Source: Chlorokybus atmophyticus (taxonomy: Eukaryota; Plantae; Mesostigma and Chlorokybus algae). Taken from it: DNA of 64,000 bases. Below, piece after piece: positions 1 through 64,000 of the stretch; positions within the stretch are counted from its first letter, which is position 1; each line of letters starts with the position of its first letter. The notes under the pieces are model-generated. The model searched no databases. It was not told the origin of the DNA and saw only the letters and a program-made list of their open reading frames with translations. The translations under genes were made by a program, and so were the position numbers. Where the stretch lies: NCBI GenBank assembly GCA_009103225.1, contig RHPI01002503.1:996451-1060450 (forward strand). Reading direction: 5' to 3'.

Positions 1-101
1 AGTAGCACAGCAGCCTTGCACTGCTTTAGCACAACCGGCACCATATTCTGCTTGTGTGAATGGGTGCACGCACTGTTGTTTTTAACAACTTGCGTACCAA
101 C

Positions 102-385
102 CTTCAGAGCAGCGTCCAGTGAGGTCAGCAGAGTCTGACCGCTTGCCGTGTGCTTAACAAAGGCGTTGGCAGCACCGTGGAGAGAGCGCGTCTCAGCCTG
201 CACAAGTGGTGTCCGTTGTTGCATCATATGGCGCATGGGAAAGCAAGCGTCGTCAAGTGTCCAACAGAAACATACCTCTAGACGACGCTGAAGCAGGAAG
301 CAGTTTGCCACACCAGAGTTCACAGCGTCGACACAACTTTCGCAGAAGGCACCTGCCATAGCCCCGGCGACACGCCTTGCCTGGT
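102..385 (-). CDS. BLOS1: BLOC-1 subunit 1 (BLOS1/GCN5L1)-like, two internal exons (276-385 and 102-197); remaining exons not resolved, gene probably continues off the left edge
   Basis: Spliced translation DQARRVAGAMAGAFCESCVDAVNSGVANCFLLQRRLE|AETRSLHGAANAFVKHTASGQTLLTSLDAALK follows the BLOS1 pattern (VDxVNxGV...E.E.R.L...AxKEIGD); GT-AG junctions; divergent from PRP39. Confidence 0.65.
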
Positions 386-1270
386 CTGCAAAGTGTGGTT
401 CAGTTGCCAACGACGAAGGAAACCGTAGATCAATCGAACACTCAGCTGTCCTCCGCGACATCACATCCTCAGAAACAACACTTGAAGTGACATAGCTTGC
501 GCTCTGAAGCAAGCGACCTCAGCTGGGCTGGGATTGCTTCAGAAACCTCTAGTACTCCTGGCAAATCTAAACCAAGCAAACTCAGTTGTTTGCCTCCACC
601 GCAACAACAACCTAACCCTCAATAACAGATCAATGGATGGAGATTGCGTTTTGAAGCAATTGCCCAGCTGTGATCGCCTCTCTATAACTCCATGCTGCAA
701 CACATGGCCAGTTGCTCTGCAGCAAGGTAAGCGATCCGGCTGGGATCGCTTGCCTTGCTGCAGAGCAAGGACTCCATCACTCTGTGGCAAATCCACGGCG
801 ACACTGCCTGCTGGCATTCCAGCACATGTCGTCGCTTCAAGAGCCAACAATGACTTGACGATGACTGCGCTGCTTATTGTTGAGCAGTGCGGCACACACG
901 CGTGTAGCGCACTGACCATTGTTGTCCTTGAGGGCCAGCTGCCGGTGCGCATGCTCTCGCAGAAGCGCCGCAAACATCACACATGAAGCGCTCCCTAGCA
1001 ACCAGCAACTCAGACAAGCAGGCCCGGCAGGCCGTGAGGCTCACAGGCGGCCCCCCGCAGCTAAGCTTGCAACGCAGCTGCCACATTCAAACTTGCAACC
1101 GATCAAACACAGTCAGCTGCAGCGACGTGGTGCACGCTGCAAACCTCATAAGTTGGGCGCAGCCGGGCATCACTAGCTCCTGCGAAAGTGAGCAGATTTG
1201 CATGCTAAGCAGGCATTAGGGTTTCAGCTGTGGCGGTGGCGGCGGTGAGGGTGTCGTTGTTGTAGGGCAG

Positions 1271-4200
1271 ATGGCGGGAGCCATGGCAGAGGCTGTTGCA
1301 ATGGAGGCGTCAGTTTCTGAAGTACCTGTCGCAGATGCTGGCGACGCTGCGGCCGCAGCCGCCACCACTGCGGCACCAATTGACGTCTCATACGCCGCGC
1401 AGGGTGCGGAAGCTCAAAGCTATGCTGGTAAGAGTTGAATGTGTGTAACAGTCACTGCTGTGTCAGTTGAACGACAACTGGGGCTCGTGCGAGTACTGAA
1501 GCAGTTGCATTGTCAGCAAACCTTGCAAGTCACGCTGGCAAATCAACAACCAACACTGCCTGCATGTCCATGCACGCATTGCAGTTCTTCAACTTCACAC
1601 AGCGTTATCAAGAACAACATTCCGTGTTGCAAGACTGTGTCGTTGTGATTCACTTACATGGTTCTTTGATCTGCACAGCACAAGCCACTACTGCAGCTGC
1701 CACTGAGCCGGAGCCAACTCAGTTATCTGAATATGATCAGTACTGGAACGTTGTGAAAGCAAATCCCGCAGACTTCAACACTTGGACACAGCTCATTGCT
1801 GTTGCTGAGCGGACGGTATGCCGGCTGTTCTCTAGCTAGTTATTCTTGCATTGTCTCGTCGTGCAGTCGCTTGATAGTTGTATCTACAGGGCGAGCTGGA
1901 AAAGATACGCGCAGTATTTGACGCATTCTTTGTGGACTACCCTCTCTGCTATGGCTACTGGAAGAAGTATGCGGATCATGAGTTGCACTTGGGTGCTCCA
2001 GACACTTCCGTGGGCTTGGCAAGGGCAGTTTACGAGCGTGCAGTGGTTGCGGTCGCGCACAGTGTGGATATCTGGACGCATTATTGCACCTTCCTGCTGG
2101 AAAAATCCGAAAACCAGGATGAGATCCGCAGGTACGGAAGCCAGCTCATCTGGTAGCCAGTGGTGTTTGAGTCTAGGTGCATGCTTCCCCAACTGATCCG
2201 ACTCACTTTGTTTTGAGCCTCTGAGATCGTGAACGCAAGGGGGCATTACCTGCTACATACGGAGGCCTGTTCATCTTGCACCCAATCACAGTTTTGCATG
2301 CTCATGCGTCAAAGCATTGTTGGTGCTGCAAGCATTGTTGGGCGTGTCCTGCCGTTGTCGGTAGATAACAACCATGAGGCTCGCATGCAAGCGGTCATGA
2401 TGTTGGAGTGACGATGCCATTGGGCACATATGTGCAGACACATCTTCCCCTTGAGCACGTCCTGTCTCGAGAACCTTAGGGTTAACTGATGGAAGGTACC
2501 GTTTCTCGGTGAAGCCTTCGGTGTAAACCCTTTTGGCGAGCAGGCGTTGCATTCTCATGGCATGGCCATGAGGCAGGTTACCTGAATCATGGTGCTAATG
2601 TCTGTCTTTGCGTCCACGCAGTGCATTTGAGAAGGCGGCTGAAGTCATTGGCACGGACTATGTGTCACATATGTTTTGGGATAAGTACCTGGAGTACGTA
2701 TTTTCGACGCAAGACTACCGGAGAGCAGCGGCAGTGTACACGCAGATCCTGCATATCCCTCTGCAGCAGCTGGATAGATACTGGACCAGGTAATACTGTG
2801 ACCTTGCTATCTGCTTGCAGTGCAGGCTACGTGTGGCCAGAAGCTAACAATCTGTACCTGATTGGCAGCCTCAAGCAGTTCGCAACTTCCCGACCCTTGG
2901 AAGAGTTGCAAACGGCTGAGGAAGTTGCAGAGGCTGCAACAGCTGCTGCAGAAGTTGCTCCTTTTGAAGCGACAGCAGAGCTTACAGCTGACAACTCTGA
3001 AGTTGCTGATGGTGAAGCAGCAGCTGATGGTGCGATTGCATCCAGTGCAAAGCCTTCTGAGCTGACAGACAAGGACAAATGGCTTGCTGTACGGGAAGCT
3101 ATCTACCTGGCAACAAAGCAGGAGGATGCCAATATTCGAGATTTTGAGCTTGCTATTAAGCGTCCGTACTTCCATGTCAAGCCTCTGGATGACATGCAGT
3201 TACTGAACTGGCATAGGTATATAGATTCAAAGGAGCAGAGCGCGAACAATACCAAGGTAGAACTTGCTGTCAAGCTTTCTTGCAAACACTTGTTCTGCGA
3301 GGTGTAAATTCCCAAACATGACCGCTGTGCACAGGTGACAAAGCTCTATGAGCGCTGCCTTGTGGCATGTGCAAACTACCCAGAGTTTTGGATCCGGTAT
3401 GTGAGCTGGCTGGACAAGAATGTGACTGCTGATGGCGCCAGGGAGGCCCTGAGTCGCGCAACTGATACCTTTGTCAAGGTGCGTCACTGTCCTGTGTTGA
3501 TGACAAGACCATGTGTAAGCTGCATGCATCATTGGGTTTTGTGCACAGAGGAAAACGGAGGCTCACTTGTTCGCTGCGCGCTTTGAGGAGCAACATGGGA
3601 ACATTGATGTGGCTCGGCAACACTACGCACATCTTCTCTCAATGGTCGCACCTGGGCTTCTCAAAGCTATCGTTGCAAGCGCCAATATGGAGCGGCGGCA
3701 GGTATGCTTTGCAACTGCAGCTTCTTCACTCGCTTTGGCGCCTCTTACTGATTTACTTGCGTAGGGTGACATGCCTGCTGCTCGCCGTGTCTATGAGGCT
3801 GCCTTAGATGGCGAACAGTCCAAAGAGGACTCCAAGCTGTTGCCATTGTTGTGTGTTCAGTACATGCGCTTCCTGGATCAGGTATGAGCGGCATAGGGTG
3901 TTCACCTTGCACATGCACCTTGACAATGTCTGTAATATGTATATGCAGGCTATCTCCGATGTCGACCGCGCGCGAGAGATCTACACACTTGCACTGGAAA
4001 AAGCATCCAGTAGCAGGCTTGTGTGGGAGGTATGTATGTGTATAGCAGCTGCTTGGGAAGGCTGCTATTGTTCAACAGCCGTAACAAGTGGTTCCTGCAG
4101 GCGGCAGTAGCTCTTGAGATCAGACACAAGGATAGTGCACGCGCGGTCGCACTGTATGAACGGGCTCTGTCTGATGACGCAGGCAACAAACTGAGTATGT

Positions 4201-4981
4201 CGGATCGTGAAGATCTATCTGTGCAGTGTCTTGAGGTATGCTGTCTGGTAACAGTACGGAACTTGTCATGCTTCTGTCGTTATTCGTAGCTGCTGTGTTT
4301 ATCTTCATGATGGGCTTGGTTGCAGTTCCTTGACCTCCAAGGTGACCAAGCAGCGCTGGCAGCTGCAGAGGAACGCCACAACAAGTTATTCCCTCCCCAG
4401 TCTGCCCGTCCACCAGAGTCGCGCAAACGTCCTGGTGATGCTAGCGGTGAGCCAAACAAAAAGGCACAGCGGACCAACGCACCAGCAGGCTATGCACCTG
4501 CCGCGAATGGCCATGCTGCGTCATCAGGGTACCAGTACGGTGCCCAGGCTGGCTACCAGCAGCCTTATGGACAGTACGCTGCCCCATATGCGGCTCCACA
4601 GCAGGTATATCCTCAATGTCTTGTGTCGCTCTGAGCGTCTTGCGATGCACATTCCAATTGCAAGCACTAACCTGCATTTCCCACTGCCAGCCTGCCTATG
4701 CTGGATACGGGTATGCGGCGGGTTATGGTGCAGCGCCTGCACAGCAGGCATATGCAGCTCCACAGGCATATGCATACGGCCAGTCACAGCCTTACGCACA
4801 AACAGTATGTCGCCGAATGATTTGTCCTGTTTTCGCTGGACATCCCAGTTGTACTGCATCAAGAGACCCGCGAGCAGTGGTTTAACACATTACTGTTTTT
4901 CGATTGCAGGCTGCGTACACTGGCTCCTACTCTGCACCACAGTCGCAGGCGTATTATCAAGGCTACTACCAGCAGCAATAG
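1271..4981 (+). CDS. PRP39: Pre-mRNA-processing factor 39 (HAT-repeat U1 snRNP protein), multi-exon
   Basis: Exon peptides [95 protein letters not shown]; Y/Q/A-rich tail; ATG 1271, TAG 4979-4981. Confidence 0.93.
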
Positions 4982-5899
4982 CCCCTGGTGCAGGCAGCTA
5001 GAGCAGGCCTTCAGCACGGTTGAATGCCTTCTGGATCCTGACGCTTGAGGGTTGCGAGGGTATATTTACCTGTCGCAACTGTCATGCTGATAACGCAGTC
5101 AGGCTTATTGAATCTGCTCGTACTTCACCAACCTGTGCTCGCTGGTTACTATGCGCTGACGCTCATATGCACCCAACAAAACAGTTCTGGTAGCCCTAAC
5201 TGTTGTACATCGCGCGCGTCCCATGTCGCACACTTTGTCCAACTGGGAGTACCATGTAATGCTCAGGGTGTACGACTGTAGCCGCAATATCATGTGCTGG
5301 TGCAGACACGAAGGGTGCTCGAATCAGGATGTCATCTTGTTAAACAAGATGTTCCACATTGTCTTGTTGAAGTGACCGCAGTGGCACGTGAGCCAAGGTG
5401 AACATCGCAGGAAGGTGTGTTGCACAGAGTTAGTAAGCAAGGCAAGAACTCCGGGCTGCGGTGTGACACCGCATTTGGCTTCCAAAGTCCAATTGACCAA
5501 CTGATTTCGTTTGCATACAGGAGATTGCACAAAGAAGGCACTAATCACAACTCATGGTCGTGTTCGCAAATGACTGTTTGCGTTTTTTTATATTCATAAT
5601 AGTAAAGTAAGAGTTTGATGAGCTTGCTTTCACCTTGGCTTGGTTTATCATCCGATAAAAGAAAACACACGGAGAGCTTAGTGGTGAGGGGGATTCTTGA
5701 GGCCTTGGATTTAAATATTGATTGTGCTCTAAATGCAATAAATATGCGGTCACATGTATAAAGATCTAAGACACTAGTCGACAGTGTAGTCAGCTTGAAG
5801 TTGTCACACCTTGTTGTAAGCACAGAATGCTTGATAATTAACGCTGCCATAACAGTGTGTACCGTCATTGATAGGTCTTACTATTACAAGCAATGCATT

Positions 5900-7245
5900 G
5901 GGAAAATGGCAATAACTACATAATATAACTTAAAATAATAGCGAAATGAACTGTTATAATACGCTACTTGCATATCCACATTGTTGTGTCGTGGAATTGC
6001 TCACTTAAGCACCGTGCATTTCACCGTTTATATATACCTCATGGTAAGACTTAAATACCCAACGGCAATAATTATCGCAACAACTTGTAAAGATATAATA
6101 TTAAGCACTTACTCTAAAATTTCATGATTGAGCAATCTCTTATATGTGTATATATAAATGATGAAAGGAACTTACTTGCAATGATGATGAGTGAGCATTG
6201 ACTCGTGTATATATATATATGAGTGCTTGTGGCATGTCCATGCAACAATGCATATGTGAAACTAAAGCGATACACTTATATCTACATAAAATATATGGAC
6301 ATACTTTATCAAGACACATTTGCACTAAACAGATATGCGTGAGGGGCTTATGACCATCTTTAAAGACGTGTGTGCAAGCATAAGCTAAAAATTCTATATG
6401 TTAATGTCCGTCCTGATACATAATTACACAACGACGAGTAAAGCAACATTTATATCATGTTACTATAAATTGTTTTATCTAATTAGTGTGCAATCATGCA
6501 TGTTGATCATGTGTTACATATATGATGTATTATATTGCTGAAACGTTTGCGCGCCATTTTGCATTAACTTAAAGCAATCAAATGCTTTCGTCATCACGCA
6601 TGTATTGAAATTCTTGCATTATTATATATAATTCTGCAAAGATGATGTTACTATGTACGATAGCCAAAATTCGCCTTCAACACATATGACTGTCGAGTTC
6701 GCTATGCTTGCCTAAATAAGTGTGATTATCTTATGACACTTGTGCCAATGGCTTCACGAAGACCCCGAGTGTTTTGTCCTATTAAACGTCTCGCACGGTA
6801 AGCTCGTCTTGTATTATTGGCTTGCATAATGTATGTCACATGTTCGCTTGCTGTAGCACAAAGGTATACAGCCTGTATACTCGTAAGCTACAACTATCAT
6901 ACATCACATTTGTTTGTAGCTCATCATCTGTGAGTCGCAACTATGAGAAATAAGCTGTCAAGAACATCTCGTACTGATGACACAATATGTCATGACCCAT
7001 CATCATAACGGTTTTCGGTAATTCGCCATGAGTACAGTATGACCTCGTTCCAAACGACATATGTACTCCTTACATTTTGTCTCGTGTAAAAAGGGTCTTT
7101 TTGCTCGATGTAAATGTTAATGTTTAACATCGAGGTTGCGTCACAAACATCACACACGTTACATCGTGTGATGTTGTGACATGTTATACATGTTACACAT
7201 TTATTTATGTTTAGTATAACTTGATGCTTACATATCATGTCGATT
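5900..7245 (-). pseudogene. AT-rich decayed ORF relic of an unclassified element, homologous to 46410-48530
   Basis: Stop-riddled frames; colinear similarity to the 46.4-47.2 kb region (tacgatagccaaaattcgc vs tacgatagcaaaaatcgc; peptide SWRITE vs SWPTE). Confidence 0.4.
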
Positions 7246-7949
7246 AATGAGGGTGCATTCCTTAATGCACCCTCCGTGTAAGAAAGTTGATGGTATCAAG
7301 GTCTCCTACTGCAAGGCGTCTTGCTCTTAGAATGAAAAAATTTTGAGTGGTAAAGATCCGTTGCCCAAAATGTCGCTTACCAGGCGAGATCTCTCTTACT
7401 CGGAGGCCTCTAATGGAGAGGTTATACTGTACCAGTCGGAGTCGGAACCCTTCCGTCTACGGAGACGCCCGCGGAGACCCGCGGAGACACCGGACGGCCG
7501 GCGCGCGACCGGAACCCCGCCGCGCGGCCGGCGCCCCGCCGGCCCCGCGCGTCTCCGGTTAACCGAGGCGTCGGCGGTCGACGCGCACGCGCCGACGCTG
7601 ACGCCATTAACGTCGGCGGCCACGCCCGTTGCAATGTGGTCTGGGCGGGCGGGAAGGCGGCAAGCTCCTTGCCGCCTCCGCCCGGCAAGCAGCGGAGAGA
7701 GGGCGGCGGAGGGCAGGGTGGTGTGGGCGAAGCGGAGAGGGCAGGGTGGCGTGGGCGAACCGGAAGGTGGCGAGCTTTTCGCCGCCTGCTCCCTGCAGGC
7801 AGCGGAGAGACGGCTGCGCTGGGCAGGGTGGTGTGGGCCGGCGAGAGGGCGATGGGTGACTGGCGGTGAGTGGGGCGCGAGCGAAGCAGCTGCTTTGTCG
7901 TTTGTAGGTTAGGTTTTCATAAGTGTTCAATCGTTGGCTTGTTAGCAGT

Positions 7950-8750
7950 CGCTGCAGTTGCAGGGGGTGTTCTGTGCCTAGGGTTGTTTTATTTAATGAA
8001 TGGCTTACAAGACTGCAAGAGTGTGTATTCTGACATTTGCAGGGTTGTTGTGTGTGTATACACGCACGCATACACGCACATTACATGTAGCAACTGTAAG
8101 AGTGTGACTGGCGAACAATTGCAGTGTTTGTTTTAAGTGTATGCGTGCACACGCATGCAAGCGTACACACACACTATATGCACGCAGCAGCTGTACCAGT
8201 GTATGCGTGTGTACTTGACTGCGCACGCACACTGCATGCAGCAACTGTAAGAGTGTGTGACTGGGGAACAATTGCAGTGTTTGTTATAAGTGTAGGCGTG
8301 CACAAGCATGCATGCGTACACTCACACACACAATGCACGCAGCAGCCATTACATGTAGCAACTGTAAGAGTGTGACTGGCGAACAATTGCAGTGTTTGTT
8401 TTAAGTGTATGCGTGCACACGCATGCAAGCGTACACACTCACTATATGCACGCAGCAGCTGTACCAGTGTATGCGTGTGTACTTGACTGCGCACGCACAC
8501 TGCATGCAGCAACTGTAAGAGTGTGTGACTGGGGAACAATTGCAGTGTTTGTTATAGGTGTAGGCGTGCACAAGCATGCATGCGTACACTCACACACACA
8601 ATGCACGCAGCAGCTGAACGGGTGTACTCGTGTGTACTTGACTTGTACTTGACTGGCAATAGTTGCAGGGTTTGTTGTATGTGTAGGCGTGCACATGCAC
8701 GCGCACACATACGCACAGTGCACGCAGCAGCTGTACAAGTCTAAGTGTGT
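7950..8750. repeat. CA/TG-rich satellite with 268-bp higher-order period built of ~134-bp monomers
   Basis: cattacatgtagcaactgtaagagtgtgactggcgaac at 8079 and 8347; sub-unit gcaactgtaagagtgtg near 8090, 8221, 8358, 8509; near-identical ORF translations at 8124 and 8392. Confidence 0.85.
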
Positions 8751-9105
8751 ACATGACGGGCGACAGTTGTAGTGCTCAGTTGTATTGGTTAGCTAAGTTG
8801 TTTGAAAAAGAATTGGCCCTGGGTGGTCAGCCTTGCAGTCATAGTGTAGGTGGTAGCTGAGTAACTAGATTAGTAAAGCCCCGTGGTAAGTAGTACTTGC
8901 TGCTGTTGGCATGCTGTGCGCTCATTACTTGAATGTAACATGCATGGACATACGCACCTCATTTCATGTACATTGTGGCACATGTATCTACACAGCCAGC
9001 CAGCACCAATTCCCGCCCACTTCACTTACAGGTACACTACCTAGACTTCAAGCATGGCTATCAATGTGCTTATGTATACACACATGTACATGCTCAACTC
9101 TTAAC

Positions 9106-12100
9106 TCAATCAAGGCATGCCTCCTCTGCTCCTGCATCGTCATTCAAAGCTTTACGCTTGCCGGAGCGTTGCGCGCGCAGCTGATCACAAAACTGTGTGA
9201 TCGTCATTGCTTTTCCTCGACGGTGTTGTGCGGGGTCATTTCTGTGAGCATCAAGTCGCATTGCTGCATCCTCTTCAGATATGCCAAAGTCTTTGGCCGT
9301 CCTCATTACATGCTGATAGATGATGTTACGCTTGTCGAAAAGCTTCGCCATGGCGCGGTCTCCTTGCCGCCAGGCTGTCTTATGCAATTGCATAAGCTTT
9401 CTGACCGCTGGTCCACCATCCAAGCCGGATGTGTATTCGGTCCAGATGTCCACTACAGTCGACAACTCCTTCTGCAACTGATATTTTGGCGGAATGCCGC
9501 GTGCGTTCGACTTAGATTGAGGGAGTGGTTGCGATGTCGATGCACGATGTGTATCTCTGGCAGGTGCTGCGGAGCGTACGTTATTGCCTGCTGAGCTGTC
9601 CGCTCCAAAGTACACTCCCTGTTGTGCAAATCCTTCACGCATGAAGCGCTCCATGCGAGTGAGTCTCACATCCACAGACGCTTCAAAAGCAATCAGCATC
9701 TGCTGCTGCGCTGTCACGTAGTCCATCACCATTTGCAGTAGCCGCTCTTGCTGTCGCATGATGACGGCAATCTGCACAACAGTCAATATTAACATGTATT
9801 TAATTATACAGGCTGTATATTGAAATGAGTTTGACACATCACATTACATGCTCAAAATAACATACCCGCTCAGGCAGTGTGTCGTATCGTGCGTTTGGCG
9901 CAGCCATTGACTGATCGTGAGCAACACATACTTGTGCGGCCCAAGCCTCAAACTCAGGAGTCTGGAACATAGGGTGTGCACATACGCTCAGAGCGGCGAA
10001 TCCGCACTGCTGCACATCGCCCCGCGTCAACGTTATGTCACGGCGCAGCACAGCTACATCCTGAGTGATCAATACAACAAGTTATGCATTGTTCACATAT
10101 GGGCATTGAAAATTTGCATTACCCCATAACGTCAAGCATGTTTCTGACCTGAGCAATGACGTCACGCATGTAATCGAGGAACTCGCAGTGCTTGTAAGCG
10201 GCATAATCGGTCTGACCGGACGCTCGCTCTCTTTGGCAATACACGCTTGTTATTAAACAATTGAATAAATAATAATACAACATACACAAACAAACACATC
10301 ATGTCTGCTCATACCGCGCGTATCGCCTCCATAGCCTCATCAAGCCATGGAAAAATCTCACGCCGTAATGTATGCGGTAGTGAAAATCGAGAGCGCGCCA
10401 GAATGTATTTCGATGACAGTTGCTCACCACCGTGCCCGGCTATCACAGCGCAAGTAGCCACGTCCAACTTGATGACGTACGACAATGAAAAGTGCTCATT
10501 GTTCCATCTTCCATTCTGCTTAATCCCTTGCTCTGTAGCGCTGCATAGCATAAGCATATAAGCTTACGTGCTAGCAGCCATTCACCATTGAAGCAACAAC
10601 ACATGTAAGACTTACCCTGCATTCATAGCTTGCTGCGATGACTCCTTTCGCGAAGCATGTACCTTCTGCCTCCCGCGCACAATGTCGCACTCTTTAAACG
10701 CCTCACAAGCGTTAACGTACTGCTGCTTGTATGACAGGTGCTTGCTGGGGTCTTCTCCTGGAAACAGTGGTTCTGCATACCTGTTGAAATGATCACAAGT
10801 GTGTTGACTCAATCATATACGTTGCATCTATAACTCAGTCATATACGTTGCATTTATCGTAAGTTATAGCTATAACTCACGAGCAGCAGTGACAGACTTT
10901 ACACTAACCAAGCTGCTCGTGTTGAGAAGTCTGGCGGTGGGCGCTCCTGCAAGTGATACTTATGCAAGAGGTGCATCGCCATTGCGTTCTGCCAGCACGC
11001 TACTGGGTTCCAATGCCTGAGCCCGCCAAAGTATTCAACTCCACCATTCTGTTGAACAAACATATTTCTGGTTAACTTATGTGGTATCGCATGCATTGTG
11101 CATTAAACTCTTATTAAATCAAGCCGTGCGCATGCAACATATATACCTTGTTCATCTTGCCGTTTCGAGACACAAAGCACTGGATGACGCCTTGATCCGG
11201 GCCTAAAAAGGTCTTGTCGGGCTTGTAGATGAAAAGATCGCAGATCTCTACAGCGCGAGAAACATCTCCACGCGTGAGACACACGTGCCGTAAACATAAA
11301 TCAAGCCTAGAGTGCATAAACAAAATGTTAGACAATAAACATAATGCGAACACAAGCATCTGACTACTGTACATACCGTGCTCTCAGTGCTGCTGCCTGT
11401 TTTGCTGCGTTCCCTGATCGCAGTGCCTTTTGCAACCAATACTCGCTCATCCGTCGATAATCATCTGCAGTGTACGACTCCGCACCCGTGCCGGCCAACC
11501 GATCGCGAAACTCACTGTTATAACAATCAAACTATAATGCATAAGGTAAATAAATAAGCAGTTGTGCAATGAAACATACTTGGACTGCAATATGTGTAAT
11601 ACACACACATGCTCGAAGTGTAGTACATGCATGCAGTGCTTACGCTTTTGCTTTGCTGGAGATGTTTCGTTTGGCTACATTTAAGATAAGCTGTACTGCT
11701 TGCTTCTTTCGCAAGTCTTCAGGAAAACAGTCATCTACAACACTTTGATCTTTCAAAGCATCCTGCAAGCCCTTCACATAATTCTCCAAAGTGCTCCAAG
11801 ACTGGTCTTGTTTGGAGATTAGAAACTCTAACGCGCGATCAATGGTTACGCGCGTTAGTAGGCCATGCTCTGTGCACCAACCCTGCAAACATGTACATGC
11901 ACACTTCAGTCAGCATGCCATCATGTCGTCACACATTATGTTGATGCTCCAAGACACTTAGGCCTCATACCTCATAAGCCTTCACAGCGCGTGTATAGGC
12001 AGCTCTTGTGGACGATGGTCGAGCTGCTTGCTTGGCCGATAAGAGATCTGACACTGTTCGTCTGTGTAACGGCGCATGCTGCATATCATCAACATTAAAG

Positions 12101-12114
12101 TCTTCGTTGTCCAT
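9106..12114 (-). CDS. CryptonF-like tyrosine recombinase (Ndc10-like YR domain plus C-terminal GCR1_C domain), ~10 exons, about 700 aa
   Basis: Exons 12114-11971, 11882-11644, 11514-11377, 11306-11147, 11048-10909, 10780-10616, 10540-10315, ~10227-10149, 10060-~9866, ~9770-9106. Motifs RPSSTRAAY...GWC, DRLAGT, LTRGD (R), GKMNK (K), RHWNPVAC, VHASRK (HxxR), GRW...SLSY (Y), MRDVIAQD, HPMFQTPEF; GCR1_C-type YQLQKELSTVVDIWTEYTSGLDGGPAVRKL. Confidence 0.85.
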
Positions 12115-12139
12115 TGTGGCTTGACGGGCGTTCCTGCCC

Positions 12140-12730
12140 ACACCTCATTGAGTTGCCACAGCAAGACACAACAACAGCAACAACAACGACCAGCCCTTGT
12201 GCTGGTCGTTGTTGTTGTTGCCACAGCAAGACACAACAACAACCACAACAACAACAACAACGACCAGCACAAGGGCTGGTCGTTGTTGTTGCCACAGCAA
12301 GACACACCAACAACAACAACAACCGCAACAACAACGACTAGCACAAGTGCTGGTTGTTGTTGTTGTTGCTACAGCAAGACACGACGACAACAACAACAAC
12401 AGCAACAACAACCACCAGCACTTGCGCTGGTCGTTGTTGTTGTTGCCACAGCAAGACACAACAACAACAACAACAACAACAAGCACTTCTGTTGCCACAG
12501 CAAGTCACAACAACAACAACAACAACAAGCACGGACGCTTGTTGTTGTTGCCACCGCAAGACACAACAACAACAACAAGCGCTAAGTGTTGCAACAGCAA
12601 GACACAACAACAACAACAACAACAAGCAGCACTTGTGCTGGTTGTTGTTGTTGTTTCCACAGCAATACACAACAACAACAACAAGAGCTTGTGCTTGTTG
12701 TTGTGGTTGTGGCAACACTTAGCAAGCAAC
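12140..12730. repeat. Palindromic (AAC)n/(GTT)n minisatellite: units GCCACAGCAAGACAC-(AAC)n-GACCAGC..GCTGGTC-(GTT)n
   Basis: gccacagcaagacac recurs several times, each unit followed by an AAC run and then a complementary GTT run forming a hairpin. Confidence 0.8.
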
Positions 12731-14613
12731 AGTAATAACATGGACGACATATGCTTACAGGGTTAATGTCGATGTGAATCCTTGCTTTGCTGCCGTGAGC
12801 TACACCTGCTCCGAACATGCCGCACCTGCATGTATGCGTGTAAGCGCGCATATTGCAAAGACAGAGTGATAGAGCATGTGCATGCTCATGCGTGCGTGTA
12901 TGTATGGCCAAGTGTGTGCTTCGTGTGCGTTGGTGCAACGATTTGCCCTCCCCACCCCCTTACGCACAGGAGCCACCGCCCTGCGCACACATCCTTACGC
13001 ACAGCAGCCTGCTGTGCGTAAGGATGGCTCCACCGCCGCTTGGTGCTTTAAGCCGTGCACTGCAAGCGCAGGCAGCGCCTGCACCCTTAACTTATCTAAA
13101 CCATGAGAGCACTACAAACCCTTTTCCCACTCCTTCAAGCTACTTTCAGCGCCGCCGCCGCCGCCGCCGCCGCCGCCAACGCCGCCGCCAACGCCAACGC
13201 CAACCTGACGCTCACTGGCTCACTGTTAAGCGTTAATCTCGTAACGCTTAGGCTGGGGGGAGAGGAAAACTTAATACCTAATCACTACTTGGTTATGTAC
13301 ATATAACGTACCTAACCTAAATGACTGGCGGAGACATAATTGTCTACACACATAGCCGGCACACTGTCTACGTAGACAATTATCAATACATATACGCATT
13401 CGGTGTGCCCGAGCAGCTTCCATGGGCAAACAATTAACTCAGGAAAGTCAGCGCCTGTGTCTACGTCGTCGTAGAGTGAGAAGTCTTGATGCGTCGGCAA
13501 GGGCAGACTCGTCTTCGTCCATCGACGTGGACACATGAATCCATTTTGCCTTAATGACGGCGAGTGTCGATGTCGACGTGTGGGTGCATTGTTGCGCTCA
13601 AGTTTCTGTTTTTCTGCCGGCATTTCCCCACCAGCAAAAACAGGCCATTCCGGTCATTCCCACTACACTCTATGTGCGGACCGTACGATTGGGCCTACAC
13701 CGACCGCACTGCACCGGCACCTTTAGAATGTCACACAACGTTATGCTCATACGGTTGTCACCAAACCCACGCAACGACGTCGATAAGCGTGGACGATTTC
13801 CGCCATGCCTACGTGCACCATCGACGCACAGCGACGGCCTACGCGGGAAGGTGTCGACATAGAGCGACAGTCGCTTTCAGTCGACATCGACAGCATAGTC
13901 CAAGCACGACAAAATGAGTTAATAGGAACCCCTCGGGCACACCGACTGAGTACACTGTAGCAGGAATGTAGCCTCCATTGCTTGCGAACTGACATCGTGC
14001 CACGTGACGTCACGGTGTCTGACAGTGACACCTTTGGCAGGCGCTCTTCCGTGCACGTTCACTCTACTACTCACCACGTCCACTGTCTACTCGAACGTTG
14101 ATTGCCTGCCAACGGCAAACGGCGAGCAGCATATACGGTACTCACAACAGCGCCGTTAACGCCAATGCTTGACGGGTGGCGGCCGCGGCGGCAGTGTCGC
14201 TGGCGGTGTCGGTGGCTTGGTCGCCTTGGCTACTGCGGGCAAGCTGCCCTGATGATGGGCTGTCGGTGTCTTGATTGATAGAAGTTGGCACGCCTCCCGC
14301 CGCCGTGATGCCTCTGGCAGGATCTGAGTCAGGGTCAGGGCAGCAGCCTGCCCCGTGTTGAGGGCCGCTTGCCAGCAGTGAGCAGGCGGGAGGCTGTGCT
14401 GGGGTTTGAGATGTTTGTACTTGCTTTGCGGGTGGCTTAGTTGGTAGGTAGCGAGGTGGATGTCGTCCGCAGGGTAGCGGGCGATGTCGTCGGCGTCACG
14501 GGCCGGCGACGGGCTGTGGGTGGCGTTTGTGGCTAGGTGCACCTGCGGCTACTACTGGCTTCCGCTGTCGCCGCCTCGGGCGGCTGCGGCAGCTTGTTGG
14601 CATCGCTAGAGCC

Positions 14614-17600
14614 ATGGCCATGGGCGGGGAGGCGTGGGGCATGGGCGCCGGTTCAGTGACATCTGTCGGGACGGCGCAGGCCGAGCAGCAGCAGCAGCAG
14701 CGAGCATCCGCCTCGAACAGTGCTGAAGCACAGCCATGCGATGACGTTAGGCTTGCCAATTTGCTGCGCAGTCGAGGGAAGCTGACGGAGGCACTGGCAC
14801 TCTATGATCGTGCGCTGGTACGCTCTTTGCATGCACCAGCTTTGAAGCCCTGTTTTGTTGAACCTGCGTAGCTATCCCCTTCTGTATTGTATACTATCTA
14901 AGCATCCTGCCAGTGCATGTCATGCCAAATTAAGTCAGCTTCAGGAGGGATAGGAGAAATAAGCTCAGGGAGAGCTTTGGCTATGCGTCAATGAATAGAG
15001 TCTCGTCGAGAGAGAGCGCTTACCCATATAGACTAAGCAACCCCTTCGCAGCAATATGGCGACTGGGTGGCGTCAATAAACTGTACTTCGCGGTGCCTCA
15101 GTAGTTTGAAGTCAATAGGTACGATGCTGTTGCTGTTTGTACAGTATATGTAACGGGTACGTGTAGCACACTTCAAATCGGCCTTGTCATCTTCGCGCAG
15201 TCCAGTTGCGCAATATCAGCAGCTCGTAAGCGATGCAAGAGCCATACCACAAATATGCACAGGTTGCGCTTCTGCGTGGATGTCAAAACTCTTCCTTGTG
15301 GGCAGAATTGCGATATGCGTGGTATCATGCATGTTCGTGAGCTTGGCGCTGGCGCTGCAAGCCTGCGACTGGCACCTTGCGGTCGCAAGGCAGTCCTGTC
15401 TTTTGGAGCGTCAATGTCCTACGCTTCTTGTTACTCCGTTGAGCTGCTGGGCTGTGTAATAGCGCAAGGTTGGTAAGGTTTAAGGTTTGAGGTCTAGCAA
15501 CTCAGCGTTGGAGTTGGGTGCAAAGATGGTCAAGTCAGAGTTGTAGTTTAACGGCGTCTATTTAGTGTTATATTTCAGTGTGATGTAAAGTGTTTTTCTC
15601 GGGTGCATTGTGTGATGTCGAAATGCAGTGCTTATGACCTTCCCCACAATTTTGGTTTTCCAGGCGTCCTCTGCATCCAAGAGCCAGATCTACACCGAGA
15701 AGGGTACATGCTTGCGCATACTTGGGAGGATGCGGCCGGCACTTGAGGCATTGACTCAAGCCCTGAACTTGGATCCAAATAGTGCGCAAGCACTAAATCA
15801 GTGCGGGCTGATCCACAAAGAGCAGGGTCTTCTCATGGAAGCTGCATATGTAAGGCCCCTGTCTTGTGCCTGGCCCGTGTTAGTATTCGTCCATTTACTC
15901 AGTATCCTGTATTGTTGTTCTCATACAGAAGTGGCAGACGGTTTGAGCGTGTATTGATTATATGCAAGATAGGTGCATGTATGGCCATTTTTCCTAGGGT
16001 GTTTCACTGCGCCCCTTTAGTCTCAGCATGTCGTTGGGTTGATTTACGCCTGGCACAGTAGCATGCATGGCGACCATGGAGTTCTTCCATCCTGGTGCCT
16101 GTGCCAAGTTACAACCCTGGTTACAGGCGTATGGTAAGGCGCTGGCGGCCGATCCGAATATGCAGGAAGCCCGGGAGAATCTGGCGGTGGTTTTGACTGA
16201 CTTGGGGACACGTCTGAAGCTAGCTGGCCATGTACAGGAGGGAGTCGCAAAGTATTATGAAGCCCTAAACATTGACCCCCACTATGCGGTAAGTATGGTG
16301 TGTTGGAAACAAATGAACGACCCTTGCCATCAGTCAATAGGTATTGATACTGTCACTGTCTGTTTGCGTGCGAATGCGGTCTATGCAGCCGGCATACTAC
16401 AATCTTGGAGTGGTTTACTCTGAAGTGGGACAGTACGACCAAGCCTTGAAGCTGTATCAGACAGCCGCCCACCTGAAGCCACTTTACGCGGAAGCGCATT
16501 GCAATCTTGGCGTTATACACAAGAACAAAGGCGACCTCGCTGCAGCCATTGCGGCGTATGAGAGGTACATTGAAAGACAATGTTGACTTTTGTTTGATGC
16601 AGAAGTATCGCGCATTCGTGCTGACCTTATCATTTCACTTGGTGTCCTGATGTCAGGTGTCTTGCGATTGCGCCCAATTTTACCATTGCACGCAACAACC
16701 TGGCTATTGCGTACACAGATTTCGGGACGAAGGTTAGTGCTGCACGGTGTTCTGTGAGCGATGGTTGTCACCTGGCATGATGTCAAGGAGTTGTTCAATA
16801 GCCATGTTGTTAATTGCGTGCATGTGCAGGTTAAGCTGGAAGGACGAGTCCAGGAGGGCATTGCGTACTATCAGAAGGCATTGGTGTACAATTCTCAGTA
16901 TCCCGATGCACTATACAACTTGGGGGTTGCATATGGGGAGACAGCGCAGTATGACAAGGTGGATCACACAGTCACTGTTCCTTCTATTGTTGCTGGTTAA
17001 GCGGGCCATATGGAGTTGTCACATTGTTGACACTGACTGCACGCGTGGTGCAGGCCATTGTTATGTATGAGCTGGCAGTGCACTTCAATCCAGCGTGTGC
17101 AGAAGCATACAACAATCTGGGCGTCATTCACAAGGATCGAGAAAATCTGGACAAGGCTGTGGAGTGCTATCAGATGGCTTTGCTCATCAAGCCCCAGTTT
17201 TCGCAATCCCTCAACAACCTGGGTGTAGTGTACACTGTGCAAGGGAAAATGGATCAAGCGTTGCAGATGATTCAGGCTGCCATTGCTGCCAACCCTCAGT
17301 ACGAAGAGGCGTACAACAACCTTGGCGTGTTGCATAGGGATGCCGGCAACATCCCTGAAGCCATTGCAGCCTATGAGCAGTGTTTGGCCATTGACCCAGA
17401 TTCGCGCAATGCTGGACAAAATCGTTTACTCGCATTGAATTACATCCAGGAAACCGCTGAGGATGATGTGCTCTACCATGCCCACAAAGAGTGGGGAGAT
17501 AGGTTTCAGCGGTTGTTCGCGCTATGTCCACCGCCGTTGCAAAGTGCTGATCGCGATCGTCCTATCACCATAGGTTATGTGTCGCCGGACTTCTTCACGC

Positions 17601-19137
17601 ACTCTGTGTCTTACTTCATCATGGCCCCGCTGCTACATCACAGCTACGCCAATTTCCGCATCATATGCTACTCTGCTGTCGTGAAGGGCGACCAGAAGAC
17701 TCAGAAGTTTAGGGAGGTTGTTGAGAGTCGCGGTGGCGTCTGGAAGGAGATCACAGGCATTGATGAGCGATCAGTTGCGCAGCTGGTGCAACAAGACGGT
17801 GTTGACATCTTGGTGGAGCTGACCGGGCATACTGCCAACAATCGTCTGGGCACCATGGCGTGCAAGCCTGCCCCAGTGCAGGTATGAAGAGTTACTGGCT
17901 TTCAACTTGAAAGTCGAATATGACGGCGTGTGGCCATACTAGCCAAAAGGATAACTTAAGATTTGCATATTTTGCTAGTGTCAATGAACCCTCACCTGGC
18001 TTGCGATTGCAGGTTACATGGATTGGCTACCCCAATTCAAGCGGCTTATCTACTATAGACTATCGGCTAACAGATGCCATCGTGGATTCCCCAGAGACCA
18101 AGCAGCAGTTTGTGGAGGAGCTTATCAGGCTGCCCGGTTGCTTTTTATGTTATACTCCTGCCCCCACAGCACCCCCAGTTGCACCTGCACCCTGCCTGTC
18201 ATGTGGGTTTGTCACCTTCGGTAGCTTCAACAACCTCGCTAAGATGACTCGGCGCGTGCTGGCTCTATGGGGCCGCATTCTTCGCAGTGTCCCAAACAGC
18301 AGGCTTGTATTGAAGTGCAAACCCTTCACCAGCCCCACTGTGCAAGTAGGTGTCAACGAAGCATGCCGCACTGCAAGCTCTGAGGAGTGGTAGTCTGTCT
18401 TGCTCACTTGCTCTTGTCTTTGGCAACTGTCGCATTGGCAGAGACGGTTTTTGAGCATCATGGCAGAGGAAGGCGTTGATGCTGTGCGGATCGACTTGAT
18501 GCCGTTGATGCTGCTCAACAGCGACCACTTAAACAGTTACTCGCTCATGGACATCAGCCTTGACACATTCCCATATGCGGGCACTACCACAACATGCGAG
18601 TCGCTCTACATGGGAGTGCCTTGCATTGCTCTGGCAGGGGATCTCCATGCACACAATGTGGGGGTTACCCTTCTATCCCAACTTGGTAAAGTGCTCATGC
18701 GCCATGTCTACAAACCCGTAAGTGTGATAGTTGCGAGTAGTGTCGCTGACTCTAACACTGCATTTCATGCAGGGCTGCACGAACACATAGCTCAATCTGA
18801 GGACGAGTATGTGGACATTGCTGTCTCAATGGCAGCCGACATTCCAGCGCTCGGCAACCTGCGCGCCGTTATGCGAGAGCGAATGCTGTCATCTCGTCTG
18901 TGTGATGGCCCGAACTTCACACGTGATCTTGAGCGCACATACCGCATGCTGTGGGAGCGCTGGTGCAACCAGCAAGCCGACAAGCGCGCTGCGACACCGC
19001 TAGCGCCAGCTGTCCGCGTCAACTCTCCGGTCATTGAGAGTCCCTCACAAGCACTAGGCACCAGCTCTATGAGCTCCAAAAGCCACATCCGCACGCAGAA
19101 GTTCGGCGCTGCAGGCCGCAATGCAGCGCGCTGCTAG
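14614..19137 (+). CDS. SPY: SPINDLY protein O-fucosyltransferase (TPR repeats plus catalytic domain), multi-exon
   Basis: TPRs (AYYNLGVVYSE, AEAYNNLGVIHKDRENLDKAVECYQMAL), RNAGQNRLLALNY, IGYVSPDFFTHSVSYF, DILVELTGHTANNRLG, PVQVTWIGYPN, TFGSFNNLAK, DISLDTFPYAGTTTTCESLYMGVPC. Confidence 0.95.
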
Positions 19138-19549
19138 TATTTGCTCCTGTGTTGTAAATTCTTGTTGTCTTGTCCTTTTCGCACGTCGTTGCGGCAGACC
19201 ACGCTGCGATGCATTGTGGCTGACGGTTGGGTAGAGTTGTCTGTAGGTTTAGTTGCGCATTGTTGTTAACAATTGCACTCATGGGGCAGCAACTGTCTGT
19301 TGCCATTTATTTTGGCTTTGTCGCTAAGCAATCGTGTAGATGTTTACTTCCTCACCACCCACTGCAATAGCTACGTATATTAACAAAGAATGCAATGCTG
19401 TGATTGTGACAACTGTGACCAGCATGAGACATGCATGTTGAAGTCATGCACATACAGTCTTTGCATATGCATGACCTCACCATGACATAGCACAGCGACA
19501 ACTGACAGTATCCAGTCAGTTTGACTGATATGCTGACGTGTTAAATGCT

Positions 19550-20780
19550 GGCATATTGCATGCTAACCATAACGTGTACACACCAATTGTCTCGCGCATA
19601 TCCTGTACATACCTGTTGCGCATTTTCTGTACACTGCGGCCTGGCGAGGGCAGGGCATTGTGAGAGAGAAGAGGAGAATGGTGAGTAGCGGTGGCGGCGA
19701 TCGAGGAGGGTGGGGGAGTCCACGTTTGCTGCTGTCATTGAAGCTGCAAGGGCGGGCCAGTAACCCACACAGCTGTGGTGCAGGTGATGGCTTGGACATA
19801 CATCACGTGCATATTCTGTACACTTGCGTGCTTGTATGACTAACGGGGAACGCGAGTAGAGTAGTAGTAGGGTAGACAGCATAGCCCGGTGGTGGACTGC
19901 GCAAGAAGTGGTGTTGTACGTGCTTGTGATGAGTGACACCCCATGCATTGTTGCGAATGTCACCCTAGGTATGCAGCATATGAAGCATCTTTTGTACACA
20001 CCACGCACTGGCTGGTGCCGGGATCATCGCATGCCAGATGCAAGTTAGGCGGCTTCTTAGTGGAGGGAGAGCCTGGCTACCCTAAGTCACGGCATAGGGA
20101 TGTATGCCTCTTGTTTGGTGTGGTGCATGCATGCTGTGCGTGTGACTGCATGTTTTTATAAGGTTAGGGGTGCTTATCCACGGGCACCATGAATGCATAG
20201 TTCCAGTAGTGAGGATTAGCGCCAACCCCGTTGGCCATACGAGGCAATGCGCGATCTCCATCTGCGGGAGCATGATGAAGACCAAGTAAAAGTCATTTTA
20301 AAGCACTGCTGTGGCACATGGGAAGCGGTTCCATCCGCCCATCACCGGAGTGGCGCACTTAGCGACGTCTATCTAGCCAGTTTGCTGTCATGCTAACCCT
20401 AACTTGTACACACTGCGGCCTAAAGAGGGTGGGGCATAGTGAGAGAGAAGCAGAGGATGGCGACCGGCGGCGGCGGCGGTGTGGAGGAGGTAGGAAAACT
20501 TCACTGAGTCTGCTGCTGTTATTGAAGCTGCAATGGTGGGCTTTTAACCCCGGGTTAATGTGACAGCCGTGGTGCAAGTGATGACTTGGGCACTTGCGTG
20601 CTTGTATCATACATTATGATAACCAACGCGGAAGGCGAGTACAGTAGTAATAGAGTAAATAGCATAGCCTGGTGGATTGCATAGAAGGTGATGCTGTATT
20701 TGCTGATGATGAGTGACACCGCAGGCATTGTTATGCATGCCACCTATGCATGTAGCATATGAAGCATATAATCTTTTATA
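19550..20780. repeat. Diverged direct duplication (~19550-19995 and ~20390-20780), probably non-autonomous element remnants
   Basis: Shared blocks catgctaacc(a/c)taac(g/t)tgtacacac, gtgcttgtat, gatgagtgacacc, gcatatgaagcat in the same order. Confidence 0.6.
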
Positions 20781-21521
20781 CATCTTGTGAGTTACAGCAT
20801 CGCATGTATGCTAGACAAAAGTAACATTTGCTACCACCGCCAGGCTAGGTACACAGCTGTATCGCGCATTACATGTACAATCAAGCTATCTAACTTCATT
20901 GGTAACCCCAGTCCATTAAGCATATCTGCTTGCACGTTAAGTTATGTGCCTACCAAGCGTGATGTATTTGATTGACAACCATGACAGCAGCAACAGCAGG
21001 CAGACGAGCTGGACTCTCTCCCTCCCTTCCTCTCCCTCCTCCTTTCTCCAATGTCAGCAGTGCTGAGGGCTACACAGCTTGAACCTTCGGCCGCCAAATT
21101 GAGTGCGGCAGCATGTCATGGCTGTCATTTGTGTGCACACTCATGATGCATCTTTTTCTGTTCTTCCTCTAGCGCCCTCCCCCGCCGGTAATGAAAGCGA
21201 AAAAGCGCACAATAAACATTTTCCCCCTCATATGCTTGTCGATGCGCAGCCCAAAGTTTTTACTAATGTGCATTAGCACATGGCACATACGACATCGCAC
21301 AATACTCACCAATTGGAACACATACTGGCGGCGGCTAGCATGCGATTAAGCATCTATTGCTCATAACTTGTGGACATATGCAATTATAATCCAAGGTGGT
21401 GGGGTGCAATGCAAATAATAATTGTGTGCAAAGAGTAGAGGGTGCCCATCTACGCAAACGCAAAAGTGGAGAGGAGCAAAGAGGAGTAGAGGTTCAGCAA
21501 GTAACGCTGCAAGCAACATAG

Positions 21522-21522
<1 letters not shown>

Positions 21523-21571
<49 letters not shown>
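21523..21571. repeat. (GA)n microsatellite
   Basis: Direct reading. Confidence 0.95.
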
Positions 21572-21574
<3 letters not shown>

Positions 21575-22499
21575 TGGCATTGAGTAATTGTTTGTGCTAG
21601 CAGGCTTATTAGCACTATAATGGCTACTGTACTGTTTATGGTACTTGTACTATGGAAAGTATTAGAAAGTCGGACTTTTTGGCCACCAAGTTGCTAACTG
21701 TGTTGAATTGATTTAGTCTAGTAGTCGTGTCATATATGGTTGGAAGCTGAATTCGAAGGCCTGCACCAGAAATTAACGTTTAAAATTGTTGGTCTATGGT
21801 GCAGCACATCATGACCCACAAGTCATGATGTAGCTCACGTTGTATGTATTAAGCATATCACGGCTACCAACCTTGTATAACAATGGCATTGATACGTGCT
21901 AGCAAACGTATATTATATTTACTTGCGCGTACATAACAAGTTTAAGATGTTCTTAAGTCATAACATCATGGCACATTACGCAGCTGCATGCCACATACTT
22001 CTCATGTCTCGAAAATTCAGGCCGGGCTCGTGTGATGATCAGCCCAACAAGTGTAATTTCTGGTTGTTTACGTCATAAGGAATGTTTCTGAAGGAGGGTT
22101 TAATCTAGGAAGGTTTATGTTAATGGTAGCATGTTACCTAAGTTGCATAAAAACAGTTTAGAATGCAATGTAGTTACCGGTCAGCCAAATGTTGAGGCAG
22201 GCTTTATGCACGCTTGTAATTGAATGCGTACTTGAAATTGTGCATAAAGAAGACATTGTATGACAGTGAAAACTCCATGTTGAAGAAGGGTGTAACTCAT
22301 GAGATGTATTTGTAGCAATACGGCATTCGAGTTTAATTTCATTCAAAAAAAGTTGTCACCTGCAGTCTTAATGCCCTTTTGTCAACAGAAGAAGGAATTT
22401 ATCTATTTAATCGTTGAAGAGGCATAGACCAACCTCTTTAATGAATCCAAATAGCTGCTGTAGCATTCAAATGGGGGGGGGCGGACAAAAGCAACTAGC

Positions 22500-24190
22500 G
22501 GTGCGGCTGATTGGGCGGGATTGGGCCGGCCGGCCGGCCGGGAGGCCGGCATTAGGGCACAAAGATACATCACGCGCACTGAGGGCCATCACACACGGCA
22601 GCCGAGACTACATGCCTGCCGCGCATACCGAGCAGCCCGCCTGCCTCTCATTGGCTATGCGACGTTTATCAGCTATCGGCCATTCGATTTGTGTTAAACA
22701 AATCTCAACCTTCCAAACCACATCCCCATATCGTGCAATTGCACAAAGTATGCGAATGAATAAAAGAAATACATTTTGAGCACAACATGCACGGTGCACA
22801 TATGCGTCATGTGTGCGTTATACAGTCCACCCCCGCTAAAAGACTTTGCTCCAGGAGAATAACCCCGCTTGTAGCATACGTTTTGAGATCACCGACGATG
22901 CTACAGGCAAATGTTGGTGCTTCAGAGAATATGACTAACCGCGAAGAGCATAATATTTTTCATGACATTTTTGCAAATGTAAGTGTGTATATTCTTAACA
23001 TTAAGGGAGTAGCGCGTGACGGTTTATCATCAGGCGTAATGAGTGTGATGGACAAGGCGTGATGGGATACAGTGCAACACGTAATCAGCATAATGAGCGT
23101 GATGTAATGGGCGTGATGGGCGAATTACACTGCTTTATAGCATACAGATGCGCTTAATGTTTAAGAGCATATTACGCTATTTATCGCCAAGAGCATAACC
23201 CCGCCATGAGCAAACTACTTTTAAAAATAAACAGTATGCTATTAAATGGGGTAGACTATACAATAAATGTTTCAATGTAATTAGGTACAATTATGTACCT
23301 TAACTGTACAGTCTACCTCCGCTATATAAATCACGTGTATCTTTCAGCTTTCATTCCATCAACGGGGTTATTCTCTTGGCGTTTACAATAATATATACTA
23401 TTTTATTCTTTACATAATACATATTTTACTAACAGGGGCATTGCGAAATAACCATAAGCCACGTTATTATATTGTAACGTGGCATAAATTAAATCAACAA
23501 TAGTCAACAATAAATTGATTACCAATGGTATGTACGTAACTATATATGAGTCTATATATGAGTCTATGTAACTATATACGAGTCTTTTAACATGTTTATG
23601 CTTATAATCTTAAAATAAACATGCCATTAACGAGGTATTCCCCCGTAACAAGACTGAGCTCACTCAAGAATTAACCCTCCGTTGTAGTCTTATTGCGTAC
23701 AAAACTATTCCACTAACCGATGATATTTGGCTGTAAAACCATTGGTCTTTTGCAAATCTATGATCGCAACGGGGTTATTCTCATAAACCGAAGTCTTTTA
23801 ACGGGGGTAGACTATATAGTCTACCCTTTTGTAAGAGCATACTATTATCCTCAAAAATTGTATGCTTTTGGCAGGGTTATGCTCTTGAACGTTAAGAGCA
23901 TATATATGCTATAAGCGCAGATTCATTACGCCCATCACGCCTATTGGTCGGGCCGGCCGGCCTGTCGGCATTCAACCTACATCACACATCCCGCGCTAGG
24001 GCCATCACACGGCACCCGCGACTGCAGGGCTGCGCGGCAGTATGTGCGGCCCGCCTGCTCCTCATTGGCTAGGCGGCGAGAACAGGCGTTACACCGTTAG
24101 ATTTGCTCAAACACGATCCTGGCCGTCCAAGGCACATCCAATTGTTTAAGCGCATGCCAATAAATGTAACATTAAGCACAGTTCTGCATA
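22500..24190. repeat. Diverged ~270-bp direct repeats (22500-22790 and 23940-24190) with GGCC runs and CCAAT-type boxes, flanking the MITE stack
   Basis: Shared gggccggccggcc, agggccatcacac, gcccgcctgc..ctcattggcta blocks. Confidence 0.6.
22821..23940. mobile_element. Stack of three TA-flanked MITE-like copies (Tc1/mariner-pogo-type termini TA|YAGTCTACCCCCG)
   Basis: Copy A tacagtccacccccg 22821 to ggggtagactata 23260; copy B tacagtctacctccg 23307 to cgggggtagactata 23816; copy C starts tatagtctaccc 23815 sharing the TA; 23110-23260 is an inverted homologue of 23815-23940. Confidence 0.65.
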
Positions 24191-25220
24191 CATGGCCGCT
24201 TATGGCTGCATGTTGATCATTTTAATGTGTTACATTAATAATATTGATAAATATGGTGCAATATGGTGCAACATGGTGCGATATGATTAGCAAATGCTGT
24301 TAAGTGTTTTAAAACTTAATAACTAATGTAACGCTCACGCCACGGTACGTGCTGTAATATTTAGTAAATATTACTGAGATTACGACCATCAAAATAATGC
24401 TAACCTGAATTACCTTAACGTAAAGATTCAACTAAACGAAAAATTGCAGCGTTAGGCCACCATTTGGTCACGCATGAATTCGATCAAATGGGATCGCAAC
24501 GGTGACAACAGCCAGTTGCTCAAAAAGGCAGCGAAATGGCCAATCATTGCAAAGATGCGTAAAAGATGCTGAAACATATCTCAGCGGCAACCGCTTACCA
24601 ACGGCGACCCAAAATTGCTAGGGATTTGGTGCAATTGCGGCACAGTTGATGGTTAAAATGGCCGCGTTTTTGGCGGTACGAGGTCGGGGCAGGCCCCATA
24701 CCCCAAAGACATGCCGCCACTACTCACCCTTGTTCTAACTAATCCACTCTACCCTTTAACGCTAATTGATTACACGCTATAGTTACTGCGTCATCAAACA
24801 TGGTCAACAGCCGAATCACTCCAAGGCCGGGCTTGCCCATCAGATCAGGTCGTATCTCTCTGGTACCGGGCAGTAGTATCAGTGTTTGTCAATGAAATAG
24901 GTACAAGTAGTACCATGGTAGGGGCAGCGCGCGACGACGGCGTCACCACGAGCAAGGCGCGGCACAACGTGCTCTGCCAACGTTTATGAGGGGCTTGCAC
25001 AGCGACGTCGCCGACGAGGTAGGCGGCGGGAGGCATGGGGCGTTCATGGCTAGCCGTGGGCTAGTCCGAGTTGTGGGGTTGACAAGCGCGGGTAAGGCAC
25101 CTGTTTTCCTTCGTTAGAACTTGCTTTGGTGTCGGTAGGTCAGCGTTTGGGACCGCCGGCGGCGTGTTGCTGCTGTCGTCGGCGTCAGCAACAACATGCC
25201 TGGCTGTGACTGCAGCTGCC

Positions 25221-28200
25221 ATGGCGCTGAAATTCAACGCAAAAAAAGCATGTGAGTTGCCTTTGCCATTGCCCTCCTTCACAACATGAGAAAGCAATGT
25301 ATGACCAGCTCAGCAATGTGCTTGGCAAGCTTTTCTAGCGCAGTTGACAATTGCATGCCGCCAGTCAGTTTCTGTCGTATTGTCTGTCATCAGATGTCTT
25401 GTTGCGTACAATTCCAGCTGTTTGTGGTAGTTTGTTGAGCTTGCCCGCCAATGTGTGCGTATCCTCCGCTCAGTGTTCAGGAAAATGCAGCCGCAAGCAC
25501 AGTGGTTGTTGGTGCCAAGAGCAAGGCGTCACGAAACAGTCACCACCGTGAGGTTGAAGAGCTGTATCGCATGGTCAGCCGCGTGTTAGTTAACCTTTCC
25601 AACCACTTTTGTGCCCAAGATCAGGCGCTGCTGAACTTCCTGCTTAATGAGGTAGTAAGCAATTCTGCTGAGCTGCAAGCGACTGCTAGTTTGGCAAATA
25701 GTCACGGTGGCAATGTTGCATTCTTGCCCGGTGATGACAGGATACCTAGCCGTCTCATAGCCGAGATTTGATAGCACAAGCTTGTCAACATATGTTGCAT
25801 GCCACCTGCAGATTGGCAGCCAAAGGGATATGCCTGTCGACCATGCTGGGTTCTTGCGCCTGGCAGTGCTGTCTGGGGATAAGTGGACGACACAGTCATT
25901 GGCAGCAAAGTTTCCTGAGGTGGTCGATGTTGCCAGGACTCCAGAATCGCTGAATGCTGTCTCTCTGGCTGCTTTGCTTGGGGATATCGACATGGTGAGC
26001 AATCAGTCAATGAGTGTTGTTGTTATAAATGCGTACCGTCGGACGGCTCTTCATATGCTGAGTGCTGTTGCTGCTAGTGAATGCATGCAGCGTTGTTCTG
26101 CTTCCCGACTGTCTTTGTAGTTTGTAGTCGCTGTTCATGGTTGTGTTCACGGTTGCAGGTGAAAACCCTCGCCAGGCTGGGTGCTGATGTTAACGCGGTG
26201 GTTGGGCCATGTCAACAATCCCCTATCATGCTTGTCGTACAATCTGAATGCGTTGATGTCGCCAGCATGGTGGCCTGCCTGCTTAGTCTTGGGGCCGATT
26301 TCAACATGCAAGACAAAGATGGCCGCAACAGCCTCTTACTCGCTGCGCAGGTGACCGCCTTGCTCATTATATAAGTGGACTACATTGGGTCAGAGGTGTG
26401 CTTGTGGGTTTTTGAACGTGGTTGCGTATGCTACATATCAGGCCGGCAATGCGGCAGTTGTGAAGTTGTTCCTGAAGCAAGGGTTGGACATCTCTTCGGT
26501 AGACAAACAGGGTGCTAATGCCTTGATACTCGCCGCCAAAGCAGGCCATGCTGCTGTTTGCGAGCTGATTTTAGCAAATAATCCGGACATGGTGGATGTG
26601 GTTGATGACTTGGATTTGCGGCCGCTAGACTATGCAATTGGCGAAGGTGGGTACCCTTACTTCATCAGCGTTGCTTTTACAAGTTGAGTGAGGTGTGTCT
26701 GCGCACTTGTCCAGGCCTGGTTGACCACAACTGTTGGCTTGAGCAGGTCATGTGGAGGTGATTCGCACGCTTGTAAGGGCAGGATCGTGCGTAGAACTTG
26801 AAGGCCGCAGCCCCCTGCAAGCTGCCTGGCACCCAGACATTAGGCGCGTTTTGCAAGACATTCTGGACTTGGGGGATGGTCAGGTGCAAATTATGGCTTT
26901 GCCAGCTGCTTTGCTTCGCGGTCATTCAGTGTTTCTGCTTGCCTGCCTTATGTGCTTGGCACAATGTTTGTGTTGAAGAGCGAATGTTGTTATCACTGTC
27001 AGGAGTCCAGTGATCAGCGTAGTGCGGCTGTAGTTGTGCCAAAAGATTTGCGTAAGAAACATAAAAAGAAAAAGGGCTCAACTGATGCTCAGCGCCAGGG
27101 TGTGCCGTCAGTACAGCAGGATTGCCAACTTGTGCTCGCTAAGGTGGACTCGTGCACCCAGACTGAAGGTGCCTGTTTTTTCTGGCATGAATGACTCCAC
27201 TTCATAAATCACTGCCTGCTTTACAACCTGGTGTTTTGCTTTAGAATGTGCTCAGCTCTCCCAACACAAGGGCAAGCTATTCCAAGCCTTGATGGCGACT
27301 GGCAAATACGATGTGTACCAGATTGATGCAAGCACGGGCACAATTGTAACGAGTTCCAAGCAATCTGGTGACGATGCTCCAGGAACATCATTTCTTGACA
27401 CTGTGTATGAAGAGGATCAAGGCCGAGTTAAGCTGCTGCTCAAAGCGGACAGCTGGCACGGTGCTACGGATACACTTGTAGTTAAAGGTAGGGTCTTTTT
27501 GATAATGACAACCTTGCAAGGCCTGGAACTTGCCAGCTCGGCAATGGGCTTGCTGCTACTAACTGCTACTCTACAAAGCAGACCCTGCAGATGCCGTTTT
27601 CGCGTTATTGCCGGAGTGTTTGCATGCAACACTGCGCAACGTGAGTGACTGCACATCAGCTTCGTCAGCGCTTCACCTGCAGTACCGACGCAAGAACCCC
27701 AACGGATTCCTTGAGCTGATAGACGCTCAGGCCGTACGTGAGAATGAGAACGCCCTGCATATAGTGGAGTGTAATGCTACTTCGGAGCAATGTCTGCGTG
27801 AAGCGGTCCAGGAGTTAAGCACCACCATGCAGCTGGCGCGCGTTGGCGGCTTCCTGTTTGGATCAGATGGCGTTGTCAGGATGATAAGCCCAGTGTCTGC
27901 TGAAGACATTGGCTATTTACCTCAAGACCTGGTATGCATTAGCGCTTAGGAACAGCCTTGTTTGCGTGACACATGCATACTACCGTCGTATTCAACAGAA
28001 GCAGCTTTAACTGCAAGGGTGTTGATTGCAAGGGTAGTAGTTTTCAATCAGATCAAGAAGTTGTGTGGTGGTGCAGATTGGAGAGCATGTGTATAAGACT
28101 GTGGCTGAAGCCGACCGCGACTTCCTTTCAAGCTTGATTGGAACTGCTGGCCAGCAGCAACCTCGACAGTTCTGTCGCGTGAGCTGGAATGTCATGTATC

Positions 28201-30576
28201 TCATGTCACATCTGCACCAGTGGCAGCTTACAGTCTCCGGCGTGCGCTTGCAGTTAAGAGCCGATGGATCGGAATGTTGGGTGGAAGCACAAGTGCGAGA
28301 ATGCCGTTCTCTACTACTTGGCGACCAAGTGCTGTACCTCAGCGTCGAGAAGGAGTGCACCGAGTATAGAGCTCTGGCCAGCGGTCAGTAGTAGTTGTGT
28401 GTGAGTGCCTCGATTCTGGCCCAGCCAGATGCCACTTGCAGTACTAACCTTGCCTGACATGACCAGGTGCCAAAGTCAACAAAATGTTCTCTGGGATGCT
28501 GGGGGACATGCTAATCTCTTACAAGCACGACATGACCATCCATACCATCAACGGTGCATGTGAAAGAATTTTGGGCTTCAAGCCATCTGAGATGGTACTT
28601 CCTTTCTTCCCTCTGCCAACGCCATTCGTATTCCTTATTGGGCTGATGCTTCCTGCTGATGTCAGATTGGCAAAAACGCCTATGCGTGCATGGTAGAAGA
28701 AGATCGCGAGCGCACCAAGAAGACGTGTGCCGAGATAGTTGCAAGGGTGAGGTTGTCTTGCTTCTAGTAAGTGTCAGCATATAACAGGTGTCTGACAGCT
28801 GTTTGGGATCCAGGGACCTGCCCTGTTGGCAGCCACAACCATTGAGTACAGGAAGTACAAGAAAGGAGGTGGCTTTGTCTGGCTTGAAGGGCGCGCACAG
28901 ATCATGGAGTACGACAATAGCAAAGGAGAGCTGAGCCATGTTGTTGTGGAACGCGACATAACAGGCAAGCAGTTGAGAGCTGCTATGGTATGCGCATTGG
29001 GTTGCATGTCTTGATAAGTGCACATGTGCAGAGCGCAAGATATTTGAGGAGGAGCGTCTTCGTGCTAAACTGTTTGAAGATGCATCTCCGGACATGCTTG
29101 TGCAGACAAACTCACTGGGCGTCATCACAAGGGTTTCTGCCGCTTGCGTAGAGGTTCTTGGCTACAAGCCGGAACAGCTCATCGGGCGACGGGTATGGCA
29201 ACTGCTCTGCAAACTTGCCCACACAGATATTACTTTCATGTTACAGTGTGTCACGGCTAGCATGCAGCTTCTCATTTTGCTTGCATTCAGTACGTGGACA
29301 CTGTACATGCGGAAGATGGTCCACGGCTACAAGTGCTATTGGATGAAGTCAGGTGATTGCTTCTTTACAAATACTTGACAGATTACCTGTTGCCTGCTAC
29401 AGCGTGTCATGCTGTGTCGTGCTGTTGTGGCCACTACAGCCACAACAAGTGAATTTTTTGCTTGTAAATGTTCGGCGATGGTTGACAGTGCATATGCTGT
29501 GTGCACAGATCAAGCATGACCGGACCACGTCTAGAAGCATTGCTAGCCGGCAAGCCAGCCAACTACAGCCGTATCACAGGGTTTTACCGCTTCAGGCGCG
29601 TGCGGAAAGACCAGACAATTGTGCGAATTGAAGCCAAGTATAAGCTGGCTCCTGATCAACTGTCCGGAGGGTAGGCTTTCATGAGGTCTTGGTCATATAT
29701 GTAGCCTTGCTGAAGGCTACTAGGCTTACTGGACAATCTGATTTGATTTGTTTACACAGGTACTCCATCTATTACATCGAACGTGACATTTCAGCCAGGT
29801 ATAAGGTGCTGCGCCAGCTGCGCAACGTAGGTCAGGGCGAGGGCAAGAGCATTACCGCAGCTTTGCAAACGGCGCTGACGGAGGCGCTGAACCGTGCAGC
29901 TCCCAGCCTTAGCCGCATTGATGCACCCGTGTCCGACGTTACTGCAAGTGACTGGTCATCTGAGGAGGACGAGTCTTCGAACTGCGAAGACAGCAACTTT
30001 CCGCGTGAAGTTCCAGCAACCGTGAATGAATTCACAGAGATCATAACAGAGAGCCTAACGCGCAGCCCACCCATGCCGGCTTCTGTTGTCCCAATGCATG
30101 CCACCTCCCCTCCAGTTGTTGACAGTGATGCTCACAGTGATAGCTCCGCGCATGGTGCGGAGCTGCCTTTCCCTGACGATGTTGCCTGCGATTCGCAACA
30201 TTCCAAACAGATGAATGGGAGTGGCCGGCCAGGAAGACAACAGCGATGGGCAAGACCGCCGCACAACAATAATAATCGGGGCGGTCGCGCCCGCGGCAAT
30301 AATGCTAAGGTCAACTCCATGCGGCAGCAGGCACCGCCTCCAATGCAGGTGCAGCTGCCCTTGCTGCTGAACCCAGCCTACTCCATACCTCCCTACATCC
30401 CAATGCAGTACGTCCCAGCAAGCGTCAATGCGCAAATCTCCTCCGGTCCTGCTCCACAACACTACCCGCCTGTCTACAACCGGCTTGTCCACAGTCCCTC
30501 CGGACATGAGTACGTGGTACCTCACGAGCAGCTAGGAAACAGCGCAATGTTCATGACATTCCTCCCGGACGGTTGA
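25221..30576 (+). CDS. Ankyrin-repeat protein with about four PAS/PAC domains and a disordered C-terminus, multi-exon; start codon tentative
   Basis: ANK: LGADFNMQDKDGRNSLLLAAQ, GLDISSVDKQGANALILAAKAGHAAVCELIL. PAS/PAC: INGACERILGFKPSEM, YRKYKKGGGFVWLEGRAQ...VVERDIT, VSAACVEVLGYKPEQLIGR, VYEEDQGRV, SECWVEAQ, YYIERDIS. No kinase or HisKA motif seen. Confidence 0.8.
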
Positions 30577-31454
30577 TTGTCATCTACCCTTTTATTAACC
30601 AGACAGTCTGATCAATACTTCATTGAATTGACCATCACAGGCGTTATTGTAGCTTACGGCACCACCACCCGTAACCAACAACATTGCCAGCAGGAAGCAG
30701 TCCAGACGCAGACCTCCTGCTGCTAGAGCACAACGCTTCAATTTCAGCATAAGTGCCTTGTGGGGCACGGTAACCATGACACCACGCGTGTGTATCATGG
30801 CTTTCTTGACGGTTTATTGGGGCAACCGTCAAAGCCGCTGGCGGAGTTTGCTACTATGGGCAGGTAGCCAGCAAGCCAGCCAGGGGGCCCCTTCCCCCCT
30901 TCCCGCCTTCCCCCCNCGTAGCTCAGGTGCTACAATAGGCTATGTCTGTGTGCAAGAGGCCAGCTGGGTTGACTTGCCACAACATTCCGCATGCCTTAGC
31001 CTTGAAAACCCCACATGCTAGTTACGGACATTGAAACTAATTGCAGTATGTTGGTATGTTGATATGTATATAAGGGGTATGGTACTGTGCCAGCATGCAT
31101 GGTGTGCGGACAATGTGCATGACATGCATCACAACCATGCTTCACAACTCATCACATCACAGTCACCACCTAGGCTAGTACTATGGCTTGCTACGCTACC
31201 ACTAGCCCGCCCCGTCAGGCATACAAGCATGTAAAAGGTTGCCTGCCCAACAGGCAGGCCACCTTACATAGCGGGCTATGTAACCATGCAGATTAATATC
31301 GGCAACTGGAACTTACAGTGCAGTATCATATCGCTCTGTGCACACTGAATGTGCGTGGAATCAATGTAGCACCCCACACGCAGCATCACTGGTCTGACGG
31401 CAGTTTTATTATATATATTGCATCGAATGATGCAAAGAAGCAATCACACGCTAG

Positions 31455-31736
<282 letters not shown>

Positions 31737-32373
31737 GCATGATTGGCAAGCGCCGCATCAAGGTAATATTACAATGCTTTGATAATCATTATTGGTGCAC
31801 ACCCAAGTAGTGCTCACCTTCTCAAGCCTGGCCACAAGCAGACGCTTTGCCTAAAAGTCATGAACTTGATAAGTTTTGGGTAGTGTTGGTGTTCTACTCT
31901 TGTCACATGATGTTCTAGTCATGTGACAAGAGTAGAACACCCACACAATCTTGGCAATCACTTTCAATTTCTTTAAACATTATGAATTAATCAATGACAT
32001 ATGGTCGAAAATTAGGCGGCCGGTCGTGTTGCTGAACAGTGTTACGCCATCGTGGAATCAATTAAAGGAGCTAATGGGCGCACAGCCCCATAGCCGAGCC
32101 TTATCCTGGAGGTGCGAAGCCCTGTGCAACGCAGCTACACGTTGTGTCAAGTTGACAGAGTGTATGACCGTCGATACCAACAATTATATTATAATTATAA
32201 TCAATTATGAAGCAACGCTGGTGACTCATCACGTTAACAACGTTATTTATTATTCGAACAACGTTTTTACAATTAATTGTTTTATGAAGGCTAAGGCTTA
32301 GCCTTTTGCAGTTGACCGCACCCATCGACGATTCCCGCCATCACCAAATCTCCATATTCAACAACGCGAGCCA

Positions 32374-34790
32374 TTAAAGTGCCCTTAAAGGAGAGTTACT
32401 TAGCTCAATCAATCTCATTGCAAGCAAGGCCTTGATCTGCCCCTCCATGTCCACATACTCATCAGGACTCTGCTTATACACAGGTCTGGACAGAGGTTGC
32501 GCACCCGATTCAAGAGGGATCATATGCCATACGTCCCTCTCAGGTGGCAACTCGGGCAACTCAGCTTGAAACACATGGGCATACTTAGTTAATAGACCTT
32601 TCAGAACCGCGTCTTGCGGTTTGCCATTGGTGTCATCAGTTGCAATGGTTGGGCTATCGGTGGCAAACGGCCGGACTAGCACCTGAAATTTCTTCATGGT
32701 GAACCGCCCTCTTCACCTGCAAAGCTCTTAACAAACAATATGAGACATCGGGACCAGATTCGTCATCACTTGCACCGGGTACAACATCGTGCCCATTTGC
32801 GCAAGGTCACACACCCTTCCCTTTGCGTACACTGCAAAGTTTAAATGTTTGCGTCCGTGCGCAAGCCACATGCTTGCTCTTAATGGCTGCCAACAATGTC
32901 ATCCACGCCTGGCAACTTAATTTGAATGACCAAGAACTTGAGCTGTGCGTATTAGCCCTGCACATGCACGGACAAGCGCACGACTCCCCGCACAGGGATA
33001 CTGTGCTTGTTCAAGGCCACAACCGTGTCCTCACACTTGGTGACACGAATGCATAAGCGTTGCACGAGAGACTCACTTACGAAGTACTCCGGCGTGCCCG
33101 TGTCTATCATTAAGATGCACGGTAAGTGCGCAACTAATGCCTTAGACCAACAAAGTCAAGTCCACAAAACTTACCGCATCGATAGTAGGTGGGTCATACA
33201 ACATGTGTGCACGCCCCTTTTTCAGCTTGACTTCACCCATAACTTGCATACCTTTGATGAGGCAAACCCTGCTTGGGTACAATAATGCACGCACTCGTGT
33301 TGTGCGCGCTCTTGCTCTTGCATGCAACATAGTGCGTGAGCATGTTGTGCAACTTGTCAACAGGCGCATGAAGCAGAACACATTCCCGCACAGTCGTTGT
33401 GTCCACAGTGTCCACATGTACACCCATCTCATTCTCCGACACATAAACATTGCATGGTGGGGGAAGGCGTGACATCAAACCACTATAAGCACACTGCTGA
33501 TCGACATCCTTAGAGCAAGTAGCCATTGCCATTCCCTGTTGCATGCATGGCTTCTTGCTCTCTTCATGCCTATCATACATGACAACATGGCCCCGAGCGG
33601 CGTCCGCTGCAACCTCACTGAGCTAAGCTGCACGGTCGCGCTATTTAATCTCGGTGACCGTGTTGTGCATCATTGGATACTCCAACATGTTTTCCATGAA
33701 GGACTTGATCAGCTCTCAATGATTGCAAACGAGCAATGTCGGCCTCGTGTTGTTATTGCAACCCTGCTACTTGCTCACAGAATGTGGCAACCAAAGTGGA
33801 CAATTGTCGAGTGGTCTTGGCAACATCATTGCCCCGAGATGCCTTCTCACATGTTGCTTGCTGTTGCTCAGCCATGTTCACAATGGGCAAACCAAAACCA
33901 CACGGTGTTGTCACCGTAACAGATGCACACACACGCACATGTACGAGCAGCAAAGTGCAGCAAAATGCAGATGCGTGTGCAAGACTATGCACCAGCAGCA
34001 AATGAACACAAGTAATGCACAGATCAGCGTGCAAAACGGCCCACACCTAGCATGCAAGTGTGCATGCAGGTGCAACGATCAACTAGCACGCACAATCAGC
34101 AGGAGCACACTGCCATGCAGCACATATATGCAAAGAATGCAACGCACGCACCGTGCAGCAAGTGCACAAGCTGATGGGCAAGCATGCAAGGCTTGGCTTG
34201 GAAACGAGCTTCGAGTACAATGTAATGATACCGCTGCTTATTTGATGGTCGGGGCTTGGCAAACGTACGCACAAGCACTAAAGACGTACAGCGGAAGTTC
34301 CACCAGCACCACGGTGCAGAGGAAGTTGCAGCAGCGCACCAAGGAAGGGGAGGATGACTACCTTGCACACATTTTCAGCCCCAGGCACACCCACGCCCCA
34401 CACACCCATATGCACACACCACCCCACACCCCACAAGGGATGAGGGGGAGAGCCCCTTCAACAGCTACTAGCCAGGCACCCCACACACAAGTGGCCCTTG
34501 AGTGGAGAACACACTTTGATCCCTACTCAAGATTGCTACAAAGCATATATACCACTTGCTGCTCTCCCGATTTGGCACACAGGATGTTCAAGGCCCTCAA
34601 GACCTTGTCACTATGTGCTGACCTTGTTCCAACATAGGAACAAACAAACTCCATCTCGGGAGTATCAAACTCCCTCGGTCCTCGCAGGAGGAACAATCCT
34701 ACCTCAGAACTTCAAGCATAGGCTCTCCTAGTACAGCAGTATTTGGGGATCGGCCACAGGCATGATTTACCTTGCATCTGTTATCGCAAT
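32374..34790 (-). mobile_element. Degenerate Ty3/Gypsy fragment: gag region, Dam-like domain, protease, start of pol; truncated
   Basis: MIDTGTPEYFVSESL near 33110; VFQAELPELPPERDVWHMIPLESGAQPLSRPVYKQS; CVLLHAPVDKLHNMLTHYVACK..NTSACIIVPK (33233-33580). Confidence 0.75.
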
Positions 34791-36313
34791 GGCAATTCGC
34801 ACTACCATAGTGTAATCCTGTGGTTTGCCAACTTGGCATTCTTTCTTAAAGCTGTCACATCCTTTGGCAACTCATATGTTTGGGCCAAAGGCCTCAGGCA
34901 CTAACCAGCTCTGTCATGCCAAATACCCTCGCATGCCAGTCCTCCTCGAGCATGCCTACATACAGCCCCAAGCCCAGGCTACCAGCATGAAGACCTTGCG
35001 CGCCCCAGCCTACTGCTAGCTATTTCGTACTTCATGTAGCATGTAGCTAGGGCTACTCTATAGACCTCTCTGTAGGAACCGCGCGTAGCTGATCAGTTTG
35101 AAATCTGTTATCAGCTCATGTGCTATATCGAACCTTAGGGGATTTCCGTAGTATCATACGGCCTCGATGTGACCATTGGCCTAGTGCCCGCGTGGCACTG
35201 CACAGTCATGATTTGACATGTATAAGTAGGAAGTCATGTCACTAGACTCGCTGGTAACACTGTAAGTGAGTACAAAGAGTAAAGACTCTGACTTTAAGAG
35301 CTTGTGAAACGACTTGAACTCGAAGCACACCGTCCCGGTTGCCAAGAACTGCCTTACTGCGCGAGACATAATGTATGCTCTTGTGCGCTGTGCTTGTCAT
35401 TGCTGTGAGCTTGGCGGTGGTGCGTTTGCTGCATCAGTCAGGACATAGCATCTCTGAGTTGCTTTTCCATTCACCTTACTTAACAGTGTAACACATCATC
35501 CACTCATGCAAAGAACTGTGTGTACAGCACTACCTATCGTAGTGGCTTGTTTACTCACAGTGTCACCCGTTTTGCTCAAGTAAGTGCGTCACATTCTGCA
35601 TCAAACAGTGCAGTCTGTATCTGGGATACATCTCTATGCATTTGTTATCACTACGATCACATAATGCGCACTCAAGCACTAGTGTGGTGAGTGGCAGCAA
35701 CATCAAGGCAGACAGTAGAGCACAAACACTCTACCCTGCATACAATTTTACCTGTGGACTTGCTGTATGAGCAAGACCACCCCATTCTCTCCAATAAAGG
35801 AGGGTAACCTCAGCAGCTGGAGCCCAACCTCCAATCTCACCTACGAGCGGACCAGCAACGAGAGCAGCGATTGCAGCAGCAGAGGCTCGCGTTCTGTCTC
35901 CGGCTTCACTCCGTTCCGGTCCATTCCTCGCCATCGAGCTTCCCCACTATCGTTCGACAGCGACGACTATAAGATGGAGTCTTTCAGCTCAACCACATCC
36001 CTACGTTTTCCCGGACGTGCTAACACCACCTCGCTGGACGAATTTAATCATCAAGTTTTCCATTCCATTCCAAGATGCGACAGCAAGCTCTGAAGAACAA
36101 AGACTGGTCAGATGAGATTTCTTTCCACATTGCTGCTCAGTATCTGAACCATAAAGCACCCAGGCCTCTGGGGTACATCATCGAGAACGTGCACTCCGAG
36201 GACGATAGGTGTCATCACGTGGTCAACAGCTTTCGACAGGTGTGCTCCTTGCTGGGGCATCCTCTCATAATCAACGAAGCGCGTCATGGATCCCGTGCTT
36301 AATGTGTCGCGCC

Positions 36314-39300
36314 TGTAACGGGAGCAATAATAATAGGGGTATTATTGCTAATTAAATAACACATTCTATATGAATAAGTATCTAAATATGCTTATTCATA
36401 CCTTTTTTTCTACGGTTCCTCGCTTATTGAAGGCTATCATGCGTTATCATAGCTTAAATAAGTCCCAATGGGTGTAGAACCGCTTATTCAAGCCTATTCG
36501 ATGTCACATTTGATAAAATGTGATCATCATCTCGTTAGGTACCTTACGATAGGTATCTTTCGATAGGTACCTTCTCTGAGCTGTGTTTGGCTTACGCTAG
36601 ATTTTCAAACTACCCTATCTGTAGGGTCGATGTCTAATTGTGAGTTAATTATCGAAAGGTGTATATTTGATATACTCTTGATATAAAAGGTCACATCAAA
36701 CTGATGTGGGGACTGTCAGTTCTCTGCTCAGTGGCGGCCACGCCGTTGAAAGGCTTGTCATAGGCGGTATAGGTGTTGGGGTAAAGGATTGAAGGGGCAT
36801 CACCGGCGACGGTGGTGCTGTTATATTGGTATCCAGGAGCTAGGGGGTGACGTGGGTACTTATAGGGGTCGGCAACCTGCTCTCGGCCAAGCTGAAGGCG
36901 GTGGCGGCGGCCTCCTATTCGTCCACGCAGCCCAAGCTTCAAGTTAGCTTCCCTGCGCTACCTCAACGTTGAAGCCACCCATTAAAGAGGCGGCTTCTCC
37001 ACGTGTGAGGTACCATCACACATGGCGGTGACTTGCCTGCTTGCCAGCTGCTTGCCATCTGCACGTGTGTACTTTCATGCACATCATTCAGTGACTTGCC
37101 AATGCATGAGTGCGGCTTGCTAGTGTGCCATCACTGCTTCTCACACATAGTGCACTATCATTGCTTGCAGTGATTGCCTGTTATTGCATGCGGTGATTGC
37201 TTGTCATTGTGCTTGCCAGTGCATGTCACAGTTGGTCACGGTACGGCTTACCTGTTGCATGCCTGTGGCTTGCCTGTTGCATGCCTGTGACGTACCTGTG
37301 ACCTGCCAGCTGCTTTTCCGTGTCGCTTGACCCGGGTCCGCAAGTTTCGAACCAACTTTAACTGTTCTTAAACCCTCCCCCTCTGGCTTCGGCCTGGAGA
37401 TCGGGACTTGGTTAAGACCGTTTTGGGGAGTATCTAGGACGTTCTGTTCTCAAACACTGATAGTCTGAAACCCTCCCCCTCTGGCTTCGGCCTGGAGATC
37501 GGGACTTGGTTGAGGACAACACAGGGTTAGAACATATAGGTCCCACTTAGACTTGTTCTGTTAAGTGACACTCCAGATCCAACCTTTCCTGTTTTGGGAC
37601 TAATTTCAACTCTGTTTGGGACTTTTACAACTTGGGGTCATTTGGATCCTCTCGTTGAACTTGGTCCATTGGTGAGGTTCTCACCATTCCATTTTGCCTG
37701 TTTTGCAGATAAATGGCAGAGAACTCGGTGCCCGCCCCAAAGGGGGAAAGCTCGCAAAAAGAGCAATTATCCCGTGAGGAGGAGTTTCCATCTATGAAGG
37801 ATATTTCCAACCCGGATGATGCACCTGATGAGTCTCATGCTGCTAAGGATGTGGATGGCTTGGTGGAACCAGACCGGCCACCACCATCACCATCATTCGT
37901 GCAGCTGATGAAATCTCAATTCGCTTGACAAAACAGGAGTTGATGGACCACTTTCTTGGCACCTATGATGAGGAGCCTCGTGAGGCGATTGCCTCGCTCG
38001 TCAACTTCCTCTTTCATGTGGCGGAAAAGATCTCAAAGCTCACCACCTTTATGGGGCGAGATTGGGAGGGATCGATGGGTGATGGCAAACGTCATATGAA
38101 CATGGTCGAGCGCCTTCAACGCTCTGACGGTGGTCCACCTGTTCAGGCGCTTGCTCGACCTGCCGAGTTTGTTCCCAACAAACAAGCGGCAAGTTTCGAC
38201 TGGCTCGTGAAGCTGAGACACTATGTCAACTCTTTTCACATTTCTGAGGAGGGGAAGTTGCGTGTAGCTGAGTTGCTAATCCCACACGATGCTCTGGCAG
38301 AGTGGTACCGCCGTAAGCAACGGGATACGAACCTCGGGCGGGAAGTGAATCAGTTGTGCTCTTTCATGGAGCATCGCTATGGTGGCGCAGATCCTTGCCA
38401 GGTTGCTCGCAACCAGCTGCACAATCGCGTCAGAACGGGCGTCCAGTTCAACAGTATATCCAGGATTTTCAGTCGTTTGTCAGCAAGATCAATGCTGGCA
38501 AACTACCCATCACTGATGCTGATTAGCTGGATATGTTCAGGCGTGGCTTTGACACAGATCTCGTGCAGCATGTGGCCGTCAACCCCGCGAGTTTGCAAGA
38601 GTGGGCCTCAACGGATTTACCAATGCTGATGCAAATGGTTGCTGCTGTGGACAGTGTGAAGCGCTCTCATGCAAACCACAACAAAAGAAGCAGCCCCGGT
38701 TTCAGCTGCAAAGCGCCCGGCCACTGACAACAAACCTTTTGTGAAAAAGGCGAAAACATCTCAACCTGCTGGCCCGTACAACGCGGCTAAATCCACCATC
38801 ACTTGCAACTTCTGCAAGAAGACAGGTCATGGGGAGGCCAAGTGCTATGCAAAGCAGAATGCACAGAAGGCCAAGCAGCAGAAGGACAAGAAATAGGAAT
38901 TGTCCGTGGTTGGTAGCTTAGTCGAGCAGAACGACTTTAAAAATTCTGTACTTTTTAATAAAATTTCTCTCTTTGTGATGTATCAGATGTATGAACTGAT
39001 ATGAGCACACCACCTGTGTTGACAAATGCAAAAGGTTGTGTTTTAATCAATGTTCCATTCTCTGAGTTGGTAACTGCTGTTAAGCACTTACACACATTGC
39101 AATTACAACATGCTGTCACTGCATGTGTAGTTATCCCTCGATATCATGGCCCGTGGTCGCGATTGTTGAAAGGGGGAGAAGTAGTATCATGCAACTCTCA
39201 CGCAAAGATACTGGAACTTCACCGTTACAAGTGATGTTTATCAAGCCTGCTACCAATCACGGCACTCCGACATTAGCTACATTTGATGGTCACCCAGTGC

Positions 39301-41757
39301 CACTCAACTGGAGATTTGAGAGTCAACTTATGGGTACACCATGTATAGCATTGATTGATACTGGTGCAAACCATAACTTTGTTGAACATACTTGGGTGAA
39401 ACGTAATAACATACCTTTTACACCAGTCACGTCGTATGTACGTGCTGCTGGTTCCACCCTTAATGCAATTGGGGAGGTGAAGGGGCGTTTTTTATTAACT
39501 AGCCACAAGACTCGACCAACTTTCATTGTGGTGGATACCGGTATCCCCGGGGTGGATGTTGTGTTCGGTGAACAGTGGCACACCGAAGCAGGTTTGCAAT
39601 TGGACTCTCGAGCAAATATGTGCACCCTCCGTAAGGGTAAACGTAAGGTGACGATAATCGCACCTGTACTCGCACGTGTTGCTCGCGACAATGTTGCGCT
39701 CCTCTCTGATATGCAACTGAAACATTGCATGCGCAAACGTGAGGAAGTATATCTGATGCACTTACGACAGGTAGAGACACCTATTGAACAGGCCGTATCT
39801 GACCCTGTGGTGCAATCACTTACGGAACGATACGCAAATGTATTTCAGGATGAACTCTTGGAGTTGCCTCCTAATAGAAACATACATCATACCATTCCGT
39901 TGGAAGAGGGGGCAAAGCCACCTTGGCGGCCTATCTACAGGCTAAGTCCCTCAGAACACGCGAATATGGAAAAACAGCTCAAAAAGTTATTGGACGAAGA
40001 TATAATAACAAAGAGCATATCTCCTATTGGTGCACCAATTTGTTTGTGCCCAAAAAGAATGGCAAGCTACGCATGTGTATTGATTACCGTGCGTTGAACA
40101 AGGTAACTATGAAAAACAGATACCCTTTGCCTCGGATTGATAATTTGTTTCATAAGCTGTCAAGTGCAACCGTGTTCAGCACACTGGATTTGACCAGTGG
40201 TTATCATCAAATCAAAATCCACCCGTCGGATGTACCAAAAACTGCATTTCGCACCCCACTAGGACACTTTGAGTATAAAGTGTTACCATTTGGGTTAACA
40301 AATGCACCGGCTACATTTCAGACAGCAATGAACGCGGTATTTGCTGATGTACTGTACAAGTTTGTACTGGTATATCTTGACGACATTATTGTGTTCAGCA
40401 AAACCCGGGAGGACCACCACAAGCATGTGGAATTGGTTCTAGCTAAGTTACGCGAACACAAATTCCATGCCAACCTGTCCAAATGCAACTTTGCAATGGA
40501 TGAACTACCCTTTTTAGGGCATGTGATTGGCAAACAAGGATTGAAACCAGATTCTCAAAAAGTCTGTGAGGTGAAGGATTGGCCACCACCCAAGGATGTA
40601 CATCAGTTACGTGCTTTCTTAAGGCTAGCCAATTATTCCGCAAGTTCATGCGAGCATATTCTAGCATGGCAAATGCTAGAATATAACCATCAAAGGTACG
40701 GGTGCTCGCAAGTTGCTGCCCCGATGGTTATGTCCTTTCTCTATCACTGATAGAGTTGGTACGCACGCTTATCGACTGCAATTGCCCCCTAATGTGCCTA
40801 TACACAACGTGTTCCATGTGAACTTGTTGAAACCTTACCGCTCAGATGGTGGAACACAGCCTCCACCACCGCCAGTTGAGGTGGACAGCGAGCTCGAACA
40901 CGAGGTGGAAGCTATATTGAACCATAAGCTAAATAGTCGAGGACGCGCAACTCGCTATTTGGTGAAATGGAAAGGGTATGGCCCAGAACATAACAGTTGG
41001 GAGCCCGACAGGCATCTTACGCACTGCCGCGAGTTGCTTCGAGCTTACTGGGATTCAAGTCCTGACCCATAAATTATGGGCTTGGTTTTATGACAGACTG
41101 GCAGTGCAATTTCATTACCACCCTGTCATTTCCTGCTATCTCACTGGTTACAATTACTCGAAATCAAGCCTGATCAACTTGAGTTCAACGAGGACGTTGA
41201 ACTCAAGTTGAAAACCTAAGTGGGGGGGAATGTAACGGGAGCAATAATAATAGGGGTATTATTGCTACCTAAATAACACATTCTGTATGAATGAGTATTC
41301 AAATATGCTTATTTATATCTCTTTTTCTACGGTTCCTCGCTTATTAAAGGCTATGATACTTTATCATACCTTGAATAAGTCCCAATGGGTGTAGAACCGC
41401 TTATTCAAGCCTATTTAGTGTCACATTTTATAAAATGTGATCACTATCTCGTTGGGTACCTTACGATAGGTATCTTTCGATAGGTACCTTATTGATAGGT
41501 ACCTTATCTGAGCTGTGATTGGCTTACGCTAAATTTCCTAACTACCCTATATGTAGGGTCGATGTCCAGTTGTAAGTTAATTATTGAGAGGTATATTTTT
41601 GATATATTCTTGATTTTAAAGGTCACACCATACGGATGTAGGGACTTTCAGTTCTCTGCTCAGTGGCGGCCACGCCGTTGAACGACTTGTCATAGGTGGT
41701 GTGGGTGTTGGGGTAGAGGATTGAAGGGGCATCAACGGCGACGGTGGTGCTGTTACA
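36314..41757 (+). mobile_element. Ty3/Gypsy chromovirus, non-autonomous (RNase H and integrase largely deleted), with 5-bp TSD GCGCC
   Basis: LTRs 36314-36825 and 41231-41757 (TGTAAC...GTTACA/GTTATA); PBS tggtatccaggagc at 36827; PPT taagtgggggggaa; CCHC CNFCKKTGHGEAKC; protease LIDTGANHNF; RT YLDDI; chromodomain EVEAILNHK..YLVKWKGYGPEHNSWEP; GCGCC at 36309 and 41758. Confidence 0.95.
37371..37512. repeat. Two copies of a 44-bp direct repeat in the chromovirus leader
   Basis: aaaccctccccctctggcttcggcctggagatcgggacttggtt at ~37371 and ~37469. Confidence 0.9.
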
Positions 41758-44700
41758 GCGCCAAATGGACCAACCTGGCCATAGTGGAAGATCTTTGCTG
41801 CTAAGTTGTTCACGCGATCTCATCGTCGACGCTATCTTGGACCCTGGGCGCATAGCACAACCGGTCACGCGACACGATCACCAGCACTTCTACCAGTGCA
41901 ACCGGCCAGGTCAACCGCGCCGTGCGCTCCCCACTCTAGTGTCTTAACCAGGTTCATACGCCTTCCGCGACAAAGGCGACAGCTTAATGTTGGATTCTAA
42001 CACAGGCCGGCTGGAGAAACCCAACACTTGTAAGCGAACGAGCCTTGGGATCCTGTTCAGGCAGTATCACAGCTCTCATAGTGACCAACAGTCAGTACTG
42101 TCAGTTGTTGGGGCGTGCCATGGATCAGAACAGCATGGTGTGGTTGTTGAAGATGTGCTTTGCTCTCCAGAATGGCCATGTGTCCTTCCAGTAGCTCAAA
42201 CACCTGGCGGGTGGGTGGGCTAATCGCGTTCAAGAGATGAAAGCGGCACACACTGCCCTCGAGATCGCCCACATAGAGGAGCAGGCAGCAGTCACTGTGG
42301 AGGACATTATAGTGGTCGCCAACGCCACCACCTGGTCCCATGCCATCGGACCGCTGGCTACAGGTCAAACGTGAGAACAACTCGAGGCTCTCCTCAACAA
42401 GTGGAGGAGCTAGTTCAGCTTTAGCGTGAAGGAGCTGGGCAGCTGCTCAGTTTACCAAATGGACATTGAGTCGGTGAACACCGAACCGGTGTTCCGACAA
42501 TAGTACAGACTCTCCAAGTTGAAAGAAGACTTAGTGGAGCAGAGGTGCAAGGCTCTGTTAGATGCAAGCCTGATCGAGGAGTCCACATGGAACTTTGCGG
42601 CCGCAACCGTCATGCCCTTAAAGAAAGATTCAGCAGGCAACTGGACAGACAGGCGTATGTGCGGTGACTACCGCCCCCTCAACAACAAGACCAAGCAAGG
42701 CAGGTATCTAATGCCTGCTGCAGAACGTATTTTTGATGATGTAGAAGACTGTACAGTCTTCAGTATCCTAGACATGCGCCAAGGGTACAACCAGATCGCC
42801 ATTAAGGAGGAGGACAAGCACAAGACCTCCTTTTTGGGCAACCGGCAGCTGTAACAGTGGAAGGTCATGCCCTTCGAACTGAAACATGCTCCTGCCAAGT
42901 TCCAGCGCGTCATGGACAAAGCCCTCAAGAGATTGAACTTCGCACGCTGCTACATCGACGACATCCTCATCTTTAGTCACAGCAATGAGGAGCATCTCAG
43001 ATACATCGAGGAGGTGCTACAGAGACTGAAGGAAGTAGGGTTGACGGTGCACCTCGGTAAATGCACTTCTTTACCCACAAGGTACCTTACCTATGGCACA
43101 TAATTGTGCCCCACGGTGTGTATGTACATCAGGCCAAGGTGGAGGCATTGGTGGCCATTTTGCTCCCACAGAACTCACGCGACTGCGTGCTTTCCTCGGC
43201 CTTGCCAACTTTTACAAACGGTTTGTCAAGGACTTTGCGAAGATCGTACGGCCACTCAACGAGCTGCTAAAGAAGGACTTGGAATTTTTGTGGACGAAGG
43301 CACAACCAGAGGCCTTCAATGAGCTGAAGCTCCGACTCACCACAGCTCCCATTCTTCAGCTATCTGACTACAACAAGCATTCATTCTGCACACAGATTGG
43401 AGCAAGCTCGGCATGGGAGCAGTGCTCGTGCAGCACGATGACAACAAGAACGAGCACGTAGTGTCGTATGCTAGCTGCAGCAACAACATCGCTGAGGCCA
43501 ACTACAGTAGCTACGAGTGGGAGTGTCTCACCGCAGTATGGGCCACCTCGTTCTTTCGTCCCTTTTTGTTTGGACGGCAATATTGACTGATCACCGACCA
43601 CCAACCACTGAAGTGGCTGATGACCAACCAGCACCTAGCAGGCAAGCTGGCACGGTGGGCACTACTGCTGCAGGAGTATAACTTTGAGGTGGAGCATCGG
43701 GCAGGCCTGTTCAACCAGGACACAGACCGTCTTAGTCGCAACCCCCACCTCAGCACCAACGATGCGACAAGAGCCCGACACGAGTTGGGTCCTGCAGCTG
43801 CACCTTCAGGTGTAGCGGCTATGTTTGCTGTCGCTACGCTACATTCGAGACGCAAACCCAGACCGCTGAGGCAGCAGCAGACGAGGACGTGCCTTCTCTC
43901 GGGCCCACCGTCACCGTCACAGACCCCTTATTAGTGGAAGCGCTCGCCGCCGACCCTGAGGTGGACGATGAGGAGCTGGCACCCGCCGCCACGCGACATG
44001 ACATCTGGCTCGAGAAGCCATCCCTCGCACTGCTCCGGACTGGACACTTTCCAGCAAGCATGAGCGCGCGAGAAGGACCGCGTCGGTTAACGCACTCAGC
44101 GATATCGCTGTATCGACGGCAAGCTGTACCGACGGATACAAAGTGAGGACAAAGAGGTCCCAACACCAGCTGCGCGAGAAGGCATTATTGCTGCCCTTCA
44201 CACCGAGCTCGGACACTTTAGTGTCAAGCGCACGGCCAGTCTAATCAGGACTCAGTACTGGTGGTATGGGGTGCACAAACAGGCGTGCCAGCTGTGTAAC
44301 ATAGTCTGCGCGAGCTTAAACACGCGCAACCCCACCTTGCATGCCCTCCCCATCTCGGGACCTTTCTACCGCTGAAGACTGGACATGTCGGGACTTATCG
44401 CCCTCCGCACGAGGCAACCGCTACATCCTCGTCACGAACACTTCTTCAAGTGGGTGGAGCTGGTGCCCCTGCCCGACAAGAGCAGCGAGGGAGTAGCCCA
44501 GGCGTTCCTCTTCCATGTACTTGGACGCTTCGGCAGCTGTGCTGAAGTCATCACCGACGAAGGTACGGAGTTCAGACGAGCCTTTGACAAGCTTATAGAC
44601 AGATGCTTCGTCGACCATTGCCGTACTTCACGCAACCGTTCACAAGCCGATGGTGTCGCTGAGTCAGCGACACCATCGTGTACTGTTCAGACCATCAAGA

Positions 44701-45271
44701 AGGCTTTGCGCAAGTACGTCCTCGACTACAAGAAGAAGCACATGGGATGACCACCTCTCATGGGTAGCACTGGGGTACCGGCTGTCCACGCAGGTAGCAC
44801 TGCGCGAGTACAGCCCGTACTATTTGCTGTTTAAAAGGCAGCCATTGCTCCCTTTTTGCGCACAGCAGGAGGTCGACAAAGTGGTGGACAATGTCGACAA
44901 CCCCGACGAGATGCTGTATAATCTGACAGTGCGCAGCGCGTTGTTTGAGCACACTGTCCCCATGGCCTTCCACAACTTGCGTATCGCTCAGCACCGCGAC
45001 ACGCTTCGCTACGAGTGTGTGCGCAGCGGTTTCTACACGGAGCGAGAACGCCGCTTCCAGCCAAGAGACTTCGTCTACCGCATGGCGACCACACACGACA
45101 CCCTCGAGTCCTTCGTCGGGCGCGCTGTCTATAAGATATTGAAGGTGTATTCCACAGGGGTACTAAACCTTCTGGGACAACAAGGCGAGCGCATGAAGGA
45201 CAACATGGTGAACTGCGCGCCCTGCCATCTTCCCCACGTCGCTGGCTTTGGCAAGATCCAGCACCCGCGAT

Positions 45272-45405
45272 TGCGAGAAATGTGGCAGTGCCGACGACGA
45301 CCCAGTAATGCTCTTATGCGAAGGCTGCAACCAAGGCATGCACTGTTACTGCCTTGAACCTCCATTGAACAAGGTGCCGCTGTAGGAGTATTGGTGCGAC
45401 TGCCG
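45272..45405 (+). pseudogene. PHD finger at the end of the DNMT-Gypsy pol
   Basis: CEKCGSADDDPVMLLCEGCNQGMHCYCLEPPLNKVPL*EYWCDC, a C4HC3 pattern with one stop. Confidence 0.85.
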
Positions 45406-46409
45406 CATTAATGGTCCCCCACACAGTCGGTAGAAGCTGAGTCCTGGAGCAGGAGGCTACTCCAGAACCTCAGGGGGGGAGTAATCCTGGTGGCCTGTTG
45501 ACTGTGTGTATTACGGCACAGTAGGTGCAGTATGGAGAGCGTTACCAGCTCTACTACTAATCAGATCCTCACATAGGTTCATCCCTAAGCCTATGCCTAT
45601 GTCTAGGGGGTTGTCTTTGTTTGTGTTGCTGAATGATGCGCGTAGCACCAGCATGCCCACGGCATGGGCGCTCGTCAGCAGTATGCCCAAGACGGCGTGA
45701 CCCTCTACCATGGCAGGCACGACAGCTGTCATGCCAAATACACTCACATGCCAGTCCTCCTCGAGCATGCCTACATACAGCCCCAAGCCCAGGCTATCAG
45801 CATGAAGACCGCACGCGCCCCAGCCTACTGCTAGCTATTTCGTACTTCACGTAGCATGTAGCTAGGGCTACTCTATAGACCTCTCTGTAGGAACCGCGCG
45901 TAGCTGATCAGTTAGGAATCTGTTATCAGCTCATGTGCTATATTGAGTCTTAGGGGATTTTAGTAGTATCATACGGCCTTGATGTGACCGTTGGCCTAGT
46001 GCCCGCGTGGCACTGCACAGTTATGATATAACATGTATAAGTAAGAGGTCATGTCATTGACTCGCTGGTGACTCTGCGAGTGAGTACTAAGAGTAAAGAC
46101 TCTGACGTTAAGAGCTTGTGAAGTGACTTAAACTGGAAGCACACCGTCCCGGTTGCGAAGAACTGCCTTACTGCGTGAGACACAGTGTATGCTCATGTGC
46201 GCTGTATTTGTCATTGCTGTGAGCTTGGCTGTGGTGTGTTTGCTGCATCAGTCAGAACATAGCATCTCTGTCATTGCTGTGAGCTTGGCTGTGGTGTGTT
46301 TGCTGCATCAGTCAGAACATAGCATCTCTGAGTTGCTTGTTCATTCACCTTACTTAACAGTGTAACACATCATCCACTCATGCAAAGAACGGTGTGTACA
46401 GCACTACCC

Positions 46410-48530
46410 AAAAATAGTAGCTAAAAATAGTCAACATCGTAACATAGCATTTGATGTGTGTACTATGTGTATAAGTCTGCAGAATCGATTGTAATTATTG
46501 CGATTATGCATTGACATTGCGGCTTATATTCTACTCTCTTTGATGATACTATATAAAGTGTCATTATACATTATGATAAAGTTCAAATACTAAACATTAT
46601 TACATTTACAAAATTTGCTGCTATGGCTGTTACATGGCTTGTTACTTAGTGATGTATTTATCGTAGTGTAATACGAGGGTCGTCTTGCGCCAATAAATCG
46701 GATATGCTTAACTTGCACATTACTTACTACACCATTTCGCGCTTAACATCGCACACATTGTCATTAATAATGATCAATAAGATTTAAGATGTGTAATTGG
46801 ACCTCGAGTGTTACAATTGTAACATCGGCGCTTTTATTACTAGGCTACGATAGCAAAAATCGCTGCCATAGGAGGAGCCACATGCCATTTAACCATGTCT
46901 CATACCATGGTATGACAACATTTGTGTGACTGGCATTGCGCTTATGTAGGTCTGTTCAAAACAACTTTGGGCATACATACCCGACCGTATCGTGCATATC
47001 TCAAATGTGTTATTGTAAATATTGCCATGATAGCATTGGTAGCGGTTATAGCTGATACGACAACGAATGATGTGTATCCCATAAACATGTACTTCACAAG
47101 ATACTACGAAAACGTATACCAAATAGTATGTATTCTGTAGGCCATGATTCGTGCCTTATACAAATAAACACATGATATTTTAATAGATAATAAAAAACAA
47201 ACCTTATTAAGATACCAAGCTGCCACCCATCACTTTTTACGCATTTGCAGCAAAAGTTGTGAACTCTCTTTTCAAAATCTTAAAAGCAATGAAGTCATTC
47301 ACGTGCTGTAGCCTACTAGCCAGGCTAAAATGGCCTACAGCCTGTAGGATGTTATTCAACCTTCGATTGTGTACGAAAGCAGAAAGGAAGGGTCTTTACA
47401 CGTAGGGTTAACGATTGGCGGTTAGGGTGAATTGCTATACATTAAACACCTTGTTAACACTAGGTTGGCCGATAGCTGTACTTAAACAAGTACGGTTAAT
47501 ATGAACTTTGGGTAACATGCTACATTAACTGTAGAGCTTCAACAACCACACCCTCCTAAGAGAGCATTCCACATGATGTGAGGATTTGTGGAAAGGTATC
47601 TGTTATGCTTATTGGCATACGAGTGTGATGTAAAAAGTAATAATGTGTTAGTGGGTATACAGCACAAGCCTGCGTAATGTGCCATGGCAATTCTGATTAT
47701 CCACGCTAAACCAAAGCATGGGCATGTGAATAAGTGTGGCATGTGTTCATCAACACACATCAATGCTGTTACAAGGACGCTTGCCAACATCCAACATGTT
47801 TGATCTGCGATGTGCTATTCACGTTTACACACTAGATAGTGCTGACGATGATGGCATGACTCTGAAATTTTGGGGGTGCTGCATTGTTAATCCAAGCGTT
47901 GATTTGCTGTTGTAGCTCTTCAAATTGTGCGTCCATTGGTATACGGCATGTTGCATAAAGCGTAATACATTTTCCACAATCTTGTACTACTATTGTCAGC
48001 CTGATGTTAACGATACGTTGTTGCTCATGACCCTGCTGTTCGTTTTAAGGTGCAATAGTGCGTTAGAAAGTTGAGTATACAAGCTTTTCAACGCACTGAG
48101 CAGCTTGATCATTGGTTAACAAACGCAATCACCACATCCTCACTTCATAAGGGTGTGGTGAAAGTGTTGAAAAAGTGACTTTGCTTAACTTCGGACGCGG
48201 GCAAACCATCCGTGTTTTGATACAGGGAATACCAGGGCGTTAACCTTCATTTCGCCATAACACTCTATCTTGACCTATTAGCAAACTCTTTCGAGGGCCA
48301 TTGATGGTCACTAGGGCGGTCACATACATCTAAAAATCACCACTAACGGCCTCCTCTAAAACCTTGGCGGTTCAAAGTTTGCAACATTATTGACAAACGC
48401 ACTCTAACTAGATTTGTGGCATTGTTGCTTAACCAATCGAGCTTAATTATAATTAGTTGGTGTGTTAGACCAACAGCTGCAAAACAAGCCATTACTTGTG
48501 TTATGTGATCGCGGACAGCAAACAAAGCTG
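46410..48530 (-). pseudogene. AT-rich decayed long ORF relic, unclassified element, homologous to 5900-7245
   Basis: Long frames with scattered stops (e.g. HESWPTEY.., WYETWLNGMWLLLWQRF, SHAHALV). Confidence 0.4.
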
Positions 48531-49235
48531 ATTATTAGGTAGTCTGTCCGAAATTAGGCTAACGTCCGACATAAGGCCCAAACACCCTAGCAGACGTGGC
48601 GGTGCACTTTTTCCTAGCCGCCGAAAAGCACCGTTTACACTACTTTATTAGGCCGGCGGTTAGTGTCTCGCAGCTTAACCTTGATGACAACAAACTCGAT
48701 GGGACAATGCATTCAAGCGATTAGCTAATCTTTCCTAACTTAAGAAACCACCAATCGAGGTGGCGTAATAAAATCTTCGATGAGCCGCGGCTAGTTTGGT
48801 CGCGTCTTTTTGAGCCAGCTCATGTGGATACTGGCACCATTTTCGCATAGGGTTTCATAAATTTTAAACATGTCAACGCCTGTGTTGTTAAAAACTGCGC
48901 CGGCGGCGTGAACGGCAGCGCTGGCGGCTGTGGTGGCGGCGGCGGTGAGGTAAGGTAGCGTGTTGTGACGTTTGCTATGAACGACCATCAGCGTATGCAG
49001 CAATTGTTTCAAGTGTATGTCGCTGGCCACCCAAGTGCTGCACTAGGCGGCTTGCACTACTGCTATGTCAACGTTCAACTATGTCAACCTTGATGGCTAT
49101 TCGGCAGAGCATGCGCGTCAGTTGAGCCTTCACATCCCTCCCAACCCAATCCCTGGTCCCCCTATGCCTCAGGTAACAAGCGTGCGTGCGTGCGCGTGCT
49201 CACGTGTGTGTGTGTGTGTGCATTGCAGCTCGTGT

Positions 49236-49742
49236 TGTAACAATCGGGGCCCGACCACTAAGCTATGGTAGTAAAAGACTCTACCATGAGTGAGGTCTGT
49301 CACAATTTATCCCAATTCGTGACATTCCTCCCCAATTTAACCCATGAGTTCCTCATAATTCAATGAGACACTAGCCCACGTTGCCGTGTTTGCGACCGTA
49401 CCACGATCGGTCCGCCCGCGGCCTGTTGGATCCGGCCCATGAATGGTCCTGACCAACCGAACGGCCATCCTCACCGCGCGACCTGCCATCGCAGCGCGAC
49501 CGCTCACGCGGCCTTAGGTTGAACTGGCTCGGCGCGCAGGTCGTGATCCCGCGCCCAGCCTAGGGCAAGCCGCCCCAAATGTTTTGTTTTTGCCTTGGAT
49601 CTGCCTCAATCCCCTACGGGAATTGAACCTGAGACGTCAAGCTCCGTTACCATTATAACATTTGGGGCCCGACCACTAGGCTATGGTAGTAAAAGACACT
49701 GCCATGAGTAAGGTCTGTCACAATTTATCCCAATTCGTGACA
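49236..49742 (-). mobile_element. TRIM-A (507 bp, 89-bp LTRs) with Pol III A-box in the LTR and B-box after the PBS
   Basis: LTRs 49236-49324 and 49654-49742; TSD cgtgt/cgggt; minus-strand PBS TGGTAACGGAGC and PPT gggttaaattggggaggaa; A-box TAGCCTAGTGG (49673-49683); B-box GGTTCAATTCC (49619-49629). Confidence 0.85.
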
Positions 49743-50532
49743 CGGGTGCTTAATAGTATACTTGTTGTGCAAACGCCATTCTTAGCACCCGAAATGCCTT
49801 TTTTGTTCTTGCCAAAACGCCATGACCCACCTCCAAGCACCGTTCCCAATATTCTCGTGCCGAGCCAAATGCCACAAGCCAGCGATGTGACTCCACCATG
49901 GCCAGTGCGCTGCCCCGCACCTGATCTAGGTGCGCCGAGTGCTCCTTTAAAAAAACAAGACCAAGCCTGCAAGAGGTAAGCATTGTTTGCAAGACTGTGC
50001 ATACACATGCGTGCATGACATGAGACCGCATGTACTTGCATTATAAGTCTGCAAGTGTGAGCACACATGCGTGCATTGTTAACAAGATTGTGCATGCGCT
50101 CGCGTGCATTGTTAGGCGAACTGTGCATTCATTTGCGTGCATGCCTTAAGTCCGCATTTGCATTCGAAGTATGCAAGTGTGCATTCACATTGTTGGCAAG
50201 ACTGTGCATACACATGCGTGCATGCCTTAAATCCGCAGACACTTGCATTTCGAGTCTGCAAGATTGTGCATTCACTTGCATTGTTGGCAAGATTGTTCAT
50301 ACACATGGGTGCATGGTTGGCAAGATTGTGCTTATACATGCGTGCCTAGAGTTCGCATATACTTGCATCAAAAGTCTGCAAGACTGTGCACTTGCGTGTT
50401 TGCCTATGCCTTAAGCCCGCATACACTTGCATTCACAGTGTGCCAATGTCAACGTCGATGTGTGCATTGTTGGCAAGACTGCAGCTGTGCATACACATGC
50501 ATTCATACACTTATGTGTGCATATATTGTGTA

Positions 50533-51072
50533 TGTAACGGGAAGGTACATTAGATTACCACAAATCGACCATAAAAGCACCAAGTCTTTTGTGGTCGAGT
50601 GGGCTGTGACATTGGTCATCGGAGCTTGAGACCCGGGTTCGATTCCTGCCTTGCACACGAATTCCGCGGTCGTTGTTTCTCGATCCAATAACATCGTAAA
50701 GGGTCACTTCATGAGTGCCATCATCGATGGGTCGCGACTTGCCTAATGGCAGTCGCGCCGAAGTGACCTGACCAGTTCAGTCGGCGCGGCAGGGCGCGAC
50801 CTGCCTATCGCGGCGACGCGACCTGTGGGGCCGGCAGCGGAGCGCTATGCGCGCGTTGACCGGTATGGGCCTAAATTGGCCGGTCCTTGGATGGTGGGGC
50901 CGGTGACCGACCCTAAATCAGACCCCTGGGATTGATTCCCCAGCTGATGGCCGCCAGCTGCCGAGGACGTCAGCGTTCTTAAGTGGGGGGGAATGTAACG
51001 GGAAGGTACATTAAATTACCACAAATCGACCATAAAAGCACCAAGTCTTTTGTGGTCGAGTGGGCTGTGACA
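50533..51072 (+). mobile_element. TRIM-B (540 bp, 79-bp LTRs, one mismatch) with Pol III A-box in the LTR and B-box after the PBS
   Basis: LTRs 50533-50611 and 50994-51072; perfect TSD GTGTA; PBS TGGTCATCGGAGC; PPT taagtgggggggaa; A-box TGGTCGAGTGG (50592-50602); B-box GGTTCGATTCC (50636-50646). Confidence 0.92.
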
Positions 51073-51209
51073 GTGTAGGCAAGAACATGCAAATTGACGT
51101 TAAAGTGGAAGGGAATTGCTGCAGCTGCGTGCAAGCTTGCGAAGGCATCTGGGGTGTTCGAGCGCACACTTGCTCAGTGCAATAACGGGTGAAAGTCCTT
51201 CTTCCTAAA

Positions 51210-51283
51210 TGTCACAGCCCACTCGACCATAAAAGACTTGATGCTTTTATAGTCGATTTGTGGTTATATACCTTCCCGTTACA
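51210..51283 (-). mobile_element. Solo LTR of the TRIM-B family in inverted orientation
   Basis: tgtcacagcccactcgaccataaaagacttg...ccttcccgttaca is the reverse complement of the TRIM-B LTR with a small deletion; no matching TSD. Confidence 0.85.
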
Positions 51284-52898
51284 CTATGTGCCTCTGTATG
51301 TGTGTGGTACAAGTTGTGTGCTCTTCAACATGTGTGCGCCATGTACACGTGGAGCAACATAAGATCTCAGTTTTAAGAGAGCCGTCGCTTTGCTAAACGC
51401 TCAGGCGCACAAGACTTCTTCGGCTGGGAGGCAGATCACAAGACAGAGTGGGAGGTAAACGACAACTTGCTGGGCAACATTCGCATCTATGAGTTGATGA
51501 AACTCGCTTTGGGCAGCACCGCAGCTGCAGAGCCACCCACCTCCTTTATAACCGATGGCGGTGAATCGGAGTTAAAAAACATGTCAAGGAATGGTTGCAC
51601 CGTACGGCTTCAAAGTCAACTGCATACGCGTATATACGTGTATAATATAAATTATAATGCATACTTATTGCATGCGCGTATCATATGGCGTGCGTGCATG
51701 CGTGCGTGCGTGCAATGCAATAGCAGCGACAGTTTGTGAGCATTATGTGGAAGGGCTTAACCTTTGCTAGCATGAACCGTTGAGCCTGCTTGAAGTGGCC
51801 AATGCAGATTCGGATTGAGACCGACTGACCATTGCCAACTCGGCCTGTTGCAGAGTAAGTCAAGGCTTTTTGCTTTGTTCTACCGCTAGAAAAATGCCCC
51901 TGCCACGAGTTGAAGGCCAAGCTGCACCGCGCGTCATTAAGTTGTGCATTGCTTATGGCGCGCGGTGCGTTACCCTGCACTCGAGGCAGGTGCATTTTCC
52001 TGGCGGCGGGGTAGTGCAAAAATGGTGGCATACCATTGTAAACGCATAATTTGCAATGCACATAATGTTTTTACATGATGTAACATTGCCGAATGCAAGG
52101 ATGGCCTATACCGCATATCCGTATATACCCATATACATGGACTTGCAATGCATACCCGTATGCCGTATGGTGCAACCATGTGTTAAGGTATGTGAGCATT
52201 CTCTACATGAATATTATGCTTAATACTTGTGATGAAACCATTTTTATGATGTGCTTGTGATGTGGATAGGTGAGACTGGCGGGGGGGACTACAGGCCAGA
52301 AGCGCAAGGCAAAGGTTACAGTACCATTAATGATGCTATCAACCGGTAGAGCGAGCAGCAAGAACGTTAAGCAATTGAGCGATGAAAGCGTGAGGCAGCT
52401 GCAAAACAAGCAGGGTTGGTAGCGCTTAAGGAAAAGGGTGACAAGCAATATTCAGATATTCTGGGAAGATGTCAAGTGAGGCAATTATGACGCTCCGTAG
52501 TGCTTAAGTTGATGTAGTTGTGACATACAAGTTGCTAGCTTATAGCCATACCACAGCATGCACAAGTTGTGCACGCATCAAGTGTGATAAACACATGGAA
52601 TTTTTGCCGTGGATCACCCCTGGTCCTCACGTACGGACCAGGGCCAAGTTGCGTGGGCGGCTTGAGGTCTGGACCAGGGTCCCCCGCCTTGGTTTGCACG
52701 CAGGGACCAGGGCTGGTCCAAACAGTACCAGATTGTTCCACGGTCCCCGAAAACCTAAGCCAGGGCTGATTTCAGTGAATGGGACCATGCATGGTCCTTT
52801 GCATGTCATTATGCTCACTGCCAGTTTCATTTCGCAGTTTTCCGTGCCGCGTGATGCACGTGATGCGTAATACGCCGCCTTGTACAGTAAAACGCGTG

Positions 52899-53403
52899 GC
52901 ACGTGATTTTTATTTCATGACCGCTCGTATTAATTGCCGCAGGGTAGCACGCGGCGAAGCACCCTATCTTAACGCCCGCGACTTAAGCATAGATGCACAG
53001 TTTGAGTGCATAGTCGGACGCCCCCCCAAAAATCAACGGAGTCAGCGGAGCGCACGTGGCATCGTTCAATATATGCGAACCGTTGGATGTTATTTAGGTA
53101 TTAAACACGCGTGACTTGGTGTCTGATACCGTTACGCGTCACGATCTGTGGCACGTGATTTTTATTCTATGACCGCTCGTGTATGTATTGATCGCCGCGG
53201 GGTAGCACGCGGCGAAGCACCCTATCTTAACGCCCACGAACTTAAGCATAAATGCACAGCTTGAGTGTATAGTCGGACGCCCCCCAAAAATTCTATGGAG
53301 TCAGCGGAGTGCACGTGGTATCGTTCAGTATATGCGGACCGTTGGATGTTAGATAGTCAATAAACACGCGTGACTTGGTGTCGGATACCGTTACGCGTCA
53401 CGA
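52899..53403. repeat. Tandem duplication of a ~250-bp unit at the left of the Helitron region
   Basis: gcacgtgattttt...gataccgttacgcgtcacgat at 52899-53145 and 53150-53403. Confidence 0.9.
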
Positions 53404-53619
53404 TTGGGCGAGGTGTGCAGTCGAATTTGCAGGCGATGTCTGCAGCCTAATCTGCTTCGACGTTTCGGAAACGTATATGGCCTTAGCATGCCTTGTGCGG
53501 CGTGTTGTTGTTTTCGAAATGTGGGTCCGGCGGCGGTCGTTAGTGTGGCGGTGGCGTGGTTGTCGCTTAGTTGCATTGCTGTATTTGCGGTAGTTGTGAG
53601 TAGGCCTTAACTCGTAATA

Positions 53620-55621
53620 ATGTCAGGTGGTGAAGGAAGCGCAAGTGCCGTGGGGGATGTCGGGGTTCCTGTTGAGCGTTGGTGGACGCGCGATGAAATG
53701 AACCATTACCTCAAGGTAAATTACATTGTGTGGGTATTCAATGCATAGTGATAATGTATGACAATTGGTCATCATGACATGTGCGGTAGGTGGACGGCAC
53801 GTTGTTCCCCTTTATGCCACCTGCTGACGTTTTGCAAGCTGCCAACGCTGTGAATGCGGAAAGCGCTTATGCTGATCACCCTGCGGCGAATCATTGGGTT
53901 GATGAGGAGAAAGCTATGCTAGCTATTCTCATGTCATCTGATGTGACGACACGTTTTGCCATGAACACGCTGTTGAACGTCATGGAAGGGCGTGCGCCTA
54001 AAAAACGCACTATGAATCTTTATTCTGTATTGAGGTTTTATGACCATGTCGTCACATGGTGCCGTGGTGGTTCAAAGCCTCTTGAAGATCCTGATGAGAG
54101 GGAATGGTTTAAAGAGCAGCGAGTTGATGTGTCTCGTCGATTGATCCGAAACCAGCTGACCAGCCGCGAGGTACGGAAATATTTGAGCATGGATGTTGTG
54201 GTAGCAACTGAGTTTACTCTATGCGCTAGGTACCGATGGTTGGTGAAGAGTTACACGCATATTACGCACATTATATTATTTTTTTTCGTTTAAATTGGTG
54301 GCGGTCTCGTTGCGCGGCAGCCATGGAGCCATTGATCGGGCAATGGGACAGTTTCATCGACGACGACACGGCATCACCATGTCAGCTGGTTGAGCATTGT
54401 GGGAATCGCCATGATTAATGTTAATTTATATATTTTATGTGATCGCAATATAAGCGCCGGAAATTTACTTAAATGCCATTCCGGTGTTCTTTCGCAAAAG
54501 CAATCAGCGTCTATTTGTGCGTTTAGAGGACGCTGCTTGTGTGGTGGGCATGAAAAAAATCCCTTGCCTCAGTGCGCTTTTTGACATGGACGCAGAAGAT
54601 GTGGATGTCACCGAAGACATACACGATGAAACTAGCATGTGGGGCGTGGCTGAAGGTACGCAGTTTGTATACGGCAGACACTGTTGCAGCATGCAAAAGC
54701 ATGCATTATTGCTGTCAATAATATTTCGCATGTAGGTCGCCAACGCGCTGGTCTTCCAGTGTCAGTGAATACCTCAGATGTCGCCATGTCCTTGGCGCCG
54801 ACAGCACCACCTTGCTCCCCTCCTGACCCTGACTCCGACACAGAAGATAATCTTTTTCATGACGAAAGCGATTAGTCCGACCAGGAAGACTAAGCAGCTC
54901 CCCAGCGAGCCGAAGTCCCGGGCGATGACGACTTGCACGCCCCCCTTCAGCAAGGTTCTGAAGATGTGATGTTGATCAAAGATTCTTGTTATTCGAGGCT
55001 CAACAAGTGGCGTCGGTGGGCAGTTTGGGTCTGGAGTATGGCTGCACAAGACTGCCGCGTTTGTCGGTTGCAACAGGAGACCGAGGTATTCATTAGTCGT
55101 GGTCACTTCTTGTATTGCCATGGCAACACCGGCAACTACGGCACTACCATGCGGTTGCCATACATTCAGGCCATTATGCAAGCGAGTTTCGCTACAGCCC
55201 GAGCACATGCAGCTGCCCTGGCCCTGCCCGCCCCTACAGACCTCACATTGGAGGCATCGTCGGTCACGCTGGCGTTGCCCGCTCCTTGACCACATATTAC
55301 TCCTGCTGAAAGCAGCCGCAAAAGACCTAGGTTGCCCTCGCCTTCACTCACAGGTATTTATGATGCAACGTGTGTGTGCGTTACTGCTGTTGAAGGTCAT
55401 TGCCAATTTGTTTAAGCAATGTACATATCACAATGGTTACTAGGCCAAGCGCAGTCAAGACAGAGGAAGGTGGACCGGGCTCACGGCCTGTGAAGCGCGA
55501 TGACACCGCTGAAGATCTCCTCAACGCGCAGGTGGCTTCCTTTGTGTTGGACTACACTAAGATTTTGAGCGAAGAAGAGTTCATTAACAATGTGCGGCAT
55601 GTGTATCGCCAAGGTTATTAG
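53620..55621 (+). pseudogene. Intron-containing gene of unknown function upstream of Helitron RepHel (Helitron ORF1 or captured gene); premature stops
   Basis: MSGGEGSASAVGDVGVPVERWWTRDEMNHYLK|VDGTLFPF...LTSRE| with GT-AG junctions; in-frame stops near 54875. Confidence 0.55.
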
Positions 55622-56389
55622 AATGTAGTGATGACTGATTAGGGGTGTAGTAACGTTTCGAAATGTACTAGTGGCCTTTCATGACGCGCACAAGCAGGCT
55701 GCTCTTCCAAACCGTCCGTGTTAACTGTAAACGCAATTCACTAGTATTAGCCATTAATGTATTTATCGTTTGCCGTTGACCCCATGTACGACTGTATTCC
55801 CATACGATGGTACCGTGCCTTGAACGGTAATGGCAATAAATTCAGCCAGTAATGCATTCACCGTTTGCCGTGTACTTGATGTACGACTATATTTCAGTAC
55901 GATGGCCCCATGCCGTTAATGTTAATGGCTGACAGTATTGGTAGTGCCACGCCGTTTGTTGTTTACCGTGTAGGGAACACGTGATGCATTGTACATCGAG
56001 TGTCGACGTGACGCGCGCATAGGTAGCCGCGTGGCCGCCCCACAGTCGTAGATTAACGAAAACTATCGCACTACATCTAACGGCAGTACAGAACAGCAAT
56101 ATATACCAGTAGACATCGCTGCCAGCCGTTCATTTGATTGCCTAACCCTTGTGCGCCTGGCGCGGATTGGGCGCGGCGGCGGCGCAGACGTTTCGGAAGC
56201 TGTATGGCGCCTGAAAGAGGGACTTGAAGGCCCTGTATCGTCCGAAACGACGGTGTCACTTGCACGTCAGAACTATGAGTACGTTATTGTTGCAGTGTAT
56301 GGCAACTGTATCACATGCGTTGTTTTCCATGAAACTACAGTCGTGGACGGCCGTTTGTAATCAAACTTTCGTGTTGATGTTGTGTTGCT

Positions 56390-59300
56390 GTTGTAACGGG
56401 CGTGTGCAAATTAGCAATGATGGCACGCACACCAAGGTGCGACCGTTTGCCAACCTTACACACCCTCCGTATTCGTTAGTCAATCTGTATATGGATAGAT
56501 ATATACGGCAAAACACTAAATGGGCCATATGTTTTTCGTGTCGACGTAAACATGATTGCAAAACAGAGTTTTTAAGCGCACTCACGCCCCGACATATCAA
56601 ACGCCTGCGTCGTAAATTTTACACGTTAACTGACAAGGGACTGAAGACTGACGGGTGCCTGACTCTGCCTGACCCTACCTGACGTAACGGATTGGTCCAT
56701 CAAGGGACTTTTTTGGACGGCCGTTACTATCAAGCAACATATACCGACGGCAAGTGGTCGACCGATAAGTACAATCGACGGCGGCCTGCCTGTGACGGCA
56801 ACACCGCACTTTACAGTGACGGCCGATTGTCGATCGTCCCATTTGCGCGATGGCGACCTATCCGTATAGCAGATAAGTCACGTTTTGGTCACATACAGTG
56901 ACGGCCGAGCGTCGGTCGTACCCTGACCGTCGAAAAGTATGCGCGACGGCCTGCCTACTTTGGCAAGTCACCGTTAGTCCCTATCAGGTGACCTTATCGC
57001 GTTTATCAAGTGACCGTCGATCGCCGGTCGTGCACTTAACGCGGCGGCGACCTACTTATTGTGTGTCAAGTATATTAAGCAAGTGACCGCCGGTCCATAA
57101 AGGTCGGCAAGTCGGGACAGTGGTACCGGCCGGCAAGTCGGGACACTGGTACAATGCAGCCGCCGTACCATGTCAATGGTACAAAAAGTGCCATTGCGAC
57201 AATGTTACTTTCATACCATTATAATACGATAATGCCGTTGCGAGTCACATTTCGGCAACGCGTTTGAATAACTTGGGCTGCCCAAGTTATTCAAACGCTC
57301 AACGGCTCCAAGTTGAACACAGCGTTGTGGGCGGCGGCGGCGGCGGCGACGGCAACGGCTAACAGTAGGTGAGCTTGGTTGCTGTCTGACGTTGTACTAC
57401 GCGCAACACCGCATGCCATCTAACCACCCTCCTTGCCTTATGGCGGCCAGCCTAGGCCAGACCAGGCCAGGCGGCGGCAGCGGCGGCGGAGAAGGAACGG
57501 CGGCGGCGGAGCTGGAGCGGGCGGTGCAGGAGCCGCAGCTCAGTACAAGGGTAGTACTAGCAGTAGTATCTAAGGTAGTAGTAGCTGTAGTGGTAGTGGT
57601 AGCAGTAGTGGTAGTCTAATTGTACTAGCAATAGTAGTAGTAGCTTAGTATCTTACATTATAAATGATTTATTGTTTTTTTGTTTTTAATTATTTGTCAC
57701 GCAATCTTGCACAGCTGATGACGAAAGTCACGTGTAACACCCAATCATGACTGAGCGGTACCAGCAGGTACTTTTAAAAGTACACATCATTATCGATAGG
57801 TACCTTAAGGTATTTGACAATGTCGCTCAGTTAGCGTACAGTCGCCGGTACCTAACTGATAGGTACCGGTCAGTAACCTGTAAGTTAGGTCAAGTCCCCT
57901 TTGCTTAACTGTTGAGTACCTGACAGGTACCTATCAATTAGGGTCAGGCCCTTAATGCAGACGGCCGCCAACTAATGGTGACGGCCGTTATGCTCAGGTC
58001 TCTGTATCGAGATTGCCGGTAGACTACAGGTCGACCGTCTCAATGAGTATCCTCAGGTGCACGACCGTTGCCAATATTCAGTCGGCCGGCAAGGGAAACA
58101 TTTTGCGACGACGTGTTAAGTTTAAAGCCCTTGCACATTATGATGTAATCTTTACTTATCACGAGACTAAGTCTGCAAAAACAATACCACAATTATGGTT
58201 ACACGCATGGTGGCATTGACGTTGAATTCGTCTTTACTGGTCCGTTGATACAATGGTTAGATAATAGTTTGCTATTGGATGGGCATGCCACAGTTTTGCA
58301 AGATATCTTATGCGAAATGCTAGTGCAGAATGTGTATGTTCAACACTATTGCACAACGATGGAACAGCTATGACGTAATCTCGGAGTGGTTGTGTTGACT
58401 GCAGATGTGATTGCAAGCTTAGTCAGTCATCATATTGCGCGTAACCCAAATGCTGTTGATCTTGGAACCGAAGTGCATTGTGCAATATCTACATGCGTAC
58501 CCATTGAAGCGGGTAGCATGCCAAAATCGCGCAATACGCTAAAATGTAATGGAAAGCTTTTTGCTGAAAATTTGGTGCAACGCGATGCGCAAAAGGAAGT
58601 TGAGTTCTTCGTTTCTCCCATGACCACACGCAGCGCTAACATGTCAGTAGAAATGGCGTTATTCCCGTTCTTATATCCATCTGGCAGGCATGACTTCAGC
58701 GGTACGTGCAACATTGGAACATATTTGTCATTTCGTTTCTCTTGTTTATTTTCGGTGTACACATTATACAAGCCATACTTGTTATTGATGTATCAAGTTT
58801 GGCAAGCATGCCGCGTTATGAGTATGCGCTATACGGTATGATTTAAAAAAGAGTTTAACAAATACCAAAAAACAAATCCCTTCAGTACAGATGAAATGGC
58901 GTACCAAAATATTATGAAATATTATATACCCAGTACAGTGCCACAATCGCCATTATGGCACAAGAATCAATTGATGGATGTGTTGACGTTAATCGATCAT
59001 TGGGGTCTACCTTCATTATTTTTGACTTTGACGGCTGACGAGGTGTCGTCGTCACGCTGGGCGAATTTAATAATCTCAAAATTATTGTACAATCGATCAA
59101 TCCCAACATGACATGGCGTGATTGTCTCGTAGAAAGAGCGATATTATTTCAGGAAAATGCACAAATGTTTACAACAATTCATATTGGGCAAACCCAGACA
59201 ATTTCGCGCGATAAACATAGGTCGCGGCGTCAATCTACATAACGTTGACAAGTATTGCGCACGGCCAGCCTCACTTGAACACGTTATGTTTTATGATTAT

Positions 59301-60221
59301 TTTTGAGATTACGATTGTGTCGACAGCAAAACGCATGCTACGATTCAATTTGACCATTGTACTAATAAGTACATTGACTTCATGTGTGTCACCATACACA
59401 CCACCACGAAATATGTGTATCGCTTCTGCCAGCTTAAAATAATCAGGTCCATCGATTATCATCCAACACATCACATGCAAGCGTATTTTGACAATGTGCT
59501 TCTGCTGGTGCCGTTTCGAACAGAGAATCAAATACAACTATCTGAAGACGCTGATTGTTTGCAAGAATGCATTACGCGAGGAATAGTTGATGTCGACAAC
59601 ATCGATGAGCACTTGCATTTGTATACAGAAAGGTACATGCAAAAAGAGGTCGATGGCGAATTGTTGCCGAACATCATGCAACAAAGAATGCACAACATGC
59701 ATACGACACCCATACCATCTTCGATTAACGTAGTCACAGATGCCGATGATATACACATGTTTGAACGTGACTTCAAAATGTACACCGCCGATAAATTGAT
59801 GGGCTCACAACGATCGATATTCAACGACATAATCAATAGTGGTGAAGGATTGTATGTTCTTAGCGGCACTCCAGGTAGTGGCAAAACACATATGATTAAG
59901 ACACTCGCATCACATTATGCACGCCACGGAAAACATGTGTTCCTGACCGCTAGCATCGGAGCTGCAGCCAAAAGAATACATCCTGCAGCCACTTCAATCC
60001 ATAGCGCCTTTAAGTTGCCTTTTCATGATGATGGCTTTATGAGCACATTGTACCTGACCGATGCAGCGTACTTGGGCATTGCAACTATGGACGTGCTGAT
60101 TATAGACGAATTCTCGATGCTCACAAGCAGAACATTTAATCTGATTATGCATCGCATGCAAACCGTGCATGCATTGATGACTATACTTGATGTGGTCACA
60201 GTGATTCTAGTCGGCGTGTAA
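56390..60221 (+). pseudogene. Helitron Rep/PIF1-helicase, frameshifted, interrupted and truncated
   Basis: ALFPFLYPSG; HWGLPSLFLTLTADE (Rep motif 1); RPASLEHVMFYDYF; LLLVPFRTE; LSGTPGSGKT (Walker A); TASIGAAA; LIIDEFSML; ends at VILVG; HUH and Y2 motifs not found. Confidence 0.85.
56622..58115. mobile_element. Non-autonomous CMC/CACTA-like element with CACGT...ACGTG ends and 3-bp TSD TTA, nested in RepHel
   Basis: tta|cacgt at 56622 and acgtg|tta at 58115; many GACGGCCG-type subterminal repeats; removing it rejoins Helitron-like coding sequence. Confidence 0.65.
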
Positions 60222-61945
60222 CAGTCAAGGCCAAATTTTGTGATTTTCATGGCCGTTTTAGGCCTTATTTGTAAGGTACATGTTTTTTATGACTCGTGGC
60301 GGTTATCGGCGAGTTATGAGTCTGCCGCGGATATCGACCGGGGCCCCAAGACCAGTCCGGAAGGTGCCAGAAAACGGAGGGCCAGTCGAGAAGGGCTCGA
60401 CCAGATTTCTGGAAGGGCCTGGCGCCAAGTCACAGGGCTTTTTACGCGCGGACCAGTCGTACGCAGCAGCCCGTAGACCACGTCTGGTACGTTGTAGCGT
60501 ACCAGTGCCGCGACAGGTCCGGCATGATCGGACCACCGGTGGTTCGGCCCCGGAGCCCGCCGATATGGTCCGAATGACCGGACCAGGGCTGGTGGCGTGT
60601 CCCGCGGCCTGCAAACGCGCGGAACAATGGTACCAGAAAGACAGCAGCTGTGACCAAGTCTGGTCCGTACGTCGTTGTTCACAGCAAATAGCGCGCGTCC
60701 GGCCAGAATGCATGGACTTTGTGGTAAGATCTAGCCGCGGTCTTGAAACGTCAGCAGAGCGGCAAGTACGACACTGTACCCATCCTGTGCTGAAACCCTA
60801 ATTCGCACTGAGGCACTGCTTGCGTCGTTGGTTGATGTTAGCGGCAAGCTACTGGAGCTGGAGGCGGCGGCGGTGCTGGAGGAAAAGCCTATCAAGCCTA
60901 CTAACTTGCAGACAAGTAGCAATGTTCTCCATGGCACTGCGCTTAACTTGCTGTAAGTTGACTTTTGTATATGGCATTCCTAAATCAGCTGCCACAGCTG
61001 GAGCTCCTGCTGTCGGTACTGCTACCATTGGTTGCGCTGATTGTGTCGTTGTTGTCAATGACATTGTTACTATTGTACTTGCTGCTGTTGTGGCTTCGCG
61101 AGCAAAAATAACAACGCAAGCCATGGTAAGAGCCGCAGCCGCTGTAGCCGCCTACAATTGCAGTCGCAGCTGCTGCAGCTGCTACAGCAGCTACAGCAGC
61201 AGGCACTGCTGCGGCGCTATAGCTATAGCATTAACCTCCACCACAATTGAATCAAACCGTTGGGCTGTGTCGTCAACAGTCAAGCACATATGCATGCACG
61301 CCTGCACATGAATGCACTTGAACACCGGTCTGCATGCGTGCATTCAGTGCAGGCTGCTCAGCACTTGTCCACCATCTATAAGCCTTTGCTGCTTGTTGTG
61401 ACCAAGATATGTCACAATGGACTATCCGATGTCATGGCCAATTGCATGCTTGCATTGTGAGACTTTGCCTAAGGCAGCCAGCGTTGCTTGTGTGGATGCA
61501 CCTGCACGGTTTCAGCCTCATTGTTGTATTCAGGTAAAGCAATGTCAGCCAGCAACCGCGCATGCACTATTTTGCTGGGACGTTTGCACATGGCTTGTGC
61601 AATCAAGGCATGTACATGCTTGCTCCACTCTTGTTATGTACTTGCACGAGCTACAACCATTACAAGCATGTACAAGCTTATAGAGCTAGTTTAGTGTGCT
61701 TTATATTTGCACGTGCAGTGACCGTCCAGTCTTTCAGCGCAACTCCTCGTCACCCCAACTCAAATGCTGGCAGGGTGTTACGCGCACGCGCATGCACGCA
61801 CGCGCGTGCATAAGAGAAGCTTATGCACCACCATGGCTGCAACTGCCTTGATGGGGGTTGGTGGGGGTAGTCCAACGCTGCTGCTCAGAGGGTGCAACAC
61901 TCGGGAACGCTACAATGAGATTCAACTGAACCGTAGGTGAGCGAA

Positions 61946-62438
61946 NNNNNNNNNNNNNNNNNNNNNNNNNNNNNNNNNNNNNNNNNNNNNNNNNNNNNNN
62001 NNNNNNNNNNNNNNNNNNNNNNNNNNNNNNNNNNNNNNNNNNNNNNNNNNNNNNNNNNNNNNNNNNNNNNNNNNNNNNNNNNNNNNNNNNNNNNNNNNNN
62101 NNNNNNNNNNNNNNNNNNNNNNNNNNNNNNNNNNNNNNNNNNNNNNNNNNNNNNNNNNNNNNNNNNNNNNNNNNNNNNNNNNNNNNNNNNNNNNNNNNNN
62201 NNNNNNNNNNNNNNNNNNNNNNNNNNNNNNNNNNNNNNNNNNNNNNNNNNNNNNNNNNNNNNNNNNNNNNNNNNNNNNNNNNNNNNNNNNNNNNNNNNNN
62301 NNNNNNNNNNNNNNNNNNNNNNNNNNNNNNNNNNNNNNNNNNNNNNNNNNNNNNNNNNNNNNNNNNNNNNNNNNNNNNNNNNNNNNNNNNNNNNNNNNNN
62401 NNNNNNNNNNNNNNNNNNNNNNNNNNNNNNNNNNNNNN
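61946..62438. other. Assembly gap (N run)
   Basis: Direct reading; boundaries approximate. Confidence 0.97.
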
Positions 62439-64000
62439 GAGCAGCAAAGGGAGTACTACGCTATGTTGCTGGGAGCGCAACAGGGGGGGGGGGGAGGGGG
62501 AGGATACGTGCGCGCATACACACGCGCACACGGGCATGCGCGTGCAAGCATGCATGTGCTCGTCATTACGCACGCATGCACGTGCACAAGCATGCATGTG
62601 CACTTCATCTCGGACGCATGCACGTACACACACATACACGCTTTCTTAACCTACAGCAACTGGCTCATAGGCTGGACTGTGCAGTGCGGCCTATGAGCCT
62701 GTTGCTGTAGAGTGGCTTATAGTATGCATTGGGCAGTGCGGCCAGTCAGTACTGCGTGTACGCTACACTACTGTTAACATGTGTGTTCCCCCGCTAACTT
62801 ATAGACTGGAGTGTCCACACATGCATGCGCAAGCACTTATTGTCATGAGCATGCAAGCACGCATGCACACATACACACAGTTGTTGGCTACCTGCACTTG
62901 TTAGCGTAGCCTTATAGGCTGCGCTGTTCAGTGCAGCCTGTAATGCTGGCTGGGAGATCGCACTGACCAGTGCGGCCTATGACTCGTAGAATCCAGTGAC
63001 CAAGCTGGTCATTGGATACTAAAAGTCATAGGCGGCTGTGTGGAAGTGCCAAGACTGCGTCCGACTATGGACAATGCTGCTCCATGATGTACACATATAA
63101 CACGCAGGGTGCTGCAGGCTGCTGCCGGGCGACATGTGGCGCGGGTGGCACCGAGCCAACAGGGAGACGCTCAGCTGGTACGCTTGGCTGGTACGCTCAC
63201 GAATGCATATGGTTGCATGTGTGTATCGCTTTACAAATGCAATGCACATGGTGGCAGCTCTCTCGCACGCATACATGCACTGCTACTGAGCGACTGCATT
63301 TGAAGCACTGGTTTTCTTGACAAATGCCTTCATGTACACGTTTCAGCAGGCTTGCATGACTGTTTGCAGGCACTGCATTGCGGACCATTTACATACATGT
63401 ATGCAGACACACAAGCATGCAGCACATACCCTTGTACTGTAAGGCAAGCATGCTTGCATGGCTGTCAGGTGCACACACTGCAGCCGCTGTGACTGTCTAT
63501 GCGTTGCGGTCAGGTACCAGCTACACATAGTTGTCGTGTGGGCTGGTAAAAGTGACCAGCTGCACATGTTTGTCGTGTATACTTTTGCTCCACAGTCTAA
63601 ACATAGTAGTACTATGTGCTTGCTAGTGCATACTTTAACTAGCCACCTACAACACCGCGTGCGCTCTTGCTTGCGGTGTTGTGCTGATGGGCGACGCACC
63701 GTGATTTACGCGTGCATGACTGTGCTCTACCTTACAGTCATCTCCACTAGCAGGCTGGCGGCTGCTGAGAGCTGGGAGGCAGGCGCCGCAAATATCAAGT
63801 ATGGCCACGTGCGCTTCCCGACAGATCACCACGAGGGATTGCAAGGAGCTTGCTGTGTGTGTGGGAAGAAAGTCTTGAAGGGGGGGGGCTGGCATGGCAC
63901 GGCTTTACCCAAAGCAAGCTAGCACACATATGCACGATTGTGTCCTTCAATGGTCATCAATAGCCACACTCGGGCGTGCCTGCCAGCACGGGGGGGGGGG

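Follow-up and report, generated by a model that had tools for sequence, protein, structure and literature searches.

The question raised by this locus is what kind of gene occupies positions 12114 to 9106 on the minus strand of the window (the whole stretch of 64,000 nucleotides analysed here), and whether it should be regarded as a mobile element, as a horizontal arrival or as a gene taken over by its host. CryptonF elements are defined by the combination of a tyrosine recombinase (YR) with a GCR1_C domain, and they have been described in fungi and oomycetes (Kojima and Jurka, 2011; PMC3212892). The yeast genes Ndc10, Gcr1, Msn1 and Hot1 were derived from them, with loss of the catalytic site in these yeast derivatives (PMC3212892). 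Both the distribution and the yeast descent had been stated in the initial annotation, made from the letters alone, and agree with that paper. The evidence set out below indicates that the gene probably belongs to a multi-copy transposon of the CryptonF type in a green-lineage genome, as a copy that is expressed and slightly decayed.

The gene sits in a repeat-rich spacer of about 9.5 kb between two genes of the plus strand. Before it in window coordinates lies PRP39, recognised by the domains HAT_PRP39_N (4e-26) and HAT_PRP39_C (1.4e-12), and after it lies SPY, with TPR repeats and a Glyco_transf_41 domain, one exon of which matched Arabidopsis SPINDLY (7y4i) with an E-value of 7.5e-154. The recombinase gene and SPY stand head-to-head about 1.5 kb apart, and the GC content of the former is 0.475 versus 0.52 for both neighbours. 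The placement between PRP39 and SPY, as first annotated, is thus borne out by the domain and Arabidopsis SPY matches, and because plant-type SPINDLY and PRP39 flank the gene on one contig, a fungal chimera, which had been named as an outcome that would speak against the annotation, is very unlikely. The neighbouring ORFs gave no Pfam match, and neither a reverse transcriptase nor a DDE transposase was recognised among them. A further ORF, for instance for a C48 peptidase, was not seen either, and the repeats around the gene are local tandem arrays rather than long direct or inverted pairs (LTRs, TIRs).

On the minus strand the gene runs from an ATG at 12114 to a TGA at 9108-9106 and comprises ten coding exons and nine coding introns, as the initial annotation had traced with its count of about nine. 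All nine introns are of the GT..AG type and 61-129 nt long, and the coding length is about 2160 nt, corresponding to about 720 aa. The exon phases fit throughout provided that the donor of exon 3 is GTAGTC at 11367, and apart from the intron 7 acceptor the exons are free of stops and frameshifts. Intron 1 and the 5'UTR intron are backed by transcript, and the other eight are placed by sequence and homology. Four public runs were compared over 8760-12300, among which X3 was guessed to be RNA and X1 and X2 are DNA runs. All homology searches were run exon by exon, and for the local HMM four full-length proteins carrying NDC10_II and GCR1_C (P0121, P0147, P0125 and P0043) were compared with 46 stop-to-stop pieces of the minus strand. 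The features, with the evidence for each, are as follows:

12759 to 13013, minus strand: 5'UTR exon, upstream limit at least 13013 (the X3 contig ends within a palindrome); 255 X3 letters match the window exactly
12134 to 12758, minus strand: 5'UTR intron of 625 nt, GT..AG; spliced X3 contig, donor GTAAGC at 12758
11971 to 12133, minus strand: exon made up of 19 nt UTR followed by coding exon 1 (12114-11971); spliced X3 contig, no differences
11883 to 11970, minus strand: intron 1, 88 nt; skipped by the spliced X3 contig
11644 to 11882, minus strand: coding exon 2; weak colinear HMM match at positions 69-97, E 0.47
11368 to 11514, minus strand: coding exon 3; HMM 114-144, E 1.9e-4; donor GTAGTC chosen for phase
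11147 to 11306, minus strand: coding exon 4, with the catalytic Arg and Lys; HMM 146-204, E 1.5e-6; tblastn with P0147
10909 to 11048, minus strand: coding exon 5; NDC10_II 80-134; HMM 202-250, E 8e-13; tblastn with P0043 and P0147
10616 to 10780, minus strand: coding exon 6, with HxxR; HMM 251-304, E 3.4e-5
10315 to 10540, minus strand: coding exon 7, with Trp and the catalytic Tyr; NDC10_II 188-265; HMM E 3.4e-10, second profile 2.8e-13; tblastn with P0143
10227 to 10235, minus strand: damaged intron 7 acceptor; CAA in the window at 10235-10233, CAG in X1 and X2
10149 to 10226 (from 10232 in the relatives' form), minus strand: coding exon 8; HMM 378-403, E 0.26; second profile 103-130, E 7e-3
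9866 to 10060, minus strand: coding exon 9; HMM 412-448, E 8e-3; matched by the second profile too
9106 to 9771, minus strand: coding exon 10, with GCR1_C and the stop; GCR1_C at 9483-9241; HMM E 1.6e-28

The gene is transcribed and its 5' part is spliced. An X3 contig of 554 nt, with a depth of 20.8, shows no difference from the window (100% identity) and skips exactly 11883-11970 (CT..AC on the plus strand), with 113 letters on the shorter side, by which intron 1 is confirmed, a check by RNA that the initial annotation had proposed for the splice junctions. The same contig leaves the window at 12133, and its next 30 letters match once, at 12759-12788. Since this jump from 12133 to 12759 lies beside a GTAAGC donor, the gene has a 5'UTR intron and an upstream exon, both of which had been missed by that annotation. 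The start is well defined, since the leader after splicing has an in-frame stop ahead of the ATG at 12114; it also contains seven upstream ATGs (uATGs). The 5'UTR intron holds a tandem array of CAA-rich hairpin units at 12165-12730. A role as recombination site was weighed for the 37-nt palindrome at 12990-13026 and set aside, because its 18+1+18 design leaves no room for a crossover spacer of 6-8 bp.

The assignment to the CryptonF type is carried by the domains and by the order of the exon matches. The last exon contains Pfam GCR1_C (PF12550) over positions 1-80 of the 80 in the profile, with an E-value of 1.2e-17 and 64.4 bits against a cut-off of 23, and such a tail is a feature of CryptonF. 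For NDC10_II (PF16787), the exon-wise scan gave two colinear sub-threshold matches, in exon 5 (profile 80-134, 18.7 bits, E 1e-3) and in exon 7 (profile 188-265, 19.9 bits, E 4e-4), to be read against a gathering threshold of 26.3 bits that is set per protein. The local HMM matched exons 3, 4, 5, 6, 7, 9 and 10 with E-values from 1.6e-28 to 8e-3; its matches to exons 8 and 2 are weak. All of its matches fall in profile order, from 69-97 in exon 2 and then from 114 to 645, the second profile agrees, and no other piece among the 46 scored up to E 1. Searching the window by tblastn with the library matches likewise gave colinear alignments on exons 4, 5, 7 and 10.

Alignment to the same four proteins shows that the catalytic set of a tyrosine recombinase (R, K, HxxR, W, Y) is complete. 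By this profile alignment, the catalytic Arg lies in LTRGD (11272-11270), the Lys in GKMNK (11158-11156), the HxxR motif in KVHASR at 10659-10648, with His at 10659-10657 and Arg at 10650-10648, the Trp in GRW (10506-10504) and the catalytic Tyr in SLSY (10479-10477). Therefore, the description first given of a near-intact, intron-rich, CryptonF-like gene (YR plus GCR1_C) with its catalytic positions kept and a GCR1_C-type tail is upheld by domains and profile matches. As to the domain search that it had recommended, GCR1_C stands well above its cut-off and NDC10_II is represented by the two partial matches.

The relatives are distant. A HMMER search with the last exon against a library of 1.84 billion proteins returned 475 proteins at E<=1e-3, the best of which are 28-43% identical and none more than 43%, for which reason no annotated relative supports a family. 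Word searches with the last exon (221 aa) and with the ORF of exon 7 (82 aa) were blank, a result that carries no information given the length filter and the lack of gene calls on short contigs. Full-length matches with NDC10_II and GCR1_C came from the oomycete Nothophytophthora (P0043) and from the fungi Tilletia indica (P0125) and Absidia (P0087), and others with both domains came from ENA/Logan contigs (P0121, P0147 and P0143). All of the named relatives are fungi or the one oomycete. The best two at the exon level, P0147 and P0143, come from Logan contigs of runs SRR31285081 and SRR17242361, respectively. Green-algal names were sought among the Ala/Gly/Arg/Pro-rich library matches and none was found, and a PDB sequence search with exon 7 gave no match.

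The single damaged point in the coding structure is the acceptor of intron 7. Contigs of both X1 and X2 read C on the plus strand at 10233 (G on the gene strand), where the window has T, and their form, ...TGCCAG/AGAGAG... with the slash at the junction, is a canonical CAG acceptor in phase 0. The window reads CAA-AG-AGAG at the same acceptor. The first AG in this order (10232-10231) shifts the frame and leads to a stop after 22 codons, and use of the GAG at 10229-10227 would preserve it with the loss of 2 aa, GAG being the weakest type of acceptor. Because X1 and X2 keep CAG where the window has CAA, the window copy, as judged by this comparison, carries a real splice-acceptor lesion relative to its closest relatives. 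The initial annotation had seen that the junction at about 10230-10315 needs either a weak GAG or a 1-nt lesion, and the second of these describes the difference from X1 and X2. The junction of intron 7 is spanned by no RNA contig. The window copy is presumably mildly decayed, with little or no full-length protein made from it.

Signs of further copies come from the public runs. Within the 64-kb window, the self-comparison of 7800-14200 showed no second copy and only local tandem arrays, and this was counted against the transposon reading. The X1 and X2 contigs over the gene are short (177-585 nt), though the runs contain contigs of 13-15 kb, and some of them match the window perfectly whereas others deviate from it by 1-2.6%. 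Run X1 has both letters at 9244. Loose ends of X2 at 12069 and 10574 lead into paralogue fragments that are about 90% like the window, with changes of the C>T type, and a loose end of X1 at 11179 leads into a paralogue fragment about 70% like the window with conserved amino acids. Taken together, and assuming that each run represents one strain, these data are indirect signs of several copies. X1 shares the 3' flank to at least 8716 (through 8760 plus 44 nt) with few differences, and it also has the upstream CAA-hairpin array. One contig of X2 breaks away at 12160, a point 26 nt upstream of the acceptor of the 5'UTR intron, and enters an AT-rich stretch found nowhere in the window; this breakpoint could be a transposon end, an intron indel or a nested insertion.

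Exons hold 27 of the 40 listed differences from X1 and X2 (1.25%) and the remaining 13 lie outside them (0.94%). Among the 26 exonic differences that could be classified, 11 are synonymous and 15 are not, which gives a pN/pS of about 0.40 (p 0.02 versus neutrality), a ratio that, like those that follow, rests on small numbers, namely the 40 differences listed, with 17 more beyond. The differences common to X1 and X2 comprise 5 synonymous and 2 not (pN/pS 0.12), and the private ones 6 synonymous and 13 not (pN/pS about 0.6). Such a pattern would fit selection on an active or master lineage, followed by neutral decay of the inserted copies.

Much of this evidence has also to be weighed for a gene domesticated by the host, that is, a Crypton-derived DNA-binding or recombinase gene at a single locus, divergent from SPY. 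Transcription, splicing with a 5'UTR intron and a pN/pS of about 0.4, below 1, would fit a host gene too, X1 sharing both flanks also fits an orthologous single locus in a sister strain, and the head-to-head arrangement with SPY points the same way. There is precedent as well, given that Ndc10, Gcr1, Msn1 and Hot1 derive from CryptonF (PMC3212892). However, three points disfavour domestication, namely the intact catalytic set, the splice lesion of the window copy and the indications of several copies, among them the paralogue fragments and the two variants in one run; the differences are, moreover, equally frequent in exons and introns. Domestication is accordingly held to be quite unlikely. 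Somewhat less so, yet still doubtful, is that the window copy itself is fully functional, mobile and autonomous, the GAG at 10229-10227 being used to give an enzyme of about 719 aa. The exons hold no stop or frameshift apart from the acceptor, the catalytic set is present, the gene is transcribed, and GAG keeps the frame at the cost of two residues only. Against these stand the AAG acceptor 4 nt upstream of GAG, which is met first and shifts the frame, the weakness of GAG itself, the intron 7 junction with no RNA contig and the seven uATGs before the start.

The least credible reading, to which hardly any weight is given, is that of a recent arrival from a fungus or oomycete, or of a chimeric or contaminant contig. 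It draws on the names of the relatives, all fungal or oomycete, and on the transfer of CryptonF between fungi and oomycetes inferred by Kojima and Jurka (PMC3212892). Nevertheless, the gene lies on one contig with PRP39 and the SPINDLY exon on its two sides, the same sequence, introns included, is present in at least three independent runs, and the GC content of 0.475 against 0.52 in the neighbours is counted on the same side. Recent horizontal acquisition is unsupported, given the low identity of even the best relatives (28-43%) and the nine short, host-like GT-AG introns of the gene. Among the three origins that the initial annotation had left side by side, an active Crypton, a horizontal acquisition and a domesticated gene, a transposon copy fits best, and the other two are unsupported and disfavoured, respectively.

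Within the transposon reading, one further arrangement deserves mention, although the odds are well against it. The element would have no promoter of its own and would act as a gene trap, spliced from a host 5' exon upstream. Its end may lie some 26 nt ahead of a splice acceptor that it brings with it (12134), and the host exon would in this case belong to the promoter region of the divergent SPY. Three observations hint at such an arrangement: the X2 contig departs exactly at 12160, the sole confirmed transcript begins in an exon 625 nt upstream, and CryptonF-1 of Chlamydomonas prefers 5'UTRs and gene-proximal DNA (PMC9977147).

For the CryptonF-type transposon proposed here, mobility and mechanism are drawn by analogy, from the Goodwin model and the events observed for CryptonF-1_cRei. 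The single gene of the element is predicted to specify a tyrosine recombinase, about 720 aa in length, that ends in the GCR1_C DNA-binding domain. With its DNA-binding parts this enzyme would attach to the element, and strands would then be exchanged at its R-K-H-R-W-Y site, a short terminal sequence recombining with a target almost identical to it. In this way, the element would insert or excise without a DDE transposase or a reverse transcriptase.

The kind of element is already known, as CryptonF has been described and seen jumping in Chlamydomonas, and the known working of Cryptons is unchanged by the present case. What it offers is an expressed, nearly intact CryptonF-type element, to be added to the few Cryptons listed from hosts other than fungi, oomycetes and animals. 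Should the host be an early-branching streptophyte alga, the range of CryptonF would widen from chlorophytes to the second half of the green lineage, which bears on whether these elements are old in Viridiplantae or have moved between kingdoms. The locus also illustrates how transposase genes rich in introns are missed when annotation relies on ORFs, as no protein among the 15 billion predicted comes closer than 43% identity.

No paper in the literature searched pairs Crypton with Chlorokybus. A CryptonF of a green alga is on record: from Chlamydomonas reinhardtii, Lopez-Cortegano et al. (2023, PMC9977147) described two families of autonomous Cryptons. One of them, CryptonF-1_cRei, is drawn with introns, a YR and GCR1_C, has the ends CACCG and the target CAYCG, was observed to insert and excise, and prefers 5'UTRs and gene-proximal DNA (PMC9977147). 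Because it was seen transposing in this species, the claim of novelty fails. The statement in the initial annotation that no green-plant member had been described is out of date, and the possibility it had raised against itself, that such elements were already catalogued for this lineage, turns out to be largely the case with this element of a green alga (PMC9977147). The likeness lies in the shared YR, GCR1_C and introns and is one of description, the protein of CryptonF-1_cRei not being among the named library matches. Termini, target and mobility are known for CryptonF-1_cRei, and the host of the present element is another genome, with about 50% GC.

DIRS, Ngaro and PAT retrotransposons share the use of a tyrosine recombinase as integrating enzyme and differ in that no ORF for a reverse transcriptase, an RNase H or a methyltransferase accompanies the gene here and no long terminal or inverted repeats surround it. 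Among the yeast Crypton-derived genes, Cbf2/Ndc10, Gcr1, Msn1 and Hot1 share GCR1_C, and Ndc10 and Gcr1 the NDC10_II fold family; unlike these, the present gene keeps all catalytic positions, and there are indications of more than one copy. In the CryptonF elements of fungi and oomycetes (Goodwin, 2003; PMC3212892; P0043, P0125) the domain order is the same, an NDC10_II-type YR followed by GCR1_C. Their proteins are 606-670 aa long as against about 720 aa here, identity in the matched exons is about 30-40%, and the present gene differs from them in its nine coding introns and 5'UTR intron, yet the homology is colinear over nearly the whole protein and the catalytic residues are kept in both.

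The Crypton gene, a minus-strand CryptonF-type tyrosine recombinase with a GCR1_C domain, has repeated sequence in its introns, in its upstream 5'UTR exon and beside its 3' end. These repeats are given here together with one further open reading frame (ORF) of the window:

8079-8614: two copies of a 268-bp unit (99% identity), just downstream of the Crypton gene 3' end
10807-10857: tandem duplication of 26 nt in intron 5 of the Crypton gene
12165-12730: tandem array of CAA/TTG-rich units within the 5'UTR intron of the Crypton gene
12990-13007 and 13009-13026: arms of a perfect 37-nt palindrome with a 1-nt spacer, in the upstream 5'UTR exon
59382-60221: 279-aa ORF carrying a PIF1-like/AAA_30 helicase N-terminal domain (E 1.6e-16)

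The array in the 5'UTR intron comprises about eight units with a period of 74-77 nt, each containing a hairpin of about 44 nt with near-perfect pairing, as exemplified by the arms 12177-12220 and 12249-12292, which are 100% complementary. It is also present in X1, a related public DNA run, and one contig of X2, a second such run, does not extend into it. Downstream of the gene, degenerate further units of the 268-bp repeat extend the block to 8079-8760, which is entered by contigs of X1, X2 and X3, the last being a public run guessed to be RNA. In intron 5, the X2 copy of the duplication carries 13 additional letters behind 10840, and the repeat number therefore differs among copies or strains.

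A 15-nt arm of the palindrome recurs as a third copy at 12958-12972, so that the whole feature spans 12958-13026. The RNA contig terminates within this palindrome, which could form a hairpin in the RNA or be bound by a protein. The same exon (12759-13013) holds seven upstream ATGs, of which those at 12851 and 12818 run without a stop to its end; their frames would continue past the splice junction in a register other than that of the main ORF.

Elsewhere in the window, an AT-rich block (5000-7300, GC 0.35-0.44) lies between the PRP39 3' end and a GC-rich repeat at 7630-7840. None of the ORFs tested in this block matched a Pfam family, and it may be another degraded mobile element. The PIF1-like/AAA_30 ORF lies close to the end of the window.

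The top library matches to the GCR1_C exon (P0001-P0011 and P0021) are proteins of 530-840 aa with three to five GCR1_C domains in tandem (Pfam E about 1e-107) and without a recombinase, originating from ENA contigs and from the chytrid Phlyctochytrium bullatum, where the annotation is 'Transcription factor'. They appear to form a class of DNA-binding proteins with multiple GCR1_C domains, possibly derived from a Crypton.
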